64,000 nucleotides of DNA from Candidatus Wildermuthbacteria bacterium (GCA_016181405.1 JACOZJ010000003.1:106749-170748); one strand, 5' to 3'. Shown: positions 1 through 64,000, numbered from the stretch's first letter. The notes: a model not told the origin generated them from the sequence alone. Numbers and translations: made by a program.

Positions 1-32
1 TTTTCCAAAACAAACGGAAACGGAGGTATGAA

Positions 33-1064
33 GTGAACAGAAAGACAGATCGAGACGCGTACCTTGCGTACGCAAGAACATTCACTGGGAAAGAAAGAGG
101 CTTAATCCGTGAGTTCCAAGAATGGCTACCGGATATGATCATTGACTGCCACGCACACTGCAATCTTGCAGAGCACATCCGCTCAATTGACGAACGTGCA
201 TACAATCATATGCTTTCGACCTTTCCGAGCTTCAGCTTGGAAGAATCAAAAGAGTGGCATGCGTTATTCCATCCTAGGAAGACGGTACGTTCGCTACGGT
301 TCCCGAGTGTCTTTCAGGGGATAGATCACAGAGCCGCTAATCTATATTTGACCGAACAAAGTGACACGCAAGACAGAATTGCCCTTTATGGGTTACCTGA
401 AGATCCAGATTACACAGTTGGAATGCTGGGACATCCACGCGTGTCGGCGCTCAAGATGTATTACTCGTATCTTGAGCCGCCGGCAACGAAAATCTATCAG
501 TACTTTCCGAAAGTGGTGTTGGAAGCAGCACAGGCGCGAGATGTGCCAGTCATCCTGCATCCGCCGCGGAAAATTACGGCATGTCTGGACCAAATCCTTC
601 AGTTGGTCAAGGACTTTCCGCGTCTGCGTGTATGTCTTGCTCATCTGAGCTTAACCAAGAGTGCTGTGTCGGGACTTGAGGAAGCATTCACGGCGATCGC
701 CCAGTATCCGCTTGTCAGTTTTGATACGGCACTTGTACCTTCGGCAGAAGTCGTGACTATGACTCTGCGGATCGTTGGACCGGACAGGATTATGTACGGT
801 TCTGACGAGCCCTTACACCTAATCAGGTCGGTGCCGTACACGCATCCTGAACGTGGCGAACGCTTGGCAACGGAGTACCCGTACCACTGGGTTGATGCTT
901 TCGAACACCAAGAATACAAGCACTTGGCAGTCGGCGTAACTCATGCCCACTGGCAGGCACTACGAGCCATCAAGGTAGCCGTCTCTGCACTTCCCGAAAG
1001 GGAACAAGAGGTAACAAAGCAGAAGCTCTTTCACGACAATGCAAAACAGTTCTATGGCTTCTGA
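33..1064 (+). CDS. amidohydrolase-family (TIM-barrel metal-dependent hydrolase) protein
   Basis: 343-aa ORF with a GTG start a few nt after an acGGAGGt SD. Has an N-terminal D-C-H-A-H-C His-x-His metal motif and a late YGSDEP motif, as in Amidohydro_2-type enzymes. Confidence 0.6.
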   Translation: MNRKTDRDAYLAYARTFTGKERGLIREFQEWLPDMIIDCHAHCNLAEHIRSIDERAYNHMLSTFPSFSLEESKEWHALFHPRKTVRSLRFPSVFQGIDHRAANLYLTEQSDTQDRIALYGLPEDPDYTVGMLGHPRVSALKMYYSYLEPPATKIYQYFPKVVLEAAQARDVPVILHPPRKITACLDQILQLVKDFPRLRVCLAHLSLTKSAVSGLEEAFTAIAQYPLVSFDTALVPSAEVVTMTLRIVGPDRIMYGSDEPLHLIRSVPYTHPERGERLATEYPYHWVDAFEHQEYKHLAVGVTHAHWQALRAIKVAVSALPEREQEVTKQKLFHDNAKQFYGF

Positions 1065-1086
1065 TAAGAAACTACGGGACAGAAAA

Positions 1087-1126
1087 ACAGACCCATCTGC
1101 GCAATGCAATTGGGTCTGTATCTTTT
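1087..1126. terminator. bidirectional rho-independent terminator between convergent genes
   Basis: ACAGACCCA (1087-1095) pairs with TGGGTCTGT (1111-1119) and is followed by ATCTTTT. An A-run on the upstream side serves the opposite strand. Confidence 0.6.
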
Positions 1127-1135
1127 AAGGTCGTT

Positions 1136-1585
1136 TCAGTTTCTGATTTTCTCTGCGAGTTTTACTAATTTTTTATCATCTGCGCGTTTGTAGTCATGAG
1201 AGGAAATATAGCCCTCATATTTTTCAAAGTATTTGTCCACATTTGACTTGAGCGGCTTCCATTCGGCCATTTTAGTGCCGTGCATCGGGAAAAGTTTTGC
1301 GTGAACATGATCAACACCAAAACCCTCAAACATCATACCAGTTCGTCCAACGTCCTCTAGTTTTGCGTCAAGAAGCTTTGCTGTTTGCTTAGCAGCGTTT
1401 ACTAATCCGACAAATATTTCTTCAGGCAAATCAAAAACATAGGAAGGATAATGTTCCTTTGTGATGACTACTGAGAAACCTTCGGTATTCGGGAAAATAG
1501 ATAGAAAGGCGAGATGCTTCTCATCTTCCCAAATTTTATGCGCAGAAGCTTCGCCCTTTGCAATTTTACAGAAAATACATTCCAT
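1136..1585 (-). CDS. HIT-family nucleotide hydrolase/transferase-like protein
   Basis: N-terminus MECIFCKIAKGE plus a DHVHAKLFP histidine-triad-like motif in which the third His is Lys. Start moved to the internal Met that gives the typical HIT N-terminus. Confidence 0.65.
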   Translation of the reverse strand: MECIFCKIAKGEASAHKIWEDEKHLAFLSIFPNTEGFSVVITKEHYPSYVFDLPEEIFVGLVNAAKQTAKLLDAKLEDVGRTGMMFEGFGVDHVHAKLFPMHGTKMAEWKPLKSNVDKYFEKYEGYISSHDYKRADDKKLVKLAEKIRN

Positions 1586-1705
1586 AAGAATAAGATTTAT
1601 TACACACTTGCATAATAACACATTGAGTCAGGGTCTTCAATAAGCCCAACCGTACATTTTGGCGCGCAAGCAAAAAGTAGAAATGGGAAGGTTGAACGCG
1701 GACTC

Positions 1706-1734
1706 TTGACAGTAATTACTAAAGAAGATACACT
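1706..1734 (+). promoter_or_regulatory. sigma70-like promoter for rplJ-rplL
   Basis: TTGACA (1706-1711), 17-nt spacer, TACACT (1729-1734). Confidence 0.5.
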
Positions 1735-1740
1735 TAAAAC

Positions 1741-1886
1741 ATTCCGCAGACCATGGGCCCTTCGATTCGCTTCGCTCACTCAGGGCAAGCAATGAACAAT
1801 AAGACCCATATAGGAATAGCATTTTGCGACATTTTGAAATGTCACGAATGCTGAATGTCTGCGGAAGCAGATGTTTTTTTATTCCA
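1741..1886 (+). promoter_or_regulatory. candidate rplJ (L10) leader with terminator/antiterminator alternatives
   Basis: TTCCGCAGAC (1742-1751) is perfectly complementary to GTCTGCGGAA (1857-1866). The same 3' segment forms a TCTGC-GGAA-GCAGA hairpin (1858-1871) followed by T7 (1874-1880), just before the rplJ ATG at 1887. Confidence 0.45.
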
Positions 1887-2405
1887 ATGAAAACTAAACA
1901 GCAAAAACAAGAAATACTGAATCAATTAACCGAGCATCTCGCTAAACAGCAAGCAATGATGTTTGTGAGCTACAAAGGCCTCAAGGTAGGGGATATGACA
2001 AACCTGCGAAACCAACTCAAGGAAGCAGGAGCCAAGCTTGTGGTATCTAAGAAAACACTGCTTTCCAAAGTATTGAGGGAAAAGAAAATTGACGAGAATT
2101 TGAAGGACATGAAAGGCCAGATTGGAGCAATCTTCGCGTTTGATGATCCTTTCGCCCCTATGAAAGTCGCTTATGCGTTCGGGAAAACCAATGAAAACTT
2201 GAAGATTTTGGGCGGTTATTTTGAAAATGAATTGCAAAACGCGGCCAACATTGTGGCTATAGCCAATCTGCCATCGCGCGAAGAACTTCTTTCACGACTG
2301 GTTGGCACGATGGCTTCCCCGATGTCCGGTTTCGTTTCAGTATTGCAAGGAAATATTAAAGGTCTGGTTATCGCATTAAACGCGATAGCGAACAAGCAAC
2401 AGTAA
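1887..2405 (+). CDS. rplJ: 50S ribosomal protein L10
   Basis: MKTKQQKQEILNQL...MMFVSYKGLKVGDMTNLRNQLKEAGAKLVVSKKTL is typical L10, and it lies directly upstream of L7/L12. Start trimmed from the track ORF beginning at 1824. Confidence 0.9.
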   Translation: MKTKQQKQEILNQLTEHLAKQQAMMFVSYKGLKVGDMTNLRNQLKEAGAKLVVSKKTLLSKVLREKKIDENLKDMKGQIGAIFAFDDPFAPMKVAYAFGKTNENLKILGGYFENELQNAANIVAIANLPSREELLSRLVGTMASPMSGFVSVLQGNIKGLVIALNAIANKQQ

Positions 2406-2419
2406 ACAGATAAAACAAT

Positions 2420-2842
2420 ATGGCTGACGAAAAAGAAACAAAAGAAGTTGAAGTACCCGCGAAGTTCAAATCTCTCGTAGAATCTATAGAGAAGCTTTCG
2501 GTGCTTGAGCTTTCCGAATTGGTGCACCTCTTGGAAGAAAAATTTGGCGTTTCTGCAGCTGCTCCTATAGCAGTAGCGGCAGCTCCCGCGGCAGGCAATG
2601 GTGCTCCAGCCGAGGAAGAAAAAACTTCGTTCAATGTCGTCCTTACCAAAGTAGGAGACAAAAAGATAGAAGTAATCAAGGTAGTACGCGACGCAACCGG
2701 AAAAGGGCTAAAGGAGGCGAAGGACCTCGTTGACGCCGCCGTTGCAGGCGCTCAGGTCGTAAAAGAAGGCGCGGGGAAAGACGAAGCAGCAGAACTCAAG
2801 AAAAAGCTTGAGGCAGCCGGCGCTACCGTAGAACTCAAATAG
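2420..2842 (+). CDS. rplL: 50S ribosomal protein L7/L12
   Basis: Ala/Pro hinge ([14 protein letters not shown]) and C-terminal domain [24 protein letters not shown]...[18 protein letters not shown]. Confidence 0.95.
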
Positions 2843-2878
2843 CGCTCGAGTATACGCCGCAAACGAAGCATTGAGAGT

Positions 2879-2962
2879 GAGCGAGCATCGTGGCTTTTTT
2901 GCAGACGCGAGGGTCCACTCCACAGGAGGGATAAAGCGCAAGAAAAAGCCACGATACGAGCG
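2879..2962. repeat. structured GC-rich intergenic repeat, copy 1
   Basis: About 84 nt, near-identical to 16086-16169. Outer stem ATCGTGGCTTTTT/AAAAAGCCACGAT encloses the GCG..CTCC-ACA-GGAG..CGC inner hairpin. It abuts the stop codon of the minus-strand gene at 2965. Confidence 0.8.
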
Positions 2963-2964
2963 TA

Positions 2965-4839
2965 TTAGTACGCCACGGAAGAAATTCGATAGAGTTTCGC
3001 GCCGTCAAACAAATATACTGTTTGGCCGTCTGGTGAAACTGTAAAATCGCGGGCGTTCGCAAATGCCGGGCTCATATATTGACGAAGCACTTGCCCCGAT
3101 TTACTCAAAATCACAACTCTTGATTCTGCCGGCTCCAGAAGATACAAATAGGGGAGCTGCGCAGTGGTCTTCAAGGAACGCACTGCTCGGAACGCGGGAA
3201 GAATATCAGAATTCAAACTTTCCTGATACGACCCCCTAAAATACCGCTGAATTTCGTTTTCCTCGGTAAGGATCCAAACATTTCCATCAATGCCCATTGC
3301 CTGGGCATTGATTGGTTTTTTGGGAGAAAGAGGATCAAGCCAGTGCTTAAGCGTTACTGATTCTCCTTGTGGAATGGGAGAGCGAAAAATGTCGCCGCTC
3401 CTTGCGTCAAAGAAATATAGATTCCCAGCATATTGTTCCATTCCTCCAAACTGTGCATCTGCAGGGAAAGCTACCTGCTGGCGATACAGAACGTTTGTTG
3501 CGGTATTCAGAGATACGATGGTATCAGGTTCTGCAAAGAACAAAAGTGAATTCCCAGAATTTATCCCCAATTTGATGTTCCTCCCTGCGTTCAACGTTTC
3601 AGAAGCGTTGACTTCCCCGTCAAACACAGTGATATTTGGCGAAGATGAGTTAAAAAAATAAAACTTACTGCCTAGCTGAATCATGTGTTGAGCCTCTCTG
3701 AGAGAAGGGGAATCAGGAAGGATTGCGGCAACCTCGGGTTGTTCAATGTCTACAATGTTATACCGAACGCGCATCTCCTCTGTAATTTGTTCTTGCTCCT
3801 CCGCTCGTTCAACCTGATTATCTCTTTCCGATTTGCCACCCAAAATCGCGAATCCCAAGAGCAAAACAAGCAGAAGAAGCGCGAGAAGTCCCATTCGTTT
3901 TCTTGCTTCCGAAACCATCAAAAAGGGAAGTTTCTTTCTTAGGAAAGAAGGGCTAGGCAGCATTAAAACTGGCTTGACTGTCGGCCCGCCTTGCTGCGCG
4001 ACAGGCCCGCCTTGCCGAGTCGAGGCAGGCCGCGGAAGTCGAAATAGGAGTGTTGGTATTTTCAGTTGGGGAAGCTTTGCCTGCCTCGCGGCAAGGCGGG
4101 CCTGCTGGCTCCACCGTACAAAAACAGGCTGACCTTCCTTCTTTTCCTCGTTTGCCGGCTCTAAAGCCTCCGCAAGCACAAAAAACAGAATGCCCATAAG
4201 TTGGGACATCTCTTTTTGTTTGGCTTTGAACATATTCCTGAACTGTTTTTCTTCATGGAGCTGCGCAACAGCTTGCAAAAAGTTTTCTTTTGAGAAAAAT
4301 TCGAATGCTTCTGGGGTAAGACCTATAATTCGGTCTCCAGGGATAATTCTGCCCGAACCCACATTCCCGAATATTTTTACGGAACCTTCATCGTTTTTTG
4401 CAGATTCAATGCTTTTTCCCGCGTCAACGAGAGAACCTGCACGCGACATCCACAATTTCATTCCGCCAACTTTAGTAAAATAAAGAGTATATCCTTGAGG
4501 AGTAGGAGCAAGCAAAAGCAACAAGAAATGGAGATTTCCAAGCCAATCCACATTTCCTCCCTTGGACTCCTCTGCCAAAAAGCTGTTTGCTTTCTTGAGC
4601 GCGCTTTTTAGACGTTGCGCAGCTGCTTGTGTCTGCTTCTCTAAATCATAGTATTCCTGTTCGATAATCCCCGCTAGGCGATCCAGAAAATTGGAGTTGG
4701 TCGGCAAAGCATTTGCCAGCTCACACACAATATACATGCTTCCTTGTGCCTCCGCTCCTTTCGCGGGCTCTTTTGAAAACACACGGAAAAATCGATCCTT
4801 CTTGGCCTTGGGGTTAAACTGAAACTCGAAAATTTTCAT
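2965..4839 (-). CDS. membrane protein with a PP2C/SpoIIE-like N-terminal domain and a beta-propeller-like C-terminal ectodomain (function unknown)
   Basis: Long ORF with an N-terminal soluble domain, a central TM segment (GLLALLLLVLLLGFAILG) and a repeat-rich C-terminal half. Start set at MKIFEFQF. The product name is tentative. Confidence 0.5.
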   Translation of the reverse strand: MKIFEFQFNPKAKKDRFFRVFSKEPAKGAEAQGSMYIVCELANALPTNSNFLDRLAGIIEQEYYDLEKQTQAAAQRLKSALKKANSFLAEESKGGNVDWLGNLHFLLLLLAPTPQGYTLYFTKVGGMKLWMSRAGSLVDAGKSIESAKNDEGSVKIFGNVGSGRIIPGDRIIGLTPEAFEFFSKENFLQAVAQLHEEKQFRNMFKAKQKEMSQLMGILFFVLAEALEPANEEKKEGQPVFVRWSQQARLAARQAKLPQLKIPTLLFRLPRPASTRQGGPVAQQGGPTVKPVLMLPSPSFLRKKLPFLMVSEARKRMGLLALLLLVLLLGFAILGGKSERDNQVERAEEQEQITEEMRVRYNIVDIEQPEVAAILPDSPSLREAQHMIQLGSKFYFFNSSSPNITVFDGEVNASETLNAGRNIKLGINSGNSLLFFAEPDTIVSLNTATNVLYRQQVAFPADAQFGGMEQYAGNLYFFDARSGDIFRSPIPQGESVTLKHWLDPLSPKKPINAQAMGIDGNVWILTEENEIQRYFRGSYQESLNSDILPAFRAVRSLKTTAQLPYLYLLEPAESRVVILSKSGQVLRQYMSPAFANARDFTVSPDGQTVYLFDGAKLYRISSVAY

Positions 4840-4900
4840 ACTGGTTTTTGCATTATAGCAAACTTGCGCTTTTTGCAAAAATTTTCTACGCTGGGAATAC

Positions 4901-4972
4901 GGGCTCGTAGCTCAGTGGCAGAGCGCTTGCATCACACGCAAGAAGTCGTTGGTTCAAATCCAATCGAGCCCA
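4901..4972 (+). tRNA. tRNA-Val (anticodon CAC)
   Basis: Cloverleaf read by eye: acceptor GGGCTCG/CGAGCCC, D arm GCTC-AGTGGCA-GAGC, anticodon stem CTTGC/GCAAG with loop ATCACAC, T arm GTTGG-TTCAAAT-CCAAT, discriminator A. No encoded CCA. Confidence 0.9.
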
Positions 4973-4974
4973 CT

Positions 4975-5781
4975 ATGAAATTCGTTCTTCTTTTTTTAGC
5001 TCTTCTAACAGTGATCGGGGTAGGAGTTTGGGTACTAACCGGGCAGCAAGAGTCTACGCCGGGAACCAATATCCAAACTGAAAGCAATGAAAATGAGAAA
5101 GATAAGGCGTTTCAGGTATCAGAACAACTGGCAAGAAGCGTTATCCATAACACTCTCGACGAAAGGTTTGACAAGCAGACCGCAACATATAACGTGGCGA
5201 ATCTCGACGGCCAGGATGGTCCGGAACTTATTATCGGCGCGGCTGGCAATAACATCGCGACCATTCTTATCACGAGTATTCTGGACTCTACGGGAACATC
5301 CGAACGCCTCGGAAACGTTGATTATCAAGAGGTTCTGCGGGGAGTGCCTGAAGTACGTGATCTTCAAGATATCACTGGCGACGGAAAAGACGAACTTTTT
5401 GTGTCTCTTGGATATGGTGGAGCTTCCAACGACGCCTATGGGTTCCTTCAGGCGGACATGCAGGGGAAAAAACTCGAATGGATTCAGCTTCGCGACCCAG
5501 ACAATCAAATACGTGACGCAATTTTTCTTATGGGCGGCACGGTTACCCACGCGGAAACCGTACAAATCATTGATGTGAATAGCGATGGCAAGAAAGAAAT
5601 CGTAGAGCTGTTCAGCCAAATATGGGAGTTCGAGAATGGGAAAGATACCGTTCCAAGCAAACAAGCAGGAGAAGTATGGTGTCTTGCGCGCGTCTATCAG
5701 TGGAATGGCTCCCTTTTTACGTTTAACCGCGCACTTTCTGAACAATTTTTGGAAAGCTTGGGCTCAAACTGTGCAATATGA
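4975..5781 (+). CDS. membrane-anchored FG-GAP/VCBS-like repeat protein
   Basis: N-terminal TM anchor MKFVLLFLALLTVIGVGVWVL. Repeated DGxDGxxELI-type motifs: DGQDGPELIIG, DITGDGKDELFVS, DVNSDGKKEIVEL. The track ORF extension (4864-4974) runs through the tRNA and is discarded. Confidence 0.6.
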   Translation: MKFVLLFLALLTVIGVGVWVLTGQQESTPGTNIQTESNENEKDKAFQVSEQLARSVIHNTLDERFDKQTATYNVANLDGQDGPELIIGAAGNNIATILITSILDSTGTSERLGNVDYQEVLRGVPEVRDLQDITGDGKDELFVSLGYGGASNDAYGFLQADMQGKKLEWIQLRDPDNQIRDAIFLMGGTVTHAETVQIIDVNSDGKKEIVELFSQIWEFENGKDTVPSKQAGEVWCLARVYQWNGSLFTFNRALSEQFLESLGSNCAI

Positions 5782-5793
5782 TATACTATTCCA

Positions 5794-6177
5794 ATGCAAT
5801 CAATTTTGCTGTTACGCTACGTAAAATGGCATTATCTCGATGCACCCAGAGATATCCTAAGGGGATGGGGAAACATTCTCTGGTTTAACTTCAACTATTT
5901 CTCCGTACCCCTCCTATTGCAAACATTTTTCTCGCCGTGGAGGAGAATCGCTTGGGACTACGGAAGAGGATTCGATATTGGAGTATATTTGTTTACTTTC
6001 TCTTCAAACCTTATCTCGCGAATCCTGGGGGCTATTGTACGAAGTTTTCTTATTGTAGCGGGCCTCGTCGTACAACTTGCACTTCTATTTCTCGGAAGTC
6101 TTTTATTTTTATTTTGGTTTGTATTGCCCGCAATTATTGCAGCAGCCTTTATATATGGCATCTTCCTTCTCTTTTAA
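5794..6177 (+). CDS. small polytopic membrane protein
   Basis: 127-aa hydrophobic ORF with 2-3 predicted TM segments, overlapping the next gene start by 23 nt. Confidence 0.45.
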   Translation: MQSILLLRYVKWHYLDAPRDILRGWGNILWFNFNYFSVPLLLQTFFSPWRRIAWDYGRGFDIGVYLFTFSSNLISRILGAIVRSFLIVAGLVVQLALLFLGSLLFLFWFVLPAIIAAAFIYGIFLLF

Positions 6178-8713
6178 CATTGCGAAATCATCGCTTGCTC
6201 CAGCGTTGTGGTTTGACAGCTATTTTCAAACTGCAGTTCTGCGTAAAATCCGCAGGGCGACTCAATGGGTATTCGCCCTTCTGCTTTTGCTTTTCCTTCT
6301 AACCTTTATTCCGAGTGAAGGCCTAGTCTCCCCGGGTACCAGTAGAGTTCTCCTTGGCTTCGTGCTTTTGAGTTTCGCGTATGGAGCTACGATATTTCTC
6401 CTCGAGCGATTTGGAGAGAGTTTGCAAAGACCGCGTTTGCGTTTTGGAGAAGAAAATCTTGCTAACCTTTTTTCATTCTCTGTGCTCCACGCCGCCCAAA
6501 ACGCAATGAAACGCGCAAAACAAAAACGCTTTTTCGGAGTAGATTCAAAGCTGTTGCTTTATTTTCTTCTAAGAGAAAACTCATCGCTGGAATTTGTGCT
6601 TTTCCGCATGCTGTTGGACCCAAACGAATTGAGGAGAGAAATTGAAAGAGAATTTGATTCACAGCCACGTCGCCTGCAAAAAACAAAAGAGGTTACATTC
6701 GCTCCTGACTTTATGGAAACCATACGCAAGGCAATTGATCGGGCGCAAATTCAGGGGCGGGAAAAGACTGAAGTTGAGGATGTACTTGCTGTCTTAGCGG
6801 AAACCGACGCCTTTTTCACGCGATATTTAATTGAGCGGGGATTTGTTCCGGAGCGCGACGTTCCCAATGTGGCTGAATGGCACTACCGAGAACGCGTCAA
6901 AAGCGAAGAGCAAAAAAAGTTCTGGCTCAAAAAAAATCTGCGGCGCTATGGCACGATCGGAAGGGACTGGGCCGCGGGTTACACAATTACGCTCGATCAA
7001 TTCGGATACGACCTTTCCCGAGAAGTAATGGCTGCACGCTTCCCTCGTGCAATCGGACACCAGCAGGAAAAAGAAATGATGGAACGCATTCTCTCACGTC
7101 AGGAAACGAATAATGTGCTGCTCTGCGGCAATCCGGGATCCGGACGAAAACGCTTGATTCAGGACTTGGCTTCTAAAAGCCAGCTGGGCGCGTGTCAAAA
7201 CCAGCTTCTCAACTACAAACGCTTTGTGGAACTTGATCTCGCGCATGTGATGTCTTCCATCCAATCGCTGGAAGAAGCAGAGGCGATCTTAAGCGAGATT
7301 TTCCGCGAAGTTCTTGCGGCCGGCAACATCATTTTAGTTATAGACGATCTACATAACTTTGTGGGGGAATTCACCGAACCTGCCGCGGGACGAGTAAATA
7401 TTGCGGGCGTGCTCTCCTCATATCTGCGAATCCCGGAGTTTCCGTTTATTGCTATAACCACATTTGCCGGACTCCATCGATATCTGGAGCAAAACCCTTC
7501 GCTGCTTTCTTTTTTTGAAAAGATAGAAGTAACAGAACTTTCCCAAGCAGAAACACTGGAGGTGCTGGAAGAAACCGTCCCTATCTTTGAAGCAACATAC
7601 AAGAAATTCATTTCCTACCCCGCATTGCAAGCAATCGTGGCGTACGCGGACAAATATATTCAGGCCCTGCCTTTTCCAAAAAAGGCATTGGACTTACTGG
7701 ACGACACCATGAGCTGGATTGCCCAAACCGCAGATAAAGTACTTATGCCAGATCACGTCGCTCGCGTGGTTACTGAACGCACACAGATTCCGGTAGGAGA
7801 CATTGAAACCACGGAACGAGAAACTCTACTGGACCTGGAAGTCCTTATCCATAAGCGAATCATCAACCAAGAAGAGGCAGTGCGCGAAGTTGCTTCTGCT
7901 CTGCGCCGCGCAAGGGCGCAGGTAGCAACGCGCCAAGGGCCCATGGGTAGTTTTCTATTTCTCGGCCCCACCGGAGTAGGAAAGACCGAAACCGCAAAGG
8001 CGTTGGCCGCTATTTACTTTGGATCTGAAGGCCGCATTATACGTTTGGATATGTCCGAATTCCAAAACGTAAAGGACATAGACCGACTATTGGGCACTCC
8101 AGTACAAGAAGGCCTACTTACCACTGCGGTCAGAGAAAATCCTTTTTCCCTCATTTTGCTAGACGAACTCGAAAAGGCTCATCCGAACATCCTTAACCTG
8201 TTCCTCCAGGTGTTGGACGAAGGGCATGTTACCGATGGTCTGGGCCGCAAAACCGACTTTCGCCACACCATTATTATTGCCACAAGCAACGCGGGGTATC
8301 TCCTTATCTTACAGGCGATAAAACAGCAAACTGATTTTGCTCAACTCAAAACACAAATGCTTGACTATCTTTTTCATGAAGGAATTTATCGACCCGAATT
8401 TATAAACCGATTTGACGGCGTCATCCTATTTACTCCTCTCACACCGGATCACCTCCTCCAAATCGCCGGGCTCATGCTGCAAAAGCTTCAGCGAAATATG
8501 AAAGAAAAGGGCATTGAACTGGAGGTTACAGAAGAGCTCAAAGCGAAAATCGCAGAGCTCGGTTATGATCCAACATTCGGCGCGCGCAATATGCGCCGTG
8601 TATTACAAGACAAAGTAGAAAACGCGCTTGCCATCGCACTCCTTTCCAATACAATAAGCAGAGGGGATCGTATCACCGTTGACTCGCAAACTTTTGCTGT
8701 GAGAAAAACATAA
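6155..8713 (+). CDS. ClpA/ClpB/ClpC-family AAA+ ATPase with an N-terminal membrane anchor
   Basis: The second AAA module is canonical (FLGPTGVGKTETAKALA; LLDELEKAHPNILNLFLQVLDEGHVTD; ATSNAG), and the C-terminal D2-small domain has TFGARNMRRVLQ. The first module is degenerate (GNPGSGRKRL; VIDDLHNF). Two TM segments lie near the N-terminus. Confidence 0.8.
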   Translation: MASSFSFNIAKSSLAPALWFDSYFQTAVLRKIRRATQWVFALLLLLFLLTFIPSEGLVSPGTSRVLLGFVLLSFAYGATIFLLERFGESLQRPRLRFGEENLANLFSFSVLHAAQNAMKRAKQKRFFGVDSKLLLYFLLRENSSLEFVLFRMLLDPNELRREIEREFDSQPRRLQKTKEVTFAPDFMETIRKAIDRAQIQGREKTEVEDVLAVLAETDAFFTRYLIERGFVPERDVPNVAEWHYRERVKSEEQKKFWLKKNLRRYGTIGRDWAAGYTITLDQFGYDLSREVMAARFPRAIGHQQEKEMMERILSRQETNNVLLCGNPGSGRKRLIQDLASKSQLGACQNQLLNYKRFVELDLAHVMSSIQSLEEAEAILSEIFREVLAAGNIILVIDDLHNFVGEFTEPAAGRVNIAGVLSSYLRIPEFPFIAITTFAGLHRYLEQNPSLLSFFEKIEVTELSQAETLEVLEETVPIFEATYKKFISYPALQAIVAYADKYIQALPFPKKALDLLDDTMSWIAQTADKVLMPDHVARVVTERTQIPVGDIETTERETLLDLEVLIHKRIINQEEAVREVASALRRARAQVATRQGPMGSFLFLGPTGVGKTETAKALAAIYFGSEGRIIRLDMSEFQNVKDIDRLLGTPVQEGLLTTAVRENPFSLILLDELEKAHPNILNLFLQVLDEGHVTDGLGRKTDFRHTIIIATSNAGYLLILQAIKQQTDFAQLKTQMLDYLFHEGIYRPEFINRFDGVILFTPLTPDHLLQIAGLMLQKLQRNMKEKGIELEVTEELKAKIAELGYDPTFGARNMRRVLQDKVENALAIALLSNTISRGDRITVDSQTFAVRKT

Positions 8714-8743
8714 AATAAGCGCGACATCCCAAAAAACCAAAAA

Positions 8744-8788
8744 CAGCCCTTCGTCCGCCAGCTGGCGGACGAAGGGCTGTTTTTTTTA
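8744..8788 (+). terminator. rho-independent terminator
   Basis: CAGCCCTTCGTCCGCC AGCT GGCGGACGAAGGGCTG perfect 16-bp hairpin followed by a T8 run. Confidence 0.85.
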
Positions 8789-8812
8789 TTGCTTGCACTG
8801 AGCAAAGTCGAA

Positions 8813-8913
8813 GTGTGGATAAATGGGGTTGACGAGGGATGCTGGGTGGGATATATTGGTAACTAGGTGGGGAGTTGTGGATAAATGTGGGGAAAAGTCG
8901 GCATATCTGTGGA
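8813..8913 (+). promoter_or_regulatory. mraZ promoter with a phased GTGG(G/A) box array (candidate MraZ operator)
   Basis: TTGACG (8829-8834), 17-nt spacer, TATATT (8852-8857). GTGGG/GTGGA/TGGGG boxes begin at 8815, 8824, 8846, 8867, 8877, 8887 and 8909, so the spacings are roughly 10 or 21 nt. Confidence 0.5.
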
Positions 8914-8943
8914 AAACTCCTTTTTATGATAAAGCCCCCTTCT

Positions 8944-9375
8944 ATGTTTCTCGGAGAATTTTCCTATTCCATAGATGAGAAAAAGCGACTCGCAATCCCT
9001 GCAAAATTCCGCCAAGCACTTGGGAAAAAAGCGGTGGTTACCCGAGGGTTAGATCAATGTCTTTTTTTATACTCGTTTAAAGAATGGGGAGTATTGGCGG
9101 AGAAACTCAGCAAACTGCCCTTGGCGCAAGCTGATGCGAGAGGATTCGCAAGACTAATGCTGGCAGGAGCGATGGAAGCAGACTTAGACAAACTCGGAAG
9201 GATTCTCGTGCCTGATTATTTAAAAGAATATGCCTCGCTCGGAAAAAAGACTGTGATTGCCGGAGTGTACAACCGAATTGAAATTTGGGACGAGCAAAAA
9301 TGGGAAGCATACAAGACAAATATTGAAAAGGGGATAGGGGATATGGCAGAACGCCTGAAGGAACTCGGAATCTAA
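8944..9375 (+). CDS. mraZ: transcriptional regulator MraZ
   Basis: MFLGEFSYSIDEKKRLAIPAKFR...ILVPDYLKEYASLGKKTVIAGVYNRIEIWDEQKW shows the two SpoVT/AbrB-like halves. It is the first gene of the mraZ-rsmH-ftsL-ftsI order. Confidence 0.9.
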   Translation: MFLGEFSYSIDEKKRLAIPAKFRQALGKKAVVTRGLDQCLFLYSFKEWGVLAEKLSKLPLAQADARGFARLMLAGAMEADLDKLGRILVPDYLKEYASLGKKTVIAGVYNRIEIWDEQKWEAYKTNIEKGIGDMAERLKELGI

Positions 9376-9376
9376 C

Positions 9377-10255
9377 ATGCATGAACCCGTTTTGACCGAA
9401 AAAGTCCTGGAGTACCTGGATCCCCAGCCGAATGAGAATTTCATTGATTGCACGGCGGGAGGAGGAGGCCATACCTTTGCCATAGCAGCCAGGACTGCCC
9501 CAAAAGGAAAGATACTTGCCTTAGATTGGGACGCAGAAGCAATCCAGTCCTTTACAGAAGAAATACGCAAGCGAAAGTTGCAAAACCGTGTGTTCGCAGA
9601 AAATGAAAATTTCGCCAATATCAAAGAAGTCGCGGCAAAAAACGCCTTTCGCCCAGTTGCGGGCATTTTGTTCGATCTTGGACTATCTTCAGACCAACTG
9701 GAAAGCCGCGCAAGGGGATTCACGTTTCAGAAAGATGAGCCACTCGATATGCGCTACAACGCGCAGAACCCAATCACCGCGGAGAAGCTTCTCAATTACA
9801 GCAGCAAAATACAACTCGAGCGTATGCTAAAGGACTATGGCGAAGAACAGTTCGCCAAACAGATCGCAGAGGCAATCGTGCAGAGCAGAACGCAAACACA
9901 TTTGCAAAAAACTTCACAGCTGGTCCAAATCGTAGAGCAAGCTACGCCCAAATGGTATCAGCGAAAGAAAATCCACCCTGCCACGAAAACATTTCAAGCG
10001 CTTCGCATTGCAGTGAACAACGAATTAGAAAATATAAAACAAGGTCTTCAGGGCGCAACGGAACTTATCAGCCAAAATGGAAAAATCGCAGTTATTTCCT
10101 TTCATTCATTAGAAGATCGAATCGTAAAAGAATTTTTTAAACAACAACCTCTCTTCCGCCCACTTACAAAAAAACCAGTAATTCCGTCCCGAGCGGAAAT
10201 CAAACAAAATTCAAGAGCGCGATCTGCCAAGCTGCGAGTCGCCGTAAAACTATGA
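9377..10255 (+). CDS. rsmH: 16S rRNA (cytosine1402-N4)-methyltransferase RsmH
   Basis: HEPVLTEKVLEYL..DCTAGGGGHT..DLGLSSDQL..SFHSLEDRIVK motifs, positioned after mraZ. Confidence 0.9.
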   Translation: MHEPVLTEKVLEYLDPQPNENFIDCTAGGGGHTFAIAARTAPKGKILALDWDAEAIQSFTEEIRKRKLQNRVFAENENFANIKEVAAKNAFRPVAGILFDLGLSSDQLESRARGFTFQKDEPLDMRYNAQNPITAEKLLNYSSKIQLERMLKDYGEEQFAKQIAEAIVQSRTQTHLQKTSQLVQIVEQATPKWYQRKKIHPATKTFQALRIAVNNELENIKQGLQGATELISQNGKIAVISFHSLEDRIVKEFFKQQPLFRPLTKKPVIPSRAEIKQNSRARSAKLRVAVKL

Positions 10256-10560
10256 CCATTCTTCTTTCCTCCTTTTATCACACGAAAATGTTTTGGGTGT
10301 TAGGATTACTCTTTACCGGTTTCCTGATTGGCCTTTACATTGTCCAGGTCAACGCACTCACTATTTTGGTATATCGCATCGCAGAAACCGAACGGCAGAT
10401 CACCGAACACAGACACACTAATACGGCACTCCAAACACAAACTAGTCAGGCAGTATCGTTCAAAGATCTCGAGCAACTCGCACAATCGCGGAATTTTGAG
10501 CGCGTCCGCTCTATTACCTATCTCAGGATTCCTTCGGGCGGAGTTGCACAAAATCAATGA
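10252..10560 (+). CDS. FtsL-like small bitopic division protein
   Basis: 102 aa with a single TM (FWVLGLLFTGFLIGLYIV) followed by a coiled segment. Its position between rsmH and ftsI, with ATGA/overlapping junctions, supports the call. Confidence 0.5.
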   Translation: MTILLSSFYHTKMFWVLGLLFTGFLIGLYIVQVNALTILVYRIAETERQITEHRHTNTALQTQTSQAVSFKDLEQLAQSRNFERVRSITYLRIPSGGVAQNQ

Positions 10561-12218
10561 GGCACTGGCGCTTTCATCTTATCTTGTTTCTCCTGTTTTG
10601 CTTTGGCGCGATCCTCGGGGGACGCCTCGCATATTTACAGATCATAAACCAAGGTTTGTATAAAGCGCTTGCTCAAGGCCAGCAAAATGTAAGCGTTCTC
10701 GCAAGAGGGGAAAGAGGCGCTGTTTTTTTGCAGGACAAAAATGGAAATTTGTATACATTAGCGTCCAACCAAAAAATCCCTTCTGCCTTTGTCTCCCCGG
10801 CAGAACTGAAAAACTCCGAAGATGCGGCAAACAAACTCGCGCAAATCCTCCAACTCGATGAGGAATTTATTTTTTCCAAATTCCACAACAAAGACAGCTT
10901 CTTTGAAACTTTAAAGAAACGCATTTCAGAAACTGAAGTTAAACAAATTCAAGACCTCAAGCTTGCAGGCGTCGGGGTAAGGCAAGAACAAATGCGTTCG
11001 TATCCCCAAGCATCATTAGCTGCTCACGTTATAGGTTTTACTAACCAAGACGGAGAAGGCCAATACGGCATAGAAGGATACTACGACAGTAAACTCGCCG
11101 GCAAAGAAGGCGCAGGGGCCGGAGCGAGAAATCCTGCAAGTTACCTCCTTACTGTATTCGCCAGCACCAGCCAGAATGGGGAAGACATTGTTTTGACGCT
11201 TGACTACAATATTCAGTCGGTAGCAGAGCAACTGTTGGAAAAAGCAGAAGTAAACCTTGATATTGAAGCAGGAACTATCGTGGTCATTGATCCGGTTTCG
11301 GGCAAAATCCTGGCGCTTGCGAGCACTCCTTCTTTCGATCCAAATTCATACTCAACCCAAACAGACCTTGAAATCTTTCAAAATCCCGCTATTCAAAAGA
11401 TTTACGAGCCGGGATCTATTTTCAAAGCATTCACCATGGCTGCAGCCATTAACGAAGGCACCGTGACTCCGGATACCACCTACACGGATAAGGGGTTCGT
11501 GCAGATTGGCGCGCGGAAAATTACCAACTACGACCACAGGGTGTGGGGTTTGCGAACAATGACTGAAGTATTGGAATATTCCATTAATACTGGAGCGATG
11601 TTCGCAGCGCAGCAGCTCGGAGAGGAAAAATTCTTGGAATATATCGAAAAATTCGGCTTTTTCGAACCCACGAATATTGACCTTGCAGGTGAGGTATTCT
11701 CGAGAAATGCCGAGTTCAAAAAGGGATATGAAATTAACTTTGCCACTGCTTCTTTCGGACAGGGGATTGAAATGACTCCCATGCAAATCGTAAAAGCATT
11801 CTCCGCAATCGCCAACAACGGCCAGATGACGCAGCCTTACATTGTGGAAGGAAATGGAAACGAAAGGAAACAAGAACAAGTGATAAGCCCAAAAACGGCA
11901 GCCGAGGTTACTGAAATGCTCACAAACGTTGTTCAAAACGGATACGCGAAAAGCGCGCAGATTCCCGGATATCACGTTGCCGGCAAAACCGGCACCGCGC
12001 AAATTTCCTGGTCAGCATTGGGTGTGGCAAAATCCGGATATTCCGACAAAACCGTGCAATCATTTGTCGGATACGCGCCGGCCTTTGATCCCAAATTTCT
12101 CATCTTGGTGAAACTCGACAATCCAGCAACGAAAACCGCGGAATACTCTGCTGTACCCATATTCCACGACCTTGCCAAGTATATTATTGACTACTATCAA
12201 ACCCCCCCTGATTACTAG
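10557..12218 (+). CDS. ftsI: penicillin-binding protein 2/FtsI-type transpeptidase
   Basis: N-terminal TM anchor, SxxK (GSIFKAF), SxN (YSINTG) and KTGTA motifs, in a dcw context. Confidence 0.85.
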   Translation: MRHWRFHLILFLLFCFGAILGGRLAYLQIINQGLYKALAQGQQNVSVLARGERGAVFLQDKNGNLYTLASNQKIPSAFVSPAELKNSEDAANKLAQILQLDEEFIFSKFHNKDSFFETLKKRISETEVKQIQDLKLAGVGVRQEQMRSYPQASLAAHVIGFTNQDGEGQYGIEGYYDSKLAGKEGAGAGARNPASYLLTVFASTSQNGEDIVLTLDYNIQSVAEQLLEKAEVNLDIEAGTIVVIDPVSGKILALASTPSFDPNSYSTQTDLEIFQNPAIQKIYEPGSIFKAFTMAAAINEGTVTPDTTYTDKGFVQIGARKITNYDHRVWGLRTMTEVLEYSINTGAMFAAQQLGEEKFLEYIEKFGFFEPTNIDLAGEVFSRNAEFKKGYEINFATASFGQGIEMTPMQIVKAFSAIANNGQMTQPYIVEGNGNERKQEQVISPKTAAEVTEMLTNVVQNGYAKSAQIPGYHVAGKTGTAQISWSALGVAKSGYSDKTVQSFVGYAPAFDPKFLILVKLDNPATKTAEYSAVPIFHDLAKYIIDYYQTPPDY

Positions 12219-12250
12219 TGAGAGAGTATCACATCGCGTCCCTCAAACAG

Positions 12251-12279
12251 TTGACAAAACATATCGCTATATGTATACT
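12251..12279 (+). promoter_or_regulatory. sigma70-like promoter
   Basis: TTGACA (12251-12256), 17-nt spacer, TATACT (12274-12279), about 30 nt upstream of the 12310 ORF. Confidence 0.5.
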
Positions 12280-12309
12280 TAGGCTGCAATCTGCGGATAA
12301 GGGGCTACC

Positions 12310-12726
12310 ATGGCAAAGAGACAGGAACCACAGGATGACTCAAGAAGAGAAGCGATTATAAGAGCTGTAAAGAACCTCCTCCCGGAGCTGCGGACGAATC
12401 CTACCTACGGGGTTCATCGGCAGATCGAGCAACTCCTAGGACAAAACCAGGGATTGTCCTGGTTGGACATGGGGGTAACGGACAAGGAGCTTCGCGGTCT
12501 GCGCTACCAAATTCTCCTGAAAGCCCTCGAAAATCTCGAGGCGAATCCTCCTCTCACATCCTACACGTTCACTCGCTTTTCGGGTCTTCGTGAGAAGTGG
12601 GGATTTACCCCGCAAGATCTGGGCACTACAGAGAAAAAGCTGCAGGAAATTGCAGCTAGCACTCCAGGAGGCAAGCGCAGCCGGTTATATCGGCAAGCAA
12701 CCCAAAAGGGGCTGGACACTCCGTAA
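12310..12726 (+). CDS. hypothetical protein
   Basis: 138-aa ORF with its own consensus promoter and a downstream terminator. No recognisable motif. Confidence 0.5.
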   Translation: MAKRQEPQDDSRREAIIRAVKNLLPELRTNPTYGVHRQIEQLLGQNQGLSWLDMGVTDKELRGLRYQILLKALENLEANPPLTSYTFTRFSGLREKWGFTPQDLGTTEKKLQEIAASTPGGKRSRLYRQATQKGLDTP

Positions 12727-12756
12727 GGAAAGCACCTTTCAACATTACGCTATCAC

Positions 12757-12792
12757 GAGCCAGTTGCCAAAAGGCGCCTGGCTCTTCTTTTT
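12757..12792 (+). terminator. rho-independent terminator
   Basis: GAGCCAG (12757-12763) pairs with CTGGCTC (12778-12784), followed by TTCTTTTT. Confidence 0.6.
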
Positions 12793-12866
12793 GGCAAACA
12801 TTTCTTCGCTGCTGGAAAATGCAGAAAAAATATGGTAGGAATAGAATAATCCACGCAGGTGGCTTT

Positions 12867-12939
12867 GGTCCTATCGTCTAGAGGCCCAGGACGCCAGGTT
12901 CTCATCCTGGTAACACGGGTTCGACTCCCGTTGGGACCG
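12867..12939 (+). tRNA. tRNA-Glu (anticodon CUC)
   Basis: GGTCCTATCGTCTAGAGGCCCAGGAC is a Glu-type D arm. Anticodon stem CCAGG/CCTGG with loop TTCTCAT, T arm ACGGG-TTCGACT-CCCGT, acceptor closes with TTGGGACC, discriminator G. Confidence 0.9.
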
Positions 12940-12942
12940 CCC

Positions 12943-13923
12943 ATGAGTTCAATTCTTTTTCAGATCGCGATCTTTCTTGGTTCTATAGCCTTATTGGTAC
13001 TTGCAGCCCGCCTGATTATCGACCACATCATTAAAGTTGCGCAATATCTCAAATGGCGCCAATTCGTTTTGGCGTTCTTGGTGATGTCTTTGGGAAGCGC
13101 GCTTCCCAACCTTTCCGTGGGCATTTCCTCTGCCCTTAAAGGCGTGCCAGAACTTTCTCTGGGGAATGTTATGGGAAATGACGTTGCCATCTTCACCATC
13201 GTTATAGCTATAGCGGTTCTTGTTTCCAATGGCCTTTCTATCGAAAGCCGTCTTGTTAGAAAATCCGCCTTATTCGCGGTAGTAGCTGCCCTCTTGCCCA
13301 TTCTTCTCTTGTGGGATGGACGCCTCGGCAGGGGAGACGCCATAGCTCTTATTGCGTTGTTTATCCTGTACAATTTGTGGCTTTTTTCAAAGCGCCATTT
13401 CATCGCCGGAATAATGGAAGGCGAAACAGAAGGAAAACCGCGTAAATCTCCACTCCATGGCTTCAAATCATTTCTCAAAAGTTCAGGCTCTGTAGCAGTA
13501 GGGGTAGTATGTCTTATTCTAGCTTCCGAAGGGATTGTACGCTCTGCTTATTTTTTCGAAACCACGTTCGCCATCCCTCTCGTTATCGTTGGGGTGCTCA
13601 TTACAGGATTTATCACGGCTCTTCCTGAATTGTACTTTACTACCCTCGCTTCACGGCGCGGTAACAACTGGATAGTGTTGGGACAAGTTTTAGGTGAAGT
13701 GGTAGTCCTTTCCACATTGGTAATTGGCGTTGTAGCGCTCATTCATCCCATTGAGATTGAAGACTTTTCTCCTCTTGTGGTAGCGCGTTTTTTCCTGTTC
13801 CTTTCGGCCGCGTTCTTTCTGCTTTTTATGGGTACGGGCAAACGATTCAGCAAAAAAGAAGGGCTGATACTCGCGGCTATATACTTGGCCTTTGTGGCAA
13901 CTGAAGTCTTCCTCCAAAGATGA
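12943..13923 (+). CDS. Ca2+/Na+ antiporter (CaCA/YrbG-like) membrane protein
   Basis: Polytopic protein with an alpha-repeat-like GNVMGNDVAIFTIV in the first half and a second homologous half. Start set at the ATG 3 nt after the tRNA; the track extension through the tRNA is discarded. Confidence 0.7.
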   Translation: MSSILFQIAIFLGSIALLVLAARLIIDHIIKVAQYLKWRQFVLAFLVMSLGSALPNLSVGISSALKGVPELSLGNVMGNDVAIFTIVIAIAVLVSNGLSIESRLVRKSALFAVVAALLPILLLWDGRLGRGDAIALIALFILYNLWLFSKRHFIAGIMEGETEGKPRKSPLHGFKSFLKSSGSVAVGVVCLILASEGIVRSAYFFETTFAIPLVIVGVLITGFITALPELYFTTLASRRGNNWIVLGQVLGEVVVLSTLVIGVVALIHPIEIEDFSPLVVARFFLFLSAAFFLLFMGTGKRFSKKEGLILAAIYLAFVATEVFLQR

Positions 13924-13943
13924 GACCATGATACAGTGGACGC

Positions 13944-15020
13944 ATGAGTGAAATTCTCCTCATCGGAATCATAGCGCTCTTGGCGGGAATTATTGTGTTT
14001 TTAGTTTTGCAGAAAAAAGGGGGGGCCGGCGGATCTGAAATTCTCATGATCCAGAATCAATTGCAGCACTTACGCGCTACTCTCGACGAAAAGCTTGGCG
14101 ACTCCTCTAAAAGGATGGACGAAACCGTACGTGCACAATTTGGCGAATCTCAACGTGCTATCCGAGAGACAAGCGAACAGATGATTAAACATCTAACCGA
14201 AGTCACCAAGGTCGTTACCGAAGCTAATGAAGCCGGCAAACAAGTGTTTACTATCGCCGAGCAACTTCAGAATTTAGAAAAAGTTCTTAAACATCAAAAA
14301 CAACGCGGCAACTTGGGAGAAGCAAGCCTTGAATTGATCTTGAGCAATACTTTACCGACAACAGTCTATAAGATGCAGCATCATTTTGTTGACGGCGACA
14401 TCGTTGACGCAATTATTATCACGAAGGAAGGCATTATTCCTATCGACGCTAAATTTTCTCTCGATAACTATAACCGCCTTATCAACGAACCAGATGAATT
14501 ACGCAAGAGTGACCTTGAGAAAGAATTCAAAAACGATCTTAAAAAAAGGATTGATGAGACGGCAAAGTATATCAAACCAAAGGAAGGGACGCTGTCTTTT
14601 GCTTTCATGTTTATTCCTGCAGAAGGTATTTACTATGATTTGCTTATCAACGAAGTAGGCTCAGTAAAAGTGAATACTAGAAACCTGCTTGATTATGCTT
14701 ACAATGACAAAAAAGTTATTATTGTATCTCCAACCACATTTGCCGCATATCTGCAATCGGTCCTCTACGGATTCAAGGCTTTCAAAATCGAAGAGTCGGC
14801 AAAGAAAATGGGAGAACAAGTACAACAACTTATGCGTAATTTAGGAGCCTATGAACAGTACTTTAATTCTGTAGGCATATCACTTAGAACAACGGTAAAT
14901 CATTACACCAAAGCTTCGAGCGAATTTCGGAAAATAGACAAGGATATCCTAAAGATAACTGGCTCTTCCAACAGCATAGAGATGATAGAGGTACCGAAAC
15001 CAAACCAAGAAGAGGATTGA
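13944..15020 (+). CDS. rmuC: DNA recombination protein RmuC
   Basis: N-terminal TM, long coiled coil, and an RmuC core (VDAIIITKEGIIPIDAKF...FAFMFIPAEGIYYDLL...VIIVSPTTFAAYLQ). Confidence 0.85.
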   Translation: MSEILLIGIIALLAGIIVFLVLQKKGGAGGSEILMIQNQLQHLRATLDEKLGDSSKRMDETVRAQFGESQRAIRETSEQMIKHLTEVTKVVTEANEAGKQVFTIAEQLQNLEKVLKHQKQRGNLGEASLELILSNTLPTTVYKMQHHFVDGDIVDAIIITKEGIIPIDAKFSLDNYNRLINEPDELRKSDLEKEFKNDLKKRIDETAKYIKPKEGTLSFAFMFIPAEGIYYDLLINEVGSVKVNTRNLLDYAYNDKKVIIVSPTTFAAYLQSVLYGFKAFKIEESAKKMGEQVQQLMRNLGAYEQYFNSVGISLRTTVNHYTKASSEFRKIDKDILKITGSSNSIEMIEVPKPNQEED

Positions 15021-15055
15021 CCTTTTGGAGGATTTGAGGTATACTGATAATCACT

Positions 15056-15376
15056 ATGTCAGAAATCGCAATAATCAAAACCGGTGGGAAGCAATATGTG
15101 GTTGCTCCCGGTATGAAAATTAAAGTAGAAAAACTCCCTGTGGAGGAGGGGAGTGATGTTGAGTTCTCCGAGGTATTACTTACCGAAAACGGCAACGGTA
15201 TTGAAATCGGAGCGCCGCTTGTAAAAGGGGTGAAAGTAAAGGGCAAAATTCTTAAGCAAGGTAAAGGTAAAAAGGTGGTTATTTTTAAATTCAAGCCCAA
15301 AAAGCGTGAAAAGGTAAAAACGGGCCATCGTCAAACCTACTCGGAAGTAGAGATAACCTCCATCGAATCCAAATAA
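15056..15376 (+). CDS. rplU: 50S ribosomal protein L21
   Basis: MSEIAIIKTGGKQYVVAPGMKIKVEKL...KVVIFKFKPKKREKVKTGHRQTYSEVEI. Confidence 0.9.
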   Translation: MSEIAIIKTGGKQYVVAPGMKIKVEKLPVEEGSDVEFSEVLLTENGNGIEIGAPLVKGVKVKGKILKQGKGKKVVIFKFKPKKREKVKTGHRQTYSEVEITSIESK

Positions 15377-15381
15377 AATAG

Positions 15382-15417
15382 GAGAGGGCCACCGCAAGCG
15401 GTGACCCTCTTTTGTTT
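15382..15417. terminator. bidirectional rho-independent terminator
   Basis: AGAGGGCCACCGC/GCGGTGACCCTCT hairpin with one mismatch. It is followed by TTTGTTT on the + strand and preceded by an A/T run that serves the - strand, between convergent genes. Confidence 0.7.
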
Positions 15418-15427
15418 GGTTCTCGAT

Positions 15428-15982
15428 CTATCGGCGGCGCTTAAAGCGCCCCGCGAACAAGTCCGAGAACCACGTCGTGAAGTAAGCGGCGGCTGCCGCC
15501 AACCCCACGAAAGCGACTGGCGACCAAGCACGCTCGCCCCTCAACATAAGAAAAACCATCCACAACCCCACCAATCCCAACCAGTACTGTGTGGTGAAGT
15601 ATGCGAGATGCAGCTTCCCCAGAGGAGAAATCGCCCCAGTCCGAGGATAGAGGGAATCTGGGTTATGGCTTTCAGAAAGCCACACCCAATTCCATATCGC
15701 TGCCCACGCGGCTACTGCCACGAGACACACACCAAGTGCCCACAAAGGCGGCGGCGGCCACCTCTCCGCTAGGACAACGATGATCGCATAGTCCAGAAGA
15801 GAGACAAAAACCATATCTCCCCACGTGAAGAAGTTGAAGTTCCACAAGTAAAGGATTTTACCCCTCGTCGGAATCTTTCCTTCCTCCTCCAATCGCTGCT
15901 CAATGCGAAGCAGAAGCACGCAGACCGCCGCATTCAACGAGGCCGCCAAAATCCCTGCCAGAACCACGAGAAATATAACCAA
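15428..15982 (-). CDS. hypothetical polytopic membrane protein
   Basis: 184 aa, Trp-rich and hydrophobic (WALGVCLVAVAAWAAIWNWVW). Apparent TTG start with AAAGGA 9 nt upstream, and a promoter at 16042-16069. Confidence 0.5.
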   Translation of the reverse strand: MVIFLVVLAGILAASLNAAVCVLLLRIEQRLEEEGKIPTRGKILYLWNFNFFTWGDMVFVSLLDYAIIVVLAERWPPPPLWALGVCLVAVAAWAAIWNWVWLSESHNPDSLYPRTGAISPLGKLHLAYFTTQYWLGLVGLWMVFLMLRGERAWSPVAFVGLAAAAAYFTTWFSDLFAGRFKRRR

Positions 15983-16041
15983 TTTGGGCCGTCCTTTCTG
16001 GCGTTTCCGCCTCTATGTGAAGGTTCAAATTCGTAAGCTTT

Positions 16042-16069
16042 ATTATACTATAAATAAAGCAAAAGTCAA
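16042..16069 (-). promoter_or_regulatory. sigma70-like promoter (minus strand)
   Basis: On the minus strand: TTGACT (16069-16064), 16-nt spacer, TATAAT (16047-16042). Confidence 0.55.
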
Positions 16070-16085
16070 GTGCTCGCGTATTTAG

Positions 16086-16169
16086 GAGCGAGCATCACGG
16101 CTTTTTCGCAGACGCGAGGGTCCACTCCGAAGGAGGGGTAAAGCGCAAGAAAAAGCCGTGATGCGAGCG
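16086..16169. repeat. structured GC-rich intergenic repeat, copy 2
   Basis: Homologous to 2879-2962. Outer stem CATCACGGCTTTTT/AAAAAGCCGTGATG carries a GT->AC change matched by AC->GT in the partner arm. It starts 4 nt beyond the recR stop codon. Confidence 0.8.
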
Positions 16170-16173
16170 CCTA

Positions 16174-16779
16174 CTACCTTCGGCCTTCAAGAGCAGAACG
16201 AAGCGTTTCTTCATCCGCGTACTCAAGCTCGCCGCCCACGGGAAGCCCCCGCCCCAAGCGTGTAATTTTCTTGCCATACGGCGCAAGCAAGCGCTCTAGA
16301 TACAGCACCGTGGCCTCACCCTCGGTCGTAGGGTTCAGAGCAAGAATTATTTCTTGAATAGCACCAGCCATACGGTCTTTCAACTCCTGCGCTTTGATAT
16401 TCTGTATGCCTTCTTTCTTTAAAATGTCATTTACACCGCCCAAAATAAAATATCTCCCGCGATATTGTTTGGTCTTTTCAAGGGTTTCCAAATCGCTCTC
16501 TTTTTCCACAATGCACAAAAGAGCCTGGTCGCGCGTATTATCTCTGCAAATCGCGCAAAGCCCGGTTTTTTGTTCATCGTCTGCAGCCTCAAAGGAATTG
16601 AAACAAAAAGAACATTGCTTAATCTCTTTCTTCAAACCCTGGAGTGCTGCTATCAATTCATTCATTTCACCATCTGATAATTTGAGCAGGTAAAAAACAA
16701 AACGGCCGGCTGTACGCGGGCCAACGGTAGGGAATCGGGAAAATATCTCAATAAGTTTTTGGATGGATTTTGGGTACAT
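16174..16779 (-). CDS. recR: recombination protein RecR
   Basis: IEIFSRFPTVGPRTAGRFVFYLL helix-hairpin-helix, a C4 zinc finger (CSFCFNS...CAICRD), and a Toprim segment (LCIVEKESDLETLEKT). Confidence 0.9.
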   Translation of the reverse strand: MYPKSIQKLIEIFSRFPTVGPRTAGRFVFYLLKLSDGEMNELIAALQGLKKEIKQCSFCFNSFEAADDEQKTGLCAICRDNTRDQALLCIVEKESDLETLEKTKQYRGRYFILGGVNDILKKEGIQNIKAQELKDRMAGAIQEIILALNPTTEGEATVLYLERLLAPYGKKITRLGRGLPVGGELEYADEETLRSALEGRR

Positions 16780-16958
16780 CGGGCTAGTATCTGGTATCTA
16801 GTATTTGGTATAGAGCGAGAGCATATGCTTTTGGAAGACCCCCTCGCAGGCACCAGTGCTTGGTCCGCCTCTGGCGGACTGGTGCCGAGAGAGAGCCCGC
16901 TTGCCGCTGGAGCAAGCGAGGCGTGGTCTGAGAAAAGCGATATGCTCAAGCGGTCTCC

Positions 16959-18386
16959 TTAAAAATCCACTACGAGCTCGGCGCCCTCTTCGTACTGCCG
17001 TGTCTTGTCGAGATCGGAAAAACTTACGACATTCGGGTTGAAGTACAACTTTACAGAACCTATGGGGCCATTCCGATGCTTTGCCACAATAATTTCCGCG
17101 ATATTTCCCGTATTTTGATCAGTCTCCTGCTTTTTATATTTATCTTCACGGTAAATAAACATCACCACGTCCGCATCCTGCTCCAAAGATCCTGACTCCC
17201 GCAGATCAGAGAGGCGCGGCCGAGGCGGGAAACGCTGTTCCACCGCGCGTGAAAGCTGCGAAATCGCAAGTACCGGTACGGTAAGTTCGCGCGCCAGCCC
17301 CTTGAGCTGACGAGAAATTTCGGTAACCTGCTGCACAATGCCCGTCAAACTGTTTGACGGCGTAATCAGCTGTAGGTAATCAATAATAATGAGTCCGAGG
17401 CCATGATTTGCCTGCAAACGCCGAGCCATTGCCCGCATGCGCAGCACGGTTTGCGAAGGGGTATCGTCGATATAGAGAGGAGCTTCAGATAATACGCCAA
17501 GCGCCTCCTGAATGCGGATAAAATCGTTGTCGTCCCCTTGGGAAGAAAGCTTTCCCGTGCGCAGCCGCCACGAATCCACGTTGCCTTGAGCCGCGATCAT
17601 ACGGTCGATTAACTGATCTTTCGACATCTCCAAACTAAAGAAGCCAACGGGAACGTGCTCTTGTACCGCGACTCTCCGCGCGATATCCAAAGCCAGAGCG
17701 GATTTTCCCAAAGAAGGGCGTGCCGCCAAAATAATAAGATCCGAAGGCTGAAAACCAGAGAGCAAATTGTCCATATCCGCAAAGCCGGTGGGGATGCCGC
17801 GCGTTGCTTTCTCATGCTTGGAAAGCTTATCGAGACGCTCAAATGCTTCTTCCAACTCTTCTTTAATGTGAATAAAGTTGTGCGAGAGCGATTTTTGAGC
17901 GATGGAAAAAATCTTCTGCTCGGCCTGATCTACGAGCACGTTGGGATCTTCCTTTTCATTATATCCCATTTGGCCGATTTCATAGGAAGTGGAAATCAAG
18001 TCGCGCAGAATCCTTTTATTCTGCACGGTTTTCGCGTAGCTCGCCACATGTGCGGCAGTAGGCACAGTATTGATAACTTCGGTCAAGTAGCTGCGCCCGC
18101 CGATTTCCTCTATTTTTTCCTTGTCTTTCAGTCGGCTTGAAACCGAAAGTAAATCAACGGGTTCGTTCCTGGCAAACAAATCCAGCATGGCTTCGTAAAT
18201 AATCCGATGGCTTGGCTTATAAAAATCGCGTGGCTCAAGCAAATCAGCCACCTTCACGATGGCCTCTTTATCCAGCATTAAACTCCCCAAAAGGCACATT
18301 TCAGATTCTATGCTTTGTGGAGGAAGTTTATCCAGCGCCTCTATTTTTCTATCTCCTGCCTGCGCAGGCAAACCTGCTTCTGCCAT
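16959..18386 (-). CDS. dnaB: replicative DNA helicase DnaB
   Basis: PPQSIESEMCLLGSLML N-terminal domain, Walker A ARPSLGKSALALD, IIIDYLQL, and SRQLKGLARELTVPVLAISQLSR. Confidence 0.9.
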   Translation of the reverse strand: MAEAGLPAQAGDRKIEALDKLPPQSIESEMCLLGSLMLDKEAIVKVADLLEPRDFYKPSHRIIYEAMLDLFARNEPVDLLSVSSRLKDKEKIEEIGGRSYLTEVINTVPTAAHVASYAKTVQNKRILRDLISTSYEIGQMGYNEKEDPNVLVDQAEQKIFSIAQKSLSHNFIHIKEELEEAFERLDKLSKHEKATRGIPTGFADMDNLLSGFQPSDLIILAARPSLGKSALALDIARRVAVQEHVPVGFFSLEMSKDQLIDRMIAAQGNVDSWRLRTGKLSSQGDDNDFIRIQEALGVLSEAPLYIDDTPSQTVLRMRAMARRLQANHGLGLIIIDYLQLITPSNSLTGIVQQVTEISRQLKGLARELTVPVLAISQLSRAVEQRFPPRPRLSDLRESGSLEQDADVVMFIYREDKYKKQETDQNTGNIAEIIVAKHRNGPIGSVKLYFNPNVVSFSDLDKTRQYEEGAELVVDF

Positions 18387-18396
18387 AGTATCTTTT

Positions 18397-19809
18397 CTAT
18401 ACCAGCTTTTTCAGTTTCCAGCCAGAGGGCGTATCTTCAACAGCCCAACCTCGCTTTTGCATTGCCGCGCGAAGCGCATCGGCTTCCTGAAAATCCCCTT
18501 GTCTGCGATATGCCTCCCGCTGCTCCGCGAGCTTTTTAATTTCTGCCGGAACAACCTGCTTCTCACGCCCCCGAAAAATAAAACCGAAAAGTTCGTCTAT
18601 CTCCTTAAGAAAAGCTAGAATTTCCTTCCTCTCTGCCTTCGATAGTTTTCCCTCGTCCATCCGCGTATTCTCCTCACGAATTAAATCGAACAAAATTGAA
18701 ATCGCCAGCGTCGTATTCAAATCATCTTCCATCGCCTTCTCGAAAGAATCCTTGATCCTTTTAAGTTTAAGGTTTGCTTGAGACTTGTCCGCCAGATGGC
18801 GGATTGAAGCTTGAGGTTTTTCACGCAGACGATCCATAAACTCGTCAATCTTCCCCAATTCATTCTGCGTCTGTTCGAGCACTTCCTCGGAATAATCAAT
18901 AGGGGAGCGATAATGCGTTTTTAGAACAAAGTATCGAAGAAGTCTAGGGGAATGTTCCTTTAGGAAATCCCGAATGGTAATGAAATTTCCCACAGATTTT
19001 GACATTTTTTCGCCCCTCACTGTAAGAAAGCCCGTATGCATCCAATATTTTACAAACGGCTTTTTGCCCGATACAGATTCCATTTGCGTAATTTCTGCCT
19101 CGTGGTGGGGGAATATTAAATCCTGCGCGCCTCCGTGAATGTCGTATTGCGGGCCAAAAAACTTTTCGGTAATGGCAGTATCCTCAATATGCCAGCCGGG
19201 CCTTCCCCACCCCCAGGGAGATTTCCACTTTGGCTCTCCTGGCTTACTAAACTTCCACAACGCAAAATCGCCCTTGTTACGCTTGCTGACAGACTCGTCT
19301 ATACGTGACACAGCATCTTTGGCCTGTCCTGTAGTGCGGCGAGAAAGCTTGCCATATTCTTTGAACTTGGAAATATCAAAATATATCCCATCACCTTCAA
19401 TTTCATAGGCGTATCCCTTTTTAAGCAAGCGCCGAATCTGATCGATTATTTCTGCGATATGGTCGGTTGCCCTTGCATAGGTGTTCACCGCGCTTACGCC
19501 TAAAGCCTTCATATCTGCCCGATATTCTTTCTCGAATCTTCGCGCCAGCTTTTTGGGATCTTCGCCAAGTTCTTTTGCGCGCTGGATAATCTTGTCGTCT
19601 ATATCTGTTACATTTTGCAAGTAAAAAACATCGTAACCCTTTTGGCGCAAATACTTTGCAATCATATCAAAAGCAATGTAGGTGCGCGCGTGCCCCAAGT
19701 GCGAAAAATCATAGACGGTAATACCACACACAAAAAAGTTTATCTTTTTGCCTTTTCTGGGCTTGAGTATTTCTTCTTTGCGCGAAAGTGTGCTATAAAT
19801 CTTCACCAT
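18397..19809 (-). CDS. cysS: cysteine--tRNA ligase
   Basis: HLGHARTY (HIGH) and KMSKS motifs with a typical MVKIYSTLSRKEE start. The 88-codon upstream ORF extension overlaps the divergent gene and is discarded. Confidence 0.9.
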   Translation of the reverse strand: MVKIYSTLSRKEEILKPRKGKKINFFVCGITVYDFSHLGHARTYIAFDMIAKYLRQKGYDVFYLQNVTDIDDKIIQRAKELGEDPKKLARRFEKEYRADMKALGVSAVNTYARATDHIAEIIDQIRRLLKKGYAYEIEGDGIYFDISKFKEYGKLSRRTTGQAKDAVSRIDESVSKRNKGDFALWKFSKPGEPKWKSPWGWGRPGWHIEDTAITEKFFGPQYDIHGGAQDLIFPHHEAEITQMESVSGKKPFVKYWMHTGFLTVRGEKMSKSVGNFITIRDFLKEHSPRLLRYFVLKTHYRSPIDYSEEVLEQTQNELGKIDEFMDRLREKPQASIRHLADKSQANLKLKRIKDSFEKAMEDDLNTTLAISILFDLIREENTRMDEGKLSKAERKEILAFLKEIDELFGFIFRGREKQVVPAEIKKLAEQREAYRRQGDFQEADALRAAMQKRGWAVEDTPSGWKLKKLV

Positions 19810-19852
19810 AATGGGCTCATCATACCATGGGGGGGACGAATTTTCCATGATA

Positions 19853-19861
19853 TGGTACAAT
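19853..19861 (+). promoter_or_regulatory. extended -10 element (TGgTACAAT) placed for a leaderless or near-leaderless mRNA
   Basis: TG-n-TACAAT ends at 19861 and the ATG of the next gene is at 19870. No SD is present in between. Confidence 0.4.
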
Positions 19862-19869
19862 AGCAACGC

Positions 19870-20487
19870 ATGAACAAAAACGACCTGTTTTTTAGCGCTG
19901 TTGCAGGACTTCTGGCCGCAGTTTTCCTGCTTGCCATAAAGTATTCCGGCAATATTATTACTATCCACGATATTTCGTATCTTGAGGCAACACTCTTGCT
20001 CTTTCCCGCACTGGCTGTGCTCGGCATTCGCATAGCGGCCATCTTCGGGCAGCGATTCTCCGTACTTTTTCAAGCGGCCAAGTTTCTCTTGGTAGGGGGG
20101 CTCAACACGTTCGTGGACCTTGGCATACTGAATATTCTCATTGCGGCAAGCGGCATTACCGCAGGAATCGGCTTTTCTATATTCAAGGGATTTTCATTCC
20201 TCATTGCAGTTGGGAACAGTTACCTCTGGAACAAATATTGGACATTTGGGGAAAAGAAATCGAAACAGGATTTTATAGCGCAAGGAAAGGAATTCGCCCA
20301 ATTTTTGCTAATAAGCGGCATTGGTTTTTTCTTAAACGTGGGGACGGCCTCTGCGGTAGTGAACTTTATCAGCCCGCAGTTCGGGCTTTCGGCCCGCGCG
20401 TGGCCTACTGTAGGAGCTTTAGCAGGAACATTGGTGGTCATGACGTGGAATTTTCTTGGTTATAAGTTTGTCGTATTCAAGCGATAA
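19870..20487 (+). CDS. GtrA-family membrane protein
   Basis: Four-TM layout with FLLVGGLNTFVDLGILNIL and YLWNKYWTF motifs typical of GtrA-like proteins. Confidence 0.7.
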   Translation: MNKNDLFFSAVAGLLAAVFLLAIKYSGNIITIHDISYLEATLLLFPALAVLGIRIAAIFGQRFSVLFQAAKFLLVGGLNTFVDLGILNILIAASGITAGIGFSIFKGFSFLIAVGNSYLWNKYWTFGEKKSKQDFIAQGKEFAQFLLISGIGFFLNVGTASAVVNFISPQFGLSARAWPTVGALAGTLVVMTWNFLGYKFVVFKR

Positions 20488-20488
20488 C

Positions 20489-21613
20489 ATGGTACTGTAT
20501 CGAAAATATCGCCCCAAATCCTTCAGCGAAGTTGCGGGCCAGGAACACATCGTGCAAACGCTTAAAAACGCAGTAGCAGGAGATCTGCTTTCGCACGCGT
20601 ATTTATTTTCAGGCCCGAGGGGTTCTGGCAAAACAAGTTTAGCCCGCCTCCTCGCCAAAGCAATTAACTGTGAACACTCGAAAGAAGGCCCGCCTGCGCA
20701 GGCAGGGGAACCCTGCAATGTCTGCTCGTTCTGTGAGGAAATAAATCATGGCCGCGCCATCGACTTAATTGAGATTGACGCCGCATCCAATAGGGGAATC
20801 GACGAAATGCGCGAATTGCGTGAAGGCATTGCGTTCGCCCCCGTCAAACTGAAATACAAAGTATTTATTATTGATGAAGCGCACCAGCTTACGAAGGAGG
20901 CCGCAAATGCTTTGCTCAAAACACTGGAAGAACCGCCCTCGCACGCTATTTTTATCCTTGCTACTACGGAAGCCCATAAGATGATTCCTACTATAGCTTC
21001 GCGTTGCCAGCGTTTTGATTTTCGCAAACTCACAGTGCCTGAAATCACGGGAAAACTCAAAGAAATAGTAAAAGCAGAAAACGCGGACATCGACAAAGAA
21101 GCACTCCAGCTCATTGCGCTGAACGCGGGCGGATCCTTACGCGATGCGCTTGGTTTGCTTGACAAAGTTTTGACTTTTCATTCTATTCTTGATACAAAGG
21201 AGGGGATCGGCGCAGATACCATAAAGACGCTGCTCGGGTTGGTGGATTTAAATCTCGTAGGCGAATTCGTCCAACTGCTTGCCGATAGAAAGGCCGGCGA
21301 AGCCGTCGATTTCCTCAACAAAAATTTGGAAGAGGGGATGGATCCTCAAGAATTCACCAAAAACCTCGTCCGCTATCTGCGGCATACGCTTGTGCTAAAG
21401 ATCAACCCGCAGCTGGAAAAAATGTTTGAGAACGAGTTTACGAAAGAGCAGTTGGAACGAATGCAACAACAATCGCAACAGTTTGACGAAAAGCTTTTGC
21501 CGCGTATCGTCGAAAACTTTATGGAAGCCGAGCAGAAAATGAAATATTCCAGTATAATACAACTCCCTCTGGAATTGGCGATTATTGAATCGTGCGGAAT
21601 AGGGGAGCAATAA
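20489..21613 (+). CDS. dnaX: DNA polymerase III subunit gamma/tau
   Basis: MVLYRKYRPKSFSEVAGQEHIV, Walker A GPRGSGKTS, a Cys zinc module, Walker B FIIDEAH, and SRCQRFDF. Confidence 0.85.
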   Translation: MVLYRKYRPKSFSEVAGQEHIVQTLKNAVAGDLLSHAYLFSGPRGSGKTSLARLLAKAINCEHSKEGPPAQAGEPCNVCSFCEEINHGRAIDLIEIDAASNRGIDEMRELREGIAFAPVKLKYKVFIIDEAHQLTKEAANALLKTLEEPPSHAIFILATTEAHKMIPTIASRCQRFDFRKLTVPEITGKLKEIVKAENADIDKEALQLIALNAGGSLRDALGLLDKVLTFHSILDTKEGIGADTIKTLLGLVDLNLVGEFVQLLADRKAGEAVDFLNKNLEEGMDPQEFTKNLVRYLRHTLVLKINPQLEKMFENEFTKEQLERMQQQSQQFDEKLLPRIVENFMEAEQKMKYSSIIQLPLELAIIESCGIGEQ

Positions 21614-21622
21614 TGCCGGACC

Positions 21623-21642
21623 ACCTGCCTGCGCAGGCAGGT
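21623..21642. repeat. perfect 20-nt GC-rich palindrome (ACCTGCCTGCGCAGGCAGGT)
   Basis: Lies 10 nt after the dnaX stop and 25 nt before tRNA-Gln. It shares the 15-mer GCCTGCGCAGGCAGG with 20691-20705 (inside dnaX) and 18356-18370 (inside dnaB, minus strand). Confidence 0.85.
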
Positions 21643-21667
21643 CTAATTGAAAACAAGAATTGAGTAA

Positions 21668-21738
21668 TGCGGGATCGTCTAATGGTAGGACATCGCCCTT
21701 TGGAGGCGAGTATCTTGGTTCGAATCCAAGTCCCGCAG
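21668..21738 (+). tRNA. tRNA-Gln (anticodon UUG)
   Basis: Acceptor TGCGGGA/TCCCGCA (U1-A72) and G73 discriminator typical of tRNA-Gln. Anticodon stem TCGCC/GGCGA with loop CTTTGGA, T arm CTTGG-TTCGAAT-CCAAG. Confidence 0.85.
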
Positions 21739-21756
21739 CAAGGAAGGAGGTGCGAG

Positions 21757-21963
21757 ATGGCAAGAACAGTAGACACCAAAAGGGTAGCGTTCTTCGAGAA
21801 GGAGGTGCAGAGTCTCTCCTTTTCCGATAGAGACGTGAAGGTAGAATGGTACACCCTCTCGCAGGGCATGAACAAGGCAACGCAAGATGCCCTTACGGCC
21901 GTACTGAAGAAGCACCGGCCGCACGTGGCGGAATCCATCGAGCGCGAGCTCGAACAGGTCTGA
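21757..21963 (+). CDS. hypothetical small protein
   Basis: 68 aa, with the ATG preceded by the strong SD aaGGAGGtgcgag and followed by a terminator. No recognisable motif. Confidence 0.45.
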   Translation: MARTVDTKRVAFFEKEVQSLSFSDRDVKVEWYTLSQGMNKATQDALTAVLKKHRPHVAESIERELEQV

Positions 21964-21988
21964 CGTTTGACAAGCCTAAGGGCTTCCA

Positions 21989-22020
21989 CCGGCTGTGCCC
22001 GAATCAGCCGGTTTCTTTTT
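21989..22020 (+). terminator. rho-independent terminator
   Basis: CCGGCTG ... CAGCCGG hairpin followed by TTTCTTTTT. Confidence 0.7.
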
Positions 22021-22088
22021 GGCTGGAAAAATCCGCAGGGATAGGATATGGTAAGTAAAGTCAAACATCCTTTTATTGTTGCGATACG

Positions 22089-23918
22089 GTGAAAAATATT
22101 TTTCACAAACCCTTGCGTAATTACACGATTTTAGCGTTGGTAATCATTTTTTTGATACTTGATTTTTTTGTCCCCGGTTCCCGATGGATGCTTCTGGTAG
22201 TAAGCATCGCTGGAGCAATTCCAACAGTTGTAGGCGCTGCCATATCTGCTTTTAGATTGCACATAAATATCGATGTTTTTAATATCTTCGCACTTGGCGT
22301 AGCGTTTGCCACTGGCGAAATCCAAGCGGCAGCTTTTATCGTCCTGATGCTGAATTCTGCAGAGTTATTAGATTTTTATACTGAATCGAAGGCCAAGAAT
22401 GCGGTGGAAAAGCTGCTCGCTTTAAAACCGCGGAAAGCGATTGTTGAAAAGGGCGGAAACTTACGCGAAATTGCTGTTGAAGAAATTAAACTAAATGATG
22501 TCGTAGTGGTAAAGGCAGGTTCCTTTATTCCAGTTGACGGCATCATCATCTTTGGAACCTCTTTTGTAAATGAAGGATCTGTGACAGGCGAATCCACGCC
22601 GGTTGAAAAAATCGTTGGCGACAATGTGTTAAGCTCAACGCTTAATGGATCTGGCGTACTGAAGATTAAGGCTGTTGGCGTGGGGAAGGAATCGACCATT
22701 GAGCGGATGGCAGCGTTAATCCGCGAGGCAGCCAAAAATAAGTCCAGACCAGAAAAATTAGCAGACCGTTTTGCTGCCATTTTCTTGCCGATCGTAATTA
22801 TTATTGGAGTTATTGTTTACCTTGTTACGAAGAATATCACCATGACTGCGGCGATATTTCTTGTGGCCTGCGCTGACGATATGGCGGTTGCCGTTCCCTT
22901 GGCTACTGTTGCTTCTATAGGGAGAGCGGCGAAACGAGGTGTAATTATTAAGGGCGGCGCATGGCTGAATGCGTTGGCTAAAGTTAAAACGCTGGTTCTG
23001 GATAAAACGGGAACGCTCACGTATGGGCAGTTTGCGCTTCAAGACGTATTGATAGAACCGGGCACTGCAAAAGAGGATTTTTGGCTGCGCGTTGGCGTTG
23101 CTGAAAAATATTCAGAGCATCCGGTAGGCCACGCAATTTTCAAGGAAGCAGTAAAATATACCAATGGAATTCCAGATCCTGATAAGCTAGAAATAGTGAA
23201 GGGGAGAGGCGTGCGAGCGCGATACCATGAAGAAGAAATCACAATTGGAAACGAGGTTTTTTTTAAGGAATTAAACATCGCCATTCCTGAACATGCAAAG
23301 GGAAGGGTTGGAGGCGTAGGATTCTCAGCAATGCCATCGTGGGTTGCTTTTGGCACAACATACGCAGGAGCAATCATGATTGCTGACGTGCCCAAAGAAG
23401 AAGCAAAAGAGAGTATTGAAGCAATACAAAAATTAGGAATTAACCGCATTGTTATGCTGACGGGCGATAAAGATACGGTGGCGAAGTCTATCGCTGACGC
23501 CCTGGGCATCAAAGAGTTTCGCGCCTCTATGAACCCGGAAGATAAGCTTCGCGAAATAGAAATGCTTGCCAATACAGGAGTAGTAGCGATGGTTGGAGAC
23601 GGCATTAATGATGCACCTTCTTTGAGCCGAGCAGACGTAGGAATCGCAATGGGCGGAGGCGGTACGGCAGTCGCAGTCGAAGCAGCTGATGTGGTTATTC
23701 TTACTGATCAGTTATCCCGTATTCCAGAAATGATTGAGCTTGGCCGTACCACCCGCGCTGTTATTTATACTGATATGGCAATCTGGCTTCTTTCCAATAT
23801 TATTGGCTTCGCGCTTGTTCTGACTGGTACTGCAGGATTAGTGCTTGCTGCCTTTTACAACTTTGCCACCGATTTCCTTCCGATTCTTAATTCTGCCCGT
23901 CTCTTTCGCAAGATGTAA
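22089..23918 (+). CDS. P-type (P1B-like) cation-transporting ATPase lacking an N-terminal metal-binding domain
   Basis: DKTGTLT phosphorylation site, an actuator-domain TGES motif, MLTGD, and a GDGINDAP hinge. The transmembrane CPC position reads ACADD. Confidence 0.85.
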   Translation: MKNIFHKPLRNYTILALVIIFLILDFFVPGSRWMLLVVSIAGAIPTVVGAAISAFRLHINIDVFNIFALGVAFATGEIQAAAFIVLMLNSAELLDFYTESKAKNAVEKLLALKPRKAIVEKGGNLREIAVEEIKLNDVVVVKAGSFIPVDGIIIFGTSFVNEGSVTGESTPVEKIVGDNVLSSTLNGSGVLKIKAVGVGKESTIERMAALIREAAKNKSRPEKLADRFAAIFLPIVIIIGVIVYLVTKNITMTAAIFLVACADDMAVAVPLATVASIGRAAKRGVIIKGGAWLNALAKVKTLVLDKTGTLTYGQFALQDVLIEPGTAKEDFWLRVGVAEKYSEHPVGHAIFKEAVKYTNGIPDPDKLEIVKGRGVRARYHEEEITIGNEVFFKELNIAIPEHAKGRVGGVGFSAMPSWVAFGTTYAGAIMIADVPKEEAKESIEAIQKLGINRIVMLTGDKDTVAKSIADALGIKEFRASMNPEDKLREIEMLANTGVVAMVGDGINDAPSLSRADVGIAMGGGGTAVAVEAADVVILTDQLSRIPEMIELGRTTRAVIYTDMAIWLLSNIIGFALVLTGTAGLVLAAFYNFATDFLPILNSARLFRKM

Positions 23919-23984
23919 CCAGCGAGGGAAACCCTACAATGGGTATAATCGACCGGGAAAAATAATTAGTGAACTACAAAAACC

Positions 23985-24596
23985 ATGAAATACAATACAA
24001 TTGCGCCAGACGAAATTATTCAGAAAACAATTACCTCTTTGAAAGAAAATGGGATTAATGCATTTGTCGTGGAAAATGGAAAGGAAGCGAAAGCTAAAGC
24101 ACTAGAGCTCATTCCCGCGCAAGCTGAAATAATGAACATGACTTCTGTTACCCTTGAAACGATTGGCATTCCAAAAGAAATCAACCAATCAGGAAGATAC
24201 AATTCGGTACGCAATCAGCTCAATAGCATGGATAGGAAAACCCAAAACAGCCAAATGCAAAAGTTGGGCGCTGCTCCAGTGTACGCAATCGGTAGCGTTC
24301 ATGCGGTAACACAAGAAGGGCAAGTGGTCATCGCTTCAAACACAGGGAGCCAACTGCCGGCGTACGCGTATGGGGCCGCAAAGGTAATTTGGGTGGTAGG
24401 AGCGCAGAAAATCGTAAAGGACTTGGATACCGCCTTCAAAAGAATTTATGAATACGTACTTCCGCTGGAAAGCGAACGCGCGAGAAAAGCATACGGTGTA
24501 GAAGGTAGCAATGTAAGCAAACTCCTCATTGTAAACAAAGAAATAGCCCCTAACAGAATAACCATCATCTTCGTTAAAGAGGTGCTTGGGTTCTAA
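23985..24596 (+). CDS. LUD-domain (LutC/YkgG-like, DUF162) protein
   Basis: 203 aa. The overall pattern (INAFVVENGKEAKAKALELIP...GSVHAVTQEGQVVIASNTG...) resembles LUD-domain proteins. Confidence 0.55.
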   Translation: MKYNTIAPDEIIQKTITSLKENGINAFVVENGKEAKAKALELIPAQAEIMNMTSVTLETIGIPKEINQSGRYNSVRNQLNSMDRKTQNSQMQKLGAAPVYAIGSVHAVTQEGQVVIASNTGSQLPAYAYGAAKVIWVVGAQKIVKDLDTAFKRIYEYVLPLESERARKAYGVEGSNVSKLLIVNKEIAPNRITIIFVKEVLGF

Positions 24597-24641
24597 AAAA
24601 ACTGGCAAACAAAGCTGATTTTTGGTAGACTAAGGTCGTTT

Positions 24642-26168
24642 ATGTTTCTCAAAAAGCCAATCGGCATTATTGCTTTGCTTGTCGTTACCGGAATAGGTAT
24701 CGGACTTTTTGTATTGCTCAAAGGAAACAATGCCCAAACGGAGGATTTTACTGTGGCCGAACGGAAAAACATTGTGCAGGAAGTAACGGTAACAGGCAAC
24801 GTAAAGCCTACCGAACGCGTAGAACTCGCTTTTGAAAAAACCGGAACAGTAAACAGAATCTTGGTCCAAGTCGGCCAGCGCGTGAAAGCCGGAGAGCTTT
24901 TGGCGCAGTTGGATACGAGAGATGCGCAACAGCAAGTTCGCAATGCGCAAGTAGAACTTGAAGCTGCGAAGGTTGCCTTACAGAAAATAAACCTCGAATA
25001 TACCCAACTTCTGCGTGGCGATACGTTAAACGAAAACTATGAAGACGGACTCGCCATTTTAGCAAACCTGTACAGCGAATACCAAGATATGCTGGATGAT
25101 TTGTACGATGTGCTATTTGGCTCTAATCTTTCGGGTGGGGGAGAAAACAATATTCAATACTACGCCAACGCTATCAAGGATTCTGCCGTGGTGCTGCGGC
25201 TTGAACGCCTTTATCGATCCGCAAAAGTCTCTTATGCGCAAAGCCTATTATCCTACCAATCAGCCCAACGCGGAAGCGGAGAGGAACGCCAGAACGCAAT
25301 CCAATCGGGTTATGACCTTGCCGTCCATACCGCAGAAATAATCAAGGTCGGAAGAGACACCATCCGCTCTTTCGAAGAAAAAATCCTTACAGACACCACC
25401 GTACACAGCAAGCAAACAATTATTGACGACCATATCGCTACTCTCAACGCTCACAGCGTTACCATCAATACTTATGTAACCGACCTGTTTGCGGTTGTAA
25501 GCGCAGTAAATACCGAACAAGATACAAGAGAAAACTATCCACTTACTGTAGCTTCACAAGAATTAACCGTACGACAAAAAGAAATAGCTCTCGAAGAAGC
25601 CGAAGAAAATCTTGCGAAATACTCCATTCGAGCGCCCATGGCCGCCGTGCTCGCAAAACAAGATATACGAATAGGGGAAACCATATCCGCAAATACCCCT
25701 GTCATTATCATTATTTCGGAATCCGAGTATGAAATAGAGGCAAACGTACCGGAAGCAGATATCGCGAAAATACGCGTAGGAAACCCAGCTCTCATCAGCC
25801 TTGATGCTTACGGCCGCGATGAGGTATTTCAAGCGAGCGTTATAAAAATCGATCCCGCAGAAATTATCATTGAGGGTGTCCCCACATATAAAATAACATT
25901 GCAATTCACCCAAACAGACTCTCGCGTTAAATCCGGCATGACTGCAAATATAAACATCAGGAGCGCGGAAAAAGAAAATGTTATTGCAATTCCACAACGG
26001 GCGCTTATACGAGAAAATGGCAAAAAATTCGTGCGAGTTCTTCGCGACGGAACGAGTGAGCGCGTCCAGGTGGAAACCGGATTGCAGGGATCCGATGGGA
26101 ATATTGAAATTGTTTCCGGCCTCAAAGAAGGCGACAAGGTAATCGTCTTCTTGCAAGAAAACCGCTAA
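24642..26168 (+). CDS. HlyD/MacA-like periplasmic adaptor (membrane fusion protein)
   Basis: N-terminal TM, a lipoyl-like hairpin (VQVGQRVKAGELLAQLD), a long coiled coil, and a C-terminal beta-barrel. It lies upstream of an ABC ATPase and FtsX-type permease. Confidence 0.75.
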   Translation: MFLKKPIGIIALLVVTGIGIGLFVLLKGNNAQTEDFTVAERKNIVQEVTVTGNVKPTERVELAFEKTGTVNRILVQVGQRVKAGELLAQLDTRDAQQQVRNAQVELEAAKVALQKINLEYTQLLRGDTLNENYEDGLAILANLYSEYQDMLDDLYDVLFGSNLSGGGENNIQYYANAIKDSAVVLRLERLYRSAKVSYAQSLLSYQSAQRGSGEERQNAIQSGYDLAVHTAEIIKVGRDTIRSFEEKILTDTTVHSKQTIIDDHIATLNAHSVTINTYVTDLFAVVSAVNTEQDTRENYPLTVASQELTVRQKEIALEEAEENLAKYSIRAPMAAVLAKQDIRIGETISANTPVIIIISESEYEIEANVPEADIAKIRVGNPALISLDAYGRDEVFQASVIKIDPAEIIIEGVPTYKITLQFTQTDSRVKSGMTANINIRSAEKENVIAIPQRALIRENGKKFVRVLRDGTSERVQVETGLQGSDGNIEIVSGLKEGDKVIVFLQENR

Positions 26169-26171
26169 CAT

Positions 26172-26882
26172 ATGGCACTTATTGAATTGGAAAACGTGGA
26201 GAAAACGTACGAAGACGGCACGCAGGCGCTTCGTGGCGTTTCATTTGGCATTGGACAAGGAGATTTTGTAGCTATTATAGGGCCTTCGGGCTCCGGAAAA
26301 TCAACTCTGCTCCATATCCTGGGGTTTCTCGACAGACACACCAAAGGAACTTATCGATTTGAAGGGAAAACGATCGATGATTATTCAGATGAAGAACTTG
26401 CTCATATTAGAAATCAAAAGATGGGATTTGTTTTTCAGGCGTTCAATCTACTCCCAAGAGCAACGGTGTTGGAAAACGTAATGCTTCCGCTTTTATATGC
26501 AAATATCAAACGCCAACTGCGCGAAACAATGGCGAAAGAAGCGATTGAGGCCGTAGAATTATCTCATCGCCTTACTCATCGATCTCAAGAATTGTCGGGG
26601 GGAGAAAAGCAGCGAGTTGCCATTGCCCGGGCTCTTGTGAATAAACCAGATGTAATTTTTGCCGATGAACCGACAGGAAATCTTGATTCCAAGACTGGCC
26701 AAACTATTATGGAGATTTTAGAGCAACTCAACGAAAAACATGGACATACAATTTTACTCATTACGCATGAAACCTATACGGCAGAAACCGCGAAACGCAT
26801 TATTCACATCCTCGACGGAAAAGTAGAAAGTGATACCCTTGTAAACCATAGGAACCGAGCGCATGATGGTTTCATAAAATAA
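26172..26882 (+). CDS. ABC transporter ATP-binding protein (MacB/LolD-like)
   Basis: Walker [10 protein letters not shown], signature [15 protein letters not shown], Walker [13 protein letters not shown]. Confidence 0.9.
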
Positions 26883-26900
26883 ATTTGGATCCGTGGTATT

Positions 26901-28145
26901 ATGACACTTCAAGACAGCATCACTACCGCCTTCAAGGGCCTCGAATCTGCAAAATCGCGCTCGGCCCTTACCATCCTTGGTATTGTGATAGGTATTAGCG
27001 CAATTATTCTCATGATGGCGCTTGGCAGTGGGGCAGAATCTTTGATTTTAAACCAAATAGGGGGCTTGGGCGCGGAAACAATTGTCATCCGGCCCGGGAA
27101 AGAACCTTCTGGTCCGAGCGACTTTGGCAGTACGCTCTTCGCAAACTCTCTGAAAAATCGGGACGTGGAAGCGCTTCGCCGAAAAGAAAATGCACCGCAC
27201 TTAGTCCAAGTAATGCCTGCGCTCATCGTGCCTGGCACCGTTTCGTATGAAGGAGAAACATTCCAGCCCATGACCATAGGAGGAGTAGTAGATTTTTTTA
27301 GCTCCGCCTTTCAAGTATACGTGGCAGAAGGTATCCCTTTCAGCGATATAGATATCCGCCAAAATGCGAGTGTCGCCGTGATAGGATCAAAAGTGAAACA
27401 GGAACTCTTTGGACCATCCGACGCCCTTGGCGAGCAAATTACCATTAAGGGCAGAAAATTCCGCGTGGTGGGGATATTCCCCCCAAAGGGGCAGGTGGGG
27501 TTTTTCAATTTCGATGAACTCGTTATAGTGCCCTACACAACAGCCCAACTCTATCTCCTTGGGATCGATTACTTCCACGAAATTATCGTAAAAACAGAAA
27601 GTCCCGAAACAGTGGCGCGCTCGGTGGACGACATTGAAGCCACTTTGCGTGAAACGCACAATATTACGAACCCGAAAGACGATGATTTCTTTGTGGTCAC
27701 GCAGCAGGCGATTGCCCAACAGGTCCAAATTATTATCGGAGCGCTTACGCTCTTTTTGTCTTCTGTGGTAGCGATTGCGCTAGTGGTGGGCGGCATAGGC
27801 GTAATGAACATTATGCTGGTTTCTGTGACGGAGCGCACGCGAGAAATTGGACTGCGAAAGGCATTGGGCGCCACGCAAAAAGACATTTTAGTTCAGTTTC
27901 TTTTGGAAGCAATTATCCTTACTGGTGTCGGAGGCCTTATTGGCATTGCGCTTGGGGGAACCCTTGCGCTTGCAGCTTCTTTCCTGATTCGGCAGATACT
28001 TTCCATGGACTGGGCTTTTGCCTTTCCAATTTCCGCTGTTTTTCTTGGCCTTGGCGTTTCGGCTTTAGTAGGTTTGGTGTTTGGAATTTATCCCGCACGC
28101 CAAGCATCGAAAAAAAGCCCTATCGAGGCCTTACGCTACGAATGA
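26901..28145 (+). CDS. ABC transporter permease (MacB/FtsX family)
   Basis: N-terminal TM, a large periplasmic domain, and a C-terminal FtsX domain with TERTREIGLRKALGA. Confidence 0.85.
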   Translation: MTLQDSITTAFKGLESAKSRSALTILGIVIGISAIILMMALGSGAESLILNQIGGLGAETIVIRPGKEPSGPSDFGSTLFANSLKNRDVEALRRKENAPHLVQVMPALIVPGTVSYEGETFQPMTIGGVVDFFSSAFQVYVAEGIPFSDIDIRQNASVAVIGSKVKQELFGPSDALGEQITIKGRKFRVVGIFPPKGQVGFFNFDELVIVPYTTAQLYLLGIDYFHEIIVKTESPETVARSVDDIEATLRETHNITNPKDDDFFVVTQQAIAQQVQIIIGALTLFLSSVVAIALVVGGIGVMNIMLVSVTERTREIGLRKALGATQKDILVQFLLEAIILTGVGGLIGIALGGTLALAASFLIRQILSMDWAFAFPISAVFLGLGVSALVGLVFGIYPARQASKKSPIEALRYE

Positions 28146-28205
28146 CGCCTTTCCACTATATTGGGGTTGACGGGTTTTCGGAAAGATGAAATAATACAAA
28201 CCATT

Positions 28206-28913
28206 ATGAAAACAGACATCCTAAAAAAGCCTATCTTATTGGCAATCCTTGCTCTTCTTCTCCTCGGCGGAGTTGGGTACGCCGCTTTTGCCTTCGACAT
28301 AATCGACCTCAGCCGTTTTTCACTTGTAAATCGTTTTTCTTCGCAAGAATTTATGGCGCAAGTAAACGGAGAAGGCGTACAAACTGCACTGTTTGATTTG
28401 CGATTCGCTCAGATAGAGGATTCTTACAAAGCACAGGGGACAATTCTTGAAGGAGAGAACAGAGAAACGGTCAAACAGCAAATATTACAGGATATGATCA
28501 ACGAGATTCTGCTTGTTCAGTATGGCAAAGAACAGGGGATTGTGGCAGGGGAAGAAGCAATTGATAACGAATACCAGCGTATCGTCAGCCAATTCCCGGG
28601 CGAAGAAAAAGAATTCCGGCAAAATCTTGCGGCGAAAGACATTACCCTAGAAGATATTCGCCGCACTATTTCTCAAGATCTTATTATACAGCAGGTTATA
28701 GAGCAGCAAACGGCTCAAAACAACATAGAAGTTTCAGAACAAGAAATACAGCAAACGTATGACGAAGCAAAGGCGCAGTCGGCGGAAGTTCCACCTTTTG
28801 AAGAAGCAAAACCGCAAATTGAAAACTTCTTGCGTCAGCAAAAAATTGGGCAGATAATCAACACACTTGTCGCTCAACTCCGCGAAAAAGCCAACATTGT
28901 AATCTCCAGTTAA
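28206..28913 (+). CDS. SurA-N-terminal-like membrane-anchored chaperone-like protein
   Basis: TM anchor followed by a helical domain rich in Q/E, as in SurA_N-type domains. No parvulin domain is visible. Start set at MKTDILKK. Confidence 0.45.
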   Translation: MKTDILKKPILLAILALLLLGGVGYAAFAFDIIDLSRFSLVNRFSSQEFMAQVNGEGVQTALFDLRFAQIEDSYKAQGTILEGENRETVKQQILQDMINEILLVQYGKEQGIVAGEEAIDNEYQRIVSQFPGEEKEFRQNLAAKDITLEDIRRTISQDLIIQQVIEQQTAQNNIEVSEQEIQQTYDEAKAQSAEVPPFEEAKPQIENFLRQQKIGQIINTLVAQLREKANIVISS

Positions 28914-28959
28914 GCACCGGCCGAATCTGCCTATTAATAAACCTAACTTCGCGCTTATT

Positions 28960-29409
28960 ATGAACAAATCTATTCTTATCGGCGCCATCCTGGTTCTCCT
29001 CGTCGGCGGAGGAATTTGGTACTTTACCCAAAACCAACAAACACAAACACCCGAACAAAATCAAATTGCCCCGACTCCAACCCCTCAAAACAATCAAACG
29101 AATGAGCAAACAGAACAGCCCGAAGATACAGAGAATACTCAACGCGTCATACGCTATACAGATACAGGATACACACCAAACACACTTACAGTTTCCCAGG
29201 GCGAAACAATTGTATTTCACAATGAATCTTCCAAAGATATGTGGCCGGCTTCTGCTCCCCATCCAACGCATACTAATTACCCAGAATTTGACGCAAAACG
29301 AGCAATTCTACCTGGAGAAACATATGAATTCACGTTTACCAAAGTAGGATCCTGGAAATTCCACGACCACCGCGATCCTGCAAAATTTGGCACTATTATC
29401 GTAGAATAG
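28960..29409 (+). CDS. membrane-anchored cupredoxin-fold-like protein
   Basis: TM anchor, Q/T/P-rich linker, and a C-terminal beta-sandwich-like segment (YTPNTLTVSQGETIVFHNES...HPTH...WKFHDHRDPAKFGTIIVE) with several His but no Cys. Confidence 0.5.
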   Translation: MNKSILIGAILVLLVGGGIWYFTQNQQTQTPEQNQIAPTPTPQNNQTNEQTEQPEDTENTQRVIRYTDTGYTPNTLTVSQGETIVFHNESSKDMWPASAPHPTHTNYPEFDAKRAILPGETYEFTFTKVGSWKFHDHRDPAKFGTIIVE

Positions 29410-29418
29410 CGAAAAAGA

Positions 29419-30921
29419 GTGTCTCTTTTAGATACTATCCTCAACAGAATTACGATGTACCGGCTAACCTTTCTGGGCTTAGCCGGTTTGGTATTGTTTG
29501 CAATATTCCTCGCTTCCCTTGGAGTACTTTCAATTAGCGCGAGCGCTATTGCATATACTGCAATCCTTCTTCTGCTTTTCTGCCATACTGCGAACACCCT
29601 ATTCGCAAAAATCGCGCACACAAAACCGAACGCAGAATCTGCATGGATTACGGCGCTCATTCTCACACTCATCGTAGGCCCTTTGCCCATGGACAGCCTG
29701 AATACTCTGGGCTTGCTGCTATTTTTAGGAATTGTCGCCATGGCCTCCAAGTATCTCGTAGTATGGAATGGCAAACATATTTTTAATCCCGCCGGATTTG
29801 GCGTATTCGCTTCCGCCCTCTTGCTCAATCAAGGAGCAAGCTGGTGGGTAGGCGCTTTATACCTTGCGCCCGCTGTTCTTGTGTTCGGCCTCATTCTTTC
29901 AAAAAAGATTGGGCGCGGCAGTATGGTTTGGTCCTTTCTGGCAACATACGGGGTACTCCTTATCCTCTTGAACGCCGGGGGAATGCATTTTCTTAATGGT
30001 CTTAGCCAAACTGTAAACTTTCTTTGGAGCATATTCGTGTTTTCTCCCATTTTGTTTTTTGCTTTTGTGATGTTGCCTGAACCTCAAACCTCTCCCAAAC
30101 GGCAATGGCCTGAAATCTGGTATGGCATCTTTGCGGCGCTGGCACTTGCTTTACTCCAACAATATCTTCCTGTTTCCTATACATTGGAACTTGCTTTGCT
30201 TTCCAGCAACGCGTTTGCTTTCGTTATTGCCCCGATAAAACGAATACATGTGCAACTCCAAGAAAAAGCGGAAATTGCGCCAGCTATTTTTAGCTTTTGG
30301 TTCGCGCCACACGCATCATTTTCCTTTATCCCAGGTCAGTTTTTGGAATGGACTTTGCATCATAAAGGAGCTGATAGCAGGGGGATTCGACGCTACTTTA
30401 CTATAGCCTCCTCTCCCACCGAGTCTGGAATACTGCTCACGGCAAAAATTCCTGAAAAGCAGAGTACGTTCAAAAAAGCGTTGCTCGATCTTAAGCCTGG
30501 AGAGCAAGTCATAGCCACAGGCGCAGAAGGCAATTTTGTTTTACCCAAAGACGAGAGTAGGAAACTCGCATTTATTGCTGGAGGGGTGGGCATCACGCCC
30601 TTTCGCAGCATGGCAAAATATCTCGTCGATAAAGATGTACGGCGCGACATTATACTCTTATATTCGGCAAACCGCCCAGAAGAATTTGTGTTCACCGAGT
30701 TGTTCAACGACGCGAAAAGCAGGGGGCTGAATCCCGTATACACGACAGAGCGCGTAAACGCCGAATTCATCTCGCGAAACATACCCGATTGGAAAGGCAG
30801 ATTGTTTTACGTGTCCGGCCCTCAACCCATGGTTAAAGCTATTGAAAAAACCCTCGCCCTCATGGGTATACCGAAACACGCCATTAAACGCGACTACTTT
30901 CCCGGCTACGAAACGATATAA
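29419..30921 (+). CDS. fusion of an RnfD/NqrB-like polytopic membrane domain with an FNR-type FAD/NAD(P)-binding reductase domain
   Basis: The N-terminal ~270 aa are hydrophobic with GKHIFNPAGFG. The C-terminal part has RRYFTIASSP (RxYS FAD motif), GGVGITPFRSM (NAD(P) motif) and YVSGPQPM. Confidence 0.6.
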   Translation: MSLLDTILNRITMYRLTFLGLAGLVLFAIFLASLGVLSISASAIAYTAILLLLFCHTANTLFAKIAHTKPNAESAWITALILTLIVGPLPMDSLNTLGLLLFLGIVAMASKYLVVWNGKHIFNPAGFGVFASALLLNQGASWWVGALYLAPAVLVFGLILSKKIGRGSMVWSFLATYGVLLILLNAGGMHFLNGLSQTVNFLWSIFVFSPILFFAFVMLPEPQTSPKRQWPEIWYGIFAALALALLQQYLPVSYTLELALLSSNAFAFVIAPIKRIHVQLQEKAEIAPAIFSFWFAPHASFSFIPGQFLEWTLHHKGADSRGIRRYFTIASSPTESGILLTAKIPEKQSTFKKALLDLKPGEQVIATGAEGNFVLPKDESRKLAFIAGGVGITPFRSMAKYLVDKDVRRDIILLYSANRPEEFVFTELFNDAKSRGLNPVYTTERVNAEFISRNIPDWKGRLFYVSGPQPMVKAIEKTLALMGIPKHAIKRDYFPGYETI

Positions 30922-30999
30922 CAAAACAGGTGTACCTCGCGGCGAGACGCGCCTGTTTTGTTTGCCCTACGCAACGTGAAGGGGGTATACTATCCTTGT

Positions 31000-31461
31000 A
31001 TGTTCCGGTATATCTCCCTCGCCATAGTGTTCATATTGGCCGGTGTTATTGTGGGCGGATACCTGTTTTCCGACACCAAACCCCGGTCGTTTTTGAGCGT
31101 CCGAGAATGCGGCTTATCTTGCTTGAACCAGGAAGAGCTGCTTGGACTCTTGGGTTCCGTAGGTATCCAAAGACTCCCGGGAATCATTCCTTCGGTGCAG
31201 AAAGAAACCGACAAAACCATCGTTATAAAGCATCCTTTCCCACAAGCGCCCATTCATTATGTAATTATTCCCAAAAAGGACATCAAAGCGACTGAAGACA
31301 TATCTGAAGAAGACACGCCGTATATTATTGACGCTTATGCGGTGATGAGTGCTCTTATCAGAGAACAAAACCTACGCGATTATAAAATCGTAATCAATGG
31401 CCCGGGATTCCAAACCGTGAGGTATTTGCACTTCCATCTGGTTTCCGAGTTACCCCATTAG
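31000..31461 (+). CDS. membrane-anchored HIT-like protein
   Basis: TM anchor followed by HYVIIPKKDIK and a terminal YLHFHLVS motif (incomplete histidine triad). Confidence 0.5.
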   Translation: MFRYISLAIVFILAGVIVGGYLFSDTKPRSFLSVRECGLSCLNQEELLGLLGSVGIQRLPGIIPSVQKETDKTIVIKHPFPQAPIHYVIIPKKDIKATEDISEEDTPYIIDAYAVMSALIREQNLRDYKIVINGPGFQTVRYLHFHLVSELPH

Positions 31462-31507
31462 CGGATCCGTTTGCCCGAATAGCCATATTCTGTCATACTA
31501 TCTCATT

Positions 31508-33001
31508 ATGGAGCTTGCTTATCGGGAATTTCTTGAAGAAGTGCTTTGGCAGGCAAAAAAGCAAGGAGCGCAGTATGCTGACTGCCGACTGGAACCCCAA
31601 ACTGAATCTGAAGAAATAAAGCTCGAAAACGGACAGGTCTCCGCGCTCAACTCTTCTATGAGCGCAGGGTTTGGTGTTCGCGTGCTCGCACATGGCGCTT
31701 GGGGGTTTTATGCCACCCCGATCGTAAACAGGGAAAAAATCAAAGAAGTGGTGAAGCGCGCAATCCACTCTTCGAGCGTGAATACGGCATTGCAGAAAGA
31801 AAAAGTCGTATTAGCCCCCTCCCAAGCTCCCGATTTTCAAACCTATCAAACAAAAGTGGAACAAGATCCTTTTAAAGTTTCTGCTGAGCAAAAGCTTACT
31901 CTTTTAGCCTCTGCCGATGAAGCAATGCGCCAAGCCTCCAAAAAGATCTTTTGGCGATTAGCCGAGCTTTCCGCGGTGAAAACAAAAAAACTCTTTGCCT
32001 CCACCGAAGGAGTATTTCTCGATCAAACAATCATTGAAACTGGGGCTTCCATTCAAGCCCATGCCATGGACCAACAAGGGGGCGACACGGCTCGGAGATC
32101 CTACCCGGACTCACACGTCTACTATATGCAGGGTGGGCACGAAATGATTCAAAGGCTCGATCTCGTGAAGCACGCAGCCATCATGGCTCAAGAGGCAGAA
32201 CAACTCCTCTTAGCCCCCCATGCGCCCGCGGGAAATAGGGGAGTAATCCTCTTACCCCAGCAACTCAATCTGCACGGACACGAAACCGCACACGGCTTCG
32301 AAGCAGATCGCGTATTGGGCACGGAATGGACTTTGGCAGGAGGAAGTTTTCTCACTCCGCTTCTGCCGCAAATAGGAACGTTCCGGTTTGGCTCTCCGCA
32401 AGTCAATATCGTTGCGGACAGCTCCGTGGAACATGGCGTAGGAACGTTTGGGGCAGATGATGAAGGAACAAAAGCGCAACGCGTTCACCTCGTAAAAGAA
32501 GGTCTATGGACCGGCCTTCTCACCTCGCGCCAAACCGTTCCCCAGCTCAACCAAAAAATCGGGCGGGAATATTTTAAATATTCTTCAGGCGCCATGCGGG
32601 CAGATGGGTACGGTAATTGGCCGGTCATTCGCATGGTGAATATTCTGCTGGAGCCCGGGGAAACCGACTTTGGAGAACTCAAAGAGCAGGTACCGAATGG
32701 CACCCTCATGCTCGGCACCAACAAAAGCTGGAGCATTGACGACGTGCGGCGCCATTTTAGCTTTGGAACGGAAATCGCGTGGGAAAAAATAAATGGCAAA
32801 TGGGAACTGCGCAAAAATGCCAAGTACTATGGAGATAACTTGAATTTTTGGCGCAACTGCCATACGGTATGTTCAGAGAAAAGCTTTTGGCTTGGAGGCG
32901 TAGGCTCGTGCGGAAAGGCCGACCCCTTGCAAACAATGCACACCGGACACGGCTCCGCACCCGCCTATTTTACTAATATTCAAGTTGGCTCAGTCGGATG
33001 A
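31508..33001 (+). CDS. TldD/PmbA-family metallopeptidase (TldD-like)
   Basis: 497 aa in an overlapping pair with a paralog. Family-typical segments GFGVRVLAHGAWGF and C-terminal GSCGKADP...GHGSAPAYF. Confidence 0.75.
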   Translation: MELAYREFLEEVLWQAKKQGAQYADCRLEPQTESEEIKLENGQVSALNSSMSAGFGVRVLAHGAWGFYATPIVNREKIKEVVKRAIHSSSVNTALQKEKVVLAPSQAPDFQTYQTKVEQDPFKVSAEQKLTLLASADEAMRQASKKIFWRLAELSAVKTKKLFASTEGVFLDQTIIETGASIQAHAMDQQGGDTARRSYPDSHVYYMQGGHEMIQRLDLVKHAAIMAQEAEQLLLAPHAPAGNRGVILLPQQLNLHGHETAHGFEADRVLGTEWTLAGGSFLTPLLPQIGTFRFGSPQVNIVADSSVEHGVGTFGADDEGTKAQRVHLVKEGLWTGLLTSRQTVPQLNQKIGREYFKYSSGAMRADGYGNWPVIRMVNILLEPGETDFGELKEQVPNGTLMLGTNKSWSIDDVRRHFSFGTEIAWEKINGKWELRKNAKYYGDNLNFWRNCHTVCSEKSFWLGGVGSCGKADPLQTMHTGHGSAPAYFTNIQVGSVG

Positions 33002-34395
33002 ACACACATACCATCGCGCAACAAGTAATACATACAGCAAAACGAGAAGGCGCAGAATTCGCAGAGGTATTGGTAATGCAAAACGAATTTTCTCTCAAGC
33101 GCATTCGGCAAGGACAGGTAGACCAGCCGCCCGCGGGCGAGCAGTGGGGGATTGACCTTGCGCTTGTCAAAGGCAATCGGAGAAAAGCCATACGCTTTGA
33201 CAATCCTACTTTTGCCGAACGAATCATCAAAGAAACGATGGAGCAAATGGATCTGGTAGCAGAACAGGAGTTCGTTCTTCCCTCAGAATCCTTCGCCCCT
33301 GTAAAACAGCCAGAACGCCTCTACGACGAAAAAACAGCGGAGCTTTTAGACGACCACCTCATCCAGATTGCGCGGGAAGTTGCCGCGGAACTTGCTGGCC
33401 ATAACCTGTTTCTTTCGGGAAAGATTACGCAGGGCAAGGGAGAAATCTCGTATGAAAACTCTATTGGGACAAGTCAAGAAGCGCGATTTACTCAAGCTGC
33501 CGCAGGACTCTATGCTTTTGACCGCGACAACCTTTATACGTCCGCATACGCGAGTTCCGGAGGCATTGCCATAGACCAAATTGAAAAGGAGAGAATCATA
33601 AAAGAACTTGTTGAAAAATGCGAGATTCAACAGGGGAAAGAAAAGATTGATCTATTTTCGGGCAAAAAGGAAGACGAAGAGCTAAATATCGATGTAATTG
33701 TGGAACCCTACTTTCTTAGCACTATTTTCCAATGGTTGGGATTTTTCGGATTCAATGGTCTGCTCGTGGAACGCGGCGAAAGTTTTGTCTCAAACAAACT
33801 CGGTTCGCAGGTTTGCGGGGCAAACATCACAATTACTGATGACCCTGCAGACAGCAGAAATAGGGGGATGGGCTTTCCGTTCGATTTTGAAGGAAGGCAG
33901 CGCGGGAAAGTCGCCCTTGTAGAGCAGGGCGTCGCCGCACGCGCCGTGTATGACAGCTCGCTCGCAGCAAAGTGGGGGAAAACTCCAACCGGTAACGCGC
34001 TTCCGCCCTCTGCTCGCTCTGAAGGGGCAGCGCCCTTTGATTTGGTAATAGAGGGAGGGAACACTTCTATTGAAGAAATGATCAAAAATTCCAAGGAACC
34101 TGCTCTCTGGATTACCAGACTCCATTATCCAGGAATGAAGCATTATCAAACAGCGACCATGACCGGCATTGCCCAGCACGGAGTATTCCTCATTGAAAAC
34201 GGAAAAGTGCAAACTCCCGTAGAAAACGTTCGCTTCGAAGAAAACATTCCCGAAGCCCTCAAAAGGGTGGAAGCAATGTCTGAATCGCGCCTTGTGTTTG
34301 ACCCGCTTTCACTTTCCCTTCCAAGCGGTATCGTGGCACCCGCGCTAAAAATTAAAAAATTCCGCTTTATTGGATCTACAACAAGAACAACGTAA
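32998..34395 (+). CDS. TldD/PmbA-family protein (PmbA-like)
   Basis: 465 aa, overlapping the upstream paralog by 4 nt. Family-like C-terminal half (FDFEGRQRGKVALVEQGV...). Confidence 0.75.
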   Translation: MNTHTIAQQVIHTAKREGAEFAEVLVMQNEFSLKRIRQGQVDQPPAGEQWGIDLALVKGNRRKAIRFDNPTFAERIIKETMEQMDLVAEQEFVLPSESFAPVKQPERLYDEKTAELLDDHLIQIAREVAAELAGHNLFLSGKITQGKGEISYENSIGTSQEARFTQAAAGLYAFDRDNLYTSAYASSGGIAIDQIEKERIIKELVEKCEIQQGKEKIDLFSGKKEDEELNIDVIVEPYFLSTIFQWLGFFGFNGLLVERGESFVSNKLGSQVCGANITITDDPADSRNRGMGFPFDFEGRQRGKVALVEQGVAARAVYDSSLAAKWGKTPTGNALPPSARSEGAAPFDLVIEGGNTSIEEMIKNSKEPALWITRLHYPGMKHYQTATMTGIAQHGVFLIENGKVQTPVENVRFEENIPEALKRVEAMSESRLVFDPLSLSLPSGIVAPALKIKKFRFIGSTTRTT

Positions 34396-34406
34396 CTTTC
34401 AACAGT

Positions 34407-34652
34407 ATGTTCGATAAACTCCAACAACTCAAACAACTCCGCGACCTCCAGCAAGAAATCAAAAAAGAAAAATACGACGCTGAAAAAAACGGTATAAAGC
34501 TCGTAATGAACGGCAGCCTAGAGCTGGAAGAAGTGCGGCTAAACCCCGCGCTTTCACAAGAAGAACAGGAGCGCACGCTCCGCGAAGCCTACAACGGACT
34601 CATCAAAAAAGTGCAAACGGCAATGGCGCAAAAATTCCGTGGGATGATATAA
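34407..34652 (+). CDS. YbaB/EbfC-family nucleoid-associated protein
   Basis: 81 aa. MFDKLQQLKQLRDLQQEIKKE..., a central beta segment (IKLVMNGSLELEEVRLNP) and a C-terminal helix match the YbaB layout. Confidence 0.65.
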   Translation: MFDKLQQLKQLRDLQQEIKKEKYDAEKNGIKLVMNGSLELEEVRLNPALSQEEQERTLREAYNGLIKKVQTAMAQKFRGMI

Positions 34653-34664
34653 CGGAATTTTTCT

Positions 34665-35237
34665 TTATTCTCCCTTTTCAATGCGGCGAACGTATTCGCC
34701 CTTTTCTGTGTTTACCTCAATACTATCCCCAGTTTCTACAAACAGAGGGGTATTTATGACGGCGCCGGTTTCAAGTGTTACCGTTTTGTAGCCGCCCTGT
34801 GCGCGATCTCCTTTTACACCAGGCGCCGCCTCTTTAACTCTGAGCTGCACTTTAACAGGAAGAATAATGTTAATAATCTTATCTTCAAAAATAAGGCCTT
34901 CTACTTCCTGCCCGGTTTTCAAAAATTTTGCGGTATCGCCCACCTGTTCCTCAGAAAACTCAAATCGTTTGCTTGGATTATCCACATACGAAAATACAAA
35001 CTTACCTCGATTGGCGTAAATAAACTTTGCTTGAAACTTTCGCAACTCCGCCTCCTCAAATACATCAGACTGATGGAAATTTTTCGGGAGAATTTTCCCA
35101 TTTATCAAATTTCGAATTTTTGTTTGCGCTACCACCACATCCTGCGACTTTCCCATTTGGCGAAACTCCAATACCTCATAGGGCTGACCCTCGTAAATAA
35201 ACTGCACGCCTTTTCTCAATTCGTAGTATGACAGCAT
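34665..35237 (-). CDS. efp: elongation factor P
   Basis: MLSYYELRKGVQFIYEGQPYEVLEF...PGVKGDRAQGGYKTVTLETGAVINTPLFV. The 77-codon upstream ORF extension through a GC-rich hairpin is discarded. Confidence 0.9.
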   Translation of the reverse strand: MLSYYELRKGVQFIYEGQPYEVLEFRQMGKSQDVVVAQTKIRNLINGKILPKNFHQSDVFEEAELRKFQAKFIYANRGKFVFSYVDNPSKRFEFSEEQVGDTAKFLKTGQEVEGLIFEDKIINIILPVKVQLRVKEAAPGVKGDRAQGGYKTVTLETGAVINTPLFVETGDSIEVNTEKGEYVRRIEKGE

Positions 35238-35262
35238 AGAAAATAAACTTTGTGACTTGTGA

Positions 35263-35382
35263 GGAGAAAACCGTCGGAGCGAAGTTCGGGCGAGGCCGTG
35301 GGTCTGGCGGACGAAGCGAAGACGGTTTTCTCCGAACAGCGTAGGGTAAAGCGCGAGGAAAACGAAAGAGATCGAGCGCCTA
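35263..35382. repeat. GC-rich hairpin plus a degenerate third copy of the 2879/16086 repeat 3' half
   Basis: GGAGAAAACCGTC (35263-35275) pairs with GACGGTTTTCTCC (35321-35333). GGGTAAAGCGCGAGGAAAAC...GAGCGCCTA (35345-35382) matches copy 2 (GGGTAAAGCGCAAGAAAAAG...GAGCGCCTA). It abuts the fmt stop codon. Confidence 0.6.
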
Positions 35383-36114
35383 TGGGATTGAATCAATAAA
35401 ATCTTTGTGACCCAAAAGAAATTCTCGGAGCGTGGTTGGTTTCTTCCCTTCCATCTGCAACTCGTCAATCACGAGTTTTCCTCCTTCAATATGGGCATTC
35501 AGTATCTTTATCCGCTTTCCCTTCCAAATGGTGAATGCGCCGGGCCACGGAGTAAGTGCCCGTACCTGCCTTTCTATATACTCCGCAGGCCGATTCCAGT
35601 CAATACGCCCATCTTCTCTTGTGAGCTTTTTTGTATATGTTGCTTTGCTATGATCTTGCTCTTGTGGTTGAATTTCACCTCCTATCCATTTGGGTATCGT
35701 TTCCACGAGTAAATCTCCTCCGAGCTCCCAAAGGATTTGGCGTAGTTCAGGCTTGGTAAATTTTTTCTCTCCGATAAAAAACTTTTGCTGCGCCAGTATT
35801 GGTCCATGATCGACTTCTTCATCCATCTTGATAATGGTCACTCCGGTTTCGCTATCGCCATTCAAAATGGTAAAGAGTACTGGTGTGGGCCCTCGATATT
35901 TCGGAAGAAGAGAAGGATGCACATTCAAAGCGCCGTGCTTTGGCTTCGCGAGCACTTCTTTTGGAAGGATGTTGCCATAGAACCCCACCACAATTAAATC
36001 GAGCCCGTCGCTATTAGGATCAACAAGTTGATATCCAGCTTCCTCCAGCTTTTTTTTCACAATGAGGCCATATTCTCGACCTAAAAACGCAATTCGTGTT
36101 AAACGATTTTCCAT
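35380..36114 (-). CDS. fmt: methionyl-tRNA formyltransferase
   Basis: HGALNVHPSLLPKYRGPTP, and a C-terminal domain with TYTKKLTREDGRIDW. Confidence 0.85.
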   Translation of the reverse strand: MENRLTRIAFLGREYGLIVKKKLEEAGYQLVDPNSDGLDLIVVGFYGNILPKEVLAKPKHGALNVHPSLLPKYRGPTPVLFTILNGDSETGVTIIKMDEEVDHGPILAQQKFFIGEKKFTKPELRQILWELGGDLLVETIPKWIGGEIQPQEQDHSKATYTKKLTREDGRIDWNRPAEYIERQVRALTPWPGAFTIWKGKRIKILNAHIEGGKLVIDELQMEGKKPTTLREFLLGHKDFIDSIP

Positions 36115-36779
36115 TCGATTGTATCCTCTTTATCGGCGAACTCAAGCCATTCGCCGTCGTCCCTTACCACATACCACTTTTTACGCGCTTCCGACCATAC
36201 TAAAGGCATATCCCGGTAAAACGGCTTCTTCACCACTTCTTTGGGTTTCAAGCGATCGAGCTCCAGCCATTTTTTGAATACCGTTTCAATAGAATAGTCT
36301 AGGTTCCGTGTATTGGCCCAATCTGCTACCTTGGAAATTGCGCCTTTTGCCTTCTCGACAGATCCTGCCAACTCCAGCAATTGCTTTGCGGGAGCGGCAT
36401 ATCTTCCATACACAATCTTATGCTTTTTCGCGCTCATCTTCAGGCGCGATAGGGGAATGCCTTTTGTTTCAAAAAAATGCGTAATAATTTCCCGCAAAGC
36501 AGTTTTTCCTTTCAGCTCTTCATAGGAAGATATTTTCCCTTTTTTGAAGAGCTCTTCAATCTTGCTTGCCATGCTTTTGCCAATTTTTGGAATTGCCATA
36601 ATGCCCTTGATTCCTTTGCCGGCATACAGAGCAGAAATATCTTCTCCAAGACTCTCAAGCACTGCTGCCGCTTTTCTATAGGCCTCTGGTTTATATACAA
36701 CACCGTTTATATCTTCAAGATCAGCTATCCTGTAAAATATTTGAGCTATATCTTTGTTTGAAACCTTTTTGCGCATCAT
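36099..36779 (-). CDS. protein with a Pol X-like N-terminal helix-hairpin-helix domain (function unknown)
   Basis: NKDIAQIFYRIADLEDINGVVYKPEAYRKAAAVLESL...IPKIGKSMASKIEELFKKGKISSYEELK resembles the PolX 8-kDa/HhH region. The C-terminal half is unassigned. Confidence 0.5.
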   Translation of the reverse strand: MMRKKVSNKDIAQIFYRIADLEDINGVVYKPEAYRKAAAVLESLGEDISALYAGKGIKGIMAIPKIGKSMASKIEELFKKGKISSYEELKGKTALREIITHFFETKGIPLSRLKMSAKKHKIVYGRYAAPAKQLLELAGSVEKAKGAISKVADWANTRNLDYSIETVFKKWLELDRLKPKEVVKKPFYRDMPLVWSEARKKWYVVRDDGEWLEFADKEDTIEWKIV

Positions 36780-37001
36780 ATTCTACTTCTTCTATTGTAC
36801 CAAAAATTCGCCTAATTCTTATATAACAACTCCTCTCCTTGGTAACTATCCCTTGACTTATGCCATTACGTATGTCTTAGTAAATCTAGAGCTACGGAGC
36901 TCAACTGTACCTTACCAAAAACCTCTCAATAAAGCACGCACGAAAGGGGGTAATAAACGGCTTTAAGCTAGCAGAATCTGCATACTGATAGGAGGACCTC
37001 A

Positions 37002-40000
37002 ATGGGTACTCGCAAAGTCAGGGTTGCATGGGCTCTCTCGGTGGTAACTTTCCTGAAAGGAAGAACCGTGAATAAGCGAAGAATCGCCCCTCTTGTTGCC
37101 GGATTGGTTTTGGCAGCAACAGCCTTCCTGTCAATTGCGCCAACTGCGGCGCAGACCGGAGGAACTGCCTACGTTGCAAACGCCAGCGCCAATACCCTTA
37201 GCAGCATTTCGGCTGATGGCAGTACGCGGACGACAGTTCCTGTCGGGAATCTGCCAATCGCGGTCGCGGTCAGTCCCGATGAACGATATGCTGCGGTCGC
37301 CAATCACGAAGGAAACTCCGTCTCGATCATCGCCACTGCAACGAACACAGTGACAGCAACGATTCCGGTCGGGAAGGGACCTTACGACCTCCAGTTTTCA
37401 AACGACGGTGCAAAGCTGTTTGTTGCGAACAACTCGCAAAGTTCCATTTCCACCATCGACATGGGGACTTTCAGAGTTCTCGCTACGACTGCCCTAGAAG
37501 GAAATCCATTCAGCATTGTCCTGTCGCTTGACGGCAAAAAGCTGTACATCAGCTCGAATACCGGCCTGATGACAATGGACACTACCACCTTTAAAGCCAC
37601 CTTCCTGACTGCACAAACGCAGCAATTCGGAAGTTTGGCAATGCATCCTTCGGGCATCGAACTTTATGTGCTGAATGGCACAAATAAGAGCCTCTTGGCG
37701 GTGAACACTCAAACCGCTGCCATGAGACAGCTTACCCAGTTCGAGAATGGGCCAGAAGACCTTGTCCTGAACTCCGATGCAACGTTTGCCTACGTTGCCC
37801 TTATGAACGTCAAACTGGTTGCGGTGGTAGACCTAGCATCTGGCACGCTTATCACGACCATCAAAACGCCAGAAAGGCCATACCGCCTTGGGTTCAATCC
37901 CAATGGCTCTCTTTGGGCTCCACAGTACGACGGGGATGTTGCGGTCATAGACCCCGTCACCAATACCTATCAGTTCGCCATCCCTATGGCGGGCTGGAAT
38001 GCTGGCATCGGCTTCGTTGGGTCTGGCCCCTTCGGCGCTATACCTACTCCTATGGCCACGCCGACTCCGACTGCCGCCCCAACGCCAACGCCGACGCCCA
38101 CTCCAACACCGACCGCTATTCCAACGTCAACACCCACCCCTCTGCCGACGGCAACACCGACGCCAAGACCTACGGCAACCCCTAGCCCCACTCCCACGCG
38201 AACGCCTGAACCCCGCTACACGCTCACCATCAATGGACACCAGGTGCAGCCAGGGGAAACCAGGATCGAACTGGAAGGAAGAGGGGAGTGGATCTATTTC
38301 AACTTCCCAGCTCCCGGAGCTGACGGGAAGTACTCGTGGCGTTCTGGCGTAAACATCACGTGGGACTACGCTTCTCCTCCGGCAGGACTCAATACCATTC
38401 ACGTCCTGTGGGCTGGAGATTGCTCAGGATACGACACTTGCCTCCTAACCATGGACGCCAACAAGAACGTGGGAGTAGAGATCGTCGAGAACCCCATCCT
38501 CTGGATCATCGATGTAGACGGTATCCCGTTCAACGCCCGCAATGCGTATGCTTCTGGTATGGGTGTTGGTGGCGGATGGGTAACGTTCGATCCTCCTCCT
38601 GGGGATGGAGGGACATATCCCATCGGTCAAACCGTTGTCTTGAGCATCCCGACACAAGACCAATTCGACTTCCTGGGATGGTGGCCTGGAGATTGCGATA
38701 CCTCCACCACCTATACATGTACGGTCTTGCTGCCGGCAAATTCTAACAGGGAAGTGCATGTCACCTTCAGCGGAGTGTCGAGCGGAGGCAGCGGAGAAAG
38801 CTCTCCTCCACCGACTCCCACGCCAACGCCCACGGCTACGCCAACGCCAGAGCCCGAACCGGTGCTGGAAGATCAACTTTCTGCCGAAGAGCTCGCACAA
38901 ATCGAGCGCGAGCTTTATGAGATCGCCGCCGAAGCGGCAGAGATTGCACAAGAGATCAATGCGTTGAATACGGTCAATCGGACTGATCCGGCTGACTGCA
39001 CTCTTCGCTACATTGTGCGCTCTGGCGACACTCTCTCGGCCATTGCCCTCTACTACTACGGCGCGGACTGGAAGTGGCGTAACATCTACTATGCAAATCG
39101 GGGAATCGTCAGCGACCCCAACATCATTCTCCCTGGGCAATTGCTGTGCATTCCGGGAGACGTGATCACCAAGAGCACGAAACCTTCGACAAGCGGCCAG
39201 GTCGTGGACACTTCGGGAGAAGACGAGATTGCGGTTGTCACTTTGGATACCAGAACAACCCCCGATCTTGCCCTTGTTTCCACGCCTATCATCGGCACCT
39301 ACGAAATCCAGGAAGATGAGCACGGCCGCCAAACGGCATTGGTGCACGCGTTCTCCGTGGCAAACGGCGTTGTCCAGAGATTCAATGAGAACGTGGAAAA
39401 GGACCTGCAAGAAACCCTCCCGAGCATCTGGCGAGTATTGATCGACGAGCCAGCCACGCCAGAGGAAGAAGTTATGGGAGTCTTGGTGAGCTGGGTCCCC
39501 ACCACGACTGCCCGCGATATTGGAAAACAGGGGGTTTTCTACTTCACGGGAGATGAGCGTTTCAGCGTTCCAATGCTCGTGCTGGCAATCGCGCCGATTC
39601 CGGGCGATAAATATATCCCCAAGCTCGTCAAGGGAAAGACGGATGAAGCTGCGGCATTGGCAAAGCTTACCCTCAAGCTCAACAACGAGGGGAAGGATTA
39701 CCTTCTTAAGCACCCAGAGGATGTGCTCAAGCTGGCCAAGATCGTGGACAAGCACGGAACAGACGTGCTAAAGTACATTCAACTCAAGGGGTTTAATCCC
39801 CAATACCTAAGCGATCACTTTGGCAGGCACGGTGCAAGAATAGGAGCAGAAAATACACTTGAGTATGAACTCCTTGCAAAGACCTTCTTGAACCGTCCAG
39901 CTGGAGGTACGCTGCTTACCAAAACACGTCCCAATGGGGAAGTGGTCCGGTTTGACACGGCTACCGAGCATTTCGGCATCAAAGCGCCAGACGGGACCAT

Positions 40001-40073
40001 CGAGACCTTCTACAAGCCAGACCAAACCCTCCACGGTTACCCCACAAATTACGACTACTTCTTAGCTCAATAG
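37002..40073 (+). CDS. secreted multidomain protein with polymorphic-toxin-like architecture
   Basis: SD taGGAGGacctca precedes the ATG. Signal peptide (..[17 protein letters not shown]). YVTN-type repeats (aa 55-330, e.g. [32 protein letters not shown]). PT linkers (aa 349-404 and 601-620). Two W-x-GDC-x(5-8)-C modules (aa 405-590). LysM (aa 667-716, [14 protein letters not shown]). PT-TG-like module (aa 826-880, [24 protein letters not shown]...[15 protein letters not shown]). Unassigned C-terminal ~100 aa ([11 protein letters not shown]...[10 protein letters not shown]). Confidence 0.7.
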
Positions 40074-40077
40074 GAGT

Positions 40078-40365
40078 ATGGAAAATGTGAACAACGAACA
40101 AAGGTACATCTGTCGCGTGTGCGGATACCGAAATCCGGACCATAACCCCTTCTACAGTAAAGAGGGGGGTTCTGAGCACGGTATCTGCGCCTGTTGTGGC
40201 TCAGAATCCGGATACGAGGACTTTGGGCCGGGTGCTGCAGAAAGGAACCGCCGCGGGTGGCTCCAGAAAGGAACCAAATGGTTCCACCCTGACCTCAAAC
40301 CCGAGAACTGGAATCTCGCGGAACAGCTCCGCAGAATTGGAGTTGATCTGAAAGATTACCAGTAA
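40078..40365 (+). CDS. small zinc-ribbon (CPCC-like) protein, candidate cognate immunity/partner protein
   Basis: 95 aa starting 4 nt after the upstream stop. CRVCGY...ICACCGSESGYED forms a two-CxxC zinc ribbon, and a strong terminator follows. Confidence 0.55.
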   Translation: MENVNNEQRYICRVCGYRNPDHNPFYSKEGGSEHGICACCGSESGYEDFGPGAAERNRRGWLQKGTKWFHPDLKPENWNLAEQLRRIGVDLKDYQ

Positions 40366-40403
40366 CAATTGAATAGCGACCAAAGGTTCACCAGAACCAC
40401 AAG

Positions 40404-40443
40404 GCCAGTGTCTCGACTTCGTCGACGCTGGCTTTTTCTTTTT
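40404..40443 (+). terminator. rho-independent terminator
   Basis: GCCAGTGTC...GACGCTGGC GC-rich hairpin followed by TTTTTCTTTTT. Confidence 0.8.
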
Positions 40444-40503
40444 AACTTGAGGGAACGAAAGGGGACTGGTATAGTTTTATTATAGAGATACTCACCACTT
40501 TTT

Positions 40504-41094
40504 ATGCTGCATCGAATTTTTATTGCGATAAACTTGCCAGAGAGAATAAAAGAGAAACTCCTGGAATATAAAAATAAGTGGCCGGAATTGCCCGCGCGCT
40601 GGACCACGAAAGAAAATCTGCACCTCACACTTGCGTTCTTGGGGAATACGTCAGACCAGGAGCTTGTGGAAGTTTGCGCGTTGCTGGAGAGAGTAGGGGA
40701 GAGGCATAACCCGTTTTCTTTAGCGTTTACAAAAATCACTTACGGCCCCCTTCGACTTCGCCCAGGGCAAGCCCCCAAAATGATTTGGGCTATAGGGGAG
40801 AAATCAACAGAACTTTTAGCCTTACAAAACGACATCGGAGAAACACCAGAACACGAGGCGAGCCCGCTTCGCCAAGGCTCCAGCGAGGCGAGCCAACCTT
40901 TTTCGCCGCACCTTACCCTGGCTCGGCTCAAAACGTTCGAACTTCAGCGCATGGAACTGGAAGAAATTCCCGACATCTCCGAAGAAATTTCGCTGTCGTT
41001 TGAAGCACAATCTATGGAAATCATGGAAAGCCAACTCAAGCGCTCGGGCTCTCAATATACCGTTCTCCAGTCGATTCCTCTTGGGAACAATTAA
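40504..41094 (+). CDS. thpR: RNA 2',3'-cyclic phosphodiesterase (2H phosphoesterase, ThpR/LigT)
   Basis: Two H-x-T-x motifs (HLTLAFLG and HLTLARL) at the expected spacing. Confidence 0.8.
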   Translation: MLHRIFIAINLPERIKEKLLEYKNKWPELPARWTTKENLHLTLAFLGNTSDQELVEVCALLERVGERHNPFSLAFTKITYGPLRLRPGQAPKMIWAIGEKSTELLALQNDIGETPEHEASPLRQGSSEASQPFSPHLTLARLKTFELQRMELEEIPDISEEISLSFEAQSMEIMESQLKRSGSQYTVLQSIPLGNN

Positions 41095-41112
41095 TGCTAT
41101 ACTAATACCATT

Positions 41113-42543
41113 ATGCGCATCCACCTTATCGGCATTGGGGGAATCGGAGTGTCAGCCCTTGCGAGATACTATCTTGCAAAAGGGAATATAGTTTCTGGCT
41201 CTGACCTTGTCGAAACAGAAATCACTCAAGCGCTCAAGGAAAAAGGCGCTATAATCTCGATCGGGCCGCACCAGGCGGGAAACGTACCGTTTAATGCCGA
41301 CAGGATAATCTACAGTCCCGCAGTCCAGCGAACAAATCCCGAGCGAGAAGAGGCAGAGCGAATCCAAGAGCGCAGATCGGGAGAGGCACGGGTAGACCTC
41401 TCCTCCGAATCCGAAAATCATTTCGCGGTATTGAGCTATCCAGAAGCGCTTAGCGAGCTTACCAAAGACCATTATACCGTTGCCATCTCTGGCACGCACG
41501 GGAAAAGCACCACGACCGCGATGATTGGCCTTATCCTGGAAAAAGCCGGGCTCGATCCCACAGTAATCGTGGGGACCAAGGTAAAAGAGTTTGGCAACAG
41601 CAACTGCAGGATAGGGAACAATGGCTACCTTCGCAATGGGAAGCCCATTTTGGTTCTTGAGGCAGACGAACATTTTGCCTCTTTTCTCAATTACTTCCCG
41701 GACCTCATTGTGCTCACCACCATTGAACAGGATCATTTGGACTACTACAAAAATCTCACAAACATCCTGCGCACATTTCGCACGTATATCATGCGATTGC
41801 CAAACGACGGCATTATCGTTGCCAATAGAGACGATAAGAATGTTTTTGATGTGGTCGCCGATTCAAAGCATTTCATTCAATATTATTCTGCGCAGTGGGC
41901 AGCGGCAAAAGAACTTCGAAAAATTCTCCAGGTGCCGGGCGAATACAATGTGGCAAACGCGCACGCCGCACTCACCGCCGCGCGCGCGCTTGGAGTGCAA
42001 GATAAAATAAGTTTCCAGGCGCTCGGCGCGTTTAAGGGCACATGGCGCAGATTTGAAACTTTTGAACTCCGCAAGCCAGTCCCTTATACGCTGGTATCAG
42101 ATTATGGCCACCATCCCACCGAAGTGCGCGTTACTGTGGGAGCCGCCCGTGCCAAATGGCCCAAAAACGAGCTTTGGCTTGTGTTTCAACTCCACCAATA
42201 CCAACGCACCCTTTTTTTCTTCCGCGACTTCGTTAGTATCCTTTCACGCCTGCCTGTAGACAAACTTATTCTCTCGGACATTTATGACGTAGCCGGCAGG
42301 GAAGAAGATGCAGCCCGCAAAAAAGTCTCCGCTGAAAAGCTTGCAAAAGAAATTCAGAAAAGAAAAGGAAGAAAACCTTTCGGCCTTATTCGGGGCAGAC
42401 AAGCAGAAACCGTGCTCTGGATTCCCACCATTGACGGAATTTACGATTATCTCCAGCAAAATCTCAAAGGGAAAGAGATTGTCATGGTCATGGGAGCAGG
42501 GGATATCTACAACCTCACACTTCGGCTCACGCAGGGTAAATGA
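41113..42543 (+). CDS. murC: UDP-N-acetylmuramate--L-alanine ligase
   Basis: MRIHLIGIGGIGVSALARYYLAKGNIVSGSD, P-loop ISGTHGKSTTTAM, and a Mur ligase central/C-terminal pattern (DYGHHPTE). Confidence 0.9.
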   Translation: MRIHLIGIGGIGVSALARYYLAKGNIVSGSDLVETEITQALKEKGAIISIGPHQAGNVPFNADRIIYSPAVQRTNPEREEAERIQERRSGEARVDLSSESENHFAVLSYPEALSELTKDHYTVAISGTHGKSTTTAMIGLILEKAGLDPTVIVGTKVKEFGNSNCRIGNNGYLRNGKPILVLEADEHFASFLNYFPDLIVLTTIEQDHLDYYKNLTNILRTFRTYIMRLPNDGIIVANRDDKNVFDVVADSKHFIQYYSAQWAAAKELRKILQVPGEYNVANAHAALTAARALGVQDKISFQALGAFKGTWRRFETFELRKPVPYTLVSDYGHHPTEVRVTVGAARAKWPKNELWLVFQLHQYQRTLFFFRDFVSILSRLPVDKLILSDIYDVAGREEDAARKKVSAEKLAKEIQKRKGRKPFGLIRGRQAETVLWIPTIDGIYDYLQQNLKGKEIVMVMGAGDIYNLTLRLTQGK

Positions 42544-42626
42544 TTGGTTGACAGGGAAGTTCTCGAGAGGGAGAATAGAACAATAGAGGCGAAAGGTCTT
42601 TTATATATAAGCTATTTAACGGTTTT

Positions 42627-42833
42627 ATGGATTTTCTATTCATCATTGGGCTATTGCTCGTGATTGGGGTGGTAGGGATGATATATTTCATGGGTAAGCA
42701 ACAAAAGAAGCAAACCCCTCCTTCTCAAGGATCGCAACCTCCAACATCCGCCTCTGCCTCGTCGGCAGACAGGCAGCAGGGTGGACAATCTACCCCGCCG
42801 GCAAATAGGCCTCCTCAGACTCCAGTTTCATAG
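42627..42833 (+). CDS. small membrane protein with a P/Q/S-rich tail
   Basis: 68 aa with one TM (FLFIIGLLLVIGVVGMIYFM) followed by a low-complexity tail. A terminator follows. Confidence 0.4.
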   Translation: MDFLFIIGLLLVIGVVGMIYFMGKQQKKQTPPSQGSQPPTSASASSADRQQGGQSTPPANRPPQTPVS

Positions 42834-42863
42834 ATTTGTTCGATTCGTTTCAATAAGCTACCT

Positions 42864-42899
42864 CCCCACCACTTATGCATGAGTGGTGGGGTTTTATTT
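42864..42899 (+). terminator. rho-independent terminator
   Basis: CCCCACCACT (42864-42873) pairs with AGTGGTGGGG (42882-42891), followed by TTTTATTT. Confidence 0.8.
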
Positions 42900-42974
42900 G
42901 GGAATCCTTGAACAAAAAATGGCTTCTTGATATATATAGTTTGGGAATATCCCACCTAACGAGGAGGTGAAAAC

Positions 42975-43133
42975 GTGAAAATCGAGAATACGATATGCTC
43001 TGCCTGTTCCTCTCCCGCACGAGTAGCGTGGGCTGAAGGGAAATCGTACATCATCGTCCACGCTCTCAATACCTGTCCCGCGGCGCCTTCTCCCCGCCAG
43101 CAGGAGAGAAATCGGGGGCTGGTGAAGGCCTAA
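42975..43133 (+). CDS. possible small Cys-containing protein (below the ORF-track size cutoff)
   Basis: GTG start 5 nt after GAGGAGGTG. 52 codons, my translation MKIENTICSACSSPARVAWAEGKSYIIVHALNTCPAAPSPRQQERNRGLVKA. No homology could be judged. Confidence 0.25.
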   Translation: MKIENTICSACSSPARVAWAEGKSYIIVHALNTCPAAPSPRQQERNRGLVKA

Positions 43134-43185
43134 AGGACCTCTCTCGCATCAGCGAGAGCGGCCCTTCATTTTTTCTAACGTATAA

Positions 43186-44184
43186 ATGTCTTATAATAGG
43201 CAGATGAAAGAAAAAGTTGATCCTATTATTAAAAAGCTGCTCGCACGGGGAGTAAGCAAACAAACGCGCGAACTTTTGCATTATCAAATCAACACGGGTG
43301 GAAAACGCCTTCGGCCCGCGCTAGCCATCACAAGCTGCCTTGCCTGTGGCGGAAAGCTCAAAGACGCGCTCTATCCAGCCGCGGCCCTCGAGATTTTACA
43401 CACCTACACTCTAATCATTGACGACATTATAGATAACAGCCCCACGCGCCGAGGCAAGCCAACCACATGGAAAAAGTTCGGCCGTTCATTCGCGGAATGC
43501 GCGGGCCTCGATTATGGAGCTACCATACTCCAAACGGTTCTCCAAACAAAACAGCCAAACGAAATCGGAACGATATTAGCAAATACGTGGAAGGAAATAA
43601 TTGATGGGGAAATCCTTGATATCCTGTACGAACAGTCGGGAAAATATCAAGAACCTTTCGCGCGTCTAAACCGGAAAACTGCAATAAGTCTCCGCGAATA
43701 TCAAAAAATGATAGGGCACAAAACAGCTTCGCTTTTCCGGGCCTCTTGCGAAATAGGCGCTCTAGCAGCGAATGCATCTCAAAAAGAAATCAAGGCGCTA
43801 AAAACATATGGATGGAATTTTGGCCTTGCGTTTCAAATTTCAGACGACATTCTTGATATTTACGGAACAAACACCGGAAAACCGCGCGGCCAAGATATTC
43901 GCGAGCATAAGTTGGGCAATATTGTCGTTCTCTTGGCACTCCGCGATCTTCCCCACAAGCGACAAAACCGTCTAAGGAATATTCTCAAAAAAGGCACTCC
44001 GCAAACCAAAGACCTTAAAGAAGCAATCGCGCTCATTCAACAAAGCAATGCCAAACAAAAAGCTTCCCAACTTCTTTCCTTTCATGCAAAAAAAGCGCAA
44101 CAAGCCCTTCGTCTCCTTCGTCCCTCTCCACATCGCTCCGCACTCGAAGCAATCCTCCAAAAGAACGTAACGCGGACAGGGTAA
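43186..44184 (+). CDS. polyprenyl diphosphate synthase (GGPP/FPP synthase family)
   Basis: First Asp-rich motif LIIDDIIDN and second FQISDDILD, with KRLRPAL upstream. Confidence 0.85.
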   Translation: MSYNRQMKEKVDPIIKKLLARGVSKQTRELLHYQINTGGKRLRPALAITSCLACGGKLKDALYPAAALEILHTYTLIIDDIIDNSPTRRGKPTTWKKFGRSFAECAGLDYGATILQTVLQTKQPNEIGTILANTWKEIIDGEILDILYEQSGKYQEPFARLNRKTAISLREYQKMIGHKTASLFRASCEIGALAANASQKEIKALKTYGWNFGLAFQISDDILDIYGTNTGKPRGQDIREHKLGNIVVLLALRDLPHKRQNRLRNILKKGTPQTKDLKEAIALIQQSNAKQKASQLLSFHAKKAQQALRLLRPSPHRSALEAILQKNVTRTG

Positions 44185-44445
44185 AACCCCCGCCACCCGC
44201 CGCAGCAGAAAACTTAGTAGTTTCATTTTTAAACCAAAAGCAGCCCTCAACTTTCAAAAGGCAGCTTCTTCTTGCGTTTTTCCTTTTTATTTGGTAAATT
44301 AAGTGAACAAAATGATCAATATCAGTCAATTTTCCGAAAGCAAGACATTCTAATATGCAACTCGCCGGAAAATACGAGATATTGACATTTTCCTTTGTAA
44401 TTTGTCTATCTGGGGATAGAAAGGATTTATTAAGGTTTACTAGGG

Positions 44446-45762
44446 ATGCTTGGCATAAATACTCAAAAAAAGGAATCCGCTTTTTGGGATAAACAAAAAG
44501 AAACCATTTCTGTTGCGGATCTCAAATCCCTCCAAATAGCAAAACTGCGGGAATCTGTTAGGTTCGTTGCAGAACATTCTGATTTCTATAGACAGAGAAA
44601 AAAACTCTTGGAGCATGACGCGAGCTTTAATTCTTTGGATGAATTTTCAAAAAAAATTCCTTTTACCACAAAAGAAGACCTCCTGCAGAGCGAACTCTAT
44701 GAAAACCTTTGTGTTCCAAAGAAAAATTTGGTCGAAATGCATTCTTCTTCGGGAACCAGCGCCAAACCCGTATACTCCTTTCTCACGAAACAAGATATTC
44801 AAAAGAGTAGCGAATATCTCGCAAGAACATGGTACATGCAAGGCGTCAGAGAAGAATCCTTATTCGCCATGATGGCTTCTTACGGATTGTTCTCTGCGGG
44901 GCTGCTCAATCATTACGCTATCCAGCAGATCAAATCCTTTATTATTCCAATCGGAGGATCTTCTGCGTTGAAAACTCTCGGCATCTTACGCGAATTTTCA
45001 GTTGATTCCTGCGCCGCCGTCGCAAGTTATTATTCTTATTTGATTGCAATGGCAAAGCAAAACAACATTCGCCTAAGCGATCTTCGACTACGACATATCA
45101 TCGCGGGTGGCGAGCCCTTTTCAGAAAATCAGCGATGCTATGTCGAAAAAGAACTTAATGCAAAGATGTATGACCAATACGGGCTATGTGAAATAAACAC
45201 CGGCCTTGCCGGAGAGTGCGCAGAAAAGAACGGACTTCACATCCTTGCGGACTACGTTTATCCGGAAATAGTGCATCCAGCAAGTGGAGAAGTATTGGAA
45301 GAAAATCAAGAAGGCGAACTTGTCTTAACCACATTTTACAAGCAAGCTTCGCCTCTTCTGCGATACCGAACAGGAGATATTACCAGCATTTCCTATGCGT
45401 CCTGCCCGTGCGGACGAACTATGCCAAGAATATCCCGTATCAAGCGCAGGACAACAGACACACTTTTTTACAAAGGTGTAAACATAGAAAAACCATACAT
45501 TGCCAAACTTATCGAAGGCTTGCAAGGATATCTCAACCCTTATATCTGGCAGATAGAACTCAATTCTGACGCTGGAAGAGACGAGGCCGTGTTAAAAATC
45601 GTTTTGGAGCAAAGTGAAAGAGAGAACGCGCTTGACCATATAACGGCATACCTTCAAAGAAGTCTTGATTTCAAGATAAAAACAAGGGTATTTACTGCGG
45701 ATGAACTTGCTCGCCTTGGAAATTCAAAACTAAAAAATTTCCTTGATAATAGAAATAATTAA
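44446..45762 (+). CDS. PaaK-like adenylate-forming enzyme (phenylacetate-CoA ligase / F390 synthetase family)
   Basis: SSGTSAKPV (adenylation P-loop variant), YGLCEINTG, GELVLTT, LLRYRTGDI, CPCGRTMPRISRIKRRTTD. Confidence 0.7.
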   Translation: MLGINTQKKESAFWDKQKETISVADLKSLQIAKLRESVRFVAEHSDFYRQRKKLLEHDASFNSLDEFSKKIPFTTKEDLLQSELYENLCVPKKNLVEMHSSSGTSAKPVYSFLTKQDIQKSSEYLARTWYMQGVREESLFAMMASYGLFSAGLLNHYAIQQIKSFIIPIGGSSALKTLGILREFSVDSCAAVASYYSYLIAMAKQNNIRLSDLRLRHIIAGGEPFSENQRCYVEKELNAKMYDQYGLCEINTGLAGECAEKNGLHILADYVYPEIVHPASGEVLEENQEGELVLTTFYKQASPLLRYRTGDITSISYASCPCGRTMPRISRIKRRTTDTLFYKGVNIEKPYIAKLIEGLQGYLNPYIWQIELNSDAGRDEAVLKIVLEQSERENALDHITAYLQRSLDFKIKTRVFTADELARLGNSKLKNFLDNRNN

Positions 45763-45780
45763 AACTAACCTATAGCCACC

Positions 45781-47124
45781 ATGACTATCACAACCTTATT
45801 AGCGGGGCGGGCGGTGCATGGAGGCGTAAGGAAAAAAATTGTCTATCCATATTCCGGTTCATCGTCCCGTTTTCTGCAATATGCCCGCGATCTTTCTATA
45901 AACCCGTACGAGCGTATAAATGACTTATCGGAGTTCCGATCCAAATTACTTGCCGCGGCCTCCGCGTTCCGCACGCGTTTCAGTGCGGAACAAAATGGGA
46001 TTCTCGACACTGTGGCTCAAGAAACGGGGAGTCCGATTCATTATCATATTGAAGATCTGAGGACTTCTCAAAACTTCCTGGATAAGCTCTCTTATCTGGA
46101 AAAACTTCTGCCAAAGAAATATATTTCGGATCCAAAGGGGAACGTACTTTTGATTCTTTCAGCGAATGAACCTGTTATAGTCACAACCATACTTGTTTTT
46201 TCTTCGCTCTTTGCCGGGAATACGGTGTTTATAAAACCTTCCGCAAAAACGCCCACATACGGTTATTTTTTTGTGAAAGAGTTGGTAAAATTTCCATTCC
46301 TTAAGCAAAGAATACACTATCTTCTCACCGACAAAAAAGAAATCGGCCGCCTTATTAAGACAAAATCTTTCGATTTTGTGCTGTCTTTCGGAAGCCGCAC
46401 AACAAGCAAAAAATTGGCTATCTTATGCGCTCAATCCGAAGTCGAGTTCCTGCAGGAGAGCGAGGGCAACGATTGGGTCTACATTGATAAAACCTGCGAA
46501 TCTCTCGGCGAAATGAGTAAAATAATCGTGGAATCTTTTACCCGCCACAACGGGCAAATGTGCAATTCCGTACGAGGGGTTATGGTGCATTCCTCGCTAT
46601 ACGACGAGCTTGTGGAGCGTTTGAAAAATAGAATTTCCGATTTATCGATGGCATCACCCCAACTTTTAGACTCGCGCGTCGGAGCTCTTATATTGGGAAC
46701 GCCTGCGCGGGCAAAAGCACTTACAGAAGATGCCGCCCAAAGGGCCGAAAATGTATGGAATTTCTCCAGAAACGAAAATGTGATAACTCCGACGCTCATC
46801 CTAAATCCGGACGATGACGCTTTAATAATATCAGAGAGCGTATTCGCTCCAATCCTTTGGGTGAAAAAAGTAAAAAACCACTTTGAAGCACTCTCGTTTT
46901 ATCATAAAAGAAATAAACATGGCCTGGGTTTTTCCATATTCTCTGGTGACAAAAACGTATCAACCTATCTTGCAAACCGCATTCAAGCGGGAAGAATAAA
47001 CATAAACAAATACCCCTTGAGAAATGGCCTTTGGGACCCACTGGGCGGAGTGCGATTAAGCGGCTACGGCGGACCTGGATATTGGGTTGAAAAACTTTCA
47101 AATCGAAAATACATCAAGCGATAA
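45781..47124 (+). CDS. aldehyde dehydrogenase-superfamily protein
   Basis: FGSRTTSKKL, a catalytic-Glu region (QESEGND) and a catalytic-Cys region (NGQMCNSVRG) at ALDH-like spacing. Confidence 0.65.
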   Translation: MTITTLLAGRAVHGGVRKKIVYPYSGSSSRFLQYARDLSINPYERINDLSEFRSKLLAAASAFRTRFSAEQNGILDTVAQETGSPIHYHIEDLRTSQNFLDKLSYLEKLLPKKYISDPKGNVLLILSANEPVIVTTILVFSSLFAGNTVFIKPSAKTPTYGYFFVKELVKFPFLKQRIHYLLTDKKEIGRLIKTKSFDFVLSFGSRTTSKKLAILCAQSEVEFLQESEGNDWVYIDKTCESLGEMSKIIVESFTRHNGQMCNSVRGVMVHSSLYDELVERLKNRISDLSMASPQLLDSRVGALILGTPARAKALTEDAAQRAENVWNFSRNENVITPTLILNPDDDALIISESVFAPILWVKKVKNHFEALSFYHKRNKHGLGFSIFSGDKNVSTYLANRIQAGRININKYPLRNGLWDPLGGVRLSGYGGPGYWVEKLSNRKYIKR

Positions 47125-47184
47125 GTGGCTATAAATTTACTCATTTTTCAATTTCTATCACCACGGTCGGTGAAGGTTTAATCA

Positions 47185-47240
47185 TGCAATCCTAATTAGG
47201 ATTGCAGCATTTGTTTATCAATAAACAAAAATGATATAAT
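47185..47240 (+). promoter_or_regulatory. two perfect palindromes overlapping an extended -10 promoter upstream of the kinase operon
   Basis: TGCAATCCTAATTAGGATTGCA (47185-47206), TTTGTTTATCAATAAACAAA (47210-47229), and TGaTATAAT (47232-47240). Confidence 0.45.
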
Positions 47241-47304
47241 AATGTTTATGTGAGCTATACTAAGGCGCAATTATATAAGCTTTTAATAAACCGCGCTCAG
47301 TATT

Positions 47305-49437
47305 ATGTTTTTTCGCAGTTTTAAGAAAGAGCTAACGGTGTATGCGCTAGGGCTTGTGTTTGTAACCATAAGCTTAACGACCGCTATTAGTATCTTTTCC
47401 ACAAAAACCGCTGGGGACGATGCGGCAAAAGCGACGAGCGAAGTATTGAGGGCACAAGCAGAAGAATTACTTATTCAGGTCGCAACATCCGCAGCGCAAC
47501 AGCAAGATCTTGTGTTTGAACAGATTAGAAATGATACCGAAAATCTCGCCTTTTATACAAGCAATATATACGAGAACCCGTCTGTTTTTTTAACAAAAGG
47601 TTACTGGGATTTCGATACTCGCGTTATTCGTAAAGATGGACGTTACATAAACAGCCCGTCTGATATATCAACATTTCATATTCCCTCATTTGTTATTCTT
47701 GATGAAGCCGAGAGAGAAAACATAGAGCTTGCCGCGGTTCTTGATTTTATTGTTCCAAGCATACTGGACAATCGCGAAAATATCGCCGCAATCTATTCGA
47801 TAGATAACGAAGGTGTAACTCGTTACCTTCCGAATATCGTGCTCGGAGAGCTTGGGCCTCCCGACTATGACCCGAGAGAGGATATTTACTATTCGCCGGC
47901 AATCCCGGCAAACAATCCCGAAAGAAAAGTAATATGGTCTCCATTGTATGATGATGCGGCAGGTCGCGGTCTTATGATTACTGTTACCGCGCCGGTGTAT
48001 ACCCAAGACGAGTTTATGGGTATTGTCGCTACGGACGTGTTGCTTGAGAACATCATTAATACCATTACCGCGTATAGTCCCATAGAGGACTCTTATGCTT
48101 TTTTGATAGATAAGAAAGGGATTACAATCGCCTTCCCCGATAAAGCCTATGAGGATATCCTGGGAAGGCCGCACGCTCCTCAAGAAGGCAGGATAAATCT
48201 TTTCGATCAGGATCTATCTAAAGAATTTGCCGCGTCCCTAAAAACTATGAGCGGCGGCGCAACCGGATTTAGCGTTCTCCACAACGGAGAAAAGGGGAAT
48301 TTATTCCTAGCATACGCGCCCCTCGAACAAACGGGATTCAGCATGGGCATTGTTGCTGAAGAAGAGATTGTTCTGAAGGCGGTGGCAACGCTTCATGAAG
48401 AAATATCGAGCTCCATCCGCAGCACGATCATAAATTTGATTCTTCCAACGAGCTTATTTATCATATCTGCCGCGATTCTAATCGGCATTTTTATGTCCAA
48501 TCAAGTGGTGAAACCAATACAAAAGTTGATGGAGGGTGCACGAGAGATAGGAAGGGGTAATTTGGATTATCGTATAAAAATCAAAAGCAGAAATGAAATC
48601 GGTGAGCTCGCGTCATCTTTTAACCGCATGGGCAGCTCGCTTAAAAAATCGAGGCAGGAATTATACGAGTATAGCCAAAGTCTAGAGGAACAGGTCAAAG
48701 AAAGAACAAATGAGCTAACTTCCGCGAATTCCCGACTCCGCGAGCTGGATGCGGCAAAGTCAGAATTTATTTCCATAGCGTCACATCAGCTGCGCACGCC
48801 GCTTACTGCAGCAAAAGGATATCTGTCGCTCGCGCTAGAAGGAACATACGGAAAGCTTGCAGAGAAAGTGAGAAAACCGATGTCCAAGGTATACGAATCC
48901 AATGAGCGGCTCATTCGCCTGGTAAACGATCTTTTGAGTTTGTCGCGCATTGAATCTGGTAAAATGAAACTTGAGCCCGTAGATACGAATATCGAAGAAA
49001 TGATCGCAAGCATCGTTGACGAACTCAAAGTAAAGGCGACACAGAAAAATCTGGAACTTATTTTTCAAAAGCCAAAACCTGCTTTGCCGATACTTCGGGT
49101 TGATTCAGAAAAAGTGCGCAACGCGGTTTTGAATATTATTGACAATTCTATTCGTTATACAAACACTGGATCTATTACAGTACACGCAGTGCAACTCGAG
49201 AATGCAATACGCATTACGATTACCGATACCGGAGAGGGGATGACAAAAGAAGAAATCGGCAAACTTTTTGAAAGCTTTTCGCGCGGCCAGGCGGGAGCAA
49301 AACTTTCCACGGAAGGCGCAGGCCTTGGCTTGTATATCGCCAAACAATTTGTCCAAATGCACAAAGGTAAAATCTGGGCCGAGTCAGAAGGCAAAGGGAA
49401 AGGATCTACCTTCCATATCGAACTCCCGGTAAGATAA
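47305..49437 (+). CDS. sensor histidine kinase with an extracytoplasmic Cache-like domain and HAMP
   Basis: Two TM segments flank a ~330-aa ectodomain. HAMP (PIQKLMEGAREIGRGNLDYRI), H-box SHQLRTPLT, and N/G boxes (DNSIRYT, DTGEGM, GAGLGL). Confidence 0.85.
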   Translation: MFFRSFKKELTVYALGLVFVTISLTTAISIFSTKTAGDDAAKATSEVLRAQAEELLIQVATSAAQQQDLVFEQIRNDTENLAFYTSNIYENPSVFLTKGYWDFDTRVIRKDGRYINSPSDISTFHIPSFVILDEAERENIELAAVLDFIVPSILDNRENIAAIYSIDNEGVTRYLPNIVLGELGPPDYDPREDIYYSPAIPANNPERKVIWSPLYDDAAGRGLMITVTAPVYTQDEFMGIVATDVLLENIINTITAYSPIEDSYAFLIDKKGITIAFPDKAYEDILGRPHAPQEGRINLFDQDLSKEFAASLKTMSGGATGFSVLHNGEKGNLFLAYAPLEQTGFSMGIVAEEEIVLKAVATLHEEISSSIRSTIINLILPTSLFIISAAILIGIFMSNQVVKPIQKLMEGAREIGRGNLDYRIKIKSRNEIGELASSFNRMGSSLKKSRQELYEYSQSLEEQVKERTNELTSANSRLRELDAAKSEFISIASHQLRTPLTAAKGYLSLALEGTYGKLAEKVRKPMSKVYESNERLIRLVNDLLSLSRIESGKMKLEPVDTNIEEMIASIVDELKVKATQKNLELIFQKPKPALPILRVDSEKVRNAVLNIIDNSIRYTNTGSITVHAVQLENAIRITITDTGEGMTKEEIGKLFESFSRGQAGAKLSTEGAGLGLYIAKQFVQMHKGKIWAESEGKGKGSTFHIELPVR

Positions 49438-49438
49438 C

Positions 49439-51064
49439 ATGGAGAACTTTTCACTTGATTTTGCTCAAATACGATTCTTCACATTTATTGTTGCGCTCCT
49501 TATAAATTTTGGTCTAGCACTGCTTCTTTTGCGATACAGCCGTCAGAGCATACCTCACCGATTTTTTCTAATCTTTCTTGCCACTCAAACACTTTGGCTA
49601 ATAATAATGTATTTATCCTTACAGGCGTCGAAGGATTATCTTTTATTGATGGCCAGAATATCGCTATTTTTTGGATCCTTTCATGCGCTATTCCTATTTC
49701 TTTTCGTTTATATCCTCTGGAAACATAAAATTTCCAAACACTTTTTGGTTTGCTTATTGGTTACCACAACATTAGTTGCTGGGTTTGCCCTTTCTCCCTT
49801 TGTTTTCTCGCATCTCGAATTTAATAGCGCAAACGAGCTTGCGCCAAAGGCAGCTTTTGGAATAATTGTTTTTGCGCTCTTTACTGGATTTTGCGTCTTC
49901 GGAGCATCTTATGTCCTTATCAAACAGTATCTTTCTTCGCGAGGCTTAGAAAAAACTCACTGGGGGTACCTAGCAATAGGGATGACCCTAACTTACTCCC
50001 TCGTAATGTTTTTTGATGTTCTCTATTACAACACAACCGGAAACCTCAACGTCATCCGTCTAAATCACCTGTACGTTTTACCATTTCTCCTTTCTGCAAG
50101 TTACGTTCTTTTACGCCATCACTTCCTCCACATTAAGGTATTGGCAGCTGAACTCTTTGCATTTCTCATCATCGGCGTCTCGATAGTGCAACTTACGTTT
50201 GTGCGCACGGTCACGGAACTTCTTTTTAGCGCAACTCTTTTTATTCTCCTTGTGATTTTTTCGATGCTTCTGATACGCAGTATGAACAAGGAAGTGCAGC
50301 ATCGGGCGCAGGAAGCGGCGTACGAAGAACTACAGAAGCTGGACGAGGCGAAGTCAGAATTTATTACGATTGCATCGCACCAGTTGCGCACACCCTTGAG
50401 CGGACTCAAAGGGTATATTTCCATGGCGCAAGAGGGAAGCTATGGAAAACCGCCCGCCAAAATGCAAAAAACGCTCGGCAATATGGCCCAAGCAACCGAA
50501 CGCTTAATTTCGCTCGCGGACAGCTTTTTGAACGTGTCCCGGATGCGGAGCGGAAAGATTGAGTTGAATCGTCAGGAAACTGATATGAAAACTTTTGTTG
50601 GTGCAATTGTTGAGGAAATGAGACCAGCTGCTGAAAAGAAGGGATTAAATCTTATGTGGAAAATGCCCACGGAAAATCTGCCTCACGTTTCCATTGACCA
50701 AGACAAAATCCGCACGGTACTCTCGGGAGTTTTGGACAACGCGATTCGATACACAGAAAAAGGAAGCATAACAATACAAATCAAAGAGCAAAAAACCCGC
50801 CTTCGCCTTGGCGAAGGCGGACAAAGTAGGGAAGTGCTCATCTCGGTTGCCGACACCGGGAAGGGCTTAACAAAAGAGGAGATAAAGGATATATTTACCA
50901 GCTTCAAGCGCGGCAAAACCGCGCAAGCTCTCTGGACCGAAGGCGTAGGCCTTTCGCTCTACATTGCAAAACAGCTCGTGGAAGCTCACGGCGACAGAAT
51001 TTGGGCAGAGTCCAAGGGACCCGGGAGGGGAAGTACCTTTTACATCAATCTCCCTCTTGTCTAG
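49439..51064 (+). CDS. sensor histidine kinase with a multi-TM N-terminal sensor domain
   Basis: About 7 TM segments, then H-box SHQLRTPLS, DNAIRYT, DTGKGL and GVGLSL. It starts 1 nt after the upstream kinase's stop codon. Confidence 0.85.
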   Translation: MENFSLDFAQIRFFTFIVALLINFGLALLLLRYSRQSIPHRFFLIFLATQTLWLIIMYLSLQASKDYLLLMARISLFFGSFHALFLFLFVYILWKHKISKHFLVCLLVTTTLVAGFALSPFVFSHLEFNSANELAPKAAFGIIVFALFTGFCVFGASYVLIKQYLSSRGLEKTHWGYLAIGMTLTYSLVMFFDVLYYNTTGNLNVIRLNHLYVLPFLLSASYVLLRHHFLHIKVLAAELFAFLIIGVSIVQLTFVRTVTELLFSATLFILLVIFSMLLIRSMNKEVQHRAQEAAYEELQKLDEAKSEFITIASHQLRTPLSGLKGYISMAQEGSYGKPPAKMQKTLGNMAQATERLISLADSFLNVSRMRSGKIELNRQETDMKTFVGAIVEEMRPAAEKKGLNLMWKMPTENLPHVSIDQDKIRTVLSGVLDNAIRYTEKGSITIQIKEQKTRLRLGEGGQSREVLISVADTGKGLTKEEIKDIFTSFKRGKTAQALWTEGVGLSLYIAKQLVEAHGDRIWAESKGPGRGSTFYINLPLV

Positions 51065-51102
51065 CGCTACCAACATCGGTAGCGCTTTATTTTCTTCTTT
51101 TT
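51063..51102 (+). terminator. rho-independent terminator
   Basis: AGCGCTACC aacat CGGTAGCGCT hairpin followed by TTATTTTCTTCTTTTT. Confidence 0.8.
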
Positions 51103-51240
51103 GGAAACAAACTGTCTATAACTGTTGACAGACATACGTGCTTTCTCTATCCTAAAAGTAGTACTCTGAAAAGAAAGGAGAAAAGAGTGTTAGCATAGCT
51201 ATACATATCACAGACCTACCCGGACAAGAAGGAGGAATCC

Positions 51241-53010
51241 ATGGCAGCTCGACTGTGGACCTACGGTGTTCTGGCAACGGTTTCCCTGCTTCTGCTCGTT
51301 CTGGCAGCGTGCAACGTTACTGCGGCAGGCTACCGCACTCGCGAACCTACAGCAACGCGCGAACCCACCCCAACCCGGGAATCACGCGCAACCGCCACTC
51401 CAACCCCTACCGCAACCTTCGTGCCAACGAATACACCACTGTCAACCGCCACACCGATTGCTACACCGACTCCCACACCGGTACCGCCAACTTCCACCCC
51501 TACTGCCACTCCACGGCCTACAGCTACTCCAACACCCACGAGAACTCCGGTACCGACTCCTACTCCAACGCCCATCCCACCGACTCCAACCCCTACTGCA
51601 GCTCCCACATCTACCCCTACGCCTACCCCGTCACTCCCGGAGATCCTCGTCCCCGAAGAAAACCAGGTGTTTTTCGCCTACATCGGGGAGGCGTTCTACC
51701 TGCGAACCCAGACAGAACCCTACCCAAAGCAACTCTGGTATTTCCTGCAGACCTGGGCTGAAGGGATGACCATAGACAGCAATGGAATGTTCTACTGGTT
51801 CCCTGACGGCAGGTATGCAGACCGCATAGGGCGGAGATTCGAGGTTGTGTTCTACATCACGGACGAGGCGCCTGGATCCGGATCTAGCAGGCAAAAGTAC
51901 CGCAGGTTCTACATCGACCTGCTCCAGAGAGACGACACCCCTCCCGCACCAACGGCGACACCGACGCCAACGCCTGACCCGTGCTCCACGACATCAACCC
52001 AACAAGGAAACAGCAACCTCCTTGTCGGTATGCTGGGGTTCTTCGGGCTCGTGAAAACAGCTCACGCGCAGGGGCAGTGCCAAGAACCAACAGCTTCTAT
52101 CGACCTGCTGTATGAATGCATCGGGGGAAGCTCCAGCTGGCTCGGTTCTGCGATGAGTGGACCATACAGCACGAACAACGGACCGAGGCAGGATTTCCAG
52201 CATGGGTTCGTCGCGACAGGACCGAAAGGTTTTCGTGCCTACAGCAACAGAGGGGGAGTGGACGCAGATCTTCCTCCCGATATTCCCAGATGTGTTCAGG
52301 GGCTCACTCCACAAGAGAAACGCATTGCCAACACGTACAACAAGATTGGTGGGCAACTCAAAGCTTGGAGCGATGCGAACAACCTCGAGGTAGAGGTTCC
52401 TCTGGCAGTCTGGGATGTTGAGACTGGCCTCTTCGGAGGAGGCTACGGGTCTGATGGGCGAGTTACCATCAGGTTCGAGAACCACGTGCTGTGGGATCTG
52501 TGGGGAACGAGTAACCAATCCAAGTTCAACGAACACTTTCAGTTCAACAATACTGGAGACGGCAGGGGTCGCGACAAAGACCACTACATCCGCGGTTCTG
52601 TATCCTGCCCGGGGCCAACGGATTGGACGCTCCTGCATCCATATGGGGATGTACGCGACCAATCTCTTCAGTATCAAGCTCTGGCACTCGCTCGTTGCAC
52701 TGCCGGAGACTGGTATGCATACCAACCAATGAGCATGGGTGGGCCGCAGATCATGGGCAATGAGTACTGGCGCTTGGGAGGTGGATACCGAGACGCAAAG
52801 GAAATGTTCGACTACTTCCAGGCTTTCGAGCACTACCAGGTGATTGGCTTCTTCGACTTCTCGAGGAACAAAGGGGTACTCCAGTACGTTGAAAAATCGA
52901 GGACCACCAAAGACTGGACCAACTTCGCCAAGTTCTACAATGGCGTAACTACGCGAGGTCCAGAATATCAAGCTGCTTACAATGTAGCGAAACAACTGTC
53001 GCTGCCGTAA
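51241..53010 (+). CDS. lipoprotein with PT linkers, an Ig-like module, an LGFP-like repeat and a C-terminal DUF3380-type N-acetylmuramidase domain
   Basis: SD GAAGGAGGAATCC precedes the ATG. Lipobox LLVLAAC. About 100 aa of PT linker. WAEGMTIDSNGMFYWFPDG (putative-Ig pattern). WLGSAMSGPYSTNNGPRQDFQHGFV (LGFP-like). C-terminal AVWDVETG...RFENHV...SMGGPQIMG...DWTNFAKFYNG pattern of the DUF3380 muramidase family. Confidence 0.7.
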   Translation: MAARLWTYGVLATVSLLLLVLAACNVTAAGYRTREPTATREPTPTRESRATATPTPTATFVPTNTPLSTATPIATPTPTPVPPTSTPTATPRPTATPTPTRTPVPTPTPTPIPPTPTPTAAPTSTPTPTPSLPEILVPEENQVFFAYIGEAFYLRTQTEPYPKQLWYFLQTWAEGMTIDSNGMFYWFPDGRYADRIGRRFEVVFYITDEAPGSGSSRQKYRRFYIDLLQRDDTPPAPTATPTPTPDPCSTTSTQQGNSNLLVGMLGFFGLVKTAHAQGQCQEPTASIDLLYECIGGSSSWLGSAMSGPYSTNNGPRQDFQHGFVATGPKGFRAYSNRGGVDADLPPDIPRCVQGLTPQEKRIANTYNKIGGQLKAWSDANNLEVEVPLAVWDVETGLFGGGYGSDGRVTIRFENHVLWDLWGTSNQSKFNEHFQFNNTGDGRGRDKDHYIRGSVSCPGPTDWTLLHPYGDVRDQSLQYQALALARCTAGDWYAYQPMSMGGPQIMGNEYWRLGGGYRDAKEMFDYFQAFEHYQVIGFFDFSRNKGVLQYVEKSRTTKDWTNFAKFYNGVTTRGPEYQAAYNVAKQLSLP

Positions 53011-53023
53011 GTGGCAAAAACAA

Positions 53024-53057
53024 AGGGGGCGATCTTCCGACCGCCCCCTATTTTTAT
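53024..53057. terminator. bidirectional rho-independent terminator
   Basis: AGGGGGCG (53024-53031) pairs with CGCCCCCT (53042-53049), flanked by an A-run upstream and TTTTTATT downstream, between convergent genes. Confidence 0.75.
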
Positions 53058-54217
53058 TGCGCAAGATCTATACTCCAGACTTCAGTAAAGTTGTTTATGA
53101 ATAGGATTCTTCTCCCGTCTGGACTCCAAGCTAGGGGGCCAGTGGGACCACGTTTAAGAGGTTCAACAAGTTGCATTCTATTTGAGCCATCACTATTCAT
53201 GATCCAGAGGCCTCCACCTAAGTATGCAATCTTTATGCCGTCTGGACTGAAAGTGGGGCTTGCTCCTTCAGCGATCTTTTGAAACTCCTTATCCTCTGGT
53301 TTGCCAAACCATATTTCCCCACTCTCCTCGAACATCACCTCGCTTCTCTGAGGACTCCACGAATAGACCCCAATAGATCGGGGATACTCAAGATCTGTTA
53401 TCTGCTTCTGTTCAGATCCTCCCGCTTTCATTACCCAAAGATCATACACCGCCGACGATGTATGAGGCAGTTCGCTTTCGGTTGCCAGATAAAGAATTAT
53501 TTTCCCATCAGGACTAAATTGAGGAGCTCCTTTGTTTAGTGAGTCATTGGTAAGTTTTCTTTGATTGTTTCCGTCCTTATCCATTATCCATATCTGCAAA
53601 GGGTCAAAAGGATTATTGAAAGACGCTCCCATCGCAAATATGATTTCCTTACCATCAGGACTCCACGCAGGAGATCCCGCTATAGTATTGGAAGCAGTAA
53701 GCCGCTTTGCGCCACTGCCATCCGCATTCATAATCCAAATTCCCGATTTCAGAACAGGTTTTCCGTCCTCAATCATTCCTTCTATTGCTTCGCCCCCATC
53801 AGGAGATGTATACGCGAGCATTTTACCGTCGGGACTCCATATCGGAGACAAAGAATAAGTATTTGGTGCGTATGCTCCTTGGTCTGGAGAAATAAAAGAA
53901 TAGATAGATATGCCATATGCACCTCCACCTCCTGTCGTATATGCAAGCATACTTCCATCTGGACTCCACAATAGTGTATCCACCCCATATCGACCACCGG
54001 CATCAAAGAGTTTCTGCGCCTCAAGCCCTGGACCATCCATTGAAGGCTGCAAGGATGAACTCGGGATCAGCTGCGGTTCGGAATTTTGGTTCAACAGGAA
54101 AGCGGCGCCAATAACGACAATCAGTGCGACTGCGACAATAGAGAAGGGGAGTATGAATTTGCCAGAGTATATTTTGTCCATTAAGTCCACAATATACCGC
54201 GAGAGGGAAATAGTCAA
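53054..54217 (-). CDS. membrane-anchored TolB-like beta-propeller (PD40/WD40-like repeat) protein
   Basis: TM anchor followed by repeated W/FSPDG motifs (WSPDGSMLAY, WSPDGKMLAY, WSPDGKEIIF, FSPDGKIILY, FSPDGIKIAY, WSPDGRRILF). The start could instead be the Met 12 codons downstream. Confidence 0.7.
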   Translation of the reverse strand: MTISLSRYIVDLMDKIYSGKFILPFSIVAVALIVVIGAAFLLNQNSEPQLIPSSSLQPSMDGPGLEAQKLFDAGGRYGVDTLLWSPDGSMLAYTTGGGGAYGISIYSFISPDQGAYAPNTYSLSPIWSPDGKMLAYTSPDGGEAIEGMIEDGKPVLKSGIWIMNADGSGAKRLTASNTIAGSPAWSPDGKEIIFAMGASFNNPFDPLQIWIMDKDGNNQRKLTNDSLNKGAPQFSPDGKIILYLATESELPHTSSAVYDLWVMKAGGSEQKQITDLEYPRSIGVYSWSPQRSEVMFEESGEIWFGKPEDKEFQKIAEGASPTFSPDGIKIAYLGGGLWIMNSDGSNRMQLVEPLKRGPTGPLAWSPDGRRILFINNFTEVWSIDLAQ

Positions 54218-54375
54218 CTATGGCCGACACCAAAAATCCGCTCCGATCTTAACTGTTCGTAATCTATAACAGAAGTACCAATTTACTTTTCTATAGTGGA
54301 TAAGTTTTGTTGGCGCTTATTGACAGAGTTGCGTGATTTGCTCTACTTTGGAAGTAAGATAAACGAGGTGCGACG

Positions 54376-54618
54376 ATGAACGATCTCAACGAAGTTGTCT
54401 CGAAAAACTGCCGGGTCAGAATAAGCGGAGAAAACAATGAGAGGTGGCTCTGTTATGAAGGCGTGCCTCCCAAGCCGGGCGACAGCACAATGACACTGGT
54501 TTCCCCGTTAGGGAAAGCTCTTTTGGGCAAGCGGGTGGGTGATAGAGTAACGGTTAACCTCCCTCTCGCGACAAGAACAGTGACCATTGAAGAAATTGAA
54601 GACCAAAGTACGGCCTAG
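54376..54618 (+). CDS. GreA/GreB C-terminal-domain-only protein
   Basis: 80 aa. LVSPLGKALLGKRVGDRVTVNLP...VTIEEIE matches the Gre-factor C-terminal FKBP-like domain, and no coiled-coil N-domain is present. Confidence 0.6.
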   Translation: MNDLNEVVSKNCRVRISGENNERWLCYEGVPPKPGDSTMTLVSPLGKALLGKRVGDRVTVNLPLATRTVTIEEIEDQSTA

Positions 54619-54667
54619 ATGATTTAATCGTCGGGGCCGCTTTTTTTGGTTGAGAAAACTCCGCGTT

Positions 54668-55396
54668 CTATGCGCCCCGCTCCCACAGAGCGCGAAACAG
54701 AGATTTGAGGAGCTCGACAACGAGCTGATTTTCAATAAGATAACCCTTAAAACTCTCTGCGGGGAAGAATACCGCATGGTCGAATATAATAAGCGTACCC
54801 GGCACAAGATGCGCAGAGGAAAAAACTTTCCGCATGCCGTAGACGAGGGAAGCATCAATTTTCTCCGCGCACAACTCCTTCGCTTCGATTTTGCCGCGGC
54901 GAGTTTTGATTTGCTTGTAGATTTCTTCTCGCCGCTGCATTTCTTTTTTGTCGGCACGCGATGCGAATACCAAAATTTCGGGAGTCGAAGAAAACGAAAT
55001 TTTTTCCTCAAGCATCTTCATACCTTCTTCTCCGTGGAACACGCTAATGCCGCCCCGTTCGCCAGAGTAGTATTTTGATTCCAGCGCGGCAATAACGCGG
55101 ATAAACTCGCGTTCCTTTTCCTCAAGCTCACGCCGCTGCACGCGCAACAGCTGAAGAATTTTTTCTGGTGATTGGGCTTCAAAAAGGCGTTTTGTACCCT
55201 TACTAGTTTCTGAAAACAACCCTTTTGCTTTAAGGGACTTAATAATCTCGTACGTTGTGGGCCGAACCACGCCCGCTTTTTTGGCAATATCCTGAACCGG
55301 TGTCGGCCCCAATTCCAACCCAGCGAGGTACACCTTAACCTCTTTATCCTTCAATCCCAGCTTCCGTAATTCAAGGGGAATGAAATTGTCTTCCAT
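54668..55396 (-). CDS. TrmB-family transcriptional regulator
   Basis: N-terminal wHTH: LGLKDKEVKVYLAGLELGPTPVQDIAKKAGVVRPTTYEIIKSLKAKGL. Confidence 0.7.
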   Translation of the reverse strand: MEDNFIPLELRKLGLKDKEVKVYLAGLELGPTPVQDIAKKAGVVRPTTYEIIKSLKAKGLFSETSKGTKRLFEAQSPEKILQLLRVQRRELEEKEREFIRVIAALESKYYSGERGGISVFHGEEGMKMLEEKISFSSTPEILVFASRADKKEMQRREEIYKQIKTRRGKIEAKELCAEKIDASLVYGMRKVFSSAHLVPGTLIIFDHAVFFPAESFKGYLIENQLVVELLKSLFRALWERGA

Positions 55397-55436
55397 AGAA
55401 AATAGTATACCACAAAAAATTACTCAAAAAAGGGTG

Positions 55437-55727
55437 TCAACCTCCACTTTTTTTGAAATTGCGATACACAATAGCTGGAAACAATAGTAAACCAAAAGCT
55501 AGTGCAATAATTCCTGCGGGGATGAGAAGAAGTGAAAAATTAAATCCATCAAATACTCCCACGAGATGTGCAATAAAAATGAGTTCAGGGATGAGTAGAA
55601 GAAATAAAAGATATATCCCACCTTCCCGCTCTGGTATGAGGTAAAATATAAATGTTAGAAACAAACTAAACCCTATGCTAAAACCGATAAATATCCCTGT
55701 TTCGATTGTGTTGAGTATTGTTTCCAT
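55437..55727 (-). CDS. small polytopic membrane protein
   Basis: 96 aa with three hydrophobic segments. Confidence 0.45.
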   Translation of the reverse strand: METILNTIETGIFIGFSIGFSLFLTFIFYLIPEREGGIYLLFLLLIPELIFIAHLVGVFDGFNFSLLLIPAGIIALAFGLLLFPAIVYRNFKKSGG

Positions 55728-55770
55728 ATAGGTTGGGGGAGTATACAGCCTCCCCCCTCATCTTGCTGGG

Positions 55771-55881
55771 CTAGTAGCCCTCGCCCTTGTCGCCGCTCCC
55801 TGGAGCTGGGAATGGGCCACTGCCAGAACCCTTTGGCCCACCACCCTTGCTGCCACCCTTTGAACCCCAATTGTATACCAT
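55771..55881 (-). CDS. possible 36-aa Gly-rich micro-protein (below the ORF-track cutoff)
   Basis: ATG preceded by AAGGAAG. My translation is MVYNWGSKGGSKGGGPKGSGSGPFPAPGSGDKGEGY. A consensus promoter lies upstream on the minus strand: TTGACA (55985-55980), 17-nt spacer, TAAGTA (55962-55957). Confidence 0.25.
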   Translation of the reverse strand: MVYNWGSKGGSKGGGPKGSGSGPFPAPGSGDKGEGY

Positions 55882-56087
55882 GTTCTTCCTTTGCGAGATG
55901 CAAGTGCTGTATCACCAGCAGCCCTTTGCGTAGTACCTCTTTCGAGGCCTGATTCTTACTTATCAATACCACAAAAATATGTCAATCAATCTTAACACAT
56001 ATATTCCCTTATTTAGGATAAAAGTAGCATCTTTATTCTGGGTATATTGACTTATCTGGCGGATACACAATCGACAAATTGTATTAC

Positions 56088-57404
56088 TTACGGTTCAAAA
56101 AAGGGGGATTGTCGGAGAAGTTGGATCTCTTGGGAAAGAAATCCAACCTGTGGATAGTCGCCGTGCCATTCCATAATTGTTTGCCCCGCGTATTGCGATC
56201 CAGGATGGGGGAGACCAAATGCGTGGCCCAACTCATGCGCAGGAGTTCCCTTGGGTACTCCGCCTGTGCATTGCCAACCAGAGCTATAAAAGCAGGGGAT
56301 ACCCCAGGTATTTTGCACGCCCGAAATCGGCTCTAACACCCAGTCGCCAGTAATGGCAAATCCCGTATAATTCGAGTACAGATTTGCTCCGCCATATCCT
56401 CCGCCGCCAGCGCTAAAAATTAAAGCGATTGTTTGCTCTTCCCACTGTTCCACTCCGTTGTGGATCGCTTTGTTCATAAACGTTCCCCAGTTGCCTTCAA
56501 ATTTGGCGGGATCGTCTATGCAACTCTGGTTTGGAGTTTCACCGCAGCGCATCGTAAGGTAATTGTATGAACTTCGCACCACTTGAAGTGGTTTCATGCG
56601 AAATGTCTTTCCTACTTTGCCGTTGTACCAACTTTGCAATTCCTGGAGGTATTGATTTACAGCAGTTTCATATTCTGGATACATTGGTTTGTCTGCTGGA
56701 TACACAAGATATGGCTTTACAAAAAATTCGGTCTGCACTGCGCTCGTAGGAGTAGGGGTGGGCGTTGGAGTCGAAGTCGGAGTTGGTGTAGGTGTGGATG
56801 TAGGAGTCGGTGTTGGTGTCGGGGTGGACGTTGGCAAAGGCGTCGAAGTTGGCACAAACGGTTGTGGAGTTGGTACGGAAGTTGAGGTGGGGATCGACTT
56901 TGGCACTTGTGTTGGAACTGCGGAGGATGACGGCAGCACAAGAGAATTCGCCAGAGTTCTCGCGCTTTGACCAAAGTATCCTGTCCCAACGGTCAATCCA
57001 AACGGAGTTAAAACCTCGCTCGCATGCAGCTGTTGAAATTTACGCACTGCAGCTGCAGTCAAAGATCCGTAAAATTGGGTTTCTTGTCCCGGTGCACCTG
57101 GGCCCGCCGTTGCCACACGTGTTGCGGCGTTGGAGTTCAACAACATTTGCAGATACATTACATCTGTACCAGAAGAACCTTGCGCAAGATCTCGCGCAAA
57201 CACAAACCCCGCTGGAATTCCCGCAACCCTTCCTGTCGCTCCACCCTGCAATATAGTTAACTGCGCTTGCAGTTGGTTGATAATGGCGAGCAACGATTGA
57301 ATTTGCGCTTGCAACTCTGCTATCGCTTGAGCTTGGACTGAAAAAGGCACTACGCTCGCCGCAATCACTACTGCAACAAGCATAAGCAAAAAGATTTCCT
57401 TCAT
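56088..57404 (-). CDS. secreted PG_binding_1-domain / PT-linker / metzincin-type zinc metalloprotease
   Basis: Signal peptide, coiled coil, PG-binding repeat (GSSGTDVMYLQMLLN...FYGSLTAAAVRKFQ), PT linker ([20 protein letters not shown]), and HELGHAFGLPH (HExxHxxGxxH) followed by a Met-containing turn (QTIMEW). Confidence 0.7.
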   Translation of the reverse strand: MKEIFLLMLVAVVIAASVVPFSVQAQAIAELQAQIQSLLAIINQLQAQLTILQGGATGRVAGIPAGFVFARDLAQGSSGTDVMYLQMLLNSNAATRVATAGPGAPGQETQFYGSLTAAAVRKFQQLHASEVLTPFGLTVGTGYFGQSARTLANSLVLPSSSAVPTQVPKSIPTSTSVPTPQPFVPTSTPLPTSTPTPTPTPTSTPTPTPTSTPTPTPTPTSAVQTEFFVKPYLVYPADKPMYPEYETAVNQYLQELQSWYNGKVGKTFRMKPLQVVRSSYNYLTMRCGETPNQSCIDDPAKFEGNWGTFMNKAIHNGVEQWEEQTIALIFSAGGGGYGGANLYSNYTGFAITGDWVLEPISGVQNTWGIPCFYSSGWQCTGGVPKGTPAHELGHAFGLPHPGSQYAGQTIMEWHGDYPQVGFLSQEIQLLRQSPFFEP

Positions 57405-57408
57405 ACGT

Positions 57409-57567
57409 TTAGCCGCCGTGGGCGGGAGGACCAGGATTGATGGGAAAGAGGAGGGGAAAAACTATGACAGCAAAAATCAACATTGCCCCAAGACCTATAA
57501 AATCGAATGCCAGTAAAAGGGGAATTATAACGATCATCAACGCTAATACGAGAATCACGTCACCCAT
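57409..57567 (-). CDS. small membrane protein
   Basis: 52 aa (MGDVILVLALMIVIIPLLLAF...) ending 4 nt before the metzincin gene start, on the same strand. Confidence 0.35.
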   Translation of the reverse strand: MGDVILVLALMIVIIPLLLAFDFIGLGAMLIFAVIVFPLLFPINPGPPAHGG

Positions 57568-57596
57568 ACGGTTATTATACCCCAGTTCAAAATGAT

Positions 57597-57625
57597 TTGA
57601 CAAGATAGGAGATTGATTCCACAAT
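57597..57625 (+). promoter_or_regulatory. promoter placed for a leaderless response-regulator mRNA
   Basis: TTGACA (57597-57602), 17-nt spacer, CACAAT (57620-57625). The ATG at 57632 is 7 nt after the -10 box. Confidence 0.4.
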
Positions 57626-57631
57626 GAGAAT

Positions 57632-58015
57632 ATGCCTAAAAAATCGGAGAAGAAGACAATACTCATTGTGGAAGACGAAGAATTGCTGTCGGAAATGTAT
57701 CAGGAAGTCTTCCAGAAAGAAGGCTTTCGGGTGGCAACAGCCAAAACCGCCCACGAAGCAATCGGGATCGCGAGGGCCGAGAAACCAAACTTTATTCTGC
57801 TCGACATCCTCCTTCCAGGGGATAGTGGCATTTATTTTCTTGAGCAGAGGAAAGTGCACCCGGAGCTCGCTTCCATTCCTGTTATTGCCTTTTCAAACTT
57901 CGACGATCTCCGCATGAAGGACGACGCGTTTCGCCTCGGCGCCCAAGACTACCTTTTGAAAACAAACTATACGCCTCAAGAAATCGTTTCAAAGGTAAAA
58001 GAATACGTGAAATAA
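57632..58015 (+). CDS. single-domain response regulator (CheY-like receiver)
   Basis: KTILIVEDEELL...FILLDILLPGDSG...PVIAFSN...DYLLK carries the receiver Asp pocket, phospho-acceptor Asp and conserved Lys. Confidence 0.85.
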   Translation: MPKKSEKKTILIVEDEELLSEMYQEVFQKEGFRVATAKTAHEAIGIARAEKPNFILLDILLPGDSGIYFLEQRKVHPELASIPVIAFSNFDDLRMKDDAFRLGAQDYLLKTNYTPQEIVSKVKEYVK

Positions 58016-58077
58016 CTCTTCGACCTCGCTCAGAGTAAAACATTCCCATTCTGGCGGATTTGTGATACACTCCACCA

Positions 58078-59475
58078 ATGAAACGCATTCTCACATCGGA
58101 AACCCCAAGCCAGAAGGGGAATAAGGTGAAGATTTCGGGATGGGTGGAAACAAGGCGCGACCACGGCAAAATCGTATTTTTTGATTTGCGCGACAGAGAA
58201 GGAATAGTACAAACAGTATTTTCTTCCGGAGAGCCCGCTGCCTACGAAGCGGCGCAAGCTGTGAAATCAGAATGGGTGGTAGAAATTGAGGGTATGGTGC
58301 AAGAACGCCCTGAAAAACTCAAAAACCCCAACCTCGCCACCGGCGCCATTGAAATTTCCGCTACAAAACTCACAGTGCTCGGAGAGGCAAAAACGCTTCC
58401 CATACCCATAGACACGGACGGATACGAAATAGGGGAGGAGGCGCGTCTTAAATATCGCTATCTGGATTTACGCAGAAAACGCCTCCACCAAAACATAAAA
58501 GCTCGAAACGAAGTTATCCATTTCATCAGAGAATTCCTTCGAAAAAAAGATTTTATCGAAATTGAAACTCCAATTATCACAAAATCAACGCCTGAAGGCG
58601 CGCGCGACTACGTGATTCCTTCGCGATTGTATCCAGGGAAATTTTACGCTCTTCCCCAAAGCCCCCAGCAGTATAAGCAGCTTCTTCAGATTGCAGGATT
58701 TGAGAGATACTTCCAGATTGCGCGGTGTTTCCGCGATGAAGATCCCAGAGCAGACCGCCAGCCGGAATTTACCCAGCTGGATTTGGAAATGAGTTTTGTA
58801 GAGCAAGAAGACGTAATGGCGTTAACCGAAGAACTTCTCATAGATCTCGTCAAAACCCTATACCCCAAAAAAGAAATACAAGAAATTCCTTTCCCTCGCT
58901 TAACGTATCAAGAGGCGATGGCGAAATATGAAACCGACCGCCCCGATATCAGAAAAGATCAAAAAAATCCAGATCTTCTCGCATTTTGCTGGGTAGTTGA
59001 TTTCCCATTTTTTGAAAAAAGTGAGCAGGGCGGTTGGACCTTCACTCACAATCCATTTTCAGCTCCAAAGCCAGAATACATGCAAAATCTTATGGAGCAG
59101 AAAAATATTGGTACTATTCTCACGACCCAATACGATATCGTATTAAATGGCCTTGAAGTTGGAGGAGGAAGTATCCGCAATCATACCTCTGAAGCCCTCG
59201 AAAAGGTTTTTGAAATTATGGGATACAAAAAAGAAAGAATCCAGGAAAACTTTGGGCACATGCTCCAAGCTTTTTCATATGGAGCTCCTCCGCATGGAGG
59301 CATCGCCCCCGGGCTCGACCGTCTCATTTCGCTTCTCCAGGGAGAACCCACCATCCGCGAGGTTATTGCGTTTCCGAAAACAGGAGATAGTCGAGACCTC
59401 ATGATGAACAGTCCCAGCGAACTTGCAGAAAACCAGCTTCGCGAGCTTCATCTCCGCGTCCAGAAAGAAAAATGA
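58078..59475 (+). CDS. aspS: aspartate--tRNA ligase (bacterial-type core without the GAD insertion domain)
   Basis: OB-fold N-domain (VKISGWVETRRDHGKIVFFDLRDREGIVQ), motif 2 FRDEDPRADRQPEFTQLDLEMSF, and motif 3 region GGGSIRNH...GGIAPGLDRL. Only about 40 aa lie where bacterial AspRS carries a ~130-aa insertion. Confidence 0.85.
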   Translation: MKRILTSETPSQKGNKVKISGWVETRRDHGKIVFFDLRDREGIVQTVFSSGEPAAYEAAQAVKSEWVVEIEGMVQERPEKLKNPNLATGAIEISATKLTVLGEAKTLPIPIDTDGYEIGEEARLKYRYLDLRRKRLHQNIKARNEVIHFIREFLRKKDFIEIETPIITKSTPEGARDYVIPSRLYPGKFYALPQSPQQYKQLLQIAGFERYFQIARCFRDEDPRADRQPEFTQLDLEMSFVEQEDVMALTEELLIDLVKTLYPKKEIQEIPFPRLTYQEAMAKYETDRPDIRKDQKNPDLLAFCWVVDFPFFEKSEQGGWTFTHNPFSAPKPEYMQNLMEQKNIGTILTTQYDIVLNGLEVGGGSIRNHTSEALEKVFEIMGYKKERIQENFGHMLQAFSYGAPPHGGIAPGLDRLISLLQGEPTIREVIAFPKTGDSRDLMMNSPSELAENQLRELHLRVQKEK

Positions 59476-60461
59476 TGCACAGAAATCTCAAAGTTTTCTT
59501 CGCTGCCTTCACTGGAAGCGTAGCTGTCTGGTGGGGGATAAACACACTATCTATGGAGTTGGAACAATTCTTTTTCCTGCGCGAGCTATACACGAACCCA
59601 GAGTTATTAGCAGCCACCTCGAACACACTCGAGCTTGAACAAAAACTTCAAGACGCATATCCGCTTGCGAAGAAGAAAGTTGCGCCACTGGAGCCACAGG
59701 CCGCCTCGATCTTATCGCTTTATGTCAAAGAAAATGGCACGACAAAAGTTCTTTTTGAAAAAAACAGTAATATGCCCTTGCCTATAGCAAGCATAACCAA
59801 ACTCATGACCGCGCTGGTGGCGATAAAAAATTATCCACTGGACCAACACATCACCATAACTCCAAAAGTTCTTGAAACTCCCGGTGAGGCCGGCCAGCTG
59901 CGCGCAGGAGAGGTGTTCACGGTAAAAGACTTGCTGTATCTTGCCTTAATGGAATCGAGCAACGACGCAGCTGAAGCCCTTGCAGAGGCGAAAGAACCTA
60001 AGGTTTTCATAGGGTTGATGAATGAGGAAGCTGCACGCCTGAATTTACAAAACACCTCATTCGTGAATCCCACCGGACTCGATGAAGCCCAATACACCAA
60101 TAAGTCCACCTCAAAGGACCTTGCTGAACTCGCACGCTATTTGTTTCAAAGCTATCCGCAAGTGTTTGATATCTTAAGCCAAAGCGAACTTGCACTCGTC
60201 AGCCCCAATGGAAGATTTCATCATACCATGCGAAACACGAACGAACTTTTAGGATACTACGATTGGCCCGGCAGAACTTTTGGCGGCAAAACAGGGACAA
60301 CGCCGCTCGCGAGAGAAACCCTTTTGTTCGTGGTCGAAAGCCCGTCAGCTGATGGGTATATTATAAACGTAATCTTGGGATCGGAAGCAAGGTTCGCCGA
60401 GATGCGCCAGCTTTTGCAGTGGATTTTGCAAGCATACCAATGGAAATTAACTTCACCTTAA
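59472..60461 (+). CDS. D-alanyl-D-alanine carboxypeptidase (S11, PBP5/6-like)
   Basis: SxxK ASITKLMTA, SxN ESSNDAA, KTG GKTGTT. The start overlaps the aspS stop (ATGA). Confidence 0.8.
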   Translation: MMHRNLKVFFAAFTGSVAVWWGINTLSMELEQFFFLRELYTNPELLAATSNTLELEQKLQDAYPLAKKKVAPLEPQAASILSLYVKENGTTKVLFEKNSNMPLPIASITKLMTALVAIKNYPLDQHITITPKVLETPGEAGQLRAGEVFTVKDLLYLALMESSNDAAEALAEAKEPKVFIGLMNEEAARLNLQNTSFVNPTGLDEAQYTNKSTSKDLAELARYLFQSYPQVFDILSQSELALVSPNGRFHHTMRNTNELLGYYDWPGRTFGGKTGTTPLARETLLFVVESPSADGYIINVILGSEARFAEMRQLLQWILQAYQWKLTSP

Positions 60462-61540
60462 GCGTTTTAAAAATTGCGGCTCTTGCAACCACAAGCTTTT
60501 TGCTGGCGTTTTGTGTCACGCCTTTTTTGATACATACCCTGTATACACACCGCCTTTGGCGGAAAACCGTACGGACAGAAGCGCTCGGCGGAGGAGAAGT
60601 GCCTTTTTTCCAGAAGTTCCATGGAGAAGGTGAAGTCAAAACACCCCGCTTTGGCGGCGTGCTCATCTGGCTAACCCCTCCTGCCGTGGCGCTTCTCTTT
60701 TTTGCTCTCGCCTCTACGCAAATCTGGTGGCTGGAAAAATTCAGTTTTTTAAGCAGAGGACAAACCTGGCTTCCTTTGGCCACACTTTTAGCCGCAGGCG
60801 CCGTGGGATTTCTTGACGACATCATGCAGGTTATTGCTCCACCTACCAAGGGATTTTCCAAACTTCTCTGGGATCGTCTCGGCAAATATGTAGCGGGAGG
60901 GCTCCATCTAAAATACCGCTTTGCGCTTGTGTCGCTCATCGGCCTTGTGGCGGCCTCGTGGTTTTTTTACAAACTTGGATGGAGCACCATCCATATTCCG
61001 GGAGTAGGAGATTTACCCATTGGTATTCTGTACATTCCGCTATTCGTAATTGTAATGCTTGCCACCTACAGTGGAGGGGTTATCGACGGCATAGACGGGC
61101 TTTCCGGCGGCACGTTTGCTTCCATATTCGGAGCATATGGTGTTATTGCGTTCTCACGGGGGCAAATCGATCTTGCGGCCTTTTGCTTCGTGGTGGCGGG
61201 GGCGATTTTAGCTTTTTTGTGGTTCAATATTCCGCCTGCGCGCTTCTACATGGGAGAGACCGGCATGATGGCGCTCACCGCGTCGCTTACGGTGGTTGCG
61301 TTTCTCACCGATTCCGTTTTCGTGCTTCCCATTATCGCAATTCTCCTCGTGGCAGAATCCGCCTCCGTGATTATTCAGTTGCTTTCCAAAAAATTCCGCA
61401 AAAAGAAAGTGTTTCTGGCGGCTCCCATCCATCATCATTTTGAAGCCAAAGGTTGGCCTCCCCACAAAGTTACCATGAGATTCTGGGTAGTTGGGGTTGT
61501 CGCTGCCCTCGTGGGCGTCGCCATCCGCCTCATAGGCTAA
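60440..61540 (+). CDS. mraY: phospho-N-acetylmuramoyl-pentapeptide transferase
   Basis: Polytopic with GGVLIW, GFLDD, DGIDGL, PARFYMGETG and APIHHHFE motifs. Confidence 0.9.
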   Translation: MEINFTLSVLKIAALATTSFLLAFCVTPFLIHTLYTHRLWRKTVRTEALGGGEVPFFQKFHGEGEVKTPRFGGVLIWLTPPAVALLFFALASTQIWWLEKFSFLSRGQTWLPLATLLAAGAVGFLDDIMQVIAPPTKGFSKLLWDRLGKYVAGGLHLKYRFALVSLIGLVAASWFFYKLGWSTIHIPGVGDLPIGILYIPLFVIVMLATYSGGVIDGIDGLSGGTFASIFGAYGVIAFSRGQIDLAAFCFVVAGAILAFLWFNIPPARFYMGETGMMALTASLTVVAFLTDSVFVLPIIAILLVAESASVIIQLLSKKFRKKKVFLAAPIHHHFEAKGWPPHKVTMRFWVVGVVAALVGVAIRLIG

Positions 61541-61541
61541 T

Positions 61542-62066
61542 ATGCGATACACGATTAAAACAAAACGGCTCTTATTGCGTCCATACAGGGGAGAAGACGA
61601 AGAAGCGCTTGTGAGGAATATCAACAGCAAGAAGGTTTATCGTGCGACTTTGCATATTCCGTATCCCTATACTGCACAAGACGCGAAGCAATGGATTGCG
61701 AAAAACCGCAAGCTGGCGAAACAAAAAAACCCAGAATCGGTAAACTTTGTTATTGAAATGAACGGAGAATTGATAGGCGGAATTGGATTCGATGACGTAG
61801 AAAAAAATCACAGAGCAGAGATAGGCTATTGGCTCGGAGAAAAATACTGGGGGCAGGGGATTACAACCGAGGCCGTAAGGGCTGTTACAAAATTTGGCTT
61901 TGAAAAACTAAAATTGCGGAGAATTTATGCCTGCGTGTATCCATTCAATAAAGCTTCAATGAACGTTCTCAAAAAAAGCGGCTATAAGTTCGAAGGGCTT
62001 ATCAGGAAAAATGTAATGAAAAACGGCAAATTACTGGATGATTACCAGTTTGCAAAAGTAAAGTAA
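61542..62066 (+). CDS. GNAT-family N-acetyltransferase (RimJ/RimL-like)
   Basis: LLLRPYRGEDEEAL...IGYWLGEKYWGQGITTEAV...NKASMNVLKKSGYKFEG. Confidence 0.8.
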   Translation: MRYTIKTKRLLLRPYRGEDEEALVRNINSKKVYRATLHIPYPYTAQDAKQWIAKNRKLAKQKNPESVNFVIEMNGELIGGIGFDDVEKNHRAEIGYWLGEKYWGQGITTEAVRAVTKFGFEKLKLRRIYACVYPFNKASMNVLKKSGYKFEGLIRKNVMKNGKLLDDYQFAKVK

Positions 62067-62070
62067 TGAC

Positions 62071-63540
62071 ATGGGGGTAGGGGAATTAAGGAAAAAATAT
62101 CCTTTATTTATTTATAGGGGATACTCATACGTGTTGAAAGAAGGAAATTTGTATATCTCTTTTGATTTTGAGGTGCCTGCCTCGCCGGCAGGCGGGCCAC
62201 CAGACATTTCATTTCATCCGAAGATTGTTATCAAAAACATTTCACAGCGAGATATAAAGAGGGTAGGGGATGAAGCATTGCAAAATTTCGTATTCCATCT
62301 GGGCCTGGCAGAAATGCCGAGCTATTGGAAAGCAACGGCATCCCCGAAAATTATCGTAGAAGCAGGATACTTGGATAAAACGCAGATCAATTGGTGGCAT
62401 GATTTGTTTATGAGAGGAATGGGGCAGTATTTCTACGAGAACAAAATTAAATTCACAAACAAAAATTTTCTTACCATCACTACCGCCAGCCGCGTAGGCC
62501 GTGCGGGGACAGTCCTAGCACAAGCTTGTGCTAGGACTGTCCCCGCACAAACGCTGGTGCCCGTCGGGGGAGGAAAAGATGCTATTGTCACATACGAAAT
62601 TCTGAAGAAAGCCCTTCGACAAGTCTTTGACTCCGAGGCTCAGACTCGAGGAGCTCAGGGTAAACAAAAAATCCAGCCATTTGTGCTAAACCCGAAAAAG
62701 GAACAGCTTGCGATTCTCCGCATAGCGGGCGAAACGAATCCCATAGTTGTCGATCGCGAGATTGACTCCACATTGCTTGAGTTAAATCGCAAGGGCTACC
62801 TCAATGGCCACACTCCGTTTTCCGCATATCTTGCATTTCTCACGGTTTCATGCGCCACGCTTTTCGATTACCAGTATATCGCGCTTTCCAACGAACGAAG
62901 CTCAAATGAAGGAAATGTGAACTATCTCGGAAGCATCGTAAACCATCAATATTCCAAGTCATGGGAATTTGAGAAAAAGTTTCGCGCGTACAGTAAAAAA
63001 TATTTAGCCAAAGACATTGAATACTTTAGCTTTCTCCGACCTCTATATGAACTGCAAATCGCAAAATTGTTTTCGCAGTATCCTAAATATTTTGCGACAT
63101 TTCTAAGCTGCAACGAAGCACACAAAACCCACTCTGGCACCCGCAAACCTGCAGAAAAATGGTGTGGTAAATGTTCGAAATGCTTGTTTGTGTTCGCGAG
63201 CCTCTATCCATTTGTGGGAACAGAACAATTGGTAAACATATTTGGCTCAAACCTATTTGAAGACGCAAATCTCATACCACTCATGGAAGAGTTAGCAGGG
63301 GAGCGAAAGTTCAAACCTTTTGAATGCGTTGGCACCACCAAAGAAAGTTTGGCTGCTTTTTACTTAAGTCTGCAAAAAACATATCCGCCTTTGCCAACGC
63401 TTTTGAAACACTTTCGCCAGCATATTGCAAAAAAACACCTCCATCTGCCGCAAGAATCACGACAAATGCTGAAAAGCTGGAATACTGTCCACGCATTGCC
63501 ACTCCGTCTGGAAAAAGAGCTCAAATCCGTGCTAGGATAA
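62071..63540 (+). CDS. conserved-looking protein of unknown function with a PP-loop-like motif, in a mur cluster (candidate MurL-type enzyme)
   Basis: 489 aa. VPVGGGKDAIVT resembles the SGGKDS ATP-pyrophosphatase loop, and CGKCSKC forms a late Cys cluster. It lies between mraY/GNAT and murD. The CDS is confident; the function is not. Confidence 0.6.
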   Translation: MGVGELRKKYPLFIYRGYSYVLKEGNLYISFDFEVPASPAGGPPDISFHPKIVIKNISQRDIKRVGDEALQNFVFHLGLAEMPSYWKATASPKIIVEAGYLDKTQINWWHDLFMRGMGQYFYENKIKFTNKNFLTITTASRVGRAGTVLAQACARTVPAQTLVPVGGGKDAIVTYEILKKALRQVFDSEAQTRGAQGKQKIQPFVLNPKKEQLAILRIAGETNPIVVDREIDSTLLELNRKGYLNGHTPFSAYLAFLTVSCATLFDYQYIALSNERSSNEGNVNYLGSIVNHQYSKSWEFEKKFRAYSKKYLAKDIEYFSFLRPLYELQIAKLFSQYPKYFATFLSCNEAHKTHSGTRKPAEKWCGKCSKCLFVFASLYPFVGTEQLVNIFGSNLFEDANLIPLMEELAGERKFKPFECVGTTKESLAAFYLSLQKTYPPLPTLLKHFRQHIAKKHLHLPQESRQMLKSWNTVHALPLRLEKELKSVLG

Positions 63541-63554
63541 GAAGGTGAATTGTC

Positions 63555-64000
63555 ATGCTACTTTCTAATCTCAAAGATAAAAAAATTCTTCTCGTAGGGT
63601 TTGGCCGTGAGGGGCAGGACTCCTTTTTGTTTTTACGGAAGCATTTTCCCGAAAAAAGCCTTGGGATTGCCGACAAAAAAGAATTTACGGAACTGCCGCC
63701 CGAAACTCAAAGGATGATCAACACAGACAATAAAGTAGTAATCTATTTCGGCTCAGATTATTTAAAACAGGCCAACAAGTATGACGTAATCATCAAATCA
63801 CCCGGCATTCCGGTTTCTGCTCTAAAACCTTACCGCAAAAAGCAGCAAACCCTTACTTCCCAAACCAACATCTTCTTTTCCAACTGTCCGGGTACTATTG
63901 TAGGCGTAACCGGCACCAAAGGCAAAAGTACGACAGCCTCGCTCATCTACGAAGTCCTGAAGAGTGGGGGAATCAAAGCGCATCTCATAGGTAACATTGA
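63555..64000 (+). CDS. murD: UDP-N-acetylmuramoylalanine--glutamate ligase, 5' partial (runs off the window)
   Basis: My translation is MLLSNLKDKKILLVGFGREGQ...DVIIKSPGIP...IVGVTGTKGKSTTASLIYEVL. It shows the Rossmann-like N-domain and Mur ligase P-loop, and is open to the window end. Confidence 0.8.
   Translation, partial: MLLSNLKDKKILLVGFGREGQDSFLFLRKHFPEKSLGIADKKEFTELPPETQRMINTDNKVVIYFGSDYLKQANKYDVIIKSPGIPVSALKPYRKKQQTLTSQTNIFFSNCPGTIVGVTGTKGKSTTASLIYEVLKSGGIKAHLIGNI

Follow-up and report, generated by a model that had tools for sequence, protein, structure and literature searches.

Within a 64,000-nt stretch of Candidatus Wildermuthbacteria DNA (hereafter, the window), the same short GC-rich palindrome is found inside dnaB, inside dnaX, and once more between dnaX and a tRNA-Gln gene. 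The question is whether these copies are mobile DNA, sites kept for a function, or a coincidence.

The repeated unit and its three copies

The sequence-only reading of the window reported a 15-mer, GCCTGCGCAGGCAGG, occurring three times within 3.3 kb. The three occurrences are real, while two of the three coordinate sets were off by one: the minus-strand site is at 18355-18369 (not 18356-18370), the plus-strand site is at 20692-20706 (not 20691-20705), and the third, found on both strands within the perfect 20-nt palindrome ACCTGCCTGCGCAGGCAGGT, is indeed at 21623-21642. That the copies cluster in 3.3 kb was noticed only post hoc. The repeated unit itself is 18 rather than 15 nt long, the 15-mer being the core of the perfect palindrome CCTGCCTGCGCAGGCAGG (PAL-A), composed of 7-bp arms and a GCGC centre. 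Dinucleotide-preserving shuffles of the window never matched the 15-mer (0/100), and the 10-mer core CCTGCGCAGG has only three sites in 64 kb, with 0.08 expected. The copies in dnaB, in dnaX and between genes have two, one and no mismatches to the 18-mer, respectively, and in both genic copies outer pairs of the stem are already gone.

Copy 1 (18355..18372, minus strand) reads TTTGCCTGCGCAGGCAGG on the coding strand of dnaB (16959..18386, minus strand; replicative helicase, 475 aa) and encodes (G)LPAQAG. It is an in-frame 18-nt insertion at codons 5-11, in the N-terminal tail. Global alignment with three relatives (L001-L003; overall DNA identity 88%) leaves a clean 18-nt gap at this site, and the insert is absent from the nearest DnaB relative (P0121), whose protein is 99% identical, as well as from L007 and more distant DnaB N-termini. 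The DnaB tail is a recurrent landing site for insertions.

Copy 2 (20689..20706, plus strand; CCCGCCTGCGCAGGCAGG) is in frame in dnaX (20489..21613, plus strand; DNA polymerase III gamma/tau, 374 aa, 100% identical to P0001) and encodes (G)PPAQAG. Mapping to the protein structure places it where a tolerated insertion had been proposed, in a loop: it lies between Cys1 and Cys2 of the zinc module and adds six residues, the spacing being C-x14-C in the window vs the ancestral C-x8-C, which most relatives have. E. coli gamma/tau structures show a 6-residue gap against the window DnaX at this loop, and in the AlphaFold model the insert region is mostly coil, between helices 48-60 and 80-86. DnaX with PPAQAG is present on two contigs, from NCBI and Logan sources, taken as independent assemblies. 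The DnaX loop is also a recurrent landing site, different hairpin families being found at the same position in different lineages.

Translation gives the previously noted peptides, MAEAGLPAQAGDRK in DnaB and KEGPPAQAGEP in DnaX. It had also been suggested that the genic copies represent both orientations, which does not hold: in each of them the imperfect end is 5' on its own coding strand, and the reading frame is the same, G-[L/P]-P-A-Q-A-G. Conservation of PAQAG in orthologues, which would have spoken against a mobile hairpin, is not observed, as the peptide is found in none of 120 DnaB and none of 120 DnaX relatives.

Copy 3 (21624..21641, no strand assigned) is the perfect 18-mer, which together with the flanking A/T forms the 20-nt palindrome. 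Its position between dnaX and tRNA-Gln was described correctly, but it sits inside a duplicated fragment of tRNA-Gln. Compared with L001 in a global alignment, the window has a 54-nt insertion (21611..21664, plus strand; placement ambiguous within the flanking TAATGC repeat), consisting, in this order, of a tRNA-Gln 5' piece TGCCGGACCA (21614-21623), PAL-A, TCTAAT (21642-21647) and a 20-nt spacer. It represents a decayed second copy of the tRNA-Gln 5' end, interrupted between nt 10 and 11. The intact tRNA-Gln(UUG) (21668..21739, plus strand) is directly downstream, and the tRNA of L001 and L004 directly adjoins or overlaps the stop codon of dnaX. These alignments show that each of the three copies was inserted after the lineage had diverged from the closest relatives sampled.

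The same split is observed in L067, L111, L121, L122 and L193; in total, PAL-A occupies exactly nt 10/11 of a tRNA-Gln copy in six unrelated genomes, the window included. The split copies are truncated or decayed, with an intact tRNA-Gln always adjacent, and a GIY-YIG or HNH ORF adjoins in all of these genomes except the window, which has no GIY-YIG ORF at all. The order in L067, L111, L193 and L121 is tRNA-Gln nt 1-10, PAL-A, nt 11-22, GIY-YIG or HNH ORF, intact tRNA, while in L122 PAL-A stands alone within an otherwise full-length second tRNA copy. The window remnant TGCCGGACCA matches the L121 remnant at 9/10 positions and its own tRNA at only 7/10.

Distribution across genomes and reading frame

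The exact 18-mer is present in at least 119 stretches of GTDB species-representative genomes, at least 70 of them from named Patescibacteria (CPR) of all major classes, and it is also present in isolate genomes. At least 98 sites are in loci with GC content below 50%, with well under one chance match expected by calculation; the anticipated enrichment is very strong in low-GC genomes. Sequences flanking PAL-A are unrelated between sites, and so are the host genes (DnaB, DnaX, SerRS, LysRS, GatB, SOD, a pilin leader and others). The expectation that orthologues are polymorphic for the element was met, with exactly 18 nt present or absent; in particular, LysRS has the element in L071 but lacks it in L037, L055 and L060, and SerRS has it in L037 and L071 but not in four outgroups. 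The phenomenon extends far beyond the source genome.

Among the matches listed, a genome has about 1-7 perfect copies, an apparently low number unlike that of classic proliferating repeats. Many intergenic copies face 3' ends of genes, and in Bacteroidota PAL-A forms part of larger repeats between genes. Variants that keep the arms but differ in the length of the centre (GCGC, GCCGGC, CGCCGAC) were also found, one pair of them at the same SerRS site in sister lineages; simple copy-and-paste does not explain these variants.

PAL-A comprises six codons and is stop-free in every frame on either strand, while its junction codons (NNC, GGN, NCC, GNN) are never stops; therefore, a genic insertion never breaks the frame and adds six residues. 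Of the 98 low-GC-locus sites, 56 are inside ORFs of at least 150 aa, and the three frames are far from equally represented in them (LPAQAG 41, PACAGR 12, CLRRQ 3; chi-square p = 7e-10). Since the LPAQAG frame dominates, we infer that PAL-A copies are translated and that selection filters them. The frame bias, together with the sites, also suggests that PAL-A survives only where a protein can take six more residues without harm, here in the DnaB N-terminal tail and the DnaX zinc-module loop, and that survival favours the frame giving the bland peptide LPAQAG. The copies decay via point substitutions that keep the frame.

Possible origin of PAL-A and comparison with known systems

Recent insertions, together with the same 18 bases at unrelated sites, point to an undescribed and unusually small kind of mobile DNA. 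We consider it probable, though by no means settled, that PAL-A, a perfect palindrome of exactly 18 bp, is an ultra-short insertion element, for which the copying step has not been shown. The earlier proposal, in which a short hairpin, mobile or recombinogenic, is tolerated by essential proteins in their surface loops as a miniature of Rickettsia palindromic elements (RPEs), is supported by the polymorphism, the non-conserved PAQAG, the enrichment and the loop mapping.

PAL-A sites carry an enzyme-like target signature. Position -1 is a purine and position +1 a pyrimidine in about 78% of flanks, non-coding copies included, while flank positions 2-8 are near background. No target-site duplication was found at the dnaB, tRNA-Gln and LysRS sites, and flank repeats are not in excess; empty sites have no higher hairpin propensity than random ones (p = 0.23). 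Around hairpin sites there is local turnover of sequence. No mobilising enzyme has been identified, and the genes next to PAL-A do not consistently belong to any one family. Only two loci (L115 and L113; NCBIfam REP_Tyr_transpos match with E = 4.5e-9, below the curated cut-off) have a RAYT-like Y1 transposase gene, 170-195 nt from PAL-A, and none is present in the window or in 84 DnaX-centred loci.

Because other CPR genomes have a GIY-YIG or HNH endonuclease gene after the same split fragment, the intergenic copy may have arrived in a cassette homing to tRNA-Gln, and it could then have given rise to the two genic copies, which lie at a distance of 1-3 kb; both steps are inferred less securely. 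Our best guess is that copying would involve a trans-acting, sequence- or hairpin-specific enzyme, either a single-strand transposase of the HUH type or a break-repair route linked to a nuclease, since there is no target duplication, the flanks have a purine/pyrimidine bias, and the sequence is identical across phyla.

No literature match for PAL-A was found. It most resembles a miniature RPE or REP, without their defining features. RPEs are palindromic repeats found in frame in unrelated, often essential genes; they are translated, located at fold-compatible positions and form several families per genome (PMC10969869). PAL-A is likewise in frame in unrelated genes, such as dnaB, dnaX and those of SerRS, LysRS, GatB and SOD, with a frame bias indicating translation. 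However, RPEs are about 100-150 bp long, diverge between copies at the family level and are limited to Rickettsia and relatives, whereas PAL-A is 18 bp, exact, and spread across CPR classes and other phyla, with an apparently low copy number per genome. REPs and REPINs are short GC-rich hairpin-forming palindromes without target-site duplication, for which a single-copy Y1 (HUH) enzyme, RAYT or TnpA-REP, is presumed to act in trans as the mobiliser (PMC3116915, PMC3337134, PMC8266576); they are tagged by a GTAG or CGTC tetranucleotide (PMC3733652). PAL-A shares with them the short GC-rich palindrome, the absence of target-site duplication and, in Bacteroidota, the setting within intergenic repeats, but it has only the R|Y flank bias in place of the tag, and the one clear RAYT-like gene near it (L115) is flanked by its own, different 25-nt hairpin pair. 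Moreover, REPs are extragenic, imperfect, 20-40 bp long and species-specific, with tens to hundreds of copies, while PAL-A is identical across phyla, has at most about seven perfect copies per genome among the matches listed, and in low-GC genomes lies inside long ORFs in more than half of the cases.

MITEs (Correia, ERIC, BOX) are small non-autonomous repeats which can make in-frame fusions (PMC10969869). They differ in having terminal inverted repeats round an internal segment, a length of at least about 50 bp and target-site duplications, while PAL-A is entirely one palindrome without such duplications. In AT-rich yeast mitochondrial genomes, GC clusters and byp elements are short, GC-rich, palindromic, mobile-looking sequences that can sit in protein-coding genes. 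PAL-A resembles the GC clusters in these respects, but they are organellar, about 30-55 nt long and variable in sequence, and the ribosome skips over byp elements instead of translating them. The cyanobacterial HIP1 and the DNA uptake sequences of Neisseria and Pasteurellaceae are motifs of 8-12 nt abundant in coding regions, the latter enriched in genome-maintenance genes and occurring as inverted pairs. Like PAL-A, they are short motifs inside coding regions, but they arise by substitution, about once per kb, whereas PAL-A forms discrete 18-nt insertions at low density (three copies in the 64-kb window, all indels).

Among the alternatives, an unlikely one is that PAL-A is a scar or filler of break repair tied to homing endonucleases and does not propagate itself: GIY-YIG or HNH enzymes would cut, for instance, tRNA-Gln at nt 10/11, the palindrome would seal the break, and the site would become immune to re-cutting. 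The six split tRNA-Gln copies, nuclease ORFs beside all but that of the window, and the lone PAL-A of L122 agree with it, as do the lack of target duplication, the local turnover and the occupation of one DnaX loop position by different hairpin families. Still, a constant 18-bp filler has no known source, inserts from templated break repair are normally variable and not exact in length, GIY-YIG ORFs are not enriched near PAL-A away from tRNA-Gln, and the window has none. Somewhat more doubtful is a cis-acting site kept at each location for its function, in the window at replication genes; it would be either an operator of a dimeric protein or an RNA hairpin acting in termination, processing or stability. 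A perfect dyad of 18 bp is also what the site of a dimeric DNA-binding protein looks like, the base pair flanking PAL-A is biased, the RNA hairpin of the intergenic copy is strong (-13.3 kcal/mol), and the copies facing 3' gene ends, the Bacteroidota repeats and the exact conservation across phyla could be read in the same way. Against this, near-identical orthologues of essential genes differ in the presence of PAL-A, the host genes are unrelated, the frame bias indicates selection on the peptide, and genic copies have lost outer stem pairs. The intergenic copy is not a canonical terminator, because it is followed by CTAATTG and no T-run, so that the hairpin and U-tract of an intrinsic terminator are not both present; a terminator scan does not call it and, among PAL-A copies, calls only the antisense strand of the dnaX copy. 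Three tRNAs are the only Rfam 15 matches in the window at the gathering threshold, and no Rfam family corresponds to PAL-A. A selected DNA or RNA site, the other possibility raised by the sequence-only reading, is not supported as a general explanation.

If the 18 nt were removed from the RNA, as a mini-intron or as an element excised at its hairpin, their coding content would be irrelevant. CPR bacteria do carry insertions in rRNA genes, and PAL-A is found within tRNA-Gln sequences; but an intact tRNA-Gln is beside every split and degraded copy, a 41:12:3 frame bias would not arise in a segment that is spliced out, and decay by substitution keeps the frame, which leaves this explanation highly improbable. 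Chance, codon-driven convergence on PAQAG, or an assembly or library artefact might account for the few high-GC matches that look native or accidental, such as the SulP motif LAGLPAQAGLY in a Burkholderiaceae MAG or the viral matches, most of which are at 58-67% GC. For the window, this explanation is effectively refuted by the shuffles, the low-GC sites, the relatives lacking both peptide and DNA, and the independent assemblies, along with isolate genomes carrying such elements.

Other in-frame hairpin families

PAL-A, which we continue to regard as a probable insertion element, is not the only hairpin found in frame. An imperfect copy of a second unit, PAL-B (18788..18803, minus strand; TCCGCCAGATGGCGGA), is in frame in cysS and encodes IRHLAD; L001 has the perfect PAL-B, ATCCGCCAGCTGGCGGAT, at the same site, and a second PAL-B copy in its cysS is an 18-nt indel relative to the window. 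A GC-rich hairpin, CCGCCTTCGC-CTTG-GCGAAGGCGG (50797..50820, plus strand), is in frame in ORF 49433-51064 and encodes TRLRLGEGGQ; its left arm is shared by L229 and L230, where it occurs in the zinc loop of DnaX. A 48-nt perfect palindrome (62501..62548, plus strand) is in frame in ORF 62062-63540, and its family includes a palindromic insertion in cysS of L001-L003, where the window has a 33-nt gap. Other hairpin insertions are identical in these three independent assemblies.

More tentatively, and with the balance rather against it at present, PAL-A, PAL-B and the longer hairpin families may form an unrecognised class of 'nano' mobile elements, exact 18-bp palindromes whose design is frame-neutral and stop-free; a conserved enzyme system, specific for a hairpin or a sequence, would spread them within and between phyla, possibly on homing-endonuclease cassettes at tRNA genes. 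If such a class exists, the surface loops of essential CPR proteins would be continually remodelled by it.

Three copies of PAL-A and their absence from the closest relative

The 15-mer GCCTGCGCAGGCAGG occurs in the window at 18355-18369 on the minus strand, at 20692-20706 on the plus strand and, within the perfect 20-nt palindrome ACCTGCCTGCGCAGGCAGGT (21623-21642), on both strands; no match to it was found in 100 dinucleotide-preserving shuffles. The 10-mer core CCTGCGCAGG is present at these three sites only in the 64-kb window (0.08 expected). Compared with the 18-bp perfect palindrome CCTGCCTGCGCAGGCAGG (PAL-A), there are two mismatches in the copy in dnaB (16959-18386, minus strand, with cysS from 18397 on the same strand), one in the copy in dnaX (20489-21613, plus strand), and none in the intergenic copy near tRNA-Gln(UUG) (21668-21739, plus strand). 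Translations of the genic copies match the peptides given by the sequence-only reading, but its remark that both orientations are observed fails, because the dnaB and dnaX copies, each read along its gene, share orientation and frame (G-[L/P]-P-A-Q-A-G).

A protein named from a Candidatus Colwellbacteria MAG matches the window DnaX with 100% identity, the next relatives being from Wildermuthbacteria, which places the window in a Patescibacteria (CPR) genome. The closest sampled relative is represented by three independent assemblies (L001-L003), which retain the synteny of the window (recR-dnaB-cysS and gtrA-dnaX-tRNA-Gln), with 93% identity of DnaX and 88% identity of DNA over window positions 16959-21740. 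Judged from the global alignment of the window with L001, on which the insertion calls rest, all three window copies of PAL-A are insertions. In particular, the alignment of dnaB yields a clean 18-nt indel (ATGGCAGAAGCAGG|TTTGCCTGCGCAGGCAGG|AGATAG in the window vs ATGGCAGAAGCAGG|AGATAG in L001), and the DnaB protein of this relative (P0121), with 99% protein identity, is 6 residues shorter. This is the kind of presence/absence difference between orthologues that the sequence-only reading suggested looking for. Conservation of PAQAG in orthologues, part of its condition for refutation, is not observed (0 of 120 DnaB relatives). The insert is also missing from more distant DnaB N-termini.

The dnaX copy sits between the first and second Cys of the zinc module, the spacing being C-x14-C in the window vs C-x8-C in most relatives (e.g. 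KNPKEGEP; the closest-sequence example is EHPKQGEP in the relative P0034). When the protein is aligned by HMMER with gamma/tau structures of E. coli (1XXI, 1JR3 and others), a 6-residue gap falls exactly at the insert, and in the AlphaFold model of DnaX (mean pLDDT 78) residues 61-79 are mostly coil, with a helix on either side. The mapping onto protein structure suggested in the sequence-only reading places this copy in a mostly coil segment. Both genic copies have lost outer stem pairs. In the dnaB copy the altered outer bases are GGT TTG; had a perfect 18-mer been inserted, with GGC CTG, these changes would be synonymous. The hairpin energy falls from -13.3 to -9.5 kcal/mol.

In the global alignment, the intergenic copy lies within 54 nt that are inserted relative to L001; in L001 and in the comparison locus L004, tRNA-Gln abuts or overlaps the dnaX stop codon. 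The insertion, with the layout TGCCGGACCA-PAL-TCTAAT followed by 20 nt, is a decayed copy of tRNA-Gln nucleotides 1-10 and 11-16, with the palindrome between the two parts. Five other genomes have tRNA-Gln split in this way, with an intact tRNA-Gln approximately 20-400 nt away in each. A GIY-YIG ORF comes directly after the fragment in L067 (11131-11427), L111 (1725-2032) and L193, and an ORF with HNH-type motifs follows it in L121 (3530-3941), while in L122 (6762-7191) a lone palindrome lies in a second, otherwise full-length tRNA copy, with the intact tRNA and a GIY-YIG gene upstream. The left remnant in the window matches the L121 remnant in 9 of 10 positions and its own tRNA in only 7 of 10, which hints that the intergenic copy may have come horizontally with a homing cassette; the endonuclease gene of the cassette is inferred to have been lost later from the window.

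GIY-YIG ORFs are generally frequent just downstream of dnaX/tRNA-Gln in CPR loci. The small GIY-YIG or HNH ORFs of the loci just listed are inserted at the tRNA-Gln beside dnaX, and in each of these CPR genomes the 5' end of the tRNA is partially duplicated.

Distribution, reading frames and host proteins

A census of perfect palindromes (at least 14 nt, in 944 kb of DnaX-centred loci) shows that only two GC-rich families recur across lineages, PAL-A and PAL-B (TCCGCCAGCTGGCGGA). PAL-A is present in CPR lineages with DnaX only 47-49% identical to that of the window. The distant carriers include L067, and PAL-A is found in frame in SerRS of L037 (read as PACAGR) and in LysRS of L071 (read as LPAQAG). 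In the exact-match scan with one genome per GTDB species, the exact 18-mer was found in at least 119 stretches. Among the matches listed, 70 are titled Patescibacteria and represent all major classes (Paceibacteria groups, Microgenomates groups, Saccharibacteria, WWE3, Dojkabacteria, Uhrbacteria, Magasanikbacteria), the other listed matches being mostly from Bacteroidota, Gammaproteobacteria-labelled MAGs, Terriglobia and others, with Litoribacter ruber and Rosettibacter primus as isolates.

The host loci mostly have 32-50% GC and their flanks are unrelated; therefore, the repeated unit is the 18-mer itself. Given a per-site probability of about 1e-12 at 40% GC (our own arithmetic), well under one match is expected in the low-GC part of the 596-Gb collection, vs 98 sites observed in loci below 50% GC among the matches listed. 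A few high-GC matches look native or accidental. The Bacteroidota copies of PAL-A form one module of larger intergenic repeats, which flank ordinary operons.

Constant 7-bp arms enclose variable centres, GCGC (18 nt), GCCGGC (20 nt) or CGCCGAC (21 nt), and the 18-nt and 21-nt forms occupy one SerRS site in the sister lineages L037 and L071. PAL-A is flanked by a purine at the 5' side and a pyrimidine at the 3' side in about 78% of cases, non-coding copies included. No target-site duplication was found at the dnaB, tRNA-Gln and LysRS sites, and none beyond chance overall. A sequence with PAL-A arms and an 11-nt centre, CTGCCT-CGTCGGCAGAC-AGGCAG, was also observed at window 42754-42776, where there is no long ORF.

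As read directly off the sequence, the three frames of the 18-mer encode PACAGR, LPAQAG and CLRRQ, whichever strand is translated; stop codons are absent from it, and the junction codons NNC, GGN, NCC and GNN cannot be stops. Among the matches listed, ORFs of at least 150 aa hold 56 of the 98 low-GC-locus sites, and the frames in these ORFs are strongly biased (LPAQAG in 41 cases, PACAGR in 12, CLRRQ in 3; p = 7e-10), while no frame bias was seen in copies outside long ORFs. The bias argues that the inserted segment is translated and filtered by selection, and argues against its removal at the RNA level. The hosts include GatB, superoxide dismutase (two different loops) and a pilin leader. In the locus L110 (4602-5390), an LPAQAG insert was noted in the apparent leader peptide of a type IV pilin-like protein, just before the hydrophobic WTLAELLIVVAIIAI.

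Other hairpin families and recurrent landing sites

Compared by 100-nt segments, the window and L001 mostly have an identity of 0.9-0.97, with drops to 0.45-0.8 mainly at hairpin indels. The L001 cysS has two palindromic insertions without a window counterpart, with indels of 33 nt and 18 nt (the latter PAL-B), and an imperfect PAL-B copy lies in frame in the window cysS (18788-18803). Copies of PAL-B, (A)TCCGCCAGCTGGCGGA(T), are also found at window 8739-8784, at L001 8256-8273 and 9251-9266, and in L022, L068, L149, L180 and L188, in L149 within a few tens of nucleotides of a PAL-A copy. PAL-B is read as IRQLAD, SASWR or PPAGG, and a perfect palindrome of 46 nt built around it as the core, with A5/T5 flanks, looks like a bidirectional terminator.

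The 48-nt perfect palindrome GTGCGGGGACAGTCCTAGCACAAGCTTGTGCTAGGACTGTCCCCGCAC (window 62501-62548, plus strand) is in frame in a 492-aa ORF (62062-63540), and its family has a member in cysS of L001-L003 (L001 8690-8735), opposite a 33-nt gap in the window. The 24-nt hairpin CCGCCTTCGC-CTTG-GCGAAGGCGG (window 50797-50820, plus strand) is in frame in the ORF 49433-51064, being read as TRLRLGEGGQ; its left arm ACCCGCCTTCGCC recurs in the DnaX zinc loop of L229 and L230, where the reading is TRLRQGYGGQ in one case and a loop of 26 residues in the other.

The loop between the first two Cys of DnaX (residues 61-76, window 20669-20716; orthologues in L001, L004, L020 and L229-L232) is a hot spot, where lineages differ in the GC-rich hairpin, of 3-18 residues, that is inserted at one and the same position; these hairpins belong to at least four families. 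The PAL-B peptide PPAGG is present in the N-terminal tail of one DnaB relative. The DnaX zinc loop and the DnaB N-terminal tail are recurrent permissive sites. Extra segments at the same position of the DnaB tail in two other relatives, FEKPFDKTQG in P0126 and SERSPEGRQ in P0147, may be further hairpin insertions, though seen at the protein level only.

Candidate mobilisers and relation to known elements

Our preferred reading is that PAL-A would be a trans-mobilised hairpin element, its mobilising enzyme not being identified, and that homing cassettes may carry it from genome to genome; the main rival is that the copies are scars of break repair. When all ORFs lying up to 2.5 kb from PAL-A were clustered, no gene family proved to be consistently associated with it. 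GIY-YIG endonucleases were rejected as a general mobiliser, being not enriched at PAL-A sites other than dnaX/tRNA-Gln and absent from the window; the linkage of GIY-YIG/HNH ORFs to PAL-A is confined to the tRNA-Gln site. Two CPR loci have a RAYT-like Y1 transposase gene at a distance of 170-195 nt from PAL-A (NCBIfam REP_Tyr_transpos match with E = 4.5e-9, below the curated cut-off), but this HUH transposase is not supported as the cognate enzyme, as it is adjacent in these two loci only and the gene in L115 has its own, different flanking hairpins. In the latter locus, from a Kaiserbacteria MAG (L115 1495-2227), the gene lies between an inverted pair of 25-nt hairpins, (A/G)ACTTAGAGGTG(A/T)CACCTCTAAGT(T/C), the classic REP-RAYT arrangement in a CPR genome.

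Composite transposition of paired copies was rejected, since housekeeping genes and no transposases lie between the copies in L117 and L177, as was targeting of pre-existing hairpins, the folding energy of empty sites not differing from that of random sites (p = 0.23). The 18-mer is found in 25 viral contigs, but most of them have 58-67% GC, at which extended GC palindromes are common, and only three are low-GC, and a phage vector was not accepted. A known RNA family or terminator was also rejected (no Rfam match; no T-run, with a negative terminator scan).

The comparison with Rickettsia palindromic elements (RPEs) in miniature, drawn in the sequence-only reading, holds for the in-frame, translated copies and the existence of several families (PMC10969869), but not for the RPE length and host range. 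The PAL-A hairpin looks similar to REP, but lacks the defining GTAG/CGTC tag, extragenic location and copy number of REP, and a cognate RAYT is not supported (PMC3733652, PMC3116915). The terminal repeats and target duplication of MITEs are not met either. No description of PAL-A came up in full-text searches by DNA sequence, encoded peptide or descriptive term. There is a substantial chance that it represents a new class of cross-phylum "nano" element.

If confirmed, PAL-A would be the smallest known insertion element with a cross-phylum spread, and would indicate an unidentified enzyme with 18-bp palindromic specificity, which could have practical interest. For uncultured lineages, it would also offer a sharp marker of recent recombination and horizontal transfer. 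Annotators would be warned to take LPAQAG, PACAGR, PPAGG and IRQLAD in CPR proteins as insertions and not as conserved motifs, and natural "permissive sites" would be marked in DnaB, DnaX, aminoacyl-tRNA synthetases and other conserved proteins. Finally, essential genes of the streamlined CPR genomes would prove to be repeatedly struck by in-frame palindromes, with a simple rule for selfish DNA in such genes: six codons, no possible stop and a bland peptide.
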